Notes under the pieces: generated by a model | Seen by the model: only the letters and a program-made list of their open reading frames with translations | Databases searched by the model: none | What the model was told of the DNA's origin: nothing | Made by a program: the position numbers and the translations under genes | Assembly: GCA_041583495.1 (NCBI GenBank) | Contig: JBFHFS010000008.1 | Span: forward strand, 36,421 to 100,420 | Length of the DNA: 64,000 bases | Source: Marinilabiliaceae bacterium | GTDB lineage: Bacteria > Bacteroidota > Bacteroidia > Bacteroidales > Marinilabiliaceae | Direction of reading: 5' to 3' | In this document: in pieces, positions 1 through 64,000 of the stretch | Layout of the letters: the number at the start of each line of letters is the position of its first letter | Position numbering within the stretch: the first letter of the stretch is position 1

Positions 1-830
1 CTTCGGGCCAGAAGGTTTCGGGCCCCCAACCAGAATGTGCCATTATGCACTGCAAAAGCATCAATGTGTGCCGGATCAAGAGTTGGAGGCCCAACATGAG
101 GCAGGGGGAGTAACACGTGTTCACTCTCGAAGTGTTTATTTAGTAACGTTACCCCTCCGGTGTTTACCGCATACCATTTACCCCTTTCGTGTTGCAGCTG
201 GTAGCACGGCTCTTTCGTTAAAGAGTGGGTTTGAATTTCGGGGAGACTTGAACCCTTCACCAGGGAGACCGAAATAATGCCAAACGAACCATAAATCAGT
301 GCTGAACCCTCGTGTGTTTCGATGCCTCTTAGGTCACCGGGTGCCTGGTAGGATGAGCACATCTCCGTATTAAGATTGAGTACCCCCACGGTGGATGAGT
401 GACTGAACCAAAGGGTGGAGTCATCAGACTGGGTGAGATTATGGCCGGGTGAGATGCCCGTTTTTTGAAAAAGAGTGTCGCTGAGCAAATGAAAGCGGTT
501 GGTGGCGGCCTCGTAATAGTTGAGCCCTCCACTTCGGGTAGTGACCCACATATTACCCTTTAACCCTTTTCCCATGGCTAAAATATGATTGCCCGTGAGG
601 TGGCCGGCTCTGTCATGAAAGGGCTTAAAGATATCGAAGGTATAACCATTGTAACGATTCAACCCGTCAAGGGTCCCAACCCATATATTCCCATTGTCAT
701 CTATCTCCAAAGCATTGATGTTGTTTTGCGAAAGGCCGTTGAAAATGTCAAACCGATCGAACCGCGGGGTTTGGCCATCGGCAATAAAAATAGGGAGAAG
801 GCATAATAGGAGTGTTGCCGCTAATCTCAT
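1..830 (-). CDS. Hybrid two-component-system-type sensor, N-terminal part only (signal peptide plus 'two-component regulator propeller' repeats); the gene runs off the left edge of the window
   Basis: Absent from the supplied ORF track because there is no stop inside the window. My hand translation of the minus strand from ATG 830..828 is open down to base 3: MRLAATLLLCLLPIFIADGQTPRFDRFDIFNGLSQNNINALEIDDNGNIWVGTLDGLNRYNGYTFDIFKPF... The 'I..D..G.iWvGT..GLnRYn' pattern is the Reg_prop repeat of Bacteroidota HTCS/Y_Y_Y sensors. The + strand ORFs 35..277, 585..806 and 694..912 are shadows of it. Confidence 0.75.
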   Translation of the reverse strand, partial: MRLAATLLLCLLPIFIADGQTPRFDRFDIFNGLSQNNINALEIDDNGNIWVGTLDGLNRYNGYTFDIFKPFHDRAGHLTGNHILAMGKGLKGNMWVTTRSGGLNYYEAATNRFHLLSDTLFQKTGISPGHNLTQSDDSTLWFSHSSTVGVLNLNTEMCSSYQAPGDLRGIETHEGSALIYGSFGIISVSLVKGSSLPEIQTHSLTKEPCYQLQHERGKWYAVNTGGVTLLNKHFESEHVLLPLPHVGPPTLDPAHIDAFAVHNGTFWLGARNLLAR

Positions 831-1287
831 TTGGTTAAAAAAGGTTGATTTGAAACAAATTCGTCATTTTTCGAGACAAAAACATCGGTTATTCGTGCAT
901 CAAAATTTATAGATTGCATGCCAAATTAATACTAATTTATTAAATTCGATAAACCCGAAAAGGAAATCGACTCTAACTTTTATAAACCTCTTTGTTAGTT
1001 CCTGTCCCTAAAGTAGGGCGTTTGAGCTGAAAAGTTAAATTTCTTTGTCATAGCGGAGGCTTCCGACCGGGTGTCGCCATAGCTTTCTGCGGTGGCAATA
1101 GCTCGAAAAATGTGAGTGTCGGAATAGCTTTTATAAGGTTTTTATTTAAACCAACAAAAAACATAATTCCCCAACTTGATTCGGGAACTATTTTGAGAGC
1201 AAGGCCCGGATGATCGGGACAGGAGTTGGACTTTTTAGAGAGGCCCTAACTGGTAGAGGCGTTTCATTAACTTAATACCTTAATAAA

Positions 1288-2673
1288 ATGAAAATTACAT
1301 TTTGGCTGCTTTCTGTCGCCCTTTTGTTGTCGGTAAATGCGTTCAGCATTGGTGGGAAAAAGGTGGAAATCTTTAATGGAAAAAATTTGAAAGGGTGGCA
1401 TATTCTCAATGGGTCGGCCTCCTATAAAGTAGAAAATGGTGTGATAACGGGGACCTCAAAAACAGGCTCTCCCAACACCTTTTTGGCTACCGAGAAGGAA
1501 TACACCAATTTTATTCTGGAGTATGATATGAGAATTGATGAAGGGCTGAACTCAGGGGTTCAGATCCGCAGTCATAGCCTCGAATCGTATAACAACGGGC
1601 GGGTTCATGGTACCCAAATTGAGTGTGAGGACACCAAGCGCGGTTGGGCCGGCGGCATTTATGATGAAGCCCGAATGGGCTGGCGCTATCCCCTGGAATA
1701 CAATCCGGAGGCCAAAACAGCCTTTAAAAAAGGGGAGTGGAATGCATTTAAGGTGGTGGCCTATGAGCACCACATCATGACCTGGGTAAATGGTGTACCT
1801 GCTGCTAACTTATTGGAAGAGGCAGTAGAAACCGGCTTCATTGCCTTTCAGGTTCATGGGATTGGAAACAATAAGGCCATGGATGGCAAAAATATTCAGT
1901 GGAAAAATATCCGGTTTAGCGAAATTTCTGAAGCGGACTTTGAGCCTTATCGTCAGATGAAAGCACCCCAGGTGAGTTACCTTAAAAATGAACTTACCGC
2001 CGAGGAACAAGCCCAGGGGTGGAAACTGTTGTGGGATGGAAAAACCAACAACGGTTGGCGTGGGGCCAAGTTGCAGCACTTCCCAAAAGAGGGATGGACC
2101 ATTAACGATGGGGTCCTGAAAGTAGAAGCTTCGGATGGCGGCGAATCGACCAATGGCGGTGATATCGTAACCGAAAAGAAATATAAAAACTTTGTGCTGC
2201 AGTTGGATTTTCAACTTACCAAAGGTGCCAACAGTGGTATAAAATATTTTGTGGATACCGAACTAAACAAAGGGGAAGGATCCTCTATCGGTTGTGAATT
2301 CCAGATTTTGGACGATAAAAATCATCCTGATGCCAAGAAGGGAGTTAGTGGCAACCGCACGCTGGGGTCCCTTTATGATCTGATTGAAGCCAATGGCTTG
2401 GAATTTAATGCCTACCTGCCTTCTAAAAAATATGTCAATGGCGGTTGGAATAGGGCTTGTGTGGTGGTTGACGGTAAAAAAGTGCAGCACATCTTAAATG
2501 GGATTAAAGTAGTGGAATATGAGCGGAATACCCAAATGTGGCGGGCTCTGGTGGCTTACAGCAAGTACCACAACTGGCCCAACTTTGGCGAGTACGAGAT
2601 GGGCAATATCCTGTTGCAAGACCATGGCAATGAAGTGATGTTTAAGAATATCAAAATTAAAGAGCTGAATTAA
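1288..2673 (+). CDS. Secreted protein with two tandem DUF1080 (3-keto-disaccharide hydrolase family) domains
   Basis: Signal peptide [19 protein letters not shown]. There are two copies of the DUF1080 pattern: (1) [25 protein letters not shown]...NSGVQIRS...FQVHG...IQWKNIRF, and (2) [12 protein letters not shown]...[10 protein letters not shown]...NSGIKYFV...EFQILDD..HPDA...GSLYDL...[10 protein letters not shown]...[18 protein letters not shown]. Confidence 0.85.
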
Positions 2674-2684
2674 AACCGTAGGAT

Positions 2685-4031
2685 ATGACTGATAACAATA
2701 AATCAAGAAGAGATTTTCTCAAGACCAGTGCTCTGGGGGCCGCAGGAATCACCATGGCTGGATTGGGTATGAGTTCCAGTAGTTATGCCAATATTGTTGG
2801 TGCCAACGAACGAATTAATGTGGCCATCGTTGGCCTTGGCCGCCGCGTGGGTGCCTATTACGAACCCATAGCCAGAAAAGAGAGTAACGCCAGACTGGTG
2901 TACCTGTGCGATGTGATGAAAAGTCAGCGCGAAAGGGCTGCGCTGAATTTTGCTAAACACATCGATTACCAGCCAAAGCTTGAGAATGATATTCGCAAGG
3001 TGGTGGAAGATTCCAAAGTGGATGTGGTTTTCAATGCAACCCCCGACCATTGGCATACCCCAGGGTCCATTATGGCTATGAAGGGGGGTAAGCATGTCTA
3101 TGTCGAAAAACCTTGCAGTCACAATATGTTTGAGAATGATTTGTTGGTGGAAGCGGCCAATAAAATGAACAAAGTTGTTCAGATGGGTAACCAACAACGA
3201 TCCTCGAAACATACCATCGAAATTATCAATGCCATCCACAACGGTATTATTGGGACCCCATACAAGGCCGTGGCCTTCTATACCAACCAACGTGGAGAGG
3301 TGCCTCTGCAGCAAAAAGTGGCTGTCCCTGCCGGTCTCGACTGGGAGTTGTTTCAGGGACCGGCACCCCGTCGGCCTTATACCAGTGAAACCTGGGATTA
3401 TAACTGGCACTGGTATGGATGGAGCTTCGGCACCGCCGAGGCGGGTAATAATGCCACTCACGAACTGGATGTGGCCCGGTGGGCCCTGGGAGTGGATTTA
3501 CCCTTACATGTGGAAGTAGAAGGGGCTAAACGACACTTTTTGGATGACGGCTGGGAGATGTATGATACCATGGATGCCACCTTTCGTTTTGCTGGTGATA
3601 AAGTTATTAAATGGGATGGCAAAAGCCGTAATGGTTACGATACCTATGGCGGAGGACGAGGAACAATTATCTACGGAAGTGAGGGCTCTGTGTTTGTCGA
3701 CCGGGGAAAGTATATCCTTTACGACCGGGCCGGAAAGATTATAAAAGACAGTAAGTCTGTTTCCAACGAACAAGGAACGGCACTGGGAGGTGGTGGTGAT
3801 ACCACGACGACCCATGTGATAAACTTCTTTGAGGCTATTCGTGGAAAAGAAAAATTAACTGCTCCCATTCAGGATGCTTCCATTAGTATGGCTATGGTAC
3901 ATTATACTAATATCGCCTATCGAATAGGTCGGGGTTTCGATATAGATGACCAGACAGGCCGGATGTTTAGCCGTGAGGCCATGGATCTTTGGAGCCGAAC
4001 CTATGAGCCGGGCTGGAAACCGGTGTTGTAG
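2685..4031 (+). CDS. TAT-exported Gfo/Idh/MocA family oxidoreductase
   Basis: Twin-arginine signal SRRDFLKTSALGAAG. Rossmann segment INVAIVGLGRR and the family motif YVEKP are present. The gene starts 12 nt after the DUF1080 gene stop. Confidence 0.85.
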   Translation: MTDNNKSRRDFLKTSALGAAGITMAGLGMSSSSYANIVGANERINVAIVGLGRRVGAYYEPIARKESNARLVYLCDVMKSQRERAALNFAKHIDYQPKLENDIRKVVEDSKVDVVFNATPDHWHTPGSIMAMKGGKHVYVEKPCSHNMFENDLLVEAANKMNKVVQMGNQQRSSKHTIEIINAIHNGIIGTPYKAVAFYTNQRGEVPLQQKVAVPAGLDWELFQGPAPRRPYTSETWDYNWHWYGWSFGTAEAGNNATHELDVARWALGVDLPLHVEVEGAKRHFLDDGWEMYDTMDATFRFAGDKVIKWDGKSRNGYDTYGGGRGTIIYGSEGSVFVDRGKYILYDRAGKIIKDSKSVSNEQGTALGGGGDTTTTHVINFFEAIRGKEKLTAPIQDASISMAMVHYTNIAYRIGRGFDIDDQTGRMFSREAMDLWSRTYEPGWKPVL

Positions 4032-4101
4032 ATTAATACCAGTAACTTATATGGGGCGTTAATGATGTATGAGTAGGGTTCATTTTAGGTTATCTAAGGA
4101 G

Positions 4102-5208
4102 TTAGAGTGCCTCTTCGTTAATTGCCCCATTAATCAACAATTTGCTGAACCAATGCCATCCTCCATCTTCATTCCTGGAGGTAATGGTTACCAGCGTTCT
4201 ACGACGATTTGGGGGAACACTCAACCGGAAGGTTAGTGTATCCCCTTTTTTCGTTAGAACCTCCCTGGAAGGCTGACCCGCTACGAAACAATTGAATGAA
4301 CCTTTCAATTCCCTGTCTGTCAGAACCAGGGGGAAGGTTAGGTCCTGGTTGGCCTTAACCATTAAGGGGAGCTGGTTATTGGTACTGATCCTTATTGGAC
4401 CCATATTGACTTTCGAAATAAACTGATCCATGCTCACATGAGCGCCCGCTAAGGGAAACCGGGGAATGGCATAAGCATGCGACGCTTCACACATCACCCC
4501 GGAGTTTTGCCCAAAAGCAATACGGTAACCATGTTTCTTAAGTACTTCAATCAGGTCGGGTAGAAACTCCCCGTATGGATAGACGTAAATTTTGGGGACA
4601 AAACCAAGATGCTCCTGAAACAGGGCCTCGGCTTTGAGCAGGTCTTCTTCGAAAACTCTGGCACGCTCTGTTTTTGGTAAATTTACAAAATAGGTGTGTT
4701 CGTGTGAATGGCTCCCAATCTCAACCCCTTTGGTTCTCAGTTCCCTGAGTTGGTCCCAGCTAAGATAGTCGCTCCAGCCCACACTCTGTGTATTGATAAA
4801 AAGGGTGGCCTTCATCTTGTATTTCCCGAGCAGCGGGACGCCTTTTTCCAGGAAAGAGGCGAAGCCATCGTCGACGGTAATCAATAGCTTTTTGGGTGCA
4901 TCAACCAAATGGGTTGTATCCTTTAATAAGCCGGTTACCGTGTAGGATTTAAATCCCTTCTGTTGGAGATACTTCAGATGGGCTTCGAAGGTGGCTTCAG
5001 GTGTGTTGGTCGATGGATAACGGGGGTCGCCAAAGCGGTGGTAGACCAGACAGGTTACCTGATACTTTCGGTTTATCTGTTGCCAGGCAAATGGTGGGCC
5101 AATTTGGGCTCTGGCTGGCCCCCAAAAGCTTCCCATCTCAAGAAAAAACAATGCCAACAGATTGAATTTTAATGAACTATGAGGCCAGTAGTTTTTTCCA
5201 TGTTTCAT
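4102..5208 (-). CDS. Polysaccharide deacetylase (NodB-homology, CE4-like) family protein, secreted
   Basis: N-terminal hydrophobic signal. NodB-type motifs LLITVDDGFASF and GSHSHEHTYF are present. The start overlaps the upstream gene's stop by 32 nt. Confidence 0.7.
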   Translation of the reverse strand: MKHGKNYWPHSSLKFNLLALFFLEMGSFWGPARAQIGPPFAWQQINRKYQVTCLVYHRFGDPRYPSTNTPEATFEAHLKYLQQKGFKSYTVTGLLKDTTHLVDAPKKLLITVDDGFASFLEKGVPLLGKYKMKATLFINTQSVGWSDYLSWDQLRELRTKGVEIGSHSHEHTYFVNLPKTERARVFEEDLLKAEALFQEHLGFVPKIYVYPYGEFLPDLIEVLKKHGYRIAFGQNSGVMCEASHAYAIPRFPLAGAHVSMDQFISKVNMGPIRISTNNQLPLMVKANQDLTFPLVLTDRELKGSFNCFVAGQPSREVLTKKGDTLTFRLSVPPNRRRTLVTITSRNEDGGWHWFSKLLINGAINEEAL

Positions 5209-6064
5209 CTTTCTTGTCGATTTCTACCAGGTGAAAGTGGTCGTACTGGGTGAGGTTATTGTATTCGATCATCAATCGTAGGTCATTGACATATTTAACG
5301 CGTTGTTCCGAGTAATTGCTTAGAAACCAGATGAGTCGGTAGGGGTTTTGGGAGTTGGCGCGTGCGTCGCGGAAATCCTTGTAAGCATGCGACCGCGCAA
5401 TGGTGAGCAGGTAGTCGTAAACCGAATCGAACATGGTTTTGTATTTGCGCAGATATATACTTTTTCCCTGGCGCATGATCTCCGCTCTTATTCGGTCTTC
5501 TTTACTGTTGTACGACCAAATGCCATAAATATTATTGGCTTCCTTAAAAAAACGGGAGGTTCCCCATCCGCTCTCGATGGCTGCCTGAGCCAAAATGATA
5601 CTCGCCGGGTGCGGTTGCATGCGTTTGAGCAGATCCTGTGGCCCCTTGGCTTTGAATTTTTCGATACTGGTCTTCAACAAGAGGCTGTCCTGGCTCGAAA
5701 CCGTTCCGTTTTGCATCCGATCGATAATCTTTTTCAGCTCTTTTCTTTGGGTCGCCATCTTTTCCCGGGCCAGTAAAATAGAAGGCAACATCAGGTGGAT
5801 AAACTGTTCTTTCCGGTCTTTAGCTTTCAGAATCGATAAGTCGGGGATCCTGGAATAAATAATGGGTACCACAAGGCTGTCCTTGTGCAGAACAATGGAG
5901 TCGATCGAAGTGGCTTCTTTGATGGTAACAGGGTATCGGTCCGGTTGAAGGTTGTTGTGAAGGGTGATCCAAACCACCGCGATCACTATCAGGGCTAATC
6001 CAGCCAATACGATGGGACTGTTGTTTTTTATTTTTCTTAAAACCAGGTCTTTGTTTATTTTCAT
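5177..6064 (-). CDS. Glucosaminidase (mannosyl-glycoprotein endo-beta-N-acetylglucosaminidase, FlgJ/LytD-like) domain protein with N-terminal membrane anchor
   Basis: TM segment IVLAGLALIVIAVVWI and the motif ILAQAAIESGWGTSRFFKEANNIYGIW. The ORF-track start at 6079 is a TTG, so I prefer the ATG at 6064 (MKINKD...). Confidence 0.75.
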   Translation of the reverse strand: MKINKDLVLRKIKNNSPIVLAGLALIVIAVVWITLHNNLQPDRYPVTIKEATSIDSIVLHKDSLVVPIIYSRIPDLSILKAKDRKEQFIHLMLPSILLAREKMATQRKELKKIIDRMQNGTVSSQDSLLLKTSIEKFKAKGPQDLLKRMQPHPASIILAQAAIESGWGTSRFFKEANNIYGIWSYNSKEDRIRAEIMRQGKSIYLRKYKTMFDSVYDYLLTIARSHAYKDFRDARANSQNPYRLIWFLSNYSEQRVKYVNDLRLMIEYNNLTQYDHFHLVEIDKKDETWKKLLAS

Positions 6065-6540
6065 TTGGGTGGCAAACAATTTAGGTTGTCACTTTTTTGG
6101 GGACTGGCTCAATAAGAGTGCCAGACTTTTTTCTTAAACGAAACAAGGCTTTGTCAAAAAAATAGCCGGTGATAAAAGTACGAAAAGATCTTACAATTCA
6201 AAGATATTTAGCAGGGGGCGTGTTTAAGTAGTATTAGATCAGTGTATTGTGATGTGATAATTCTTTACGGATACCCCTTCCTTTAATTAAAACCGGATTT
6301 GAATTGGTTAAATAAGCAAAGGGGTGATTCCATTTCTCTGCCCCGAAAAGGTCTGTTATCTGAGTGGAACGATGCGTCGCTGAACGCCTGTTGCTTAACT
6401 TACGTGAAAGAAGGGTCGGTTTAGCCAAACACAACCCATAAAAAATTGTTACATTTGAACTTTTGCAAAAGACTCATCTTTTAACTATGTCGTTAACGGA
6501 AAATATTTCTTTTTTATAATCATATCACCTCTTTAATATC

Positions 6541-7854
6541 ATGACTTTCGATCGCAGAAAATTTATTAAAACATCAGCGTATGTCGCCGGAGCAGTGAGT
6601 GCTGCTCCTACTTTAATACAAGCCTGTGCTTCTCCTAACAAGAAAATTGTAGTTGGATTGGTGGGGTGCAACAGTATGGGATTTACCGACCTGACCTATT
6701 TCATGAAACAACCCAATGTGGAGTGTGGGGCTATTTGTGATGTGGATCGTAATGTTCTGGAAAAGAGGGCAGCCGAGGTGGAGAAGATACAGGGGAAAAA
6801 ACCTGTTCTTTATGAGGATTTCAGGCATCTTATTGATAATAAGGATATTGATGTGGTTATTAATGGGACGCCCGATCACTGGCATGCCCTGGTTGGAATT
6901 TATGCGTGCCAGGCCGGCAAGGATCTCTACACCGAAAAGCCATTGGCCAACTCCATTGAGGAGTGTAATTTAATGATCAAAGCCCAAAAAAAATATGGCA
7001 CCGTGGTGCAGGTGGGACAGTGGCAGCGAAGTGACCCCCACTGGAACGATGCGGTGGCCTATCTGCACGGTGGTAACATCGGACGGATTCGCTCGGTACG
7101 GGCCTGGTCGTATGTGGGCTGGAAAGGGGCTTTACCCGTGATGCCCGACAGTGCCCCACCCGCGGGAGTCAACTATGATATGTGGTTAGGGCCTGCTCCC
7201 CAAAGAGCCTTTAATCCCAATCGCTTTCACCACAACTTTCGCTGGTACTGGGATTATGCCGGCGGGCTCATGGCCGACTGGGGCGTTCACCTGCTCGACT
7301 ATGCCCTGCTGGGGATGGATCGCTATGTGCCCGACTCCATTGTGTCGGTGGGCGGGAAATATGCCTTCCCCGATGATGCCCATCAAACCCCCGACACCAT
7401 GATGGCCATGTACGACTTTGGCGATTTTAACGTGCTTTGGGACCATGCCATTGGCATTTATGGGGCCAAATATGGTCGTGGACATGGGGTGGAATTTATC
7501 GGCGAATATGGGACCCTGGTGGTCGATCGCTCGGGCTGGCAAGTCTATCCCGAAACCAAAAGTAAATGCGCCAAAAAAGGATATGAAGGGATGCCTTTGC
7601 AAAAAAGCACTCACAATGGAATCGATCTGCATGTGAAGAACTTCCTGGAATGCATTGAAACACGCGAAAAACCCAATTGTGATATCGAAACAGGGGCGCA
7701 TATCGCTCGTTTTTCGCATATGGGAAATATCTCTTACCGCCTGGGCCGCAAGGTAATGTGGAACCCAAAACAGCAAAGCTTCGGAAACGATGAAGAGGCC
7801 AACGCGCTGATCAAAGCCCATTACAGGGCTCCATGGGAATTGCCCATCGTCTGA
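6541..7854 (+). CDS. TAT-exported Gfo/Idh/MocA family oxidoreductase (paralogue of 2685..4031)
   Basis: Twin-arginine signal DRRKFIKTSAYVAGAVSA. Also KIVVGLVGCNSMG, GTPDHWHA and YTEKP. Confidence 0.85.
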   Translation: MTFDRRKFIKTSAYVAGAVSAAPTLIQACASPNKKIVVGLVGCNSMGFTDLTYFMKQPNVECGAICDVDRNVLEKRAAEVEKIQGKKPVLYEDFRHLIDNKDIDVVINGTPDHWHALVGIYACQAGKDLYTEKPLANSIEECNLMIKAQKKYGTVVQVGQWQRSDPHWNDAVAYLHGGNIGRIRSVRAWSYVGWKGALPVMPDSAPPAGVNYDMWLGPAPQRAFNPNRFHHNFRWYWDYAGGLMADWGVHLLDYALLGMDRYVPDSIVSVGGKYAFPDDAHQTPDTMMAMYDFGDFNVLWDHAIGIYGAKYGRGHGVEFIGEYGTLVVDRSGWQVYPETKSKCAKKGYEGMPLQKSTHNGIDLHVKNFLECIETREKPNCDIETGAHIARFSHMGNISYRLGRKVMWNPKQQSFGNDEEANALIKAHYRAPWELPIV

Positions 7855-7981
7855 TAACCGCTTTTATTTTTATTGGTTCATCCAATAAGGGGTGGACAAT
7901 AACAAATTTTACCTTTTGGCGTTCTAAAACAAATGGTTTTATTGTTTGAGCAATCGTAAGGTTATATAATAATTTCCCAAT

Positions 7982-10900
7982 ATGATATTTAAGCGATTTA
8001 TTTTTTCAGTCTCCTTACTCTCTCTGTCAGTGCTGGGGGCTATGGCACAGCAATCTCTCGATGCACAACAATCCGAACGATTGTTTGAGGAGGCCATGCA
8101 GCAATATCAAATGGAACATTATGGCGTAGCACGTCAGATGTTCGAACAGTTGCAACTCTCCATACCCCGGGGAAAGAGCAATCTTGACTCAGAGGCTGCT
8201 TTTTATGAAGCCTTGTCGGCTTCCAGGCTGGGGAATGAGGATGCTAAAGAACTCTTGGAGAGGTTTCTGGTAGAATTCCCCGAGAGTGGGAAAAGACCCT
8301 ATGTCTTTTTTCAGTTGGGTGAATTGGCCCAGGAAGATGAAAATTACAGGCAGGCTGCCCGATGGTACGATAAGGTGGAGGTGCGAAAGCTGGACCGGGA
8401 CACAAGGCTGGATTATCGTTTCAAATATGGATATGCCCATTTTATGGAAGGCAATTACGATAAAGCCTTGTCTGCTTTTTCGGAGGTGCGCAATGTGCAA
8501 TCCAAATGGTGGTCATCGGCAAACTATTACTACGCCCACATTCAATACGAACAGGGCAACTATCAGGTGGCTCTCGAAACCTTTGAAAAGCTGAAAAAGG
8601 AAACCGGCTTCGAAAAGGTGGTGCCTTTTTATATCGCCCAGATTTACTACATGCAGGGAGAGTATCAAAAGGCCATAGATTATGGGATGCCCCTCTTCGA
8701 GGAAGCCAAAGGGGAGAGAAAAGCTGCCATGGCTCAGGTTTTGGGCAACGCCTGGTTTGCCCTTAAAGACTATTCCAATGCCGCCCGCTACCTCTCCGTG
8801 GCGGTTGAAACAGCAAAAGAACCCGGTCGTGACGACTTTTACCACCTCGGGTTGAGTTATTACTTTCTTAAAGACTACGAAAAAGCTTCCAGCTACCTGG
8901 CTCAAGTCACCGGTAAAGAAGATGCCATGTCTCAGAATGCCTATTACCATTTGGGAGACTGCTATCTTAAGCTGGATGACAAAAAACGGGCCCGTATCGC
9001 CTTCGAGGCCGCCTCTCAATACGATTTCGACGCGGTAGTGACTGAGGATGCGATGTTTACCTATATTAAGTTGAATTACGACCTTTCTTTTTCGCCCTTC
9101 AACGAAATCATTAACAGCTTTCTGACCTTTATCGATAAATTTCCAAAAAGTCGCCATATCGATGAAGCCTATGACTATCTGGGGCAGGCTCTGTTAACCT
9201 CTCGGAATTACAAAGAGGCTTTGGCTGCCTTGGAGCGGGTCAAGAATAAAAGCGCTAACAGTTATAAGGCACTTCAGCGTATCGCCTACTACAGAGGCCT
9301 GGAGCTTTTTACCAATCTCCAGTTTGGTGAGGCCATCGAGATGCTCGACTATAGCCTTAAGTATGGCGATTACGACCGGGATCTGAAAATGAAAGCACAC
9401 TACTGGCTGGGTGAAGCCTGGTACCGCCAGGGAAACTATCCCAACGCAATCAGTCATTACACCACCTTTATCCATTTGCCTGGCTCGTTTAAGACCGATG
9501 AATTCAAAACGGCCCATTACAACCTTGGGTATGCCTGTTTTAAGCAACTCGATTATCCACAGGCCGCTTCCTGGTTTCGCAAATATGTGAACCTGATGAA
9601 GGGGACCCAAAATGCCATGGTGGGCGATGCCCTTAACCGGGTGGGGGATGCCTTTTTTATGGAGCGTGATTTTCCCACCGCCATCGAGTATTACAATCAG
9701 GCAGCCCAGGTGCCCGGTGCTTCGCCCGACTATGCCATGTTTCAAAAAGGGTTTGCCATGGGCATCGCAAAAGACCATGCAGGGAAGATTGCCCAGCTCC
9801 AAAAGTTGATCAACCGATTCCCCGAATCCCAGTATGTGGACGATGCTCTCTTTGAGATGGGGCGCTCTTACGTGGCGCTCAACAATCTTGACCAGGCCAT
9901 TCGAACCTACAAAACAATTAAGGAAGATTATCCCCGCAGTAGCTATGCCAAAAAAGCGATGCTTCAATTGGGCCTGGTATACTACAACAATAATGATCTG
10001 GAACAGTCCCTCTCATTTTACAAACGTGTGGTGAATGAGTTCCCCGGGTCGGCCGAAGCCGAGGATGCCTTGCTGGGGATCCGCAATATTTATATCGACC
10101 GCAATGATGCCGACGGGTATATTGCCTATACCAATCAGCTGGGTGGCTTTGCCCGGGTCGATCAAAGGCAACAGGACTCATTGACCTATGTGGCGGCCGA
10201 GCGGTTGTATATGCAGGGGAAATGCCTGCAGGCGATCAACCAGTTTGAGGCCTATCTTCGCAATTACCCCAAGGGGCGGTTCGAACTCAATGCCCATTAT
10301 TATAAAGCCGATTGTCAGTATCAAAATCAGGATTATGAAAACGCCCTGCCCTCATTTGAGTATGTTGCCGGCAGCCCCCGTAACCTGTTTACCGAAGATG
10401 CCCTCATAAGGGTGGCCGAGATTAGTTTCCGGCAAAAACGATTCGATGATGCCCTGGGCTATTTCGAACGTCTTTACAGCGAAGCAGAGGTCGATGAGAA
10501 CCGCAGGGAGGCCCTTATCGGGCAGATGCGTTGTCTTTCCGAACTGGGCGACCCCGACAAAATCATCGCCTCAACCGAAAAGGTGATGGCCGATGCCAAG
10601 ATGTCGCCCGAGATTGTGCGACAGGCTCATTACCTAAAGGCTTCGGCCTTCATGGCACAGGGAAAAAGCCAGCAGGCGCTGTTTGAATTTCAGGTGTTGG
10701 CTAAAAATACCGCCAGCCCCGAAGGTGCGGAAGCGCGATTCCGGGTGGCACAGATCCTCTTTCAGCAGGGTAAAATGGAGGGTGCCGAGGAGGCCATTTT
10801 TGATTTCGTGGACAAGGGAACCCCTCATCAGTATTGGCTGGCCAAGTGTTTCCTGTTGTTGGCCGATATCTATGAAGGCCGGGGCGAGCTGTTTCAGGCC

Positions 10901-11017
10901 CGTCAATACCTGGAGAGCTTACTCGAAAATTATCAGGATCAGACCGATGGCATTCGTGAATCGGCCACTGCTAAATTGGAACAAATAAAGGCAAAGAGTG
11001 GGGCAGAGAAGCCTTGA
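7982..11017 (+). CDS. Large secreted tetratricopeptide-repeat (TPR/YbgF-like) protein, 1011 aa
   Basis: Signal peptide ending GAMAQQ. The sequence shows reiterated 34-aa-type A/Y/L-rich repeats throughout (e.g. ...YYHLGDCYLKLDDKKRARIAFEAA..., ...ALFEMGRSYVALNNLDQAIRTYKTIKEDYP...). Confidence 0.7.
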   Translation: MIFKRFIFSVSLLSLSVLGAMAQQSLDAQQSERLFEEAMQQYQMEHYGVARQMFEQLQLSIPRGKSNLDSEAAFYEALSASRLGNEDAKELLERFLVEFPESGKRPYVFFQLGELAQEDENYRQAARWYDKVEVRKLDRDTRLDYRFKYGYAHFMEGNYDKALSAFSEVRNVQSKWWSSANYYYAHIQYEQGNYQVALETFEKLKKETGFEKVVPFYIAQIYYMQGEYQKAIDYGMPLFEEAKGERKAAMAQVLGNAWFALKDYSNAARYLSVAVETAKEPGRDDFYHLGLSYYFLKDYEKASSYLAQVTGKEDAMSQNAYYHLGDCYLKLDDKKRARIAFEAASQYDFDAVVTEDAMFTYIKLNYDLSFSPFNEIINSFLTFIDKFPKSRHIDEAYDYLGQALLTSRNYKEALAALERVKNKSANSYKALQRIAYYRGLELFTNLQFGEAIEMLDYSLKYGDYDRDLKMKAHYWLGEAWYRQGNYPNAISHYTTFIHLPGSFKTDEFKTAHYNLGYACFKQLDYPQAASWFRKYVNLMKGTQNAMVGDALNRVGDAFFMERDFPTAIEYYNQAAQVPGASPDYAMFQKGFAMGIAKDHAGKIAQLQKLINRFPESQYVDDALFEMGRSYVALNNLDQAIRTYKTIKEDYPRSSYAKKAMLQLGLVYYNNNDLEQSLSFYKRVVNEFPGSAEAEDALLGIRNIYIDRNDADGYIAYTNQLGGFARVDQRQQDSLTYVAAERLYMQGKCLQAINQFEAYLRNYPKGRFELNAHYYKADCQYQNQDYENALPSFEYVAGSPRNLFTEDALIRVAEISFRQKRFDDALGYFERLYSEAEVDENRREALIGQMRCLSELGDPDKIIASTEKVMADAKMSPEIVRQAHYLKASAFMAQGKSQQALFEFQVLAKNTASPEGAEARFRVAQILFQQGKMEGAEEAIFDFVDKGTPHQYWLAKCFLLLADIYEGRGELFQARQYLESLLENYQDQTDGIRESATAKLEQIKAKSGAEKP

Positions 11018-11092
11018 GGGGAGGAAAATCAAACGTATTTAATCCCTGCAACCGCATCTTTCCCTATTTAACAAATTTCATTCAAGGAGGTT

Positions 11093-12853
11093 ATGAAGAC
11101 CAGAAATATCTTTTTTATCGTTTTTATACTGTCAGTTGTCTGGAGTACCAATGCTCAGGAGACCATCCAAAAAGATGTGCATGTGGTGCGTGAGTATGCC
11201 CCATCTGTATCCGATGCCCAGAAGTTAAACCAAATGCCTCACCGTGAGGATACCCTCACCGTCTCCCCTCAGTTTAGGTATCAGGTGCCCGGGAAAGCCA
11301 TGGTTACCACCCCTGCGATCGGACCCATCCCTCCCGCCAGTTTGGCCGGAGAACCCAAAGATGAACTCTACTCTTCCTATGTGAAAGCGGGATTGGGTAA
11401 TTATGAGCTCCTCTTTGGTGACATTTATTACAATCTCCTGCGGAATGAAAAGTTTGCCCTGGCCCTCAAGTTGGGGCAGGAATCCTCATGGGGCGAGCTG
11501 GAACTCGAAGATGGGGAAACGGTGGAGTCACCTTATCATCAGACCAATGGGGGATTTTATCTCCGCCATTTCTTTGACGATAAAACCCTTTCCCTCGATC
11601 TCGACTTTCGCCGTCACGCCTATAATTATTATGGTTTCCAAACCATCGAGGAATCCCAAAACTATTATGGTCCCAGTATGGAAGATGGGAGCAGTGAAAT
11701 ACTTGCGGGGGCCGATCTGATTCCTGAAAAGGGTCAGCGCTTGTCGGCTTTTAATGCCGAGTTGAAGCTGTCGGGGCAACAGGCAGATATTGACGAAACC
11801 CGGTTTAATGTGGGACTGGGATTGGGCGCCTTTGGGAACAAAACAGGGGTGAATGAAAATCGTATCTCCCTCAAAGGGGATCTGAAGAAGCCTTTCGACA
11901 ACCTGATTTTTTCTGTAGATGGAGGGCTCGACTTTTTTAACGTCTCGGAGCCTTCTGCCAACGAACGGCCTGGCCTGTGGCAGTTCGCAGAGCGCCAGCA
12001 GACCATGGTGACCCTTAACCCCATGGTGGTGTTTAATCCCAATAATTTGACCATTGAGGGGGGACTCAAATTTACCGGTGTGCTGGATGATTTGGGGGAT
12101 GAATTCTTCCTGGCGCCTCACCTGACGGCCAACTTGCTGGTGGCCGAAGGTATTGTGTCGGCTTTCGGGGGCGTTACCGGAGAGGTGCGTCCGGCCAACT
12201 ATCAGCGAATCATGGCCGAGAATCCTTTTGTCTCTCCCGATGTGCACGTGAAGTCGGCTTTTCATAACCTGATGTTTTTTGCCGGGGTTAAAGGAAACTT
12301 CAGCAGCTCAACGTCCTTTTCGGCGCGGGTGGATTATGAGTTTCTCACCAATGAGCACTTTTTTGTCAACCGCACTTTTCTTAATCAGTTGACGATTGAC
12401 GATTTTGGAGCCTCTAATTTGTTTGATGTGCAGTACGATGACGGAACCCTTTTGACGCTCTCGGGCGAGCTCCTGGTGAAACCGGTCACCGGTCTTAACA
12501 TCCTGCTGAAAGGGGCCTATTACGATTGGACCCTCGATCATTTAGCTCAACCATGGCATCGGCCGGATATGGAGCTGGGGCTGAGAGGTCAATTTCGGTG
12601 GAATAATAATCTTTTGTTGAGCGCCGCCTTTAATGTGTTGGGTAAGAGAATGGCAGAGGATCGTAACGCTGTTGATGGCATGAAACAACTTGAGTCGGTC
12701 GCCGATTTTAATCTGGGGGGTGACTATCAGTTCACTTCCCGCCTTAACTTTTTTGCCAGGGTGCAAAACCTTTTTGGTGATAAATATTATCGCTGGAGTG
12801 GCTATCCTATGCAAGGTGTTAATTTCAGGGTGGGCGCCGGGTACTCTTTTTAA
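11093..12853 (+). CDS. Outer-membrane beta-barrel protein (putative porin-like), 586 aa
   Basis: Signal peptide ...VVWSTNAQ and alternating amphipathic strands. The C-terminus NFRVGAGYSF ends in Phe, a typical OMP sorting signature. The gene lies 75 nt downstream of the TPR gene on the same strand, preceded by AAGGAGG. Confidence 0.6.
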   Translation: MKTRNIFFIVFILSVVWSTNAQETIQKDVHVVREYAPSVSDAQKLNQMPHREDTLTVSPQFRYQVPGKAMVTTPAIGPIPPASLAGEPKDELYSSYVKAGLGNYELLFGDIYYNLLRNEKFALALKLGQESSWGELELEDGETVESPYHQTNGGFYLRHFFDDKTLSLDLDFRRHAYNYYGFQTIEESQNYYGPSMEDGSSEILAGADLIPEKGQRLSAFNAELKLSGQQADIDETRFNVGLGLGAFGNKTGVNENRISLKGDLKKPFDNLIFSVDGGLDFFNVSEPSANERPGLWQFAERQQTMVTLNPMVVFNPNNLTIEGGLKFTGVLDDLGDEFFLAPHLTANLLVAEGIVSAFGGVTGEVRPANYQRIMAENPFVSPDVHVKSAFHNLMFFAGVKGNFSSSTSFSARVDYEFLTNEHFFVNRTFLNQLTIDDFGASNLFDVQYDDGTLLTLSGELLVKPVTGLNILLKGAYYDWTLDHLAQPWHRPDMELGLRGQFRWNNNLLLSAAFNVLGKRMAEDRNAVDGMKQLESVADFNLGGDYQFTSRLNFFARVQNLFGDKYYRWSGYPMQGVNFRVGAGYSF

Positions 12854-13220
12854 TTTGTGTTTGTGATTCTTCAAGGTTTCATTGTCCCCAAAAGGGTCGG
12901 GTATTTGTTTTAGATAGGGGTATTTGTTTTTCCCAAATGAAGAATTATCGGACCAAAAGAAAAATAATTGGATGCACCGAAAATGGTCTAACAGGACGCG
13001 TGTCAACCATTGGAATGGTGTCGGCAGCGCTTTTTAGGATTAGGTGTAATTTTTAAAGTATTTCGCCCGGATTCTAACTCATTGAATGTCCGTTTGTAGG
13101 GTTTGCGGATTATCCTTATCGGGTTTTAATCCCCCGGGGAATCAAATTTGTTTTTTTTTCTGTTGTTTTTTGTTTGTGTGAGTTGTTCTTTTGTAAAAAA
13201 TTTAAGCAATTGTTATCGAG

Positions 13221-15113
13221 ATGAGAAAATGGCGTATCGAAGATTCAGCTGAGTTATATAATATCAATGGCTGGGGAATAAATTATTTCTCTATCAATGA
13301 AGAGGGAAATGTAGTGGTGACCCCCAAGGCCGGATGTGCTCAGGTGGATTTGAAGGAGCTGGTTGAAGAGTTGCAATTGAGGGATGTCTCTGCCCCTCTT
13401 TTGGTGCGCTTTCCGGATATTCTGGACAGCCGTATTGAATCCATGCAGCAATGTTTTAAGATCGCTTCGGATGAGTATGAGTTTACAGGGCAAAACTTTA
13501 TCGTATACCCTATAAAAGTCAACCAGATGCGCCCGGTGGTTGAAGAGATTATTGGTCATGGGAAGAAATTCAATATAGGACTGGAAGCAGGATCAAAACC
13601 TGAGTTGCATGCGGTAATCGGAATCAATCCCGATAGTGATTCTCTCATCATCTGTAATGGATACAAAGATGAGGATTACGTGGAGCTGGCGTTGCTCGCT
13701 CAGAAGATGGGCCGACGGATTTATCTGGTGATCGAAAAAATGAATGAATTAAAGCTGATTACCCGGATCGCCCGTAAACATAAAATAAGACCCAACCTGG
13801 GAATTCGCATCAAACTGGCCAGCTCGGGCTCCGGCAAATGGGAAAGCTCCGGGGGCGATGTCAGTAAGTTTGGTCTTAACTCGAGCGAATTGCTCGAAGC
13901 ACTCGATTATCTCGAGGCCAATGAGATGAAGGATTGTCTTAAATTGGTGCATTTCCATATCGGAAGCCAGGTTAATAAAATCAGGCGTATAAAGAATGCT
14001 CTCCGGGAGGCCTCTCAGTTCTATGCGCAACTCTATGCGCTGGGATTCAGTGTGGAATTTGTCGATATTGGAGGTGGCCTGGGTGTCGATTACGATGGAA
14101 CCAAATCCTCAAGCAGTGAAAGCAGCGTGAATTATTCCATCCAGGAGTATGTGAACGATGCCATCTATACCATGGTGGATGTAAGTAACAAAAACGAAAT
14201 TCCCCATCCCAACATCATCACCGAATCGGGAAGAGCACTGGCTGCGCATCATTCGGTGCTTATTTTCGAGGCCCTTGAATCCACTTCAACACCCAAATGG
14301 CCCGATGATGAGGAGATTGAAGAGGCCGATCATGAACTGGTAAAGGATCTTCACTCTTTGTGGGATACCCTCAACCAGCCCAGGATGCTCGAAGCCTGGC
14401 ACGATGCCCAGCAAATAAGGGAGGAGGCCCTCGACCGTTTCAGCCTGGGATTGCTCGACCTGAAAGACCGGGCCCGGATAGAACGACTTTTTTGGTCCAT
14501 TGCACGCGAAATCCAGCAGATGACCGGCAACCTTAAACATATTCCCGGCGAGTTGGCTGGTTTGCGTAAGTTGTTGGCGGATAAATACTTCTGTAACTTT
14601 TCTTTGTTTCAGTCCTTGCCCGATTCATGGGCGATTGATCAGATATTTCCCATTATTCCCTTGCACAGACATAACGAAAAACCCGACCGCTCGGCCACAC
14701 TGCAGGATATCACCTGTGACTCGGACGGTAAGATAGATAACTTTATCTCCACCAAGAACATCTCCTATTATCTGCCGGTACACCGCCTTCGGAAAAATGA
14801 ATCCTACTATATTGGTGTCTTTCTGGTGGGTGCTTATCAGGAGATTCTGGGCGATTTGCACAACCTTTTTGGAGATACCAATGCCGTACACGTCTCGGTC
14901 GACGAAAAAGGTTACAGCATCGATCAGGTCATTGATGGGGAAACTGTGGCCGAAGTACTCGAATATGTGCAGTATAATTCCAAAAAACTGGTTCGCACCG
15001 TTGAAACCTGGGTGACCTCTTCGGTCAAAGCCAGCTTAATCTCAGCCGAGGAGGGGAAGGAGTTTTTGTCGAACTACCGTTCCGGCCTTTATGGATACAC
15101 TTATCTTGAATAA
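13221..15113 (+). CDS. speA: Biosynthetic arginine decarboxylase
   Basis: 630 aa. It has the canonical SpeA N-terminus MRKWRIEDSAELYNINGWG..YF.INEEGNV, plus PLLVRFPDIL, YPIKVNQ, HFHIGSQ and DIGGGLGVDYDG. Confidence 0.95.
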   Translation: MRKWRIEDSAELYNINGWGINYFSINEEGNVVVTPKAGCAQVDLKELVEELQLRDVSAPLLVRFPDILDSRIESMQQCFKIASDEYEFTGQNFIVYPIKVNQMRPVVEEIIGHGKKFNIGLEAGSKPELHAVIGINPDSDSLIICNGYKDEDYVELALLAQKMGRRIYLVIEKMNELKLITRIARKHKIRPNLGIRIKLASSGSGKWESSGGDVSKFGLNSSELLEALDYLEANEMKDCLKLVHFHIGSQVNKIRRIKNALREASQFYAQLYALGFSVEFVDIGGGLGVDYDGTKSSSSESSVNYSIQEYVNDAIYTMVDVSNKNEIPHPNIITESGRALAAHHSVLIFEALESTSTPKWPDDEEIEEADHELVKDLHSLWDTLNQPRMLEAWHDAQQIREEALDRFSLGLLDLKDRARIERLFWSIAREIQQMTGNLKHIPGELAGLRKLLADKYFCNFSLFQSLPDSWAIDQIFPIIPLHRHNEKPDRSATLQDITCDSDGKIDNFISTKNISYYLPVHRLRKNESYYIGVFLVGAYQEILGDLHNLFGDTNAVHVSVDEKGYSIDQVIDGETVAEVLEYVQYNSKKLVRTVETWVTSSVKASLISAEEGKEFLSNYRSGLYGYTYLE

Positions 15114-15124
15114 TATCTGACCGG

Positions 15125-15745
15125 ATGCATAAAGTCATCGCATTTCTTCTTTTGATTGGGGTCCTGGGCCAAAGTGGCCTGGGTCAGGAGGTTAGGGAGA
15201 GAACGGATGGCTTTTTGCGAGAAGTCTTTCAGGTGGCCAATTCCGATACTGCCCTCAAGGATGGCCCGTACAACCTGTTTTATAAGGGCGAAATTCTCGA
15301 GAAGGGACATTATTGTGAAGGGCACAAGTGTGGAAAGTGGCAATATTTCAGTTTCGGCTCTTTTTTTGAATACGAGTACGATTACGACGCCGATTCGTTA
15401 ACCCGGATGGTGCCCCACGAGGATGCGAGCTATCCTCCGGGCGATCATCCTTGTTTGTTTAATGGAAGTCCCTTTATTCCCTATCTTTTTATTGTTAATA
15501 ATGTGTTTTTTCCCGAAGAAGCCAACTCACAAGGGTTGGCCGGGAAGACCGTTCTCACCCTGGAGATCGACTCGGAGGGTATCATTACCGATCGTTACAT
15601 CTCCCAAAGCAACCTGGATATCTTTGCCCGGGTGGTGCTGGAAGCCTCCCAAAAATTCCCCTCTGATTGGCGCTGGCTGCCGGCCCGAAAAAAGGGGGTG
15701 AACGTTGCCGATAAGTTCGAGATGGCCATCATCTTTGAGCAATAG
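15125..15745 (+). CDS. Secreted hypothetical protein (MORN-like repeat region plus TonB-C-terminal-like domain)
   Basis: Signal peptide MHKVIAFLLLIGVLGQSGLG. It contains GPYNLFYKGEILEKGHYCEGHKCGKWQYF (MORN/YwqK-like) and a C-terminal segment FPEEANSQGLAGKTVLTLEIDSEGIITD that resembles TonB_C folds. It starts 11 nt after the speA stop. Confidence 0.45.
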   Translation: MHKVIAFLLLIGVLGQSGLGQEVRERTDGFLREVFQVANSDTALKDGPYNLFYKGEILEKGHYCEGHKCGKWQYFSFGSFFEYEYDYDADSLTRMVPHEDASYPPGDHPCLFNGSPFIPYLFIVNNVFFPEEANSQGLAGKTVLTLEIDSEGIITDRYISQSNLDIFARVVLEASQKFPSDWRWLPARKKGVNVADKFEMAIIFEQ

Positions 15746-15806
15746 GGCCGGAAGATAGGGTGTGATGGCCTTGTTGACGCGGTGAATGAGGTACACTTCT
15801 GCTTTT

Positions 15807-15841
15807 TTTGAATGAAAATCTTTCAATTTGGGTTATCTTTG
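15807..15841 (+). promoter_or_regulatory. Candidate Bacteroidota sigma-A promoter for argS (-33 TTTG at 15807-15810; -7 TATCTTTG at 15834-15841)
   Basis: It matches the TTTG / TAnnTTTG consensus established for Bacteroides promoters. It sits about 30 nt upstream of the ATG at 15871, which supports that start. Confidence 0.4.
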
Positions 15842-15870
15842 TTCGATTTTTATCGAAAACATGCAATCGA

Positions 15871-17664
15871 ATGGCAATAGAACAGCAGATTAAGCAAAAA
15901 GTGGTGCAAGCCCTCAAGGAGCTATATGGGGCCGATTTGGAATTAGAAAAGGTGCCTTTGGAAATAACCCGCAAAGATCAAAAGGGAGATTTTACCGTTG
16001 TGGTGTTTCCCTTATTGAAACTCTCCCGAAAAAAGCCAGAGGAAACGGCTTCCGAAATGGGCAGCTTTCTGAAAGACCAATTACCTGCCATTGCCAGTTT
16101 TAATGTGATAAAGGGGTTCCTGAATCTGGAATTGTCTCACGACTATTGGTTGTCGGTTTTGGAGACAATCTCGGAGAAGGAAACCTATGGGTTTAAGCCC
16201 GTAGCCGATGATGCCCCGTTGGTTATGATCGAATATTCATCACCCAATACCAACAAACCGTTGCATCTGGGACATATCCGTAACAATCTGTTGGGGTATT
16301 CTTTGTCGCGGATTGCTCATGCCAATGGAAACAAGGTGGTTAAAACCAATATCGTAAACGATAGGGGGATCCACATTTGTAAATCCATGCTGGCCTGGAA
16401 AAAGTGGGGCGAGGGCGTTACTCCTGAATCGACCGGTAAAAAAGGCGATCACCTGGTGGGTGACTTTTATGTATTGTTCGACCAGAACTATAAAAAGGAG
16501 CTGGCTTCGTTAAAGGCCAGGGGCCTTTCTGAAGAGGAGGCTGTCAAAGAATCGGCCCTCATGGCCGAGGCGCGTGAGATGCTGCTTGCATGGGAGGCAG
16601 GCGACCCTGCCGTGGTGGAGCTGTGGAAGACCATGAATGAGTGGGTGTACAAAGGATTCGATGAATCCTATAAGGCTTTGGGTGTTGATTTTGATAAAAT
16701 ATATTACGAGTCGCAAACCTACAAGGTGGGCCGTGAGATGGTGCTTGAAGGCCTTCGGCAGGAGCGCTTTTACCGCCGTGAGGATGGCAGCGTTTGGGCC
16801 GATTTGTCGAAGGATGGCCTGGACGAAAAGTTATTGCTTCGCTCCGATGGAACCTCCGTGTATATGACCCAGGATATTGGTACCGCCAAACTCCGTTACG
16901 ATGACTTTAACATCGATAAGATGGTCTATGTGGTGGGCAATGAACAAGACTATCATTTTAAGGTTCTCTCCATTCTGCTCGACCGACTGGGCTTCGATTG
17001 GGGTAAGAGCCTGGTTCATTTCAGCTATGGCATGGTGGAGCTGCCCCATGGTAAAATGAAATCGCGCGAAGGCACCGTGGTCGATGCCGACGATTTGATT
17101 CAGGAGATGGTGGATACCGCCCGCGACATGTCACGCGAACTGGGCAAACTGGATGGTTACAGTGACGAGGATGCCGCCCGCATCTATCGGACCATTGCTC
17201 TGGGCGCCCTTAAGTATTTCATTCTCAAGGTGGATCCCCGAAAGTCGATGACTTTCGACCCACAGGAATCCATCGATTTTAATGGCAATACCGGTCCGTT
17301 TATCCAATATACCTTTGCCAGGGTGCAGTCGGTATTTCGCAAAGCCAAAGAATTGGGTCTTGAAGTGACCATGAAGGTCGAATCCGGCCTGAGCCTGACC
17401 GAAAAGGAGAACAATCTTTTAAGGATGCTGGCCAACTTCCCCAAGGTGGTACAGGATGCTTCCGAGGCCTTTAGTCCGGCTTTAGTGGCCAACTATGTGT
17501 TCGATCTGGCCAAAGAGTTCAACCAGTTTTATCACGAATCGCCCATCGCTTATGAAGAAGATTCCGCTGTTCGAAATATGCGTTTCGCCTTGAGCTCGGT
17601 GGTGGGGCGCACCATAAGGCAGGCTATGTGGCTGCTGGGAATAGATGTCCCCGAAAGGATGTAG
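15871..17664 (+). CDS. argS: Arginine--tRNA ligase
   Basis: Class I signature SSPNTNKPLHLGHIRN (HIGH) and MKSREG (KMSKS-like), with a DALR-type C-terminus. The ORF-track start at 15808 adds an implausible 21-aa extension; MAIEQQIKQKV... is the normal N-terminus. Confidence 0.93.
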   Translation: MAIEQQIKQKVVQALKELYGADLELEKVPLEITRKDQKGDFTVVVFPLLKLSRKKPEETASEMGSFLKDQLPAIASFNVIKGFLNLELSHDYWLSVLETISEKETYGFKPVADDAPLVMIEYSSPNTNKPLHLGHIRNNLLGYSLSRIAHANGNKVVKTNIVNDRGIHICKSMLAWKKWGEGVTPESTGKKGDHLVGDFYVLFDQNYKKELASLKARGLSEEEAVKESALMAEAREMLLAWEAGDPAVVELWKTMNEWVYKGFDESYKALGVDFDKIYYESQTYKVGREMVLEGLRQERFYRREDGSVWADLSKDGLDEKLLLRSDGTSVYMTQDIGTAKLRYDDFNIDKMVYVVGNEQDYHFKVLSILLDRLGFDWGKSLVHFSYGMVELPHGKMKSREGTVVDADDLIQEMVDTARDMSRELGKLDGYSDEDAARIYRTIALGALKYFILKVDPRKSMTFDPQESIDFNGNTGPFIQYTFARVQSVFRKAKELGLEVTMKVESGLSLTEKENNLLRMLANFPKVVQDASEAFSPALVANYVFDLAKEFNQFYHESPIAYEEDSAVRNMRFALSSVVGRTIRQAMWLLGIDVPERM

Positions 17665-17708
17665 TCCTCTTCGGATGATGAGGTGATAACCTCAGTGAAT
17701 CCGGGTTT

Positions 17709-18221
17709 CTATTCGGTACGGAGTAATAACAACAACAATCTGCCCAGCATCGCTCCCTGATGTTTGGGCAGTTTCTTTTTCAGAAAGGCAAGGAGCCGTT
17801 CCTCCTTTTCCATAGGGGGGCTTTGTGCATTGATGATAGCAACCAATTCCTCCATACTTTTGGGGTCCAGAAACTGACCAAGAGTCTCGGCCACCTTCTC
17901 TTTTAATTGTGCCGGGGTTCCGGTCTCATTGGGCAAACGACTCGAAACATCCGTCACACAAATCTGCAGCAGCTCTTTGCAGCTGGCCTTTACCGGGTCA
18001 CCTCCCCCGGAAGTGTCCCGCAACGACCAACTACTGAACTCATAATCCGTACGTACCAATTCGGCCACATAGAGACTTGTCTTCCCAAATATCTTTTCCA
18101 GTACCAGCAGGGTTCCTTTTTTCCAGGCGGCCCAATCCAGGTTTTTGTCTTCCAATTTTTTTAGCCGATCGTTGAGCAATGCGACTTCCGGGCTGATGGG
18201 GGTATTTTCTTTTGTGGTCAT
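17709..18221 (-). CDS. Hypothetical cytoplasmic protein, 170 aa
   Basis: This is a clean ORF convergent with argS. It has no signal peptide and no motif I recognise. It is supported only by length and non-overlap. Confidence 0.4.
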   Translation of the reverse strand: MTTKENTPISPEVALLNDRLKKLEDKNLDWAAWKKGTLLVLEKIFGKTSLYVAELVRTDYEFSSWSLRDTSGGGDPVKASCKELLQICVTDVSSRLPNETGTPAQLKEKVAETLGQFLDPKSMEELVAIINAQSPPMEKEERLLAFLKKKLPKHQGAMLGRLLLLLLRTE

Positions 18222-18579
18222 GGGTCTCTTATCTGGAAATTGCGTTTAATACTTTAGTAAAGATATAAATAAAACAGTTGAGGTGTTAAGGAGTTCAAAA
18301 AAATCTTGGAAAGCTTAACATAGGGTTGATTTCGTGGCGTTCGAGGATCCTTTTTTTATGAGTCGGAGCTCATGGCCCCTGTGGATCAAACAACAGGCAA
18401 CATAAATTAGCTGCCCGTAATTTGAGATAAAACAATTATTGTTTAAATTTATCTCCTGTCTGGTGATCAATAAAAATAGGGTTGGCTCCTTTGTTCACGA
18501 TTAAAGGGGGGGTGGTGTTTCCAAACCATCATGAAGGGATGGATTAACTTTCTGGGACTTTACATTAATTCTCTTTTCT

Positions 18580-20541
18580 ATGCGACCCATTTGTCTGAAA
18601 AACAAACAAAGCGTTCTCTCTTTGATCTTAATCGTATGGTTAAGTATTGTTTTTGAGGGTTGCATCCAGGCTCCCGTAAGGGAATATCCAATCCGCCCGG
18701 TTCCTTTTACCCAGGTGCAGGTGCATCCCGGGTTCTGGTTTCATCGGCTTGAAACCAACCGGAAAGTAACGATTCCCTATAATTTCCTGAAATGTGAAGA
18801 GACGGGCAGGATCAGTAACTTTGCAAAGGCCGGCCGACTTGAAGAGGGGGATTTTGAAGGAATCTATTTTAACGATTCGGATGTTTTCAAGGTCATTGAA
18901 GGTGCTTCCTATTCCCTTCATGTTCATCCCGATGAGCAATTGGAGGCCTATCTGGATGATCTCATTTCAAAGATCGCGGCAGCTCAGGAAGCCGACGGTT
19001 ACCACTATTCCATTCGTACGATAAATCCTGACAAAGTGCAGGGTAATTGTGGTAAGGAGCGGTGGTCGGCTCTTAATCATTCTCATGAATTGTATAATGT
19101 GGGGCATCTGTACGAGGCGGCTGTGGCTCATTTTAATGCCACAGGAAAGAGAACCCTTCTCGATGTAGCCCTGAAAAATGCCGACTTAATCTGTGAGGTC
19201 TTTGGCCCCGGCAAACATATGGGGGTCCCCGGTCATCAGGAAATTGAAATCGGGCTGGTAAAGCTATACCGTACAACGGGCCAGGCCAAATACCTCGAAA
19301 TGGCCCGCTTTTTTATCGATCAACGCGGAAATGAACAGGGACATGCTTTATATGGGGAATATTGCCAGGACCATAGGCCTCTGGTGCTGCAGGATAAAGC
19401 CGTGGGGCATTCCGTTCGGGCAGGCTATTTCTATGCCGGTGCTGCCGATGTCGCTGCCCTGACCGGAGAGGGCCAATATGTGGAGGCCCTGGAAAAAATA
19501 TGGGAAGATATGGTTTATACCAAGACTTATCTGACCGGAGGTATTGGTGCCGAACCCAGATATGAGGGATTTGGCCCTTCCTACGAGTTGCCTAATGCCA
19601 CAGCCTATACCGAAACTTGCGCCGCCATTGCCTCTATGTTGTGGAATTACAGGATGTTTCTGCTGAGCGGAGAGGTCAAATATATGGACGTGTTCGAACG
19701 TACTTTGTACAATGGTTTTCTGGCGGGGATTTCCCTCGAAGGAGATGAGTTTTTCTATTCCAACCCCTTGGAAGCCAACGGAGTGCAGACATTTAACCAG
19801 GGGGCTTGTACCCGTTCTCCCTGGTTTGGATGTTCTTGCTGTCCGGTAAACATTGTCAGGTTGTTGCCTTCGTTGCCGGGATACATCTATTCCCAAAATC
19901 AAAATGAAGTGTATGTTAACCTATTTGTGAACAGCACCACTCAACTTGAAGTAGATAATAACGATTTCAGAATTCTCCAGCAATCTGCCTATCCGTGGGA
20001 AGGTAAAATTCATATGGATATCGGGACGGATAAAGGCACACGGGCCAAATTAAAAATTCGCATTCCGGGCTGGAGTCGAAACCAGGTATTGCCCGGCGAG
20101 TTGTACCACTATCTGTCGGACCAAGAAGAGCCCATATCCTTATTTGTAAATGGTGAGATGCAGCCGGTTAAAATAGAGGAGGGTTATTTGATCATTGACC
20201 GAAAGTGGAAAGGGAATACCACCGTGATTCTGGAGCTGAAAATGCCTGTCCGTTTTGTGAAAAGTAACCCTAACATAGAGGCCAACCGCGGGAGGGTTGC
20301 CCTTGAAAGGGGTCCCCTGGTCTTTTGCGCCGAGGAGATCGATAATTTTAAAGGGATTCTTGAGGCCGGAATAAACACCCATCAAAAACTCCATTATGCG
20401 TTTGACCCTGACCTGTTAAACGGAATTGGGGTGCTGGAGGGTAAAGTCCAGAGAAACGGTGAAGAGAAGCCCTCCCCCTTTAAAGCCATTCCTTACTATG
20501 CCTGGTCGAATAGAGGGGTGGGCAGATGGTTGTGTGGATGA
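18580..20541 (+). CDS. Glycoside hydrolase family 127 (beta-L-arabinofuranosidase, DUF1680) lipoprotein; the C-terminal end is possibly frameshifted
   Basis: Lipoprotein-type signal ...VFEGC. Motifs include NDSDVFKVIEGASYSL, HELYNVGHLYEAA, GHQEIEIGLVKLYR, YTETCAAIA and the Cys-rich GCSCCPVNIVR (HypBA1-type Zn/catalytic Cys site). Confidence 0.9.
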   Translation: MRPICLKNKQSVLSLILIVWLSIVFEGCIQAPVREYPIRPVPFTQVQVHPGFWFHRLETNRKVTIPYNFLKCEETGRISNFAKAGRLEEGDFEGIYFNDSDVFKVIEGASYSLHVHPDEQLEAYLDDLISKIAAAQEADGYHYSIRTINPDKVQGNCGKERWSALNHSHELYNVGHLYEAAVAHFNATGKRTLLDVALKNADLICEVFGPGKHMGVPGHQEIEIGLVKLYRTTGQAKYLEMARFFIDQRGNEQGHALYGEYCQDHRPLVLQDKAVGHSVRAGYFYAGAADVAALTGEGQYVEALEKIWEDMVYTKTYLTGGIGAEPRYEGFGPSYELPNATAYTETCAAIASMLWNYRMFLLSGEVKYMDVFERTLYNGFLAGISLEGDEFFYSNPLEANGVQTFNQGACTRSPWFGCSCCPVNIVRLLPSLPGYIYSQNQNEVYVNLFVNSTTQLEVDNNDFRILQQSAYPWEGKIHMDIGTDKGTRAKLKIRIPGWSRNQVLPGELYHYLSDQEEPISLFVNGEMQPVKIEEGYLIIDRKWKGNTTVILELKMPVRFVKSNPNIEANRGRVALERGPLVFCAEEIDNFKGILEAGINTHQKLHYAFDPDLLNGIGVLEGKVQRNGEEKPSPFKAIPYYAWSNRGVGRWLCG

Positions 20542-20763
20542 ATGAAACGGTTTCTGTTGGGCCGGATTAAGCATAAGGTGTTTTTTAGGATGAGTCGCCA
20601 TGGGCAAAAATAATAATGCGTAAGATGTTTTATTAACAAATCTGATTTTGGAATCCTGCCTTTTGGCAGGAATTCTCGGAAAATAGAGTCTGTTCAGTTT
20701 CACAATGTCCCTATTCAATCCTGGCCGACCAACGAAAGGTTTGCCTAAAGGGACTCAAATTTA

Positions 20764-22443
20764 ATGAGAATGAAGATCAATCGGAATGTTTTTTTCAAAG
20801 TAGGTGCCCTTTTGGGAATGATGCTTTTGGCAATCGGACTTCAATGCTGCCAGAACAGCGGGCAGGAAACCTATGAAGCCGACGTAATTGTCTATGGAGG
20901 AACTTCGGCAGCCATAACGGCCGCCGTTGAGACAGCCCAATCGGGGAAATCGGTTATTGTGGTTTCTCCCGACAAGCACCTTGGGGGGTTAACCTCCGGC
21001 GGGCTGGGGTACACCGATACCGGTAATAAATCGGTCATTGGCGGATTATCCCGGGAATTTTACCATCGGGTTTGGTTGCATTACAACGACACAGCCGCCT
21101 GGGTTTGGCAAAAACATGCCGACTACGGAAACAAGGGGCAGGGAACAGTGGCTATGGATGGTGAAAACCGTACCATGTGGATTTTTGAACCACACGTTGC
21201 CGAGCAGGTTTTTGAAGATTTTGTGTCGGAGAATAACCTCACCATTTATCGTGATGAATGGCTCGACCGTGAAAATGGGGTAACCAAAAATCAGGGTAAA
21301 ATTATTTCTTTCAAGACTCTTTCGGGGAAAACCTTCAAAGGAAAAATATTTATCGATGCCACTTATGAAGGTGATTTGATGGCTTCTGCAGGGGTGAGTT
21401 ATCATGTAGGAAGGGAAAGTGTGGAAGAATACGGTGAAGAATTTAACGGCGTTCAAACCGGTGTTTTCCATCATGCACATTATTTTAAATCCAATATTTC
21501 GCCCTACAAAATTCCCGGGGATCCTTCCAGTGGGATATTGCCCTGTATCTCGGATCAACCTCCTGGAGAAAAAGGTGCCGGCGATGAAAAGATTCAGGCC
21601 TATTGTTTTCGAATGTGCATGACCGATGTTGATGAAAACCGGCTCCCGTTTCCCAAACCTGAAAACTACGATGCAGCCACCTATGAATTGTTGTTGCGCT
21701 CTTTTGAAACCGGGAGAAAAGATTTTTTTTCGAAATTTGATCCCATTCCCAATAGAAAAACGGATACCAACAATCATGGCCCTTTTAGCAGCGATTTTAT
21801 CGGGATGAATTACGATTACCCGGAAGCCGGCTATCAGCGCCGTATGGAGATCATTCAGGAACATAAAGATTACCAAATGGGGCTTCTATGGTTTGTTGCC
21901 AACGACCCGCGTGTCCCCGATGATATTCGAACAAAAATGGCCACCTGGGGATTGGCCAAAGACGAGTTTGTCGATAATGGGAATTGGCCCCACCAGATCT
22001 ACGTGCGTGAAGCCCGGCGGATGACTGGAGAGTATGTGACGACCGAAAACGATGTGCTTCTGAAACGTGAAGTGCCTGAGCCGGTTGGAATGGGCTCTTA
22101 TGCCATGGATTCACATAATGTGCAACGTTATATCACCCCACAGGGATATGTTCAAAATGAGGGAGATATAGGTGTTTCTCCTCCGGGTCCCTATTCTATT
22201 GGTTATGGTTCAATTCTGCCTAAGAAGGAAGAATGCTCCAATTTACTGGTCCCTGTTTGTGTCTCGAGCAGCCACATCGCTTTCGGCTCTATTCGTATGG
22301 AACCGGTATTTATGATTCTGGGGCAATCGGCGGCTGTTGCTGCTGAGCTGGCCATCGATTTGAACTGTGCGGTGCAGGAAGTTCCCTATTCAAAATTAAA
22401 AGCCCAACTCGATTCACGAAACCAAATTTTGACCATGCCCTGA
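20764..22443 (+). CDS. FAD-dependent oxidoreductase (PUL-associated 'FAD_oxidored' family), lipoprotein
   Basis: Signal ...AIGLQCC and dinucleotide-binding motif DVIVYGGTSAAITAAVETAQSGKSVIVV..HLGGLTSGGLG. Confidence 0.7.
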   Translation: MRMKINRNVFFKVGALLGMMLLAIGLQCCQNSGQETYEADVIVYGGTSAAITAAVETAQSGKSVIVVSPDKHLGGLTSGGLGYTDTGNKSVIGGLSREFYHRVWLHYNDTAAWVWQKHADYGNKGQGTVAMDGENRTMWIFEPHVAEQVFEDFVSENNLTIYRDEWLDRENGVTKNQGKIISFKTLSGKTFKGKIFIDATYEGDLMASAGVSYHVGRESVEEYGEEFNGVQTGVFHHAHYFKSNISPYKIPGDPSSGILPCISDQPPGEKGAGDEKIQAYCFRMCMTDVDENRLPFPKPENYDAATYELLLRSFETGRKDFFSKFDPIPNRKTDTNNHGPFSSDFIGMNYDYPEAGYQRRMEIIQEHKDYQMGLLWFVANDPRVPDDIRTKMATWGLAKDEFVDNGNWPHQIYVREARRMTGEYVTTENDVLLKREVPEPVGMGSYAMDSHNVQRYITPQGYVQNEGDIGVSPPGPYSIGYGSILPKKEECSNLLVPVCVSSSHIAFGSIRMEPVFMILGQSAAVAAELAIDLNCAVQEVPYSKLKAQLDSRNQILTMP

Positions 22444-22677
22444 ATACAGGGCACCAGGGATCGGCCCGAAACAGAAGTTTTGACCTTTCAGGATGAGAAT
22501 TGTATAAGTCCCGGTAACGCAGAGGCATTACTTTGTTGAAAAATACTAACTTTATGGTTGATGAACCGGCAAGATGGAGGTAAAGCAAATCCAGTTGTCT
22601 GCAGCTCCAACGTGGGTTCAAGAGGGTTCACTGAAAAATCATACAGACACTATATTAAAATCATAAACACCTTTATA

Positions 22678-23517
22678 ATGAAAACACTTTTAAGAACTCT
22701 ATTAATTCTCCTGATCCTGTCTCCGGTGGCAGAAGCCCAAAAACCTGAACGTCCCGACCCCCAGCCTGCGCCGGAAACGAGTGAGCCATTTAAATTAGGT
22801 ATGGCCGGTTATACTTTTGCCCGGTTTGATCTGGATAAAACGCTTGAAACACTCAAACGAGCCGATGTACATTACCTGTGCATAAAAGACTTTCATTTGC
22901 CTATGAAAAGTACCGATAAAGAGATTGAAGCTTTTCATGCCAAGTTGGAAGCTTTTGATGTGATTGGTTATGCCGTGGGGCCAATCTATATGAAAACCGA
23001 CGAGGAGGTGGATAAAGTTTTCGAATACGCAAAACGGGTAGGCGTAAAAACCATCGTGGGGGTCCCAACCTATGAGCTGCTTCCTTATGTGAGTAAAAAA
23101 GTGGCAGAGTGTGACATGAAATTTGCCATTCATCTGCACGGACCTGATATTGATAAATTTCAGGATGCCGATGATGTATGGGAAAATGTAAAGGATTTGG
23201 ATCCTCGTATGGGGATGTGTCTGGATATCGGCCATGACAGAAGAAATGGAAAAGACCCGGTGGCTGATTTGAAAAAGTATCAGGCCAGGGTGTTCGATAT
23301 TCACTTAAAAGATGTGACGGGCGCTTCAAAACTCGGGTATTCTGTGGAAGTTGGACGGGGCATTCTGGATATCCCCGGGTTTGTGAAAATGCTTCGAAAA
23401 GTAAATTATACCGGCGTGGTCAGCCTGGAGCATGAACGCAATATGGACGATCCTTTTATGGGGATTGCCGAGTCGATTGGTTATTTTAGAGGGGTCGTCG
23501 CTGCCACCAGAAACTAA
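22678..23517 (+). CDS. Secreted sugar phosphate isomerase/epimerase (xylose isomerase-like TIM barrel) family protein
   Basis: I take the start at ATG 22678 (MKTLLRTLLILLILSPVAEAQ signal). Metal-site-like segments AIHLHG, DIGH and VSLEHE are present. Confidence 0.75.
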   Translation: MKTLLRTLLILLILSPVAEAQKPERPDPQPAPETSEPFKLGMAGYTFARFDLDKTLETLKRADVHYLCIKDFHLPMKSTDKEIEAFHAKLEAFDVIGYAVGPIYMKTDEEVDKVFEYAKRVGVKTIVGVPTYELLPYVSKKVAECDMKFAIHLHGPDIDKFQDADDVWENVKDLDPRMGMCLDIGHDRRNGKDPVADLKKYQARVFDIHLKDVTGASKLGYSVEVGRGILDIPGFVKMLRKVNYTGVVSLEHERNMDDPFMGIAESIGYFRGVVAATRN

Positions 23518-23532
23518 TTCCCACCATCCCAT

Positions 23533-25347
23533 ATGAAACCAATTTTATTTTTGTTGCTCCTGGTCGGTTTAATTCAACTGGGTAATGCGCAAGCATGGCA
23601 ACCGGCAGGTGATAAAATAAAGACTTCCTGGTCGGAGCGTCTTGATGTCAATCATATCCTTTCGGAATATCCGCGACCTGCGATGAAAAGAGGTGACTGG
23701 ACCAGCCTGAATGGTTTATGGGATTATGCCATTACCGATGCCGGTGCTGCGACCCCGATCCAATTTGATGGACAAATACTGGTTCCTTTTGCGGTTGAAT
23801 CGAGCTTGTCGGGGGTTCAAAAACGCTTGGGCCATGAAAAAGAACTGTGGTACCAGCGTGATTTCATGGTTCCTAAAGAGTGGAAAGGACAGAGGGTGTT
23901 GCTGCATTTTGGGGCAGTAGATTGGAAAACAGATATTTGGGTGAATGATATTAAGGTTGGTTCTCATAAAGGTGGGTATACCCCCTTTTCGTTCGATATC
24001 TCCCCCTTTCTGAATACAAACGGCCACCAGCGGCTGATGGTGAGGGTGTGGGATCCTACCGATAAGGGATATCAACCCAGGGGGAAACAGGTGAGTAATC
24101 CTCAAGGTATTTGGTATACCCCGGTTTCGGGAATTTGGCAAACTGTTTGGTTGGAGCCTGTGGCGGTGAAGTATATCACCGCGGTGCGTAGAACACCCGA
24201 TATTGATAGGGAAAGGATTGGGATTGCGTTGAATACTGCCGGCACCACTGGTGTGGAGTGGTACGAAGCCATTGTGCTCGATGGGAACACCCAATTGGTC
24301 ACAGGAAAAGCTGCCGTGACCGAAGCCCTCGAAATGGTGGTGAAGGATGCTAAATTATGGAGTCCCGAATCTCCTTTTCTATACCAGCTTAAGATTAATC
24401 TATACAGCCGGGGTAAGATTGTGGATCAGGTGGACAGCTATTTTGCCATGCGAAAGGTTTCTAAGAAGAGAGACCAGAATGGCATCGTCCGGCTTCAGCT
24501 CAACAATAAGGATTATTTTCAGTTTGGCCCGCTCGATCAGGGGTGGTGGCCCGACGGTTTGTATACGGCCCCCTCGGATGATGCACTGAAATATGATATT
24601 ATTAAGACTAAGGAGCTGGGCTTTAATATGATTCGAAAGCATGTGAAGGTGGAGCCTGCCCGGTGGTATTATCATTGCGACCGCGAAGGGATGTTGGTTT
24701 GGCAGGATATGCCCAGTGGGGATAAAAGTCCCCAATGGCAGATGAAACAATATTTCGATGGGACAGAAATGATCAGAAGTGCTGAATCGGAAGAGAATTA
24801 CCGGCAGGAGCTTAAGGAGTTGGTGGATTATCTTTACTCTTCTCCCTGCGTGATCTGCTGGGTGCCCTTTAACGAAGCCTGGGGCCAGTTTAAAACAACA
24901 GAGATAACCGAATGGCTGGCCAATTATGATCCTTCCCGGTTGATTAATCCAGCCAGCGGAGGTAATTTTTATCCGACAGGCGATATTTTGGATCTGCATA
25001 ACTACCCCGGACCGGCATTGTATCTGTTCGACGGGCAAAGGGCTAACGTACTTGGTGAATATGGTGGTATCGGCCTGCCGTTGGAAGGGCATCTCTGGGA
25101 TACCGATAAGAATTGGGGCTATGTGCAGTTTAAATCGTCTGATGAAGTGACGGATAGGTATATCCAATATGCTGAGGAGCTCTTGAAGCTTATTAAGGCA
25201 GGATTCTCGGCAGCTGTTTATACCCAAACAACCGATGTGGAGAGCGAAGTAAACGGATTGATTACCTACGATCGCAAGGTCATAAAGGTGGATCTGAACC
25301 GAGTCCGGGAGATGAATCAAAAGATCTGTAAATCCCTGGATAATTGA
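23533..25347 (+). CDS. Glycoside hydrolase family 2 protein (about 600-aa form), secreted
   Basis: Signal ...LGNAQA. GH2 sugar-binding region HFGAVDWKTDIWVNDIKVGSHKGGYTPFSFDIS, TIM region NMIRKHVKVEP..WYYHCDREGMLVWQDMP and acid/base-type FNEAWGQ. Confidence 0.85.
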   Translation: MKPILFLLLLVGLIQLGNAQAWQPAGDKIKTSWSERLDVNHILSEYPRPAMKRGDWTSLNGLWDYAITDAGAATPIQFDGQILVPFAVESSLSGVQKRLGHEKELWYQRDFMVPKEWKGQRVLLHFGAVDWKTDIWVNDIKVGSHKGGYTPFSFDISPFLNTNGHQRLMVRVWDPTDKGYQPRGKQVSNPQGIWYTPVSGIWQTVWLEPVAVKYITAVRRTPDIDRERIGIALNTAGTTGVEWYEAIVLDGNTQLVTGKAAVTEALEMVVKDAKLWSPESPFLYQLKINLYSRGKIVDQVDSYFAMRKVSKKRDQNGIVRLQLNNKDYFQFGPLDQGWWPDGLYTAPSDDALKYDIIKTKELGFNMIRKHVKVEPARWYYHCDREGMLVWQDMPSGDKSPQWQMKQYFDGTEMIRSAESEENYRQELKELVDYLYSSPCVICWVPFNEAWGQFKTTEITEWLANYDPSRLINPASGGNFYPTGDILDLHNYPGPALYLFDGQRANVLGEYGGIGLPLEGHLWDTDKNWGYVQFKSSDEVTDRYIQYAEELLKLIKAGFSAAVYTQTTDVESEVNGLITYDRKVIKVDLNRVREMNQKICKSLDN

Positions 25348-25425
25348 TGCACGGATACTCGGACGGCTTTTTGTTTTTCAATTGTTACCTAATGGGGTAA
25401 GCGCTATAATTAAATCCTAAAACCC

Positions 25426-26544
25426 ATGAAACTCTGTTTGTTTGGAATCGTTTTGTTTTGTACGCTGTCGTGTGTGACTCATGTGGGCTATAAGGTCTTG
25501 GATGACAAATCATTTGATGTTGTTGTTGACGGTAAAATGGTGATGCTTTTTACTTTGAAGAATAAAAATGACCTGTGCGTCCAGATAACCAATTTTGGCG
25601 GACGGGTGGTGGCCCTTTGGGTGCCCGACAGGGATGGTCATTTCGACGATATTGTTCTGGGTTATCCTACTCCGGAGGGCTATCTGAAAGGCAGTGGGTC
25701 TTATTTTGGGGCCACAATAGGGCGCTATGGCAATCGCATTGCCAGGGGCCAATTTATCCTCAATGACAGGGAATATACCCTGGCAACCAATAACAATGGG
25801 AATCATCTGCATGGTGGCATCAAAGGGTTCAATAACGTAGTTTGGGAAGCCACCCAGGTGGATGGGCAAACGCTGGAACTCACTTATATGTCGAGAGATA
25901 TGGAAGAGGGATATCCGGGAAATCTTCAAACCACAGTTGTTTACCAGTTGACCAATAACGACGAATTAAAAATTGAGTACCGGGCAACTACCGATGCGCC
26001 TACCCCTGTCAACCTAACACATCATTCCTTTTTTAACCTGCACGGGGCCGGGAATGGTGCCATCAAGGACCACCTTGTGGAGATCAATGCCGATAACTTC
26101 ACCCCGGTAGATTCAGGTCTGATTCCAACCGGTGAGATGGCACAGGTTGAAGGAACCCCGATGGATTTCAGACAACCAACAACTATTGGAAGCCGCATAG
26201 ACAGCGATTTTGACCAGCTGAAACTTGGTGGGGGATATGATCATAACTATGTGTTAAATCAAGGTTCTGATGAAATGAACTTCGCCGCCAGAGTGTTGGA
26301 TCCTGAATCCGGAAGGGTTCTTGAAGTATTCACCAATGAGCCGGGGATGCAGTTTTATACCGGAAATTTTTTAAATGGAATGGATATCGGTAAAAATGAC
26401 AAAACCTATGAATACCGTTCCGCTTTCTGTATGGAAACCCAACATTTTCCCGACAGTCCCAATCACGAGAGCTTTCCTTCAACCATTCTTAATCCGGGGC
26501 AAGAGTATTACTCTGTTTGTGTTTATAAGTTTTCGGTACAGTAA
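25426..26544 (+). CDS. galM: Aldose 1-epimerase (galactose mutarotase), secreted
   Basis: Motifs ITNFGGRVVALWVPD, GATIGRYGNRIA, NGNHLHGG, NLTHHSFFNL and CMETQHFPDSPN are the mutarotase signatures. Confidence 0.9.
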   Translation: MKLCLFGIVLFCTLSCVTHVGYKVLDDKSFDVVVDGKMVMLFTLKNKNDLCVQITNFGGRVVALWVPDRDGHFDDIVLGYPTPEGYLKGSGSYFGATIGRYGNRIARGQFILNDREYTLATNNNGNHLHGGIKGFNNVVWEATQVDGQTLELTYMSRDMEEGYPGNLQTTVVYQLTNNDELKIEYRATTDAPTPVNLTHHSFFNLHGAGNGAIKDHLVEINADNFTPVDSGLIPTGEMAQVEGTPMDFRQPTTIGSRIDSDFDQLKLGGGYDHNYVLNQGSDEMNFAARVLDPESGRVLEVFTNEPGMQFYTGNFLNGMDIGKNDKTYEYRSAFCMETQHFPDSPNHESFPSTILNPGQEYYSVCVYKFSVQ

Positions 26545-26584
26545 GGGAGTAGGCCGGAGTTCCAACAAGTCATCTGGTAACCAG

Positions 26585-26623
26585 ACCTAATCAGGTAAAT
26601 TATATTTATCCGATTAGGTTTTT
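26585..26623 (+). terminator. Possible intrinsic terminator after galM
   Basis: ACCTAATC (26585-26592) pairs with GATTAGGT (26612-26619) and is followed by TTTT. The loop is large (19 nt), so this is a weak call. Confidence 0.35.
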
Positions 26624-26864
26624 AGGCGATAACCCGTCTGAGCTGGGCCGCAAGCACGGTGGGAAAAGGGTTGAATTTTTTATCTCAATGGTTGGTTAGG
26701 TTAATCCGTCAGAAGGATGATAATCTTTTTTCGCAACAGGGATTACCGGAATCCCGAATGAAGCCCTCGTTTTTTACCTGCTATGAGTGCTTAAACAGTT
26801 CAGCTATCCCTTGGAGTTTTTTCATACTTTTGTATCCGAATGGATTTAAATAAGGAGACGGAAA

Positions 26865-28400
26865 ATGGGGTACAAAGAAGTCACAGTCAAGTTACCGACC
26901 GATTACACAGAAGATACGCTTCGGGAACGAATTGCACAGGAACTGCATTTGAGGGAGTTTACATGTCATATAGAGAATAAAAGCCTTGATGCCCGAAAAA
27001 AGACTAATATTCACTGGTTGGTAAGAGTACTTGTGGTGTCGGAGGAGCTCAAGGGAGGAACGGCCCCTCTATTTCCGGAATTAGTGATTCCCTATCAAAA
27101 GCGGAAGGCCCGGTTGCATGTGGTGGGTAGTGGACCGGCCGGCTTCTTTTGCGCGTTGGTTCTGCAAAAAGCAGGCTTCGATACAACCATTATTGAGCGC
27201 GGTTCGGAGGTGGGAAAACGGGGTCACTCTATTTCCCTGTTCGAGCATAAAGGTGTTTTCGATCCGCTCAATAATTATGCTTTTGGCGAGGGGGGAGCAG
27301 GGACTTTTTCGGATGGGAAGCTTACTTCACGATCGAAACATATTTCCAGGGAGAGGCAATTTGTGCTTTCGAGCTATGCCCGTGCTGGCGGCCCCGATGA
27401 GATCATGTATCTGGCTCATCCCCACCTGGGTACCGACAACTTAAAAGTTATTGTCAATAATCTTCGGCAGGAGTTTCTGGAGCTTGGGGGAACCATTCTT
27501 TTTGAGACCATGTTCGAGGATATTACCATAGAACAAGGGTCCATAACAAAGGTGAAGACTTCGCGGGGGATCCTGGATACGGACGGTCTTTTCATTGCCT
27601 CGGGGCATTCGGCCTATGAAACCTATCGGATGTTGATGAGGCAGGGGGTGGTGTTTCAACCAAAGAATTTTGCCATTGGCTGCAGAATGGAGCACCGGCA
27701 GGAAATCATCAATCAGGCGCAGTGGGGATCCAAAAAACTTCCCGGCGTGAAGGCCGCGGAGTATCGGTTGACCTCTCCCGGAGACGGTAAGCATCATGTT
27801 TTTTCTTTCTGCATGTGTCCCGGTGGCATGGTGGTGCCTGCTACGGCGTATGCCGGGTCCAATATTGTAAATGGCATGAGTTATTATAAGCGGAATCAGC
27901 CGTTTGCCAATGCCGCCTGCGTGGCGGGCATTCATCCCGATGAGCTGGCCGGTAAAGCCTGCCGGCCTCTCGAGGCGCTAGACGTGCTGGAGCAATTGGA
28001 ACAACGTTTTTTTGAATATTCCAATGGTTATGAAGCGCCCGCTTGTAGTATTCCCGATTTCATTAGTGGAAAAGAAAAGGGTAGGAAAATGGAAAGTAGT
28101 TATCCTTTGGGGTTAAAGGCGGCACCTCTTTGGGAACTGTTGCCGGGAAGCGTGAGTGAGGCTTTGAGGAAAGGTCTGGTCGATTTTTCTAAAAAGATGA
28201 AAGGCTTTGAGCAGGGAATCTTATTGGGGCTTGAAAGTAAAACCTCCTCGCCGGTCAGAGCTCTTAGAGAACCCAATGGTCTTTGTGTGAACTTTGAAAA
28301 CTTATATATGATGGGTGAGGGCAGTGGTTATGCCGGTGGTATTATCTCAAGCGCTGCCGATGGCATACGAGCTGCCATGAATTTTATTGAAAAACAATGA
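26865..28400 (+). CDS. NAD(P)/FAD-dependent oxidoreductase (COG2509-type uncharacterised FAD-dependent dehydrogenase)
   Basis: HVVGSGPAGFFCALVLQKAG dinucleotide fold and GAGTFSDGKL, with a C-terminal GEGSGYAGGIISSAADG. Confidence 0.75.
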   Translation: MGYKEVTVKLPTDYTEDTLRERIAQELHLREFTCHIENKSLDARKKTNIHWLVRVLVVSEELKGGTAPLFPELVIPYQKRKARLHVVGSGPAGFFCALVLQKAGFDTTIIERGSEVGKRGHSISLFEHKGVFDPLNNYAFGEGGAGTFSDGKLTSRSKHISRERQFVLSSYARAGGPDEIMYLAHPHLGTDNLKVIVNNLRQEFLELGGTILFETMFEDITIEQGSITKVKTSRGILDTDGLFIASGHSAYETYRMLMRQGVVFQPKNFAIGCRMEHRQEIINQAQWGSKKLPGVKAAEYRLTSPGDGKHHVFSFCMCPGGMVVPATAYAGSNIVNGMSYYKRNQPFANAACVAGIHPDELAGKACRPLEALDVLEQLEQRFFEYSNGYEAPACSIPDFISGKEKGRKMESSYPLGLKAAPLWELLPGSVSEALRKGLVDFSKKMKGFEQGILLGLESKTSSPVRALREPNGLCVNFENLYMMGEGSGYAGGIISSAADGIRAAMNFIEKQ

Positions 28401-28429
28401 CCTAAAAGTATGATTGGCCGTTTTGTCCG

Positions 28430-28462
28430 CTTGAACCGGATGATTTCTCGTTCCGGTTCAAG
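28430..28462. terminator. Hairpin between convergent genes (11-bp perfect stem)
   Basis: CTTGAACCGGA (28430-28440) and TCCGGTTCAAG (28452-28462) with an 11-nt loop. It lies between the stops at 28400 (+) and 28478 (-). Confidence 0.55.
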
Positions 28463-28477
28463 TGGTTGGTTGGATAC

Positions 28478-29314
28478 TCAACTAAAAATAGCCGAATCAA
28501 CATTTATCTCAATCGAATCAATAACCCTTTTGGCAGCGGTTCGTCCTATTTCGTCGTCTGCCTGATAGACAACCATAACCTGCCAGAGAATTAATCCTTT
28601 TGAAAATCCGGTGTTAATATATTCTACACCAAGTCCATCCTGGTTGTAGGTGCCTTTTTGTATAAACCCGGGAATATCATTTTTATTCAGGGCTTCTTCG
28701 GAATAGTCAAAATCGGTGACCCCTTTTTGCTTTTTCATTTCGTTTACCGAACCATCTGCGGCGCCTTGTAAATTGACCTCTCCAATGGAAGGATTATATT
28801 TCAGGCTGTTTATAATGACTTTAAAGCCTTTGTTGGACACATAATTATAAACATCCATCTGGTCTATGATCTGCTTAATGTTTTCAGGAATGGGTAAATC
28901 CCCTTTGGTCATCTTTTCAGGCGTTTCAACCGTTAACCCGAAGCTCCCATAGGTCCCTTTAATCCACTCCCGGGCTAATATCTCCTTCGATGTTTTTTCC
29001 GATTTAAAATACCTGGCAATCGATTCTCCACCAAACTGTCCCAGGGCATAAAAAATGGCAAATGTTACCGCAAAGGCAATCCAATACTTTGATTTCCGGG
29101 ATTTTGGTTTGGGTTTAACAGGACTATTTTGAACAGCCTCCTGGGTGAGGCACGCCAATTGCTTAAACTCATTGAAGGTCTTATCCGGATTCCTCTTTTT
29201 CCAGGCGGTAAAATTGTTCTCAAGTTTCTTGTCACATTTCGAACAGAATATTAAATACTCACTCTTAACCTCGTTAAGGTGTCCACAGTTAATACATTTC
29301 AGGTAGTGTGTCAT
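28478..29314 (-). CDS. Membrane-anchored hypothetical protein with N-terminal zinc-ribbon
   Basis: CINCGHLNEVKSEYLIFCSKC (CxxC-x13-CxxC), one TM helix (YWIAFAVTFAIFYALGQFGG) and an extracytoplasmic domain of about 180 aa with unknown fold. Confidence 0.5.
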   Translation of the reverse strand: MTHYLKCINCGHLNEVKSEYLIFCSKCDKKLENNFTAWKKRNPDKTFNEFKQLACLTQEAVQNSPVKPKPKSRKSKYWIAFAVTFAIFYALGQFGGESIARYFKSEKTSKEILAREWIKGTYGSFGLTVETPEKMTKGDLPIPENIKQIIDQMDVYNYVSNKGFKVIINSLKYNPSIGEVNLQGAADGSVNEMKKQKGVTDFDYSEEALNKNDIPGFIQKGTYNQDGLGVEYINTGFSKGLILWQVMVVYQADDEIGRTAAKRVIDSIEINVDSAIFS

Positions 29315-29680
29315 CTAATTTTAGTCTTAATCATTTTTTAATGGGAGGGAAGGTGATCTCATGATGCGCCTTAGGGCGGAATAAAAATAATTATATTTAG
29401 ATTGAATTTTTTAATCCCAGGTAGATTTTTTTGGGGGGATTGTGGAATCGGCATCTTTTTTTTATTCTGCTGTTTTGGTGTTTGGGAGATTCGCTAAGAT
29501 GTTTGTATTCAGATTGTTGTCGGTGGTTTAGACCATCGGTCGAAAAGTCATGGATATGGTTTAATCTTTTTACCCGGGGCAGAAACACTGAATTTTAAAT
29601 AGGTTAACTTGTAAACAGATTTCCTGTTTGGGCCCCAATTGTTTTCCCCGGAACCCTGTCGAATAAAGGATTTCTTTTGG

Positions 29681-30538
29681 TTATTGTTGCAATACCTCCT
29701 CTTGTATGATGGGCTCAGCCTGGGATGGTGTTGAAAGTTGCAGGGGAACAAAATGTTGTTGTATGGTGTCGGTCGAGATTTCCCAAAGCCTAAAACCAAA
29801 CGGTCTTTGGTCAAAATTTCTGCTGGTGGTTTCCCCACTGACCAGTTGTATGTTTTTAAAATGGTTGATGACCACTTCATGGGTGTGCCCCGACAAGTAG
29901 GCAACCACATTGTTTTGAAGAAATAGATCGATCAGCTCCTGCCTTTTGTCTTCCGGAAGGTTGAAGTAATGCTCTTCTTCCTGAGCGGACTTGGTAAACA
30001 GAGGATAATGTCCAATCACAAATACGGGGTAAGACTTGAGTCTTTGATTCTGCAGGGTTTCTTTGAACCAGTTGTCCTGTTTTTCCGATTCAGCCCCAAT
30101 ATCGGATTTCCATAATTGTGAGTTGGTTACGATAAAGGAATACCCTTTATGGTCAAAATCATAATAATCTTTGCCGATGGTTTCCCGGTAATAGCTTAGA
30201 GTGGTTTCGTTTGGTATATTGCCTATGTCATGATTGCCGGGAGCTGAGTAACAGGGCATTTTTAATGCACTCGTGATTCCAAGAAAATCGGAATAAGAAC
30301 TGTCGCCTGGATTATTTACCAGGTCGCCGCAAATGACCACAAAATCAGGATTGAGCGCATTGATTTGTTCGACTGCCTGTTTGAAATTTATTAAATCTTG
30401 TTCGTAGCTTTTCTCATTAAATCCTAACTGAGTATCACACAGTTGAACAAAAGTGAAGGTTTTTTGTATTGGCCGGCTACAGGCAACGTTTAGCAAGAGT
30501 AGGGCAATCAGGGCATATCTGTTGAAACGATAATTCAT
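29681..30538 (-). CDS. Secreted metallophosphoesterase (calcineurin-like)
   Basis: Motifs QLCDTQLG, ICGDLVNN, GNHD, VIGHYP and GHTHE. Confidence 0.85.
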   Translation of the reverse strand: MNYRFNRYALIALLLLNVACSRPIQKTFTFVQLCDTQLGFNEKSYEQDLINFKQAVEQINALNPDFVVICGDLVNNPGDSSYSDFLGITSALKMPCYSAPGNHDIGNIPNETTLSYYRETIGKDYYDFDHKGYSFIVTNSQLWKSDIGAESEKQDNWFKETLQNQRLKSYPVFVIGHYPLFTKSAQEEEHYFNLPEDKRQELIDLFLQNNVVAYLSGHTHEVVINHFKNIQLVSGETTSRNFDQRPFGFRLWEISTDTIQQHFVPLQLSTPSQAEPIIQEEVLQQ

Positions 30539-30652
30539 GTTGGCTTTTTGAGATATGTTTATTTTTAAAAAACTGGTCCATAAACAGAATCAAAAATACA
30601 GAACTAACCCTTATCTCTCAAATAAATCAGAGAGTATCTTCTTAAAATCCTT

Positions 30653-31651
30653 TCATTTAGCCAGGAAGGTCTTTAGGGGTTCAATGAACTTTTCGAAGCT
30701 CTCAATGTGGGGTAGATGGCCGATGTCTTCAATTTCGACCAATTCGCTGTTGGGAATGGTTTTTTGGGTTAGCTTGCCAAGGTGGTTATATAAGCCCATG
30801 GTTTTTCTTATGCTTTCCGCTACCAGTGGTTTCCCTAGCGCGGTCCTGTCGCGGGTGCCGATAATTAAAAGTGTGGGGCATTTTAGGTTTTTAAACTCGT
30901 AAAGGACGGGTTGTGTGAAAATCATGTCATAGGTTAATGCCGCATTCCAGGCTATCTTTGTATATTCCGAATTCAGGGTCCAGCCGGCCAAAAGATTAAC
31001 CCAACGGTCATAATCGGGTCTCCATTTCCCATCGTAATAATTTTCTAACTGATAGGCTTTGATGCCTTCATAGCTCTTCTTTAATTCCGATTTATACCAC
31101 CAGTCAACCGACTGATAGGGCACAACCAGCTTCCAGTCTTCCAGGCCAATCGGGTTTTCTAAAATTAATTTTTCGGTGATTTCGGGGTACATCAAGGCAA
31201 AGCGTGTAGCCAGCATTCCACCCATCGAATGGCCTAAAACGGCCGTTTTGGTGATGCTTAGATGGTCCAGGATGGCTTTGGTGTTTTTTGCCAATTCCTG
31301 AAATGAATATTGATAATGATCGGGCTTAGAGGACTTTCCAAAGCCAATCTGGTCGGGAACAATCACCCGGTAACCTTCTGCTTTTAAGGCTTTAATGGTT
31401 GATTCCCAATAGGCTCCGTTAAAATTCTTGCCGTGCAAAAGCAGAATCGTTTTTCCATTGTGGTTGTCTGGCTTGACATCCATATAAGCCATCACCAGGG
31501 ATTGGTGCTGTGTGGTTACCGATAAAAAGTCTACCTGGAAGGGATATTTGTAATTGTTGAGCCTTAGATCCAGCCATTGTAAAGAATCTTTCTGAGCGAA
31601 GGTGGTCAGGAAGATGAGCATAAAAAACAGGATGAATTTAATTCTTGTCAT
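30653..31651 (-). CDS. Secreted alpha/beta hydrolase
   Basis: Signal peptide, HG oxyanion region LLLHGKNF and nucleophile elbow GHSMGG. Confidence 0.8.
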   Translation of the reverse strand: MTRIKFILFFMLIFLTTFAQKDSLQWLDLRLNNYKYPFQVDFLSVTTQHQSLVMAYMDVKPDNHNGKTILLLHGKNFNGAYWESTIKALKAEGYRVIVPDQIGFGKSSKPDHYQYSFQELAKNTKAILDHLSITKTAVLGHSMGGMLATRFALMYPEITEKLILENPIGLEDWKLVVPYQSVDWWYKSELKKSYEGIKAYQLENYYDGKWRPDYDRWVNLLAGWTLNSEYTKIAWNAALTYDMIFTQPVLYEFKNLKCPTLLIIGTRDRTALGKPLVAESIRKTMGLYNHLGKLTQKTIPNSELVEIEDIGHLPHIESFEKFIEPLKTFLAK

Positions 31652-31825
31652 TGGATAAAAATATTTGGATGAGTTACTTTTTTGCCGTAGCCAGAGTGGT
31701 GGCTACCATCATTTACAATAACCCATAATTCTCTATTAAGTTCACCTCCCATTGGTCTCAGACCTGGCCCGGATTAGGTAAAAAATTACCCGGTGAGGGC
31801 TAAGTAATTATTTCTCTGATATTTC

Positions 31826-32731
31826 TCAGCTCATTAATCCACTTTTCTTCATCCAGTCAAAAAGGGGTTTCATCCATTCATAGGTGGGTAACTTTAACAC
31901 GAAGCCATGGTTGCCTTTTGGGTAGAGGTGCATCTCGGCCGGTACTTTATGCTGGATTAGTTGCTGGTAAAAGCGTATGCTGTTTTCAACGGGGACCACT
32001 GTATCGTCACCGGCATGGGTCAGCCAGGTGGGAGGGGTATTGGGACCTACGTGGAGTTCGTTGGAAAAGAGATTCTTCTGTTCCTGGGACGGAGCTGGGC
32101 CCAGAAGATTTGTACGTGATCCGGAGTGGGTAACTTCATCCTGCATCATGATGACGGGATAGACCAATATCATAAAATCGGGTCTCAGATTCACCTGCTC
32201 ATCGTTGGGGATATACGATTTCTGGAAGTGCGTTCCGGCCGTGGAGGCTAAATGCCCGCCGGCGGAGAATCCCATGATGCCTATTTTTGTGGGATTTAAT
32301 TGCCATTCCTGAGCCCGTTGACGTACGATTTTTATTGCCTGTTGCGCATCTTGCAGGGGGCCTATGGCTTTGTTGGGCATGATGGAATCATCAGGCAGGC
32401 GGTATTTCAGGATAAAAGCAGCGATGCCCTGGCTAAGAAAGGCCTCTGCAATAATGGTGCCTTCGCGCCAATAGCTTTCTCCCGTGTAGCCGCCTCCCGG
32501 ACAGATAATCACACCCGCTCCTGTTGCATTGGCTTTTGGCGGAAGAAATAGGGTCAGGGTTGGATGGGATATCTGTTTAATCCATGAAACGCGGCCGTTT
32601 TCCATTTTGGTTGTTTCCTGGTCAGGATAGGGGCGACTGTTGGGGATGGCGCCCGGATAGAGGTCAATGATTTGTTGGGCTTCTGCAGTCAGCGAAAAAA
32701 GGAGCGTGAGGATCAAGAGGTAGGTTTTCAT
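31826..32731 (-). CDS. Secreted alpha/beta hydrolase-fold esterase (carbohydrate/acetyl esterase-like)
   Basis: CPGGGY oxyanion motif and GFSAGGH nucleophile elbow, with a C-terminal His region GNHGF. Confidence 0.8.
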   Translation of the reverse strand: MKTYLLILTLLFSLTAEAQQIIDLYPGAIPNSRPYPDQETTKMENGRVSWIKQISHPTLTLFLPPKANATGAGVIICPGGGYTGESYWREGTIIAEAFLSQGIAAFILKYRLPDDSIMPNKAIGPLQDAQQAIKIVRQRAQEWQLNPTKIGIMGFSAGGHLASTAGTHFQKSYIPNDEQVNLRPDFMILVYPVIMMQDEVTHSGSRTNLLGPAPSQEQKNLFSNELHVGPNTPPTWLTHAGDDTVVPVENSIRFYQQLIQHKVPAEMHLYPKGNHGFVLKLPTYEWMKPLFDWMKKSGLMS

Positions 32732-33114
32732 GGGTTTGGGTTTAATTATTTTGTGGTTTTATTAGATCTTTGAGCATCGTTGCCCGCTGGCTGGTATTTG
32801 GGAATATGTGATTGGGACATTTCCAAATCCTGGGTGCTGAATTCAAACCTTTCACTCAGATATTTGAATCTGTCTTCGGTGCTCTCAATTATTTACCTTC
32901 TAATATGCGTAAATTTTCCTCAATTTCAAGAATATCTTTCACCGTTTTGAATCCAAAAATGGGTGGTCTGATACGAGGGGGGAAATGAGATATTGTTAAT
33001 TGAATTTCTTGTCTTTTTTAATGATTCCTTATTTACCATAGCGGAATAAATTTGAGATGGATTAGATCTCAAGGAGTTTAATGATTGCTTATGCCTCTTG
33101 TCAGGAGCCTGGAA

Positions 33115-34071
33115 TTAATGTAAAAATAGCGCCAGACCATAAAAATTGGTATCTGGATTCTCATTCTTGTAAAAGATGGAAGCATTTAAGTGTTTCTTTA
33201 TTGAATATTGAATGCCTGCCCAAAGGACCTTTTGAGGTTGTGTATTTATCGATTTTTTGTTCAAATCGTATCGGGTAAAGAGCAATATGTTTTTGAAGCG
33301 TAAATAATTTCCAAAGACTGAGAACCCAATCTGATCCTGACTTTCCGGGTTATTATGGCTGCTTTTTTTTGCGGCTTCTATTCCAAAACGGGCTTCCTTT
33401 ATTTGTTTGCTTAAAAAGAGGGAAAGTATATGTTCGTGGTTGGTGTTCAGAGAGATACAGTTGAAAAGTCTGATGGTGCAAAAAACCGTTTGAAGGGTTT
33501 GTCCTGTCATGAATTGATATTTCTTTGAGGAGTCCTTAATTGGGGTATAATATCCGGAAGTAAAAGCTATATCATACCAAAAACGTTCCGCCACGGTGTG
33601 TTTTAGTAAAATTCCAATGTTCCGATTTTCCCCATAGTCAAAGTAATTTTGGAATGTTTTGCTGACGTACCTTAATTGCCATATTTTTCGTGGGTATTTA
33701 AATTGTTCCGAAACAAGCAATCCTGCCAAAAGGGACAATCCTTGTTGTTGATATTGCAAATAGGCTCTTTTTATATAGGGTGTTCGTTGGTAGATTTCAT
33801 TATTATCTTTTACATAAGTGTCTCCGGCAAGGCAAAAATTCCATCTCTTGAAAAAATGTTGATTGTAAACAATCAATGTTCTATTTAAGTCGTATTTTTC
33901 TGTTAAGGGTTTTGATGCCTCGTGGTAAAAGCCGGCCTTGGCAAAAACCTGAAAATTTATGGAATAGTTTTTTCCTTTTACCGAATCCTGTTGCGCATTG
34001 GTATTGTGGGCATATAAAAAGGAAAGCAGCAGAAGAGACAAAATTCTTCTGCTGCTTTCCATCGGTCTCAT
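33115..34071 (-). CDS. Hypothetical outer-membrane, porin-like beta-barrel protein
   Basis: Signal SSRRILSLLLLSFLYAHNTNAQ. It is rich in aromatic-terminated amphipathic strands and has no hydrophobic helices. My preferred start is ATG 34071; the ORF-track start at 34095 would overlap the TauE stop by 14 nt. Confidence 0.45.
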   Translation of the reverse strand: MRPMESSRRILSLLLLSFLYAHNTNAQQDSVKGKNYSINFQVFAKAGFYHEASKPLTEKYDLNRTLIVYNQHFFKRWNFCLAGDTYVKDNNEIYQRTPYIKRAYLQYQQQGLSLLAGLLVSEQFKYPRKIWQLRYVSKTFQNYFDYGENRNIGILLKHTVAERFWYDIAFTSGYYTPIKDSSKKYQFMTGQTLQTVFCTIRLFNCISLNTNHEHILSLFLSKQIKEARFGIEAAKKSSHNNPESQDQIGFSVFGNYLRFKNILLFTRYDLNKKSINTQPQKVLWAGIQYSIKKHLNASIFYKNENPDTNFYGLALFLH

Positions 34072-34081
34072 GTTCTTTAGA

Positions 34082-34861
34082 TTATTGTAAAACATTAATA
34101 ATCATTATTACAGATGCCACCAGTTGAGTGCCTGCAAATAGGTATTTCAGGTTTTTGGGTTTCGAGTTCAGAGCCATTTTGGCCCCTAAAAATCCACCAA
34201 TCAAGCCAGCTGCCGCAAGAGGTATCGCCAGGTGAGGAAGAAAAATCCCTGCACCAAGATGCCCAAAAAATCCTGCTGCCGCCGAAATGGTAACCAGGGT
34301 GGTAGAGGTACCCACAGCGATATGCATGGGCACACTCATGGTGAGCAGCATTAAAGGCACCAGAAAGGAGCCCCCCGAAACACCCACCATCCCGGAGATA
34401 AATCCGGTGAGTAACACAATGGGGATGGTTACCAACAGGTTGACATGGTATTCTTCCCCATTCGATTTCAATGAAACAATCCAATTACGGTCACTCTTAA
34501 GATGTTGTTTGGGCTTTCGTAACATAAGCAGCGCCGCCAGAAACATCACTACTGCAAAAACCCCTTTAAGCAACTTTTCGTTGAAATACTGACCAAAATA
34601 ACCACCACTCAAGGCGGATACAAATATTAAGCTTCCCAGCAGGATGGTTAACTTCCAGTGATTCATCTTTTGCTTACTGAAAAGAATGGTGGCCATCAGT
34701 GATGAACACATTAAAATAAACTGACCTGTTGAAGCCGAAATGTTCATGCCAATACCAGACAAAACCAGAGCTAAAACATAAAAATTTCCACCACCTCTTC
34801 CTGTCATCGTCATGATAAATGCAATAAGCAAAATAACGACCGCTAATAAATAAACATTCAT
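34082..34861 (-). CDS. Sulfite exporter TauE/SafE family membrane protein
   Basis: 259 aa with about 8 hydrophobic helices. It shows the two-half internal repeat and Gly-rich helices (MTGRGGGNFYV..., GMVGVSGGSFLVPLM) typical of TauE/SafE. Confidence 0.75.
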   Translation of the reverse strand: MNVYLLAVVILLIAFIMTMTGRGGGNFYVLALVLSGIGMNISASTGQFILMCSSLMATILFSKQKMNHWKLTILLGSLIFVSALSGGYFGQYFNEKLLKGVFAVVMFLAALLMLRKPKQHLKSDRNWIVSLKSNGEEYHVNLLVTIPIVLLTGFISGMVGVSGGSFLVPLMLLTMSVPMHIAVGTSTTLVTISAAAGFFGHLGAGIFLPHLAIPLAAAGLIGGFLGAKMALNSKPKNLKYLFAGTQLVASVIMIINVLQ

Positions 34862-34864
34862 GCC

Positions 34865-35254
34865 TTAGTTATTGAGTTTTTTATAGAGTTTGCCGGGCAT
34901 TACCGCTGCCATCAAAGGAGGATAGCCCCCGAGGATGATTTTGACATCTTTATAGCCTTTACTTTTCAGGTAAACAAAAATGATGGTTGCCCTTACTCCT
35001 GCTGAACAAAAAACACCAATGGTTTTATCCCTGGGGATTTCGTTTATCCTTTCTGGAATTTCATTGGTGGGTATCTCAATGACTTGGCAGTGATGCGAGA
35101 GAGAAAGCTTAATCGTTTCCTGCTCTTCCTTTGCTCTTACATCTAAAAAAATGGTGTTCCCGGCAGAAAGAAATTTTTCTACTTCCACCTTGTGTTCTCC
35201 GTTGCCAAAGTATTGGAAATCCATTTCACTAATTGTTTTTTCTAAATCATTCAT
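34865..35254 (-). CDS. Single-domain rhodanese (sulfurtransferase)
   Basis: LDVRAKEE...IP and the catalytic loop FCSAGVRA (Cys-x4-Arg). The stop is 3 nt from the TauE start. Confidence 0.8.
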   Translation of the reverse strand: MNDLEKTISEMDFQYFGNGEHKVEVEKFLSAGNTIFLDVRAKEEQETIKLSLSHHCQVIEIPTNEIPERINEIPRDKTIGVFCSAGVRATIIFVYLKSKGYKDVKIILGGYPPLMAAVMPGKLYKKLNN

Positions 35255-35317
35255 TTGTGTTGTTTTAAGTTATGTTTCCTGGAAAATGTGGATTTCTGTT
35301 TTTTGCGAATGAAAATC

Positions 35318-36154
35318 TTACCTTTTATCCATTAATTGATAATGAATATCCCCAAATAGTTTGTGGGCTACCGACTTCTCATGACAGGAGGTACAGTTCA
35401 TCTTTCCTGTAGTATTCCCTAATTTGCCATGACCTCCGTGGCATGCCAGGCATTCATTTACTGTTTCATTATCCTGGTAACTGGTTATAAAGGTATGGTT
35501 GAAATACGTGTTGAGCATTTCAACGGTATGAGCAGCTACATCAGCGGTTAATCGTCGGCAACGTTCTGTGCGCTCTTTGCTGTCTATTCTGTATCCGGCT
35601 TTTTTCCCCCATTTGGTAGTTGAGGCATGACAAAGTATCGATTCTGAGGTAGAAGTAATTGGTGTGAAATCTAAGGTTGGGTCAGTAGGGGTATAAATAG
35701 GGAAGGCATTGGTTTCGTACCAGCGAAATAACTCAGCTGTAAGAATATCCCTGGTGTTTTTATCGTTGATCAGTAATCCAAATATGGCAGAAGCCCCGTT
35801 TAAACTGCCACAGATGGTTCCTGCACCACCAACACCTCCGTGGCCATATTTCATCATATGAACGGGAAAGGAGGTATAGGGTTCTCCAAATTTTTCGCTT
35901 AGTTGAGCAATAATGCTGCTAAAAACACCATACATACAACTCCCTATATTGTAATTTTTGTAGGCTTGAGCGGATGTTATGTCAGGATCCAGAATCGTAT
36001 AGTTCCATTGAGTTTCGGCATTGTTGGGTTCTACCTTTATAGGGGAAGGGGTAGAAGCCTTTTCGGGTTTAAATGCATTGGTCAGTGTCCCAATTCCTGC
36101 TGTTCCGGCAACAATTGCACCTGCTGCCACTTTGATAGCGTTTCGTCTGTTCAT
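35318..36154 (-). CDS. TAT-exported C_GCAxxG_C_C-family redox protein with C-terminal dihaem (2 x CxxCH) region; split-Soret cytochrome c-like
   Basis: Twin-arginine signal MNRRNAIKVAAGAIVAG. The motifs are GSCMYGV...GGAGTICGSLNGASAIFG (C_GCAxxG_C_C-type) and two haem-c motifs, CLACH and CTSCH, 17 residues apart near the C-terminus. Confidence 0.65.
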   Translation of the reverse strand: MNRRNAIKVAAGAIVAGTAGIGTLTNAFKPEKASTPSPIKVEPNNAETQWNYTILDPDITSAQAYKNYNIGSCMYGVFSSIIAQLSEKFGEPYTSFPVHMMKYGHGGVGGAGTICGSLNGASAIFGLLINDKNTRDILTAELFRWYETNAFPIYTPTDPTLDFTPITSTSESILCHASTTKWGKKAGYRIDSKERTERCRRLTADVAAHTVEMLNTYFNHTFITSYQDNETVNECLACHGGHGKLGNTTGKMNCTSCHEKSVAHKLFGDIHYQLMDKR

Positions 36155-36225
36155 TTTTGGGTTAGTTTGGAAGTTGGCATAATAGCCAAATTGACAGTGA
36201 AAAAATTTTTGGTGATGAAATAAAT

Positions 36226-36522
36226 TTATAATTTCTTGTTAATGACTCGGGTTGCACAACTCATAAAATCAAGCACACAGGGAATGGCTAAACGATAATA
36301 GATGAAGTTTTTATCTTTTTCTCCTTCAATTATTTTGTGCTTTTTAAGGATGTCAAGATGTTTAGACATGGTTGATATATCAATGCCAACTGTTTCGGTG
36401 AGCTCTTTTACCGACAACTTTTTATCGTTCACCGCATGAATAATATACAAGCGGGTGGGATGTGCCAGGGCTTTGAAGATCTCAGCCTTTTCTAAATATT
36501 CCTTTTCAATAGCTTTGTTCAT
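36226..36522 (-). CDS. ArsR/SmtB-family transcriptional regulator
   Basis: IFKALAHPTRLYIIHAV...LSVKELTE.VGIDISTMSKHLDILKKHKII is the wHTH core. A C-terminal Cys pair is present (PCVLDFMSC). I prefer ATG 36522 (98 aa); the ORF-track start at 36624 is a TTG. Confidence 0.8.
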   Translation of the reverse strand: MNKAIEKEYLEKAEIFKALAHPTRLYIIHAVNDKKLSVKELTETVGIDISTMSKHLDILKKHKIIEGEKDKNFIYYRLAIPCVLDFMSCATRVINKKL

Positions 36523-36570
36523 AATTCCTGCTTTTAAGTATTGATTGCTTTTTTCGGTATCATTTTTTTC

Positions 36571-36592
36571 GTTTATTCTATCGAAAATAAAC
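36571..36592. promoter_or_regulatory. Inverted repeat GTTTATT-N8-AATAAAC, candidate ArsR operator
   Basis: It has perfect 7-bp arms and lies 49-70 nt upstream of the ArsR ATG at 36522. ArsR/SmtB operators are AT-rich dyads near their own promoter. Confidence 0.3.
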
Positions 36593-36730
36593 AGGGTCGC
36601 GGCATTAAATGGTAAATGTTTCAAATACGATTTCGGTTATTTGGTCAGGATAGAATATTTTTTTATTCTCCCCACTTGTACTGTTCTGGTGAAGGTATTT
36701 CTTCAATGGCATCAAAAATAATGTGCTTGT

Positions 36731-36768
36731 CTATTTGGCAAAATTACCAAATAGAATTTAATTGCCAA
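36731..36768. promoter_or_regulatory. Dyad CTATTTGG-N8-CCAAATAG plus flanking TTGGCAA/TTGCCAA inverted pair, overlapping a minus-strand TAATTTTG (-7-like) box
   Basis: The perfect 8-bp arms are at 36731-36738 and 36747-36754. TTGGCAA lies at 36735-36741 and TTGCCAA at 36762-36768. The minus strand reads TAATTTTG across 36746-36739, which matches TAnnTTTG. Confidence 0.3.
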
Positions 36769-37129
36769 AAAATATCATCTTTTTTAAGGGGTGCAGTATT
36801 TTGCTTTGGTGGTAAGGGTGAGTATGGTCATCTTTACAAAGTCCGTAGCCATTATTCCGGACAATTCAGTTTGCCTGATTCATAAAAATCCCTAACCCAT
36901 AGGTTGGGTGGCAGAATTTATTCAATGGTTAATTAAATCCTTCCTTTCGGCTGTGAAGGGCGCAACCCAGTGCCCCCATGATCTTGGGCTCTTCGGGGAC
37001 CAGCACGGGAAGATTAGATCGTAGGGAGGTAATGGAATCCCGACAGAACTCCTGGTTCAGCTCAAAAGGATTTGCAATGGGTGATGGGCAACGTGAGATT
37101 TCTTTTATCCGGATGGTTACCCACAGGCG

Positions 37130-37780
37130 CTATTGTCGGGTTAATGACTGGCCTAATTTTTTTCCCAGTTCAAAGGCCTGGTCCATGATCCGGGGTTGCT
37201 TTTTGATGGCTCCTTTTTCAAACGAGAGCAGGACCGGAAGCGTGCCTATTATTTCGAATCCCAGGGCCTCCATGGGTCGTAGCATTGCTTCCATGGCAAA
37301 TCCCATGTCCTCCATCTGTGCTTGTTCGCAAACGGCAGAGATTACTACTTTTCTATTTTGGTTGGCCAGGCGGCTACTCCAGGCCCGCGGGCGGGTATTG
37401 TTGTCAAATTCATAAAAACAATACAACCGGTCAATGAAGGCTTTCATCCAGGAGGTGATGTTGTAATTATGCACCGGTGAAGCCAGAATTAATCCTTGTG
37501 ATTCAATGATATCCGGATATAAGGTAGACATCCCATCGTTTATCTTTGTGCAGATCTTGTCTCTTCTACACTTCTCGCAACCCACACATCCCTTTAATTC
37601 AAGATCTCTCAGATTTACATTTTCAAATCCGATCTGTTCATCTTTCAATCCCGATATAATTTGTTTTATCAGGAGGTCCGTATTCCCGCCGCTTCTTGGG
37701 CTGCCTCCAATGGCCAATACCTTTGGGATGGGATTCTCCATCAAGCTTGCCTTTTCTAATAGCTCCTCAAAATAAATCAT
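37130..37780 (-). CDS. Iron-sulfur flavoprotein-like NAD(P)H-dependent FMN reductase (flavodoxin fold)
   Basis: VLAIGGSPRSGGNT FMN-reductase N-terminus and the compact Cys cluster GCVGCEKCRRDKIC (CxxCxxC-x5-C), as in Isf-type proteins. An alternative start is Met14 (37741). Confidence 0.7.
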   Translation of the reverse strand: MIYFEELLEKASLMENPIPKVLAIGGSPRSGGNTDLLIKQIISGLKDEQIGFENVNLRDLELKGCVGCEKCRRDKICTKINDGMSTLYPDIIESQGLILASPVHNYNITSWMKAFIDRLYCFYEFDNNTRPRAWSSRLANQNRKVVISAVCEQAQMEDMGFAMEAMLRPMEALGFEIIGTLPVLLSFEKGAIKKQPRIMDQAFELGKKLGQSLTRQ

Positions 37781-37908
37781 CTGTGTCTTCCCTTTCGATT
37801 TTTAAATGGAGCAAGATAAGCATATTTAAAATGATCCGTCGTGGGCAAACAAGGGGCCGTTTTTATTCGGGTTCTTTGCCGTAACACTTAAATATTGGGA
37901 CCTAAGCC

Positions 37909-38784
<876 letters not shown>

Positions 38785-39160
38785 TTATATTTTTATTTAT
38801 GGATGGGTTTTATGTGGGTTTTAAGGTAAAATACCAATAAAGAAGAAGCATGATTCGGTGTTTTTAATTCGTAGCCGGGTAGTATGTTAACCGGCATTTT
38901 AATGGCAAGAATCTTGCTTCAGAATAAAAATATGAAAGATTTTGAAGCGACAGAATGCTATTTCAGTTCAGAAAACCATGGGATTTATAGAAAACAGGGT
39001 CTTGTTGGTCTCAAACCCTGAAAGAATAGGCTGCATCTTAATGCCGACTAAAGGAGTGATAAACAATTACCCTGAGAATAATAAGATCTTCAGGCTAATA
39101 GAACCGGACCTTTTAAGTGCCGGGAAATAAACCAGTGAAAGTTAAGTTAAAAAATGGCTC

Positions 39161-39193
39161 CCCCTGGAGATAAGCCTTTGAGGGGAGCCTTTT
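39161..39193 (-). terminator. Intrinsic terminator downstream of rocD
   Basis: GGCTCCCC (39166-39173) pairs with GGGGAGCC (39182-39189). On the minus strand the hairpin is followed by A+TTTTT (complement of 39161-39165). It lies 27 nt after the rocD stop. Confidence 0.5.
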
Positions 39194-39216
39194 ATGGATG
39201 AAACTGTGGAGGGTAC

Positions 39217-40440
39217 TTATTTAAATTCCTCCAGCGTTTTTTTAATGATTTTAATGGCCTGGTGTATCTGATCTTCGCTAATTACCAGGGGAGGGGCAAA
39301 GCGGATGATGTGTTCGTGCGTGGGTTTGGCTATGAGGCCGTTATCTTTCATGGCCACGCAAACATCCCAGGCCTCCTTTCCGTTTTTGGGTTTTATAACG
39401 ATGGCATTGAGCAGGCCTTTGCCGCGCACCAGTTCGATCATGTCGGAGTCTATCTTTTTGAGTTCTTCCCGGAAAATTGCTCCCAGGCGTTCGGCCTTTT
39501 CGGCCAGCTTCTCGTCCTTTATAACCTGCAGGGCTTCCATGGCCACCTTACAGGCCAGCGGGTTACCCCCATAGGTGGAACCATGTTCTCCGGGTTTGAT
39601 CACCAGCATAATTTCATCGTCGGCCAGAACCGCAGAGACGGGATATATGCCTCCGGAGATCGCTTTGCCCAGGATTAGCACATCGGGTCTTACACCTTCG
39701 TGGTCGCAGGCCAGCAATTTTCCTGTTCGCGCAAGGCCGGTTTGTACTTCGTCGGCCATGAAAAGAACGTTTTTGGCTTTACACAGGTCATAGGCCTTCT
39801 TCAGGAATCCGTCGTCGGGCACATATACCCCTGCCTCTCCCTGGATGGGTTCTACCAGAAATCCGGCTATGTTGGGGTCTTCCAGTTCTCTGGCCAGTGC
39901 CTGGGTGTCGTTGTAGGGAATCTTGATGAACCCGGGGGTGTAGGGGCCAAATCCCCTGTAGCTGAATGGGTCGGTCGACATCGAGATGATGGTGATGGTG
40001 CGCCCGTGGAAGTTGCCATCGCACACAATGATTTTGGCTTCGTTGGGAGGGATGCCTTTTTTGTCATAGCCCCATTTGCGGCACAATTTAAGAGCCGTTT
40101 CATCGGCTTCGGCACCGCTGTTCATCATCAAAACTTTATCGTACCCAAAATATTTGGCGATGTACTCTTCAGCCTCTCCCAACACATTGTTGTAAAAGGC
40201 ACGGGAAGTGAGGGTCAGACGAAGGGCTTGTTCACTTAGCGCTTTGACGATGCGTGGGTGGCAATGTCCTTGGTTGACCGCCGAATAGGCCGACAAGAAG
40301 TCGAAATAGCGTTTTCCGTCGGTGTCCCAGACGTATACCCCCTGGCCCCGTTCCAACACGACCGGTAGTGGGTGATAATTGTGGGCCCCATACTTGTTTT
40401 CCCGGGCAATGTAATCCTGAGCCGTCATTTGGTCTTGCAT
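39217..40440 (-). CDS. rocD: Ornithine--oxo-acid aminotransferase
   Basis: [46 protein letters not shown] is the OAT/RocD signature. The PLP-Lys region is ILGKAISGG. Confidence 0.9.
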
Positions 40441-40599
40441 AACATACCTGTTTTAAGAATGGTTGATTTAAGCTTTCACTAAATTAAGGAAAATCATGCA
40501 ATTAAAAGATGAATTTTGTCATTCACTCCTTCTATAGAAGCCGTGAGTTTCCCTATAGGTAATTGGGGTATGCGATCGTGATAAGGGCTTATCTTCTGC

Positions 40600-43026
40600 T
40601 TAAAAAGCTACCGTGAGGGAGAGGTTTATCCTTCGGCTGGTAAGATAATTGGGTACAGCATATTGGCGGTTGGCTACATCACTCACCCAATAATAGGAGA
40701 TGGTGTTGTTGATATCGAACAGGTTAAAGATCTCCATCCCAAACCACAGATCTTTGAACAGATGGGTGCGGTCGTAGTGTTTGTGAAGCCATGGTAGGAG
40801 ATCTTTTGAGAAGCCAATGTCTACTCTTCGGTAGGCGGGCATCCGGTTGGTGGCCAGATATCGTGGGGACCGTGGCGGCCCAAAGGGCAAGCCCGAGCCA
40901 AACAGCAGGCTGAGATGTACTTTAAAGGTGGGATTATGAGGGAGGTAATCCTGGAAAAACAGCGAGAAGTTGACCCGTTGGTCGGTGGGACGGGGAATGA
41001 AACCAGGTTCTCCCGGCAGGGACTCATCCAGCCAGGAATCTCCCTCCAGGTCCTCCTCGGTTTTGAGGAACGATAGTGTAGCCCATGATTCGGTTCCCGG
41101 AACAAATTCACCGTGAATCTTAAAGTCAACCCCGGCAGCGTATCCCCGGGCCTCGTTGCTTCCGGTATATTGGATGCGTACATTGTCCACCTGATAGGGG
41201 ATGAGGTCGGTAAAATGCTTGTAATAGAGCTCCGACGAAAATTTAAAGGGTCGCTCGAAGGCTTCAAAATAATGGTCAATACCGGCCAGTACCTGTATCG
41301 ATTTTTGGGAAACCAATTGTGGTGTCTCTCCTGATTGGGGGGTACGGTATTCTTTATAAAAGGGGGGCTGATAATACCAGCCGCCCGATAACCGGTAGCG
41401 CGTTGAAGTGGAATCCAGGGGCAATACCGTCATCTGAAAGCGGGGGGTTACCTGAAAAGGTTCATTGTTGGAGGCATAGAGGAGGCGGGTGCCGTAATTC
41501 AGATTAATTCTGGCCCAGGAGGTGTTTAACGTGATTTGGTGGGCCACAAAGGCCGACAGTCGTTTGGTGTCCCTTTCATTGTGCCCGTGTAGACTGTAGC
41601 TCAGTTCCAGTTCTCCCTCATTCCGGGGAATGGAATAGTCTGCTGAGTCGATCATTTCCCACTCATTAAGGTTGTCGGAGAAGTGTTCCCATTTACCGGT
41701 TACACCCCACTCCAATCGGTCGGTCTGGTTCAATGGGTGAACCCCTTTCACCGAGGCAGCTGTGACCGTTCCCAGTAAATCGTTACGGGCATGTTGCAGG
41801 TGTTCGCCCACACCAATGTTGGTCACCGATTCGGTGTCACCGGAGCCGATGACCTCCTGCAGCCAGTAGGCCCCGGCAATATCGAAACTCTCCTCCTCAA
41901 AGGCCCTGTAGTGGCTGGTGGAGAACTCCATATGGTGCCCCTGGGCGGGTGAGAAGTTAAGTTTTACAGCTCCCATGCCGGTTTCAACGCGGTCTTTCTC
42001 CTGGCCTTCAAAATAGATCTTGAGTCGTTTTACATCGCTGAGGGTACCAAAGGTGGTCTCCCGGTCGGTGGGCTCAAAATCATAGCGATTTAAGGCATAA
42101 TAGGTGAGCCACTCCAGCGAAAGTTTAGGGGAAATCTGGTAGTTGAAGAATGCCTGAACATCCGAAAAGGTGGGGTTGTAGGTGCCTTTCGTGTCGAGGG
42201 TTCCCAGTAAATAGCGATTGGTTTTGTGGCGATATCCCCCTATCCAGGAGAGTTTTTTGTTGCCTGTTTGCCCTTGTATATGGGCCCGGGCCCCCATAAA
42301 ATTTATATTGGCGCTGGCACTTGCCTTTTCGGGTTTCTTGTAGCGAATGTCGAGCACAGAACTCAATTTATCGCCATACTGCACCCCAAATCCGCCGGCC
42401 GAAAAGAAGACCGATTCGACCAAATCGGGGTTGACAATGCTAAGGCCTTCCTGTTGACCACTTCTAATGAGCATGGGACGGTATACTTCCATGCCGTTTA
42501 TGTAAACAAGGTTTTCATCAAAGTTGCCGCCCCTTACCCGGTATTGAGTGCTCAGTTCATTGCCCGAGGAAACGCCCATCTGTGACCTCACCAGGCCCTC
42601 AATGGCATATCCCGAAGGCATGGGAATTTTGCCCGACACCAGGGGGTCAATTTTTTGGGCAGTCTGGTCCGAGTTGTTTCTGCCACTCACCTCAACCTCT
42701 TTAAGCTGTCTTTCCTGAACCTGTAACTGAATCAACAGACTGTCTATGGCTTGCGTGGAATTTTTTAGCGTAATTTCCCGGGGCAGATAATCGATGCGCG
42801 AAAACTGGAGATGGAGGGGATAGCGGGCTTCTGCTTCCAGCACAAAATAACCATTTGCGTTGGTGGCCGTTCCCCGGTTTTGGCCGGGTACTGCAATGTT
42901 CACCATCTCAAGAGGGGATCCTGAGGTGGACTCCACACGGCCTTTTATTCTGATGAGGGTCTGGCCTGAGAGCGTGACCGACAAATGAATGATGGTGAAA
43001 AATAAGAAAAGCCGTTGAAACGTCAT
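40600..43026 (-). CDS. TonB-dependent receptor with N-terminal carboxypeptidase-regulatory-like domain
   Basis: Signal MTFQRLFLFFTIIHLSVTLSGQ. It has a CarboxypepD_reg-like IRIKGRVESTSGSPLEMVNIAV...ANGYFVLE, a plug-like RVRGGNFDENLVYINGMEVYRP, a long barrel and a C-terminal ...INLSLTVAF. No SusD-like partner is adjacent. Confidence 0.75.
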   Translation of the reverse strand: MTFQRLFLFFTIIHLSVTLSGQTLIRIKGRVESTSGSPLEMVNIAVPGQNRGTATNANGYFVLEAEARYPLHLQFSRIDYLPREITLKNSTQAIDSLLIQLQVQERQLKEVEVSGRNNSDQTAQKIDPLVSGKIPMPSGYAIEGLVRSQMGVSSGNELSTQYRVRGGNFDENLVYINGMEVYRPMLIRSGQQEGLSIVNPDLVESVFFSAGGFGVQYGDKLSSVLDIRYKKPEKASASANINFMGARAHIQGQTGNKKLSWIGGYRHKTNRYLLGTLDTKGTYNPTFSDVQAFFNYQISPKLSLEWLTYYALNRYDFEPTDRETTFGTLSDVKRLKIYFEGQEKDRVETGMGAVKLNFSPAQGHHMEFSTSHYRAFEEESFDIAGAYWLQEVIGSGDTESVTNIGVGEHLQHARNDLLGTVTAASVKGVHPLNQTDRLEWGVTGKWEHFSDNLNEWEMIDSADYSIPRNEGELELSYSLHGHNERDTKRLSAFVAHQITLNTSWARINLNYGTRLLYASNNEPFQVTPRFQMTVLPLDSTSTRYRLSGGWYYQPPFYKEYRTPQSGETPQLVSQKSIQVLAGIDHYFEAFERPFKFSSELYYKHFTDLIPYQVDNVRIQYTGSNEARGYAAGVDFKIHGEFVPGTESWATLSFLKTEEDLEGDSWLDESLPGEPGFIPRPTDQRVNFSLFFQDYLPHNPTFKVHLSLLFGSGLPFGPPRSPRYLATNRMPAYRRVDIGFSKDLLPWLHKHYDRTHLFKDLWFGMEIFNLFDINNTISYYWVSDVANRQYAVPNYLTSRRINLSLTVAF

Positions 43027-43309
43027 GTGGTTCCGAAAATGAGGGTTCAAATTCTAATCAACAAAAATAGAGAAAAAATCAGCCTTTCAAAGAGTGGTCA
43101 ACGTTCACTCGCCCGGGGGATGTAAAATCTTGACTGTAAGCCGCCAAAAAAACCATGATCCTTCAATGGAAATCCAACGGTTTGGATATAGTCCCCGGAA
43201 TATGTTTGTCTTAAAATGGATGAATAGGGATCACTAAAGTTGGTCGTTTAAACGAATTGCGATAAATTTGATTGGTAACCAATTTGTATTATCCGAATAA
43301 AGAGTCCCT

Positions 43310-44305
43310 ATGAAGCGAAAGATCTTAATGACCCATCATTTACCGCAAAGGCCTTTTGATGTTCTTGAGCAGGATTTTGAACTCATCTGGCCTGAAGGCT
43401 TATCCTTTTCGCGTGAGGAGATGCTGGCTTATCTGCCGGCCTGCGAGGGTGTGGTGTCGGTCTATAACCAGCCTTTTGATGCCGGTCTGATGAGCGCGGC
43501 TCCCAGGCTGAAGCTGATCGCCAACTTTGGGGCCGGAACCGATAATCTGGATGTGGCAGCGGCCACCGACCTTGGGATTGTCGTGGCCAACACTCCCGAC
43601 ACCGTTACAGAGGCCACGGCTGAGCTCACGATGGGTCTGATTGTGAGTGTGGCCCGCCGGATTTCTGAGTTCGACCGTTCCCTCCGCAATAAGGAGATTG
43701 ACCGTTGGGGGGTGCTCGATAACCTTGGCGTGACATTGTATGGTAAGACTTTAGGGATCTTGGGAATGGGAAGTATCGGGAGGGCAGTGGCCCGCCGTGC
43801 GGTTTCCTTTGGTATGCGTGTGGTCTATCACAATCGCCGTCGGCTTGAAGCTTCGGAAGAGGAGGCTTGCCAGGCTCAATATACCGATAGGGAAAACCTG
43901 CTGCGTCATTCCGATTTTGTTTCTCTCAATGTGCCTCTAAACTCCCAAACGAGAGGTTTAATCGGGGCTCCCGAGTTGGAGTTGATGAAAACTTCGGCTT
44001 TTTTGGTCAATACTTCCAGGGGATCGGTGGTGCAACAGCAGGCACTGATTGAGGCGCTTAAGAAGAGAGAGATCGCGGGGGCAGCCCTGGATGTTTTTGA
44101 AAATGAACCTCATGTGCCCGACGAGTTACTGGGTATGACCAATGTGGTGGTGCTGCCCCATGTGGGAGGAGCTACCCATGAAGCCCGTCTGATGATGTCC
44201 AGGGAGGTGGCTGGAATTATCGGGGATTTTTTTGCGGGGAGACACAATTTTCCTGTGATTAACCCCACGGTTTGGCAATTGCCTCAGTTAAGAATCCAAA
44301 AATAA
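43310..44305 (+). CDS. D-2-hydroxyacid dehydrogenase family (glyoxylate/hydroxypyruvate reductase-like)
   Basis: GAGTDNLDV, NAD-binding GILGMGSIGRAVARRA, and the catalytic region NTSRG...ALDVFE.EP...PH.G. Confidence 0.85.
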   Translation: MKRKILMTHHLPQRPFDVLEQDFELIWPEGLSFSREEMLAYLPACEGVVSVYNQPFDAGLMSAAPRLKLIANFGAGTDNLDVAAATDLGIVVANTPDTVTEATAELTMGLIVSVARRISEFDRSLRNKEIDRWGVLDNLGVTLYGKTLGILGMGSIGRAVARRAVSFGMRVVYHNRRRLEASEEEACQAQYTDRENLLRHSDFVSLNVPLNSQTRGLIGAPELELMKTSAFLVNTSRGSVVQQQALIEALKKREIAGAALDVFENEPHVPDELLGMTNVVVLPHVGGATHEARLMMSREVAGIIGDFFAGRHNFPVINPTVWQLPQLRIQK

Positions 44306-44317
44306 AACGGAGTCGCT

Positions 44318-44728
44318 ATGATTAAACAAATAAAAATAACCTTACCCGAGATGGGAAGAGGGTTTCATTTGATAACCAGCCATATCGTATCTCATCTTCC
44401 TGATTTGCCCGAACAGGGATTGTTCAACTTGTTTTTACAGCATACCTCCGCGGGTATATCACTGAACGAAAATGCAGACCCCTCGGTCCTGACAGATTTT
44501 GAGACCGCTCTTAATAAGCTGGCACCTGAAGATTCTTCGGTATATACCCATATTATGGAAGGTTCGGACGACATGCCGGCCCATATTAAAAGTTCTTTAA
44601 TGGGTGTGTCGCTTACAATTCCCATTGTTAATCATCGTTTGGCAACAGGTATGTGGCAGGGTATTTATCTGTGCGAATTCAGAAACTACGGAGGTCCAAG
44701 ACGATTGGTGGCCACCATTTACTCCTGA
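44318..44728 (+). CDS. yjbQ: YjbQ/UPF0047 family protein (secondary thiamine-phosphate synthase enzyme)
   Basis: 136 aa with LFLQHTSAGISLNENADPSV..D, DDMPAHIKSSL.G.SL.IP and G.WQGIYLCEFR. Confidence 0.8.
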   Translation: MIKQIKITLPEMGRGFHLITSHIVSHLPDLPEQGLFNLFLQHTSAGISLNENADPSVLTDFETALNKLAPEDSSVYTHIMEGSDDMPAHIKSSLMGVSLTIPIVNHRLATGMWQGIYLCEFRNYGGPRRLVATIYS

Positions 44729-44766
44729 TGGGTAATGTTCAGGAGCAGATGGTTGAGAGGGTCGTT

Positions 44767-45930
44767 TTAGAGGCCTTTCAGATTCTGTCTTATTTTTTTT
44801 TCTTCATTTTCCCAGGTAAATAAGGTTGCTGCCATGGGAATGGTCTCTTTCCATTTGAGTCTTAGGTCCTGGTTTTCGCAGGCATCCTTTATTGCCCGTG
44901 CAATGGTTTGGGGGGAAAGATTATTGACCAACAGACCCGTGTGGTATGTCTTTACAATGGACTGAATGTCGGGAAAGTCAGAGGCAATTACGGGGATGCC
45001 CAGTTGCATATAATCAAAGATGCGGTTGGGAAGGGAGTGATAGTAATTTAATCCCATATTTTCGAGAAGGCACAGGCCCACCATGGCGCCACTGCTGTAT
45101 TTTTCGAGTTCTTCGAAGGGGACGGCCCCTTTAAAGATTACCTGCTCTTCCAATTGAAGAGAGTGTGCAAGTGCCTTAAGTTCCTTCATCTCGTCGCCGC
45201 GGCCAACAATGATAAAGCGATAGCCCGGCAGGTATTGCATGGCATGGATGGTCGGGGCGATTCCACGGCCCAGATTGAGGGCTCCCTGATAAACGATGAG
45301 GCGACTGTTGGTGTTAACTTCTGGCAATGAGGCCTTCTCCTTTTTCAAAGGCAGGTTGCGCAACAGTTCAAAATCGCAATTGTAACGCTCCTTGTAGAGC
45401 TTTACCAGACCCGGGGAGACTGTGAAATGGTGATCGGCACCGGGAATAAACCATTTCTCCAGCTGGATCCACAACCACTTTTTTAAAGGCCGGTGATGCA
45501 GTTCAGGTACCTCTGAAAAAAACTCATGGCTGTCGAAGACTACCGGAATGCGTTTGAAAAATCCTGCTATCCGGCAAGCCGGCAAGGTGTCCATATCGAC
45601 CGACCAGATATAATTAGTGTGGTGGGTTAATAGAAACACAAGAAGTCGGAGATTGAGCGTGAAATAAAAAAGAGGTCCCCGATTAAAAGGGAGAGAAAAC
45701 CGAAATGGCCTTCCTGAACGGCCCGAAGGGAAGTTTTGTCGCGGGTAGTTTCTGCCGGTTTGCCAAACTTCAAAGCCCATTTTTTCAAGGGTTTGAGAAA
45801 TTTTTTGTACCCGATTATCGAACACCAGGTTATTGGATGTGGTGATTATGATTCTGGTCAAGACAACTTGTTTTTTTTCAAAGATAGCAACTAATTCTTT
45901 TGGAGGTAATAACTTTCCGGCTGCCCCCAA
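44767..45930 (-). CDS. Glycosyltransferase (GT-B fold, GT4-like)
   Basis: C-terminal GT1/GT4 pattern LIVYQGALNLGRG...FIIVGRGDE...EQVIFKGAVPFEEL...LPNRIFDYMQLGIPVIASDFPD. The start is uncertain because the ORF-track start is TTG; another TTG (MTRIIITTS) at 45861 is equally plausible. Confidence 0.7.
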   Translation of the reverse strand: MGAAGKLLPPKELVAIFEKKQVVLTRIIITTSNNLVFDNRVQKISQTLEKMGFEVWQTGRNYPRQNFPSGRSGRPFRFSLPFNRGPLFYFTLNLRLLVFLLTHHTNYIWSVDMDTLPACRIAGFFKRIPVVFDSHEFFSEVPELHHRPLKKWLWIQLEKWFIPGADHHFTVSPGLVKLYKERYNCDFELLRNLPLKKEKASLPEVNTNSRLIVYQGALNLGRGIAPTIHAMQYLPGYRFIIVGRGDEMKELKALAHSLQLEEQVIFKGAVPFEELEKYSSGAMVGLCLLENMGLNYYHSLPNRIFDYMQLGIPVIASDFPDIQSIVKTYHTGLLVNNLSPQTIARAIKDACENQDLRLKWKETIPMAATLFTWENEEKKIRQNLKGL

Positions 45931-45989
45931 ATATATTTTGGAATATAAATCAGGGGTTTATTATAGGTGGTTGTTTAATAATGCCTTAA

Positions 45990-48068
<2,079 letters not shown>

Positions 48069-48119
48069 CCCTGCTGGGGTGAGCTGAGCGCCAGTTTTTG
48101 GTTATTTACAGTACAGAGA

Positions 48120-48150
48120 GGGGAGAAGTTAATCATTTCTCCCCTTTTTT
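48120..48150 (+). terminator. Rho-independent terminator of gyrB
   Basis: GGGGAGAA (48120-48127) and TTCTCCCC (48137-48144) with a 9-nt loop, followed by TTTTTT (48145-48150). Confidence 0.75.
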
Positions 48151-48202
48151 CTTGCTTCAGACTTCTATTCAACAGGCTTTATCTGCCCTGTTATAACTCC
48201 AT

Positions 48203-48242
48203 AAAAAAAGCCTTCCGGAAACTTTTTCCGGAAGGCTTTTTT
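48203..48242. terminator. Bidirectional terminator (serves rpoD on the minus strand)
   Basis: 12-bp perfect stem AGCCTTCCGGAA (48209-48220) with TTCCGGAAGGCT (48226-48237). It is flanked by A7 upstream and T6 downstream, 22 nt from the rpoD stop. Confidence 0.8.
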
Positions 48243-48263
48243 GTGAATAAAAAGGCTGTAATA

Positions 48264-49124
48264 TTAGCCTAAATATGACTTAAGTAATTTGCTCCTTGAA
48301 GTGTGACGAAGTCTGCGAATGGCTTTTTCTTTAATCTGCCGTACTCTTTCGCGTGTAAGTCCAAACCGCTCACCAATTTCTTCGAGGGTCATCTCCTGAC
48401 ATCCAATGCCGAAGAAGAGTTTAATGATGTCGCTCTCACGTTCGGTAAGGGTGGCCAGTGCCCGCTCGATCTCTTTTGACAGGGATTCATTGATAAGGGC
48501 TTTGTCTGCATTTGGGGAATCGCTGTTCACCAATACATCCAACAGGCTGTTGTCTTCTCCTTCAACAAAGGGGGCATCCACTGAAATGTGGCGACCTGAA
48601 ACACGAAGGGTGTCAGACACTTTGTCGGCAGGAATTTCCAGAATCTCAGCAAGCTCTTCGGGGGAAGGTTTTCGCTCGTTTTCCTGCTCGAACTTAGAAT
48701 AGGCTTTATTGATCTTGTTTAACGATCCAACCTGGTTTAGTGGCAGTCGGACAATCCTGGACTGTTCGGCCAGGGCTTGCAAAATGGACTGACGAATCCA
48801 CCAAACGGCATATGAGATAAATTTAAACCCCCGTGTTTCATCAAATTTCTCGGCTGCTTTAATCAACCCAAGGTTGCCCTCGTTGATGAGGTCGGGGAGG
48901 CTAAGTCCTTGGTTTTGATATTGTTTAGCCACGGATACCACGAATCGCAAGTTGGCTCGAGTCAGCTTCTCCAGAGCAATCTGGTCTCCCTTTTTAATTC
49001 GTTGGGCTAACTCAACTTCTTCCTCGACAGAGATCAGATCTTCACGACCAATTTCCTGAAGATATTTGTCCAAAGAAGCGCTTTCGCGGTTGGTTATTGA
49101 TTTAGTTATCTTTAGTTGTCTCAT
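48264..49124 (-). CDS. rpoD: Primary RNA polymerase sigma factor (Bacteroidota sigma-A, short form)
   Basis: 286 aa. Region 2 reads [53 protein letters not shown]. Region 4 reads [28 protein letters not shown]. Confidence 0.95.
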
Positions 49125-49148
49125 ATAAACTCACAAAAAAATTCGGCG

Positions 49149-49179
49149 CAAAAGTACGGTAATTTATCGACTCTTCAAA
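49149..49179 (-). promoter_or_regulatory. Candidate rpoD promoter (-33 TTTG, -7 TACTTTTG, 19-nt spacer)
   Basis: The minus strand reads ...CCTTTGAAGAGTCGATAAATTACCGTACTTTTGCGCC... TTTG is the complement of 49176-49179 and TACTTTTG is the complement of 49149-49156. The -7 box ends 24 nt upstream of the ATG at 49124. Confidence 0.5.
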
Positions 49180-49200
49180 GGATAAAGTCGGTCCATTGGT

Positions 49201-50667
49201 TTATTGTTGCAGATTAATGGCGTAATAGGCCACTTGTCCATTGGGGTAAATACCCGTTAAAAACAGACCTTCCTGTGCAATATCGACAACTTTTCTAAGA
49301 TCGTCAACATTATTTATGGGAACCCGGTTTGCCTTGCTGATAATATATCCCTCCTTTATTCCCGACTCCAGTAGCTTGCCTTCGGATAACCTCTTGATTT
49401 GAAGTCCACTGCGAATATTAAGCTTCTCTTTTAACTGTTGGGGAACCTCATCGAAGGTGGCTCCAAGAACTTCCAGTGCTACTCCCGATTTTACAACGTC
49501 TGTAGAGCCGTAAATGTTTTGCAAAGTAACAGAAAATTGTTTAGTTTTTCCATTGCGAATCAGGGTTATATTTACTTTGTCCCCCGGGCGGTGACGAGAG
49601 ACCTTTTCCTGGAGTTCAGAGGTTTTGTTGACCGCCTCATTATTGACGCTGATGATGACATCACCTTTTTCAATTCCGGCCTCTTTAGCTCCACTGCCAT
49701 CTTGTACTGCGGCTACATGTACGCCATTTACTTTTTCCAGGTTAAGCTCCTTGGCCAGATCACTGGTTACATCCTGGATGCTGATTCCCAGAAGGCCCCT
49801 CTGAACTTCTCCAAACTCCATGAGGTCGGCAACCACCTTTTGGGCAATGCTTACGGGAACGGCAAAGGAGTAACCTGAATATGACCCTGTGCGGGAGGCA
49901 ATGGCGGAGTTAATCCCTACCAACTCCCCGTTGGTGTTTACCAGGGCCCCGCCACTGTTGCCGGGATTTACCGCGGCATCGGTTTGAATAAAGGATTCAA
50001 TACCCAGACGACCCCCTCCGTTTAGGATGTTAATGCTGCGCGACTTGGCGCTTACAATGCCTGCTGTAACCGTGGAGGTCAGGTTAAAAGGATTGCCTAC
50101 TGCCAGAACCCATTCACCTATCTTTAACGCATCTGAGTTTCCATAAGATAAGAAGGTTAAGTCAGAAGCATCAATCTTCAATAAAGCAATGTCTGTGGTG
50201 GGATCGGTACCCACCAGAATGGCTTTAAAGGTGCGGTTGTCGTTTAGGGTCACCTCAATTTCGCTGGCATCCTCAATCACGTGATTGTTGGTTACGATGT
50301 AACCGTCTTTGGTGATAATCACTCCCGAACCTGAACCCAATACCGGCTGCTGCTGCGGCATTTGCTGCCCTCTGGGATTGAAAAAGAATTCGTATAAGGG
50401 ATTTCCTTCATAGGGGTTTTCCCTTGCACCCATCTGGGTTTTTACGTGAACTACCGCATGAACCGATTTCTCGGCTGCCCTGGTTAAATCCGGAACACCT
50501 ATCTGAGGCGAGGATGGAAGCGATACATAGCTCGCTGGGGGAGTGGTTGATTGGCCGGTTCCGACCATTCCGGGTTGTGGGCTGAACCACTTACTATAAG
50601 CAAATACTGCTACGAACGCACTGATGAGTGCGATTAAAAAAACGGATAGAATTTTTTTTGTTTTCAT
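49201..50667 (-). CDS. Periplasmic serine endoprotease, HtrA/DegP/DegQ family (trypsin domain plus two PDZ)
   Basis: Catalytic triad context TNNHV, DIALLKI and TDAAVNPGNSGGALVN, with an N-terminal anchor/signal. Confidence 0.9.
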   Translation of the reverse strand: MKTKKILSVFLIALISAFVAVFAYSKWFSPQPGMVGTGQSTTPPASYVSLPSSPQIGVPDLTRAAEKSVHAVVHVKTQMGARENPYEGNPLYEFFFNPRGQQMPQQQPVLGSGSGVIITKDGYIVTNNHVIEDASEIEVTLNDNRTFKAILVGTDPTTDIALLKIDASDLTFLSYGNSDALKIGEWVLAVGNPFNLTSTVTAGIVSAKSRSINILNGGGRLGIESFIQTDAAVNPGNSGGALVNTNGELVGINSAIASRTGSYSGYSFAVPVSIAQKVVADLMEFGEVQRGLLGISIQDVTSDLAKELNLEKVNGVHVAAVQDGSGAKEAGIEKGDVIISVNNEAVNKTSELQEKVSRHRPGDKVNITLIRNGKTKQFSVTLQNIYGSTDVVKSGVALEVLGATFDEVPQQLKEKLNIRSGLQIKRLSEGKLLESGIKEGYIISKANRVPINNVDDLRKVVDIAQEGLFLTGIYPNGQVAYYAINLQQ

Positions 50668-50721
50668 GATAATTCTGTTTTCAACATAAATTTACTTGCT
50701 GGCAAATACAAATGGTATGCC

Positions 50722-50736
50722 TTAATTGGCAATTAA
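50722..50736. promoter_or_regulatory. Perfect 15-bp palindrome TTAATTG-G-CAATTAA upstream of the HtrA-family gene
   Basis: Seen directly in the sequence. It lies 55-69 nt upstream of the ATG at 50667, in the 494-bp divergent htrA/dapF intergenic region. Confidence 0.3.
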
Positions 50737-51161
50737 ATAGATGTTAACTTTTTTTAGCGGTAATTTACTTGGGTGTGCTCTGTTTCGGCATCATGAGAAG
50801 GATATTGAATAGTTGAATAGTGCGCTAAAAAAAAGGTGGCCCCGACCCCCTAGTTTACCGTAACCCTAACCCTAAAAAACGATAAATCTAAGTTGCCGGG
50901 ACCATTTTTCTATCACTTTTTATGCTTTTTTGGTGAATGGTATTTTTTTTATTTAATGGATTACAAATGCATTCTCTTAAACCCCTAAAAAAACTATTTC
51001 AAAGATAAAGCCTGTGGCAGGGTCGTTGAATGCTTCTGTATATGGTTTTTTCAATCCATCTGCAATTAGTACTTTTGACCCTTTGGCAGACTGTTTTTTA
51101 TATAAACAATTAAAAGCCACAAACTGTTTCAATAACTAAGACTATTTATATAAAAAAGACC

Positions 51162-51953
51162 ATGACGAAAGTTCATTTTTTCAAATATCAGGGTACAGGC
51201 AACGATTTTGTTCTGATCGATAACCGCGATTATTCTTTTAACGGTTCGGATAAGGAGTTGGTTGCTTTATTGTGTCATCGACGCTTTGGTATTGGTGCCG
51301 ATGGACTGATGTTGCTTGAGCCTTCTCAGAACCATGAATTTACGATGCGCTATTTTAACAGCGATGGCAATGAGGCTTCTATGTGTGGGAATGGAGGTAG
51401 GTGTATTTCTGCTTTTGCCGTGCATCTGGGAGTAGTCCCAATGTCCTCCCGGTTTGTTTTTGAAGCGGTGGATGGGTTGCATGAGGCAGAGGTACGGCCC
51501 GATCAGGTCGACCTTAAGATGGCTGATGTTTCTCAGGTTAAGGATCTGGGGGACGGTTATTTTCTGAATACCGGTTCTCCGCATTATGTGCGTTTTGTGG
51601 ATGAACCCTCTGCCCTAGATGTGGCTGTTGAAGGCCGTAAATGGCGACACGATGAACGTTTTGCCCCTGAGGGTACCAATGTGAATTTTGTACGAACTGC
51701 CAGTAGAACAGTTGTGCCTATGCGGACTTTTGAACGGGGGGTGGAGGAGGAAACCTGGTCGTGTGGCACCGGCGCTGTGGCATCGGCCATTGCCTTGTCC
51801 GTTAAAAGGGGTGCAGGCCACCTTTTTCGAATGCAAGTGCCGGGTGGAGAACTCACCGTCAGCTTTGATGAGCCCAGGGGGGACTCATTTTCGAATATCT
51901 GGCTCACAGGACCCGCAAAATTGGTTTTTGAGGGTGAGTTCATTGCCGGCTAG
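51162..51953 (+). CDS. dapF: Diaminopimelate epimerase
   Basis: GTGNDFVLID and the two catalytic Cys motifs SMCGNGGRC and SCGTGAVAS. Confidence 0.93.
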   Translation: MTKVHFFKYQGTGNDFVLIDNRDYSFNGSDKELVALLCHRRFGIGADGLMLLEPSQNHEFTMRYFNSDGNEASMCGNGGRCISAFAVHLGVVPMSSRFVFEAVDGLHEAEVRPDQVDLKMADVSQVKDLGDGYFLNTGSPHYVRFVDEPSALDVAVEGRKWRHDERFAPEGTNVNFVRTASRTVVPMRTFERGVEEETWSCGTGAVASAIALSVKRGAGHLFRMQVPGGELTVSFDEPRGDSFSNIWLTGPAKLVFEGEFIAG

Positions 51954-52101
51954 GGTAAAGAAGACCCTTTGGTATTGCTTAGATGCAGTTTTAAGTGCCC
52001 TTAAACCACCTCCATGCTTCTGCCACCTATATGGGCAGGTTTTATGTTTATGCTTTTCTGGAAGGGGCTCTATTAAAAAAGCTACAATCCTTATCTAATC
52101 T

Positions 52102-54123
52102 ATGGATTTCAAAATTACTTCAGACTATAAACCCACCGGAGACCAACCCGAAGCCATTCGGCAGTTGGTGGAAGGAATTGACCGGAATTGCAGGTATCAG
52201 ACCCTTTTGGGGGTAACCGGATCGGGAAAAACCTTTACTATTGCCAATGTGGTTGAACGTGTGCAAAGGCCCACGCTGGTGCTCAGCCATAATAAAACAC
52301 TGGCCGCCCAGCTTTATGGTGAATTTAAGAGTTTTTTTCCTGAAAATTCGGTGGAGTATTTTGTCTCCTATTATGACTATTATCAGCCCGAAGCCTATCT
52401 TCCAGGGACCGATACCTATATTGAAAAGGACCTTGCCATTAATGACGAGATAGAGAAGTTGAGACTCAGTGCTACTTCCGCTTTGTTATCCGGCCGGAGA
52501 GATGTGATTGTGGTTTCCTCCGTTTCCTGCTTGTATGGTATTGGAAATCCTGAAGATTTTCATGCCAATGTTATTTCCATCGAGAAAGGGCAATCGGTGG
52601 GCCGAAATGCTTTTTTGCGTAAGTTGGTCGATGGGGTCTATTCGCGGAATGAAATTGAATTTAACCGGGGCAACTTTCGTGTAAAAGGGGATACGGTAGA
52701 GATCTTTCTGGCTTATGCCGATCATGGCTGCAGGGTTATCTTTTGGGGCGATGAGATTGAGTCTATTGAAACCTTCGACCCCATCAATAATATCACCCTT
52801 TCTTCCCTGGACCGGACATTGATCTATCCGGCCAATATTTTTGTGACCAGCAAAGAGAGGGTTCAGCTGGCTATCAGGGAGATTCAGGACGACATGGTAA
52901 AACAGGTAGCCTTTTTTAAGGAGATCGGAAAGCATTTGGAAGCTAAGCGACTGGAGGAGCGAGTGAGCTACGATCTCGAAATGATTCGGGAACTGGGCCA
53001 TTGTCCCGGCATCGAGAACTACAGCCGTTATTTCGATGGACGTCCGCCCGGCACAAGACCCTTCTGTCTGATCGACTATTTTCCGCAGGATTTCTTGTTG
53101 GTAGTGGATGAGAGCCATGTGACCCTTCCCCAGGTCAAAGCCATGTATGGAGGTGATTACAGTCGCAAACAAAATTTGGTTGAATATGGCTTTAGGCTAC
53201 CGGCTGCGATGGACAACCGTCCTCTCAAGTTCGAGGAGTTCGACGGGGTGATTCAGCAAGCCATATATGTGAGTGCCACCCCTGCCGATTACGAACTGGA
53301 AAAGAGTGAAGGGGTAATCGTGGAACAGGTTATCAGACCTACCGGATTGTTGGATCCTGTGATTGATGTTCGACCCAGCCTGAATCAGATTGACGATTTA
53401 TTACAGGAGATTCGCCTACGCATAAAGCTGAAAGAACGGGTGTTGGTGACCACCCTGACCAAACGAATGGCTGAGGAGTTGACCAAATACCTTCAAAAGA
53501 TCGATATCCGTTGTGAATATATTCACTCTGATGTGGATACCCTCGAGCGGGTGAAGATCATGGAGAATCTTCGCAATGGTTTGTTTGATGTGCTGGTGGG
53601 GGTTAATCTCTTGCGCGAAGGGTTGGATCTTCCGGAAGTGTCGTTGGTGGCTATTCTGGATGCCGATAAGGAAGGTTTCCTCAGGTCGGCCCGTTCACTT
53701 ACTCAAACAGCCGGGAGGGCCGCCCGTAACCTAAACGGGCGGGTCATAATGTATGCCGATAAGATTACCCGGTCGATGCAAGAGACTATTGATGGCACCA
53801 ACTATCGTCGGGAAAAACAGCTTGCCTATAACGAGGCCAATGGCATCACACCTGCCGCCATTATTAAAAAGGTCGGGTCTGTCTTAGGGGAACAAACCAA
53901 AGATGTCGTTTCTATGGAGGGGGTATATGCCGGGCCTCAAAGTGTGGATATTGCTGCTGACCCTGTGGTTTCTTATATGACTCCGGAACAACTGAAAAAG
54001 GCGGTTGTCAAAACCAAAAAAGCAATGCAGGAAGCTTCCAAGGAGCTGGACTTTATCTCCGCTGCCCAATACCGGGATGAAATGTTTCGGTTGGAAGAGC
54101 TTTTGAAACAAAAAGAGAAGTAG
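52102..54123 (+). CDS. uvrB: Excinuclease ABC subunit B
   Basis: GVTGSGKTFT Walker A, VSYYDYYQPEAY, DESH, helicase motifs and a C-terminal UVR domain (AAQYRDEMFRLEELL). Confidence 0.97.
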   Translation: MDFKITSDYKPTGDQPEAIRQLVEGIDRNCRYQTLLGVTGSGKTFTIANVVERVQRPTLVLSHNKTLAAQLYGEFKSFFPENSVEYFVSYYDYYQPEAYLPGTDTYIEKDLAINDEIEKLRLSATSALLSGRRDVIVVSSVSCLYGIGNPEDFHANVISIEKGQSVGRNAFLRKLVDGVYSRNEIEFNRGNFRVKGDTVEIFLAYADHGCRVIFWGDEIESIETFDPINNITLSSLDRTLIYPANIFVTSKERVQLAIREIQDDMVKQVAFFKEIGKHLEAKRLEERVSYDLEMIRELGHCPGIENYSRYFDGRPPGTRPFCLIDYFPQDFLLVVDESHVTLPQVKAMYGGDYSRKQNLVEYGFRLPAAMDNRPLKFEEFDGVIQQAIYVSATPADYELEKSEGVIVEQVIRPTGLLDPVIDVRPSLNQIDDLLQEIRLRIKLKERVLVTTLTKRMAEELTKYLQKIDIRCEYIHSDVDTLERVKIMENLRNGLFDVLVGVNLLREGLDLPEVSLVAILDADKEGFLRSARSLTQTAGRAARNLNGRVIMYADKITRSMQETIDGTNYRREKQLAYNEANGITPAAIIKKVGSVLGEQTKDVVSMEGVYAGPQSVDIAADPVVSYMTPEQLKKAVVKTKKAMQEASKELDFISAAQYRDEMFRLEELLKQKEK

Positions 54124-54233
54124 ACAATATCAATGATTATAACAGGGAACCCTCCTGTCCTTTAAGCGTTTTCTCTTTTTTATCCCAACGACTGCCCATA
54201 TTTTGTTATGCTTTTATTTTTAGGTTGTTAATC

Positions 54234-55058
54234 CTATCTTCTCCGTTTGCTTTTGCTGGAAAAGGAGTTTCGTTTGCTGGATTTGTATTGATAGAAACTG
54301 CGCATCTTCAGGTAAGCTCTTCGGTTGTATCTTGGGTCGTTTTTCAATCTGCTCTCTTTCAACAGAATGGTAACTCCCGCAGTAAGAGTGTAATAAAAAT
54401 CCAGATCATCGGTGACATGAGTGTTGCCCGCTTTATCGTACCATTCGTCGTGTACATCCATCCTGTCGGTGAAGGGAAGCGCTCCGGTAAGTTCCAGGTT
54501 GGCGCTGATTATCGGAGTGATCCAAAAGGAGGTTCCTCCACCGGCAGAAATCACCGGGGCCATCTCGGCAGCTTTTCGCCAAACTTCCCCCTCAGGGTTT
54601 CCACTTCCAGATCCCCAATACTCGGTGGCATTATAGTAAACCAGGCCCAGATTAAAATGGGCGTAGGGCTGGAACTTCCGTTGTTTAAAGTAACCCAGAA
54701 ATTGATTTAATGGCCGGTAGGCCCCGCCGACAGTAAACTCGACATAAGTGTTCTCAAAGCTCGCATACACCTGGTTTGCGGGGGGCAAAATTTGAGTGCC
54801 CTGCATCATGCCCCCGATTAATTGGGTCCGGGCCGACAAGGTTTCTGTTAACTCTTTTTCTGCCATCGCCCCTAACGAGAAACTACCTCGTGATTCATCT
54901 ACAAGATCACCAAAAAATATATTGTAACCTCCCTTGGGAGTAATGGATAATCCCTCCTTAAACTTTTCCCAGCCTCTTTTCCTGTACTGTGCGTTAATAG
55001 ATGATGCAACAAGCAGTGCTATAAGGATTAGGATTAAACTTTTAGTAGATGTATGCAT
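54234..55058 (-). CDS. Small outer-membrane beta-barrel-like protein with a highly basic C-terminal tail
   Basis: Signal ...VASSINAQ and Gly/aromatic-rich amphipathic strands. The tail is YQYKSSKRNSFSSKSKRRR. Confidence 0.5.
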   Translation of the reverse strand: MHTSTKSLILILIALLVASSINAQYRKRGWEKFKEGLSITPKGGYNIFFGDLVDESRGSFSLGAMAEKELTETLSARTQLIGGMMQGTQILPPANQVYASFENTYVEFTVGGAYRPLNQFLGYFKQRKFQPYAHFNLGLVYYNATEYWGSGSGNPEGEVWRKAAEMAPVISAGGGTSFWITPIISANLELTGALPFTDRMDVHDEWYDKAGNTHVTDDLDFYYTLTAGVTILLKESRLKNDPRYNRRAYLKMRSFYQYKSSKRNSFSSKSKRRR

Positions 55059-55196
55059 GAAAATGCAGTTGTTTATTGTTATTACGACAATACAAAAATG
55101 AGAAAAACTTTAATAAATATAAAAAAGATATACGCAGAACCAGAAATAAAGGTCACAATTTTACCGATTTTTTTTATCTATTGTGGCAGTTTTTAC

Positions 55197-55973
55197 TTAA
55201 TAATGCCGATTTTTTCCATATAAATAGTTTTTTGCGGCCAAAATCGTGGATTTGATTATTTCTGGATCGGAAAAAAATATTTGCCCCTCGCCTGTTCCTG
55301 GGGCACTGAATGATAACCGCGGGGTATTTCTATCCATCTTCGAAGGAAAAGCCTTTCGTGCCGAAAAATGATACTCCCGGGCCCCTGTTGTTTCAATTAG
55401 TTGAGCAATGTTGTCGGGGCCTATTCCTGAGCCGGGCATAATGGAAAGTGAGTGACCGGCTTGTTGCACAAGGTCGGCAATCAAGGTTTTGCCCTGGATG
55501 GCTTTTGGTTTGGCCCCCGAGGTGAGAAGACGGCGGACCCCCAGTTGTTTAAGTTGCGCCAGGGCCTCAAGGGGGGCCCTGCAAACATCGAAGGCCCGGT
55601 GGAAGGTGAAGGGCAATCCTTTGGCATGTTGCATTAAAAGGCTGGTCCGTTTCAGATCAATATCCCCATTGGGGAGAAGCAATCCCGACACAATGCCATG
55701 AACCCCGGCTTCGCGGGCCCTGATGACATCTCTCTGCATTACATCAAATTCTTCCTCAGAATAGAGAAAGTCGCCTCCACGGGGCCGGATGATGACAAAA
55801 ACCTGAATGTCGGGAATCGTGAGGGCCGATTCAATCATGCCGATGCTTGGGGTGGTTCCTCCTTCGTAGAGGTTGTCGCACAACTCAACTCTGTGAGCCC
55901 CGGAGGAAGCTGCATTTTTGACCGATCGGATGGAGTCGGCACAGATCTCAAAGGTTAAAGTGTCCTGGGGCAT
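55197..55973 (-). CDS. cutC: Copper homeostasis protein CutC family
   Basis: FEICADSIRSVKNAASSGAHRVELCDNLYEGGTTPS, IRPRGGDF.YS..E, FHRAFD and ILTSG. Confidence 0.88.
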   Translation of the reverse strand: MPQDTLTFEICADSIRSVKNAASSGAHRVELCDNLYEGGTTPSIGMIESALTIPDIQVFVIIRPRGGDFLYSEEEFDVMQRDVIRAREAGVHGIVSGLLLPNGDIDLKRTSLLMQHAKGLPFTFHRAFDVCRAPLEALAQLKQLGVRRLLTSGAKPKAIQGKTLIADLVQQAGHSLSIMPGSGIGPDNIAQLIETTGAREYHFSARKAFPSKMDRNTPRLSFSAPGTGEGQIFFSDPEIIKSTILAAKNYLYGKNRHY

Positions 55974-55995
55974 AATCCTTAATCACTTTTGGGTC

Positions 55996-57909
55996 TTAAC
56001 CCATATAATTTTGAATATTCGTCAGGTTTCTGGGGGACAAGAAATTTTTTCCTTCAGGGGTGTAGAGGAAGTTGATCTCATCTTCAAAATAGTCTTCTGC
56101 TTTCTTTCTGACCAGCTTCATGGTGCTGTTAATGAGTTTGTTTTCCTCGGTGAAGGGTTCGGGAACCACAAGGCTTGCGGTAGGCAGCCAGCGCTGGGGG
56201 AACAGGTTTTCCAGTTTGCCACCGGGGTTGAACTGTGCCAGTTGATGGTCAATAGCCTTTAAAATTTCCCTTTGTTGTTGGTCGGGTTCCAGGTCCGGCC
56301 CCAGCATCTTAATCACATGGTTCACTTTTTCGCGATTAGGTACGATCAGTCCGATGGTATAGGGGTTCTGATTGTTGTGAAGCATGAATTGTTCGATCAG
56401 GGGACAGTGGTCTGTTATGGCTTCTTCAATTCCCTCGGGACTGTATTTTTCTCCGTCGGAACCTATCAACAGGCTTTTGTAACGGCCCAGAACGTATAGA
56501 TAGCCCTCCTGATCGACATATCCCAGGTCGCCCGTAAAAAGCCATCCATTTCGAAGGGCCTCCTTTGTCGCGACCTCATTTTTCCAATAACCGGCCATCA
56601 CATTTTCGCCCTTAACCACAATTTCACCCGCAATTCCAATGGGCAAATCATTCTCATTTTCATCACAAATCCTCAATTCAAGATCTTTAAGAATAGGCCC
56701 CGAAGAGCCCATCTTGTGATGGTTGGGGGTGTTGGCAGAGATGATGGGGGCTGCCTCACTTAACCCGTAGCCCTGGTACATCGGGATGTTCAAGGCGTAA
56801 AAGAATTTTTGGAGGTCGGTATCGAGCAATGCGCCACCCCCAATGAAAAACTGCAGTTTCCCCCCAAACCGGGTCCGGATGGCTTTGAATAAAATACGGT
56901 CGAAAAGTTTATAAAGAGGGAAGGTTATCCGTTTGATTCCTGCCCCTCTGTTGTTGCCGGTGCCATTGTACCAGATGGCATAGGCCATGGCCACCTTGAA
57001 GAGTTTATTGATGAAAGGGCCTTTGGCCTGAATGCCTCTTTCAATGTTTTTTCGGAAGTTTTTGGCGATTGCCGGCACACTCATTAACACCTGGGGTTGA
57101 ATCTCCAGCATATTATTGGCGAAGTTCTTGAGGGTCTCCATTTGTGAGCTGCCCGCCTGTGCCGAAGCGATAGAGGCCCCCCTGTACATAAAGGCATAGA
57201 GTGCTGCTGTATGGGCAAAGGCATGATCCCAGGGCAGGACCACGAGGGTTCTGTAATGGGCGGGAATATCGATGAAGCTGAAAGCTTGTTCCACATTAGC
57301 CGTGTAATTGCGGTGGGTGAGCATTATGCCTTTGGGATAGGCTGTGGTTCCGGATGTGTAACATATGTTGGCCAGGTCGTTTTGGCCGACTTCCCTGATC
57401 CGTGTTTCGAGGGGCTCAGGGTCCTTGAGCAAGGCCTGTCGGCCCTCTTCACGAATTTGTGAAAGGAGTTCTTCTTTCTCCTCCAAGGGGTCGATGTCAT
57501 CCAGAATAATTACCCTCTCGATTAATGGCAGATCGGGTAGTATCTGTCTGATTTTTGGCAACTGATACTTAGAAACCAATACCATTCGGCTTTCCGAGTG
57601 ATTCAACCGGAATATAAGCTCCTGGTCTGCTTCCAGTTTGACGGAAAGTGGTACGTTAATGGCCCCACAATAGAGAATGGCCAATTCTGATATGAGCCAA
57701 TCGTTTCGTCCTTCTGAAAGAAGTGCCAGGCGGTCTCCTTTTTTTATGCCCCTTTCGAGCAGGCCGGCTGCCACCATTCTGACGGTTTCTCTGGTCTGCT
57801 TATAGGTAAGGGAGCGGTATACGCCATCTTGCTTTTCCCACAGAAGTGGATGCTCCCCGAAACTGGATACTTTTTCTTCAAAATAAGTGATGATGCTTTG
57901 CATGGCCAT
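55996..57909 (-). CDS. Long-chain fatty acid--CoA ligase (AMP-binding enzyme)
   Basis: AMP-binding motif ICYTSGTTAYPKG, plus YGLSEA and TGDLGYVDQEGYLYVLGRYK. Confidence 0.85.
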   Translation of the reverse strand: MAMQSIITYFEEKVSSFGEHPLLWEKQDGVYRSLTYKQTRETVRMVAAGLLERGIKKGDRLALLSEGRNDWLISELAILYCGAINVPLSVKLEADQELIFRLNHSESRMVLVSKYQLPKIRQILPDLPLIERVIILDDIDPLEEKEELLSQIREEGRQALLKDPEPLETRIREVGQNDLANICYTSGTTAYPKGIMLTHRNYTANVEQAFSFIDIPAHYRTLVVLPWDHAFAHTAALYAFMYRGASIASAQAGSSQMETLKNFANNMLEIQPQVLMSVPAIAKNFRKNIERGIQAKGPFINKLFKVAMAYAIWYNGTGNNRGAGIKRITFPLYKLFDRILFKAIRTRFGGKLQFFIGGGALLDTDLQKFFYALNIPMYQGYGLSEAAPIISANTPNHHKMGSSGPILKDLELRICDENENDLPIGIAGEIVVKGENVMAGYWKNEVATKEALRNGWLFTGDLGYVDQEGYLYVLGRYKSLLIGSDGEKYSPEGIEEAITDHCPLIEQFMLHNNQNPYTIGLIVPNREKVNHVIKMLGPDLEPDQQQREILKAIDHQLAQFNPGGKLENLFPQRWLPTASLVVPEPFTEENKLINSTMKLVRKKAEDYFEDEINFLYTPEGKNFLSPRNLTNIQNYMG

Positions 57910-58153
57910 TATGTTTTTACAAAAATCTGCCCCATTTCCATGGTCCCGGTTTTTTTCTACAAAAATACAAATGTAAAGAAAAGGGTTAAGACCTCATCGT
58001 TTTGTTCGAAATCGGACACGACGTGTTGTAAATCGTGCATTTTTTATTTTGTTGATAGTGCGTTAAGAGTCTGAAAAACAGAAGAAAGTGTATTTAGGCA
58101 AGAGCTTTGTATATTTTATTTATCACGAATTAACCCATTTAAAAGACCAAGTT

Positions 58154-59524
58154 ATGAGGGATGTTAAATTTGCTTTTACAGGGATATTGATTTTTTCGAT
58201 GGTTACTCTAATGAGTCTTCCTTCCATACAGGCGCAGAAAAAATCTACCCAAAGAAGTCCCGAGGACAGTTTGAAATGTCTCGAGCTCTTTTCAGTTTAT
58301 AGCATGGCGTTGGAAAAAAAGATGTACAATTATGCCATTGGGCCCTGGCGCACGATGTTTGAAAATTGCCCTGAAATTAGTACGCGTATCTATGCCGATG
58401 GGGTTGATCTGATTACCCATTACCTTGAGTTGGAGAAAGATGAACAAAAGCAGGCCGGGCTGATGGATACCTTATTGATGATTTATGACCAGAGGATTAC
58501 CTATTTTGGGGATCATGAAAAGTATCCTGAAGGCTGGATCCTGGGGCGAAAGGGACTGGAAATCGTGAAATACAGACGCGATAAGGCAGATTTTCTCCAG
58601 GAGGCTTATGGTTGTTTCGAAAAGAGTTACCATTTGTTGGGGCAAAAGGCGGAGCCTCCGGTAATGTTGGCCTGGATGCAAACCACCCGGAGCCTTTTTG
58701 TGCAGGATTTGTTGGCTCCAGACAGTGTTTTTGAAAATTTTATTCGAATTCACACACTGTTATCCGATCAGATTGCATCAGAACCGGATGCCTCACGAAA
58801 AGAAATCTACGATAAGGTTTTATCAGCTGTGGAGACTATCTTTTCGAGTACGGCCATTTCAGATTGTGCTTTTTTCACGCAATACCTGGCCCGTTTGGCG
58901 CCTACGGGGACGCTGAGCCCTGAAGAGATAAAACGCCATATCAGGCTTCTTCAGGTCACTAACTGCAAGGATTCGGAACTGTATGTAGACCTGATTGAGC
59001 AAGATTATAGAAATGCCCCCGACGGACTGGCGGCCGCTCAGCTGGCACGATTGTTCCTGCAGCGACAGGGCTTTGATGATGCCAGGAAGTATTATCTTGA
59101 AGCCATTGATAAGTGTGAGGAGGATAGTGTTAAGGCGCTTTATTGCTATGAGCTGGGTGTTTTAATGTATGGACACTATGGAGAGGCCGACCTTGCCCGG
59201 AAATACGCCCGTCAAGCCGCATCATTACGGCCGGAGTGGGGCGCTCCTTACATGTTGTTGGGGTCTATTTATGCACAGAGAGCCCCTAAACTATCGGGTA
59301 ACGAGTTTGAACAGCAAGCAGTTTATTGGGTGGCTGTAGATCAGTTTATGAAAGTGTTAAAAGTGGATAGCACCTATTTAAACGAGGCGAGAAAACAAAT
59401 AGAGGTTTATTCACAATACTTTCCCGATCAACAGAGTTGCTTCTTTCGTGGATTGAATGAAGGGCAGACCTTTACGGTAGAGGGGTGGGTAAATGAATCC
59501 ACGGTGGTGCGTTACAGGAAGTAA
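58154..59524 (+). CDS. Secreted helical-repeat (TPR-like) hypothetical protein
   Basis: Start at ATG 58154 (MRDVKFAFTGILIFSMVTLMSLPSIQAQ signal); the ORF-track start at 58088 is GTG. The C-terminal half has TPR-like A/Y/L periodicity. Confidence 0.55.
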   Translation: MRDVKFAFTGILIFSMVTLMSLPSIQAQKKSTQRSPEDSLKCLELFSVYSMALEKKMYNYAIGPWRTMFENCPEISTRIYADGVDLITHYLELEKDEQKQAGLMDTLLMIYDQRITYFGDHEKYPEGWILGRKGLEIVKYRRDKADFLQEAYGCFEKSYHLLGQKAEPPVMLAWMQTTRSLFVQDLLAPDSVFENFIRIHTLLSDQIASEPDASRKEIYDKVLSAVETIFSSTAISDCAFFTQYLARLAPTGTLSPEEIKRHIRLLQVTNCKDSELYVDLIEQDYRNAPDGLAAAQLARLFLQRQGFDDARKYYLEAIDKCEEDSVKALYCYELGVLMYGHYGEADLARKYARQAASLRPEWGAPYMLLGSIYAQRAPKLSGNEFEQQAVYWVAVDQFMKVLKVDSTYLNEARKQIEVYSQYFPDQQSCFFRGLNEGQTFTVEGWVNESTVVRYRK

Positions 59525-59589
59525 TCGGGGTTATTAGTGGGGTTTGGTACAACAGCGAAATATTTTCCGGGCCGACACCTAAATAAAAA

Positions 59590-59620
59590 CATCCTGCAGA
59601 GGTCTATTTTCTGCAGGATG
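59590..59620. terminator. Hairpin between convergent genes (11-bp perfect stem)
   Basis: CATCCTGCAGA (59590-59600) and TCTGCAGGATG (59610-59620) with a 9-nt loop. It lies between the stops at 59524 (+) and 59673 (-). Confidence 0.6.
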
Positions 59621-59672
59621 ATGAATTTAGGGGGTCCAACCCAATGGGCGCAACTAACAACTTAAGGATCAA

Positions 59673-63599
<3,927 letters not shown>

Positions 63600-63670
63600 T
63601 TATTAGGTTTGTTGTTGGACGGTTAACAAATATAATGAATTTTATCAGTATCATAAAAGAAGAGGGGTGA

Positions 63671-63967
63671 GAGGACATCCTGAGCGCGGGGATATCTTGG
63701 CCCTGGCTATTGGTAAGGCACTTAACAAAACATGGCCCCATTGATACGAGAACGGGACGGTCCCATTTGATGGCTTTTATTTCTGAAGATGACGGTTATT
63801 CATGGTCGAATGGCTTGCTGTTGGATGAACGGCCGGGAGTATCGTATCCCGATGGACAACAAACCAGTGACGGAACTAATTATATTACTTACGATTATAA
63901 CCGGAGCAAAGAGCAAATAATCCTGATGACGAGTTTTACCGAAGAGGATATTTTAGCCGATGACTAG
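63671..63967 (+). pseudogene. 3' remnant of a BNR/Asp-box sialidase-like (exo-alpha-sialidase fold) gene
   Basis: The frame is open only from 63671, after an in-frame TGA. It has no ATG and no room for the roughly 300 missing N-terminal codons, because the divergent GH2 gene starts at 63476. It retains the Asp-box SEDDGYSW and the typical C-terminal ...LLLDERPGVSYPDG.Q..DG..YITYDYNR....I.M..FTEEDI. Confidence 0.55.
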
Positions 63968-64000
63968 GACTCTAAAATTATAGAGGTTTTTAAACGACGA

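What the first reader, a model, noticed from the sequence alone, without database searches (positions are those of the whole stretch)
33115..36624. ArsR / TAT dihaem redox protein / rhodanese / TauE exporter / porin-like protein: a compact envelope-spanning sulfur-handling operon candidate
Five same-strand genes are packed closely. In transcription order they are:
1. ArsR regulator, followed by a 71-nt gap.
2. Split-Soret-like cytochrome, followed by a 63-nt gap.
3. Rhodanese, followed by a 3-nt gap.
4. TauE/SafE exporter, followed by a gap of about 10 nt or an overlap.
5. Porin-like outer-membrane protein.

The predicted locations cover every compartment: a cytoplasmic regulator and sulfurtransferase (active-site loop CSAGVR), an inner-membrane anion exporter, a TAT-exported periplasmic haem/Cys-rich redox protein, and an outer-membrane channel.

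ArsR-family persulfide/sulfide sensors (BigR, SqrR type) are known to control rhodanese-type and TauE-like membrane proteins in Proteobacteria. I do not know of a described system that combines these with a split-Soret-type cytochrome and a dedicated porin in Bacteroidota.

The regulator lacks the classical ELCVCDL arsenite site. It carries a C-terminal Cys pair (PCVLDFMSC) that could be a thiol-based sensor. The working hypothesis is an inducible sulfite, thiosulfate or persulfide (or selenium-oxyanion) detoxification and export module.
Basis: inference. Interest (0 to 1): 0.62.

Follow-up and report, generated by a model that had tools for sequence, protein, structure and literature searches.

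The report
ArsR-controlled rhodanese, TauE, cytochrome, porin operon
This is a real five-gene unit, conserved in marine Bacteroidota and switched by one cysteine-bearing repressor, that most likely moves a reactive sulfur (or possibly arsenic or selenium) anion across both membranes, and it gives the long-unexplained split-Soret cytochrome its first testable genomic context.

Summary
The five minus-strand genes exist as described: ArsR, a TAT-signal dihaem split-Soret-like cytochrome (SSC), rhodanese, TauE and a 16-strand porin.

They form a functional unit, not a chance row. The same order recurs in Labilibaculum filiforme, Puteibacter and Marinilabiliaceae JC017. 35 related loci show a modular pattern:
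- The core is ArsR-rhodanese-TauE.
- The periplasmic partner is either SSC or a signal-peptide rhodanese, never both.
- The porin is an optional last gene. One locus fuses rhodanese to this porin.

Every locus carries the palindrome TATTTGGC-N6-GCCAAATA upstream of the first gene, and usually again before the cargo. In the window these are O1 at 36731-36754 and a degenerate O2 at 36171-36192. The repressor's Cys82/Cys89 pair is invariant, but it is not the BigR/SqrR pair.

The chemistry is inferred. Rhodaneses, TauE, the rhodanese::porin fusion and neighbouring YeeE-type transporters favour sulfane sulfur, thiosulfate or sulfite. However, one orthologous operon carries ArsC, and 33 of 80 SSC homologues lie in ars islands, so a metalloid role is not excluded. 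No RNA data exist.

Verdict: a new variant of the known ArsR/rhodanese/TauE kind, of moderate to high interest.

The parts
36730..36755 (-). Operator O1, TCTATTTGG-TAATTTTG-CCAAATAGA. It holds the core palindrome TATTTGGN-N6-GCCAAATA.
   Evidence: A 10/12 inverted repeat and the only site in the 64-kb window. The same motif lies upstream of the first gene of every locus with an orthologous ArsR.
36739..36746 (-). Candidate Bacteroidota -7 promoter box TAATTTTG, inside O1. A TTTG lies 19 nt upstream at 36766-36769.
   Evidence: Read directly from the sequence. The TAnnTTTG / TTTG consensus is recalled from the literature and was not tested here.
36226..36522 (-). ArsR/SmtB-family repressor, 98 aa, with invariant Cys82 and Cys89 at the start of helix alpha5.
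36171..36192 (-). Degenerate second operator O2, AATTTGGCTATTATGCCAACTT, in the ArsR-SSC spacer.
   Evidence: A well-conserved O2 occupies the same spacer in most sister loci. The window copy has 3 mismatches to the consensus.
35318..36154 (-). Split-Soret-like protein (SSC), 278 aa. It has a twin-arginine signal (R3R4), four cluster Cys (73, 115, 175, 199), and two CXXCH motifs (235-239 and 254-258).
   Evidence: PF09719 at 48 bits. NF047622 at 223 bits, against a cut-off of 400. PDB 1H21 at E=6e-41. All of these residues are invariant in 14 homologues.
34865..35254 (-). Cytoplasmic single-domain rhodanese, 129 aa, with active-site loop C83-SAGVR.
   Evidence: PF00581. The loop FCS(A/S)G(V/I)R is nearly invariant in about 30 orthologues, the Cys and Arg without exception, and the second Cys is not conserved.
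34082..34861 (-). TauE/SafE-family inner-membrane anion permease, 259 aa.
   Evidence: PF01925 at 136.8 bits. Orthologues are 53-90% identical and almost always follow the rhodanese.
33115..34095 (-). Outer-membrane 16-strand porin with a conserved basic in-folded loop, EQFKYxRKIWQLRYxxKTFQN.
   Evidence: AF2 model with pLDDT 78 and pTM 0.70. Foldseek matches classical porins and OprP. The close subfamily is found only in this module.
34021..34060 (-). 16-bp perfect hairpin followed by a U tract, inside the signal-peptide codons of the porin gene.
   Evidence: -28.8 kcal/mol with z=-6.15. Listed as terminator-like. Present at the same place in all 8 porin-bearing loci with different sequence, and 6 of 16 pairs show changes on both sides. 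No comparably conserved hairpin follows TauE in porin-less loci, though some have their own terminator-like hairpin.

Best explanation
This is a stress-inducible, modular regulon that spans the cell envelope and is found in Bacteroidota.

Proposed steps:
1. A 98-aa ArsR-family dimer binds an 8-6-8 palindrome at two places. O1 overlaps the -7 box of its own promoter, and O2 lies in front of the cargo genes. Binding represses the operon.
2. A thiol-reactive inducer, most likely sulfane sulfur (persulfide or polysulfide), modifies the invariant Cys82/Cys89 pair on helix alpha5 at the dimer interface and releases the repressor.
3. The cytoplasmic rhodanese takes sulfane sulfur from low-molecular-weight persulfides or thiosulfate. 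This yields a small sulfur oxyanion such as sulfite or thiosulfate.
4. TauE exports that anion to the periplasm.
5. The TAT-exported Fe-S/dihaem split-Soret-like protein performs a periplasmic redox or sulfur-transfer step. A secreted rhodanese does this job in sister loci.
6. A dedicated, probably anion-selective, porin passes the product through the outer membrane.

What is shown: the gene identities, their compartments, their modular co-inheritance under one regulator and one operator, and the invariant Cys residues.

What is inferred: the inducer, the substrate, the direction of transport and co-transcription.
For: Unit and regulation:
- The five-gene order recurs in L001, L003 and L088.
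- In the 35 loci with the orthologous ArsR (48-89% identity), the cargo is always drawn from the same small set of parts.
- O1 is found in every such locus and O2 in most.
- The Cys82/Cys89 pair is invariant.

Sulfur chemistry:
- The rhodanese has a 6-residue CX4R sulfurtransferase-type loop that is nearly invariant, its Cys and Arg without exception.
- The permease is a strong TauE-family match.
- A signal-peptide rhodanese with a CX4R loop replaces SSC in 11 loci and never co-occurs with it.
- A rhodanese::porin fusion exists in L110. hhalign against the porin family gives probability 98.7%.
- L110 also carries two PF04143 'Sulphur transport' genes, a third rhodanese and a thioredoxin.
- Lutibacter has AhpC/TSA-type redoxins after TauE.

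Literature:
- ArsR-type sulfane-sulfur sensors commonly control rhodanese and TauE genes (PMC12423496 read; PMC10054925 read).

Porin:
- It has the classical 16-strand fold, with OprP among the matches.
- Its nearest outgroup porin sits next to a PstS-like anion-binding protein.
Against: - The regulator lacks both Cys positions that define BigR/SqrR-type persulfide sensors.
- No experiment, RNA-seq run or paper bears on this module.
- ArsC lies inside one orthologous operon (L103). ArsC and Acr3 flank the module in L007 and L112. The SSC family is embedded in ars islands in 33 of 80 loci.
- TauE-family members differ in substrate and in direction of transport (established knowledge).
- The function of split-Soret cytochrome c is unknown, and G20 mutants showed no phenotype (PMC4215793).
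- A dedicated porin is more typical of uptake systems than of efflux (inference).
Confidence: 0.45

Rival explanations
1. The module is for metalloid or chalcogen detoxification (arsenic, thio-arsenic or selenium). The CX6C pair of ArsR binds As(III) or forms an S-Se-S bridge. The rhodanese strips sulfur from thio-arsenate-like species or carries selenium. TauE exports arsenite or an analogous oxyanion. SSC does periplasmic redox chemistry on the metalloid, and the porin lets the product out.
For: - L103 is ArsR(78% identical)-ArsC-SSC-TauE under a perfect O1.
- L007 continues into ArsR-ArsC-Acr3, and L112, L114 and L118 mix the module with ArsP_1 permeases, ArsE-like thioredoxins, ArsC and Acr3.
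- 33 of 80 SSC homologues sit in arsR-arsE-arsF-arsG-permease-SSC-arsR-arsM-acr3 islands.
- Cys82 aligns with an alpha5 metal-site ligand of SmtB (offset read; ligand identity recalled from memory).
- ArsR As(III) sites are known to have arisen at several different positions (established knowledge).
Against: - The window and its closest relatives contain no bona fide ars gene.
- The regulator has only two Cys per monomer and lacks every described As(III) motif (the motifs are recalled from memory).
- The rhodanese loop is CX4R, which is the sulfurtransferase type, and not the CX5R loop of Acr2/Cdc25-type arsenate reductases (established knowledge).
- The SSC copies in ars islands are governed by different ArsRs, only 30-40% identical.
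Confidence: 0.25
2. The same parts run inward. The porin admits thiosulfate or polysulfide, the periplasmic SSC or rhodanese processes it, TauE imports it, and the cytoplasmic rhodanese mobilises the sulfur for assimilation or as an electron sink.
For: - Substrate-dedicated porins usually serve uptake. The nearest outgroup porin is linked to a PstS-like binding protein.
- The rhodanese::porin fusion resembles a capture device at the inner mouth of a channel.
- YeeE-type importers are present in L110.
- Some TauE-family members are importers (established knowledge).
Against: - A repressor that is inactivated by a cytoplasmic thiol-reactive product would give positive feedback on uptake, which is unusual (inference).
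- TauE homologues next to rhodaneses in characterised systems are read as exporters (PMC12423496).
Confidence: 0.15
3. The five genes are only neighbours, with no shared regulation or function.
For: - Most SSC homologues (about 70 of 80) are not next to rhodanese-TauE.
- The terminator-like hairpin precedes most of the porin ORF.
Against: - The same parts recombine only with each other under one orthologous regulator.
- Operators lie directly in front of SSC, rhodanese or the secreted rhodanese.
- The close porin subfamily occurs nowhere else.
Confidence: 0.03

Closest known systems
BigR / SqrR / SoxR-sHdrR regulons (ArsR-type sulfane-sulfur sensors of Proteobacteria)
   Same: An ArsR-family repressor with a Cys pair sits next to rhodanese and TauE-type transporter genes. 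Derepression is by thiol modification (PMC12423496, PMC10054925).
   Different: - The Cys pair is at a different place: Cys82/Cys89, both on alpha5, with His at the BigR alpha2 Cys position.
- The BigR model score is far below its cut-off.
- There is no persulfide dioxygenase or SQR.
- A split-Soret-like cytochrome and a porin are added.
- The host phylum is Bacteroidota.
E. coli YgaV-YgaP and the S. aureus cst locus with tauE
   Same: A small regulator is paired with a rhodanese, with or without a TauE permease, as a compact response unit to sulfide or reactive sulfur (the ArsR match to YgaV, PDB 3CUO, is).
   Different: YgaP is a membrane-anchored rhodanese. CstR belongs to the CsoR family. 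Neither system has a periplasmic redox partner or a porin.
Split-Soret cytochrome c of Desulfovibrio desulfuricans ATCC 27774 (PDB 1H21)
   Same: Similarity runs over nearly the whole length (E=6e-41). It has the four Cys of the C_GCAxxG_C_C cluster site, two C-terminal CXXCH motifs and periplasmic targeting.
   Different: - The score is 223 bits against the NCBIfam equivalog cut-off of 400.
- The host is a Bacteroidota organism.
- It is embedded in an ArsR regulon or in ars islands.
- The Desulfovibrio protein has no known function or operon logic.
arsR-arsEFG-arsP-arsM-acr3 islands of Prolixibacteraceae
   Same: They contain a homologous SSC gene (48-57% identical) and ArsR regulators. Some also include the rhodanese-TauE pair.
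   Different: The window has none of ArsE, F, G, P, M, C or Acr3. Its regulator is a separate orthologous group with its own operator.
OprP/OprO and general 16-strand porins; periplasmic rhodaneses PspE and Sud
   Same: It has a 16-strand barrel with an in-folded loop and many invariant basic residues. A secreted single-domain rhodanese acts as the periplasmic sulfur handler in sister loci.
   Different: There is no Pfam porin hit. Sequence identity to solved porins is about 10%. The rhodanese::porin fusion has no described counterpart that I found.

Membership tests
Split-Soret cytochrome c (NF047622 / PDB 1H21) | Significant similarity over nearly the whole length to the solved protein | tested here: met
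   phmmer E=6.3e-41, with residues 49-263 aligned to 18-238 of 1H21_A.
Split-Soret cytochrome c (NF047622 / PDB 1H21) | Two CXXCH haem c motifs and the four Cys of the C_GCAxxG_C_C site | tested here: met
   Cys 73, 115, 175 and 199, plus C235xxCH and C254xxCH. All are invariant in 14 homologues.
Split-Soret cytochrome c (NF047622 / PDB 1H21) | Score above the curated equivalog cut-off | tested here: not met
   223.2 bits against a cut-off of 400. This is a related subfamily and not an equivalog.
Split-Soret cytochrome c (NF047622 / PDB 1H21) | Split Soret band, stacked haems in a dimer, and a [2Fe-2S] centre | not testable with these tools
   This needs the purified protein and spectroscopy.
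BigR/SqrR-type persulfide-sensing ArsR | Cys pair with one Cys in alpha2 and one near the C-terminal end of alpha5 | tested here: not met
   His29 aligns with the BigR alpha2 Cys, and there is no Cys at the position aligned with the BigR alpha5 Cys (alignment; the BigR residue numbers are recalled from memory).
BigR/SqrR-type persulfide-sensing ArsR | Curated model score | tested here: not met
   NF040642 scores 52.5 bits against a cut-off of 155.
BigR/SqrR-type persulfide-sensing ArsR | Neighbouring rhodanese and sulfur-transporter genes | tested here: met
   Rhodanese-TauE follow the regulator in most of the 35 loci.
BigR/SqrR-type persulfide-sensing ArsR | Loss of DNA binding on persulfide treatment | not testable with these tools
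   This needs EMSA or mass spectrometry.
As(III)-responsive ArsR | ELCVC(D/G)L site in alpha3, or another described three-Cys site | tested here: not met
   There is no Cys in alpha3. The only Cys are Cys82 and Cys89.
As(III)-responsive ArsR | Control of ars genes | tested here: inconclusive
   There are none in the window or its closest relatives. ArsC lies inside the orthologous operon of L103.
Rhodanese-type sulfurtransferase | Rhodanese domain with a catalytic Cys in a six-residue CX4R loop | tested here: met
   PF00581 at 37.3 bits against 22.2. The loop is C83-SAGVR and is nearly invariant in orthologues, the Cys and Arg without exception.
TauE/SafE permease (PF01925) | Full-length Pfam match above the gathering score | tested here: met
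   136.8 bits against 32.6, with residues 6-251 covering profile positions 1-235 of 237.
TauE/SafE permease (PF01925) | Sulfite or sulfonate export | not testable with these tools
   This needs a transport assay.
16-strand outer-membrane porin | Signal peptide and a 16-strand beta-barrel with an in-folded loop | tested here: met
   The AF2 model has 16 strands and short helices at residues 121-144, with pLDDT 78. Foldseek probability is 1.00 and TM 0.6-0.69 to OmpT, OmpU, OmpC, PorB and OprP.
16-strand outer-membrane porin | Membership of a curated porin family | tested here: not met
   There is no Pfam or NCBIfam hit. Only remote relatives give weak BBP2 or Porin_O_P hits.
16-strand outer-membrane porin | Anion selectivity and trimeric pore | not testable with these tools
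   This is inferred only from the invariant Arg/Lys residues and from the outgroup context.

The most novel reading that the evidence does not exclude
The split-Soret/C_GCAxxG_C_C proteins are periplasmic handlers of sulfane-sulfur or thiol-metalloid adducts that can stand in for a secreted rhodanese. Together with a new alpha5 CX6C class of ArsR sensor and a rhodanese-associated anion porin family, they would form a previously undescribed route across the Bacteroidota envelope. That route could carry thio-oxyanions such as thiosulfate or its arsenic analogue monothioarsenate, which would link sulfur and arsenic detoxification in sulfidic sediments.
Probability: 0.15. Interest if true: 0.8.

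Novelty: new variant of a known kind. Interest (0 to 1): 0.6.

Why it matters
- ArsR-controlled rhodanese/TauE units are known from Proteobacteria and Firmicutes. This one has a different sensor Cys geometry, its own operator and two added envelope components, and it occurs in marine Bacteroidota.
- It gives split-Soret cytochrome c, whose role has been unknown since its structure was solved, a defined regulon and an apparent functional substitute (a secreted rhodanese). Its function therefore becomes testable in cultivated strains.
- It defines a small porin subfamily tied to this module. This includes a rhodanese::porin fusion, in a phylum where classical porins are poorly described.
- The overlap with ars islands suggests that sulfur and metalloid stress responses share parts in sulfidic habitats.

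Tried and rejected
- RNA evidence: only four marine-metagenome DNA runs hold the sequence, so co-transcription could not be tested.
- Rfam on 32700-37200, including the roughly 210-nt leader of arsR, returned only a chance miRNA-model hit on the hairpin.
- PADLOC returned only generic HTH matches, so this is not a defence system.
- Literature searches on split-Soret cytochrome, C_GCAxxG_C_C, TsoR, TauE+rhodanese+ArsR, and ars operon+rhodanese found no description of this module or of an SSC function.
- The TTG-extended 132-aa ArsR ORF is rejected in favour of the 98-aa form.
- The upstream FMN_red/iron-sulfur-flavoprotein-like gene is not conserved with the module, apart from a 31%-identical gene in L129, so it is not counted as a part.
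- A DmsA/DmsB-like pair upstream in L081 occurs in one locus only and has no specific family assignment, so it is uninformative.
- TsoR (44.6 bits against 115) and SdpR (62.8 bits against 100) are below their cut-offs.
- My first clustering merged rhodanese with ArsR and with the porin. The porin merge was traced to the fusion protein, and the architectures were then resolved by direct tblastn.
- In the notebook I first wrote the Cys pair as C82/C90 (CX7C). The recount gives C82/C89 (CX6C).

Full report
**1. Observation**

The window has five tightly packed minus-strand ORFs at 33115-36522. Pfam and NCBIfam confirm four of them.
- An ArsR/SmtB regulator (HTH_20/HTH_5; NF033788 at 76.5 bits).
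- A C_GCAxxG_C_C protein.
- A rhodanese.
- A TauE/SafE permease (136.8 bits).

The C_GCAxxG_C_C protein is similar over nearly its whole length to split-Soret cytochrome c. It scores 223 bits against NF047622, below the cut-off of 400, and E=6.3e-41 against PDB 1H21. It has an N-terminal RR motif, four conserved Cys and two CXXCH motifs. All of these are invariant in 14 homologues.

The fifth protein has no family hit. An AlphaFold model built from 20 homologues (pLDDT 78, pTM 0.70) is a 16-strand barrel with a short helical in-folded loop. Foldseek matches OmpT, OmpU, OmpC, PorB and OprP at probability 1.0 and TM 0.6-0.69.

Corrections:
- The ArsR ORF starts at ATG 36522 and gives 98 aa. It does not start at TTG 36624, because all orthologues are 97-98 aa.
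- The Cys pair is Cys82/Cys89, i.e. CX6C.

**2. Is it a unit?**

I scanned one genome per species with an SSC alignment (80 loci). I scanned metagenomes with a TauE alignment (35 loci). I also looked up contigs encoding porin and ArsR homologues.

The exact five-gene order recurs in Labilibaculum filiforme (L001), Puteibacter caeruleilacunae (L003) and Marinilabiliaceae JC017 (L088; its SSC appears frameshifted).

There are 35 loci whose ArsR is 48-89% identical to the window's. Across them the cargo is always drawn from one small set of parts:
- ArsR-Rhod-TauE, the commonest form. It reaches Marinifilum, and Lutibacter has the form without the cytoplasmic rhodanese.
- ArsR-SSC.
- ArsR-SSC-porin.
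- ArsR-Rhod-TauE-porin.
- pRhod-ArsR-Rhod-TauE, with or without the porin. Here pRhod is a 130-aa rhodanese with a signal peptide and a CX4R loop.
- ArsR-ArsC-SSC-TauE (L103).

SSC occurs in 11 of these loci and pRhod in 11. They never occur together.

The close porin subfamily (21 clusters; 9 representatives with E<1e-60) was found only as the last gene of this module.

In L110 a 473-aa protein fuses a signal-peptide rhodanese to a barrel homologous to this porin. hhalign gives probability 98.7%, and the WxLRYxxxTFQ loop motif is shared.

**3. Regulation**

A palindrome with consensus TATTTGGC-N6-GCCAAATA lies upstream of the first gene in every locus with the orthologous regulator. It appears whatever the leader length, which ranges from 15 to about 230 nt. 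When pRhod comes first, the palindrome lies in front of pRhod.

Most loci have a second copy in the spacer between ArsR and the cargo.

In the window:
- O1 is at 36730-36755. It is the only site in 64 kb.
- The centre of O1 holds TAATTTTG, with a TTTG 19 nt upstream. This fits the Bacteroidota -7/-33 promoter consensus as I recall it, and I did not test that here.
- O2 is at 36171-36192 and is degenerate, with 3 mismatches.

The regulator's Cys82 and Cys89 are invariant in 26 distinct orthologues. Cys82 falls at the position of an alpha5 metal-site ligand of SmtB (offset read; ligand identity recalled from memory). The regulator has His at the BigR alpha2 Cys position, has no Cys at the BigR alpha5 position, and scores far below the BigR, TsoR and SdpR cut-offs. 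It therefore works like a Cys-based ArsR sensor but is not a member of the BigR/SqrR group.

**4. What it handles**

Evidence for sulfur:
- The rhodanese loop FCS(A/S)G(V/I)R is nearly invariant; its catalytic Cys and Arg are invariant.
- TauE is part of the core.
- A secreted rhodanese is the alternative to SSC.
- The rhodanese::porin fusion exists.
- L110 also carries two PF04143 'Sulphur transport' genes, a third rhodanese and a periplasmic thioredoxin.
- Lutibacter has AhpC/TSA redoxins after TauE.
- Published ArsR-type sulfane-sulfur sensors sit next to rhodanese and TauE genes (PMC12423496; PMC10054925).

Evidence for a metalloid:
- L103 has an ArsC-like LMW-PTP gene between the regulator and SSC.
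- L007 continues into ArsR-ArsC-Acr3.
- L112, L114 and L118 mix the pair with ArsP_1 permeases, ArsE-like thioredoxins, ArsC and Acr3.
- In 33-35 of 80 loci the SSC homologue lies in an arsR-arsE-arsF-arsG-permease-SSC-arsR-arsM-acr3 island. Those islands are under different ArsRs, only 30-40% identical.

The wider porin family has 587 representatives at E<=1e-3. It gives only weak BBP2 and Porin_O_P hits. Its nearest outgroup member sits beside a PstS-like binding protein. This fits an oxyanion channel.

**5. Mechanism and rivals**

I rank a sulfane-sulfur or sulfur-oxyanion detoxification and export route first (0.45). A metalloid or chalcogen module comes second (0.25). An inward, assimilatory or respiratory version of the same parts comes third (0.15). 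Mere adjacency is effectively excluded (0.03).

The chemistry, the direction of transport and co-transcription are all inferred. No RNA runs exist, and no paper describes the module or a role for split-Soret cytochromes.

**6. An extra feature**

A perfect 16-bp hairpin with a U tract lies at 34021-34060, inside the codons of the porin's signal peptide.
- Its free energy is -28.8 kcal/mol, with z=-6.15.
- It is present at the same place in all eight porin-bearing loci with different sequences, including the locus where SSC and not TauE precedes the porin. 6 of 16 pairs have changes on both sides.
- No comparably conserved hairpin follows TauE in porin-less loci, though a few have their own terminator-like hairpin.

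It may attenuate transcription into the porin gene or gate its translation. This qualifies the claim of a simple five-gene transcript.

**7. Verdict**

This is a new variant of a known kind. Its main value is a testable context for split-Soret cytochromes, a new ArsR sensor geometry with a defined operator, and a module-specific porin subfamily.

Noticed in passing
window 37909-38766 (-): A 285-aa secreted protein. After a signal peptide it carries a ubiquitin domain that is 69/74 identical to eukaryotic ubiquitin (differences E16D, S20N, F45Y, H68Y, L73V; no C-terminal GG). This is followed by a He_PIG Ig-like domain and a T9SS C-terminal sorting domain. It looks like a horizontally acquired eukaryotic ubiquitin displayed or secreted through the type IX system.
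   Followed up: partly
window 34021-34060 (-): A conserved 16-bp hairpin plus U tract sits inside the signal-peptide codons of the porin gene (z=-6.15). It is present in all eight porin-bearing loci with covarying sequence. It is a possible attenuator or translational gate.
   Followed up: yes
L110 1847-3268: A 473-aa fusion of a signal-peptide rhodanese and a porin barrel homologous to the window's porin (P0407). The same locus also has split YeeE-type 'Sulphur transport' genes, an Alginate_exp-type barrel, a third rhodanese and a thioredoxin.
   Followed up: yes
L023, L041, L047, L049, L052 and about 25 further loci (around position 7000): There is a recurrent Prolixibacteraceae island arsR-arsE-arsF-arsG-permease(ArsP_1/SaoE-like)-SSC-arsR-arsM-acr3. 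ArsE/ArsF/ArsG resemble a thioredoxin-CcdA-thioredoxin relay to the periplasm that ends next to the SSC gene.
   Followed up: partly
window 37130-37780 (-); L129 2234-2869: An FMN_red protein with a compact Cys motif (CVGCEKCRRDKIC), like an iron-sulfur flavoprotein, lies upstream of the module in the window. A 31%-identical one lies directly upstream of the module in L129. It is not found in the other loci.
   Followed up: partly
window 36523-37129: There is an unusually long 600-nt spacer upstream of arsR. It contains a short ORF tail (...PKIMGALGCALHSRKEGFN*) at about 36930-37050 that has no Pfam hit and may be a gene remnant.
   Followed up: partly
L088 3951-4783: In Marinilabiliaceae bacterium JC017 the SSC gene is split into two overlapping tblastn pieces and is called as only 189 aa. 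This is a probable frameshift or pseudogene inside an otherwise intact module.
   Followed up: no
L126 5872-6165: Labilibaculum filiforme carries a second copy of the regulator, 88-89% identical to the window's, with no cargo genes beside it.
   Followed up: no
L081 297-318 and 548-4827: A one-mismatch operator-like site precedes an OMP_b-brl_2 gene and a DmsA/DmsB-like molybdoenzyme pair that lie upstream of ArsR-SSC-porin. The regulon may therefore extend further in that organism.
   Followed up: no
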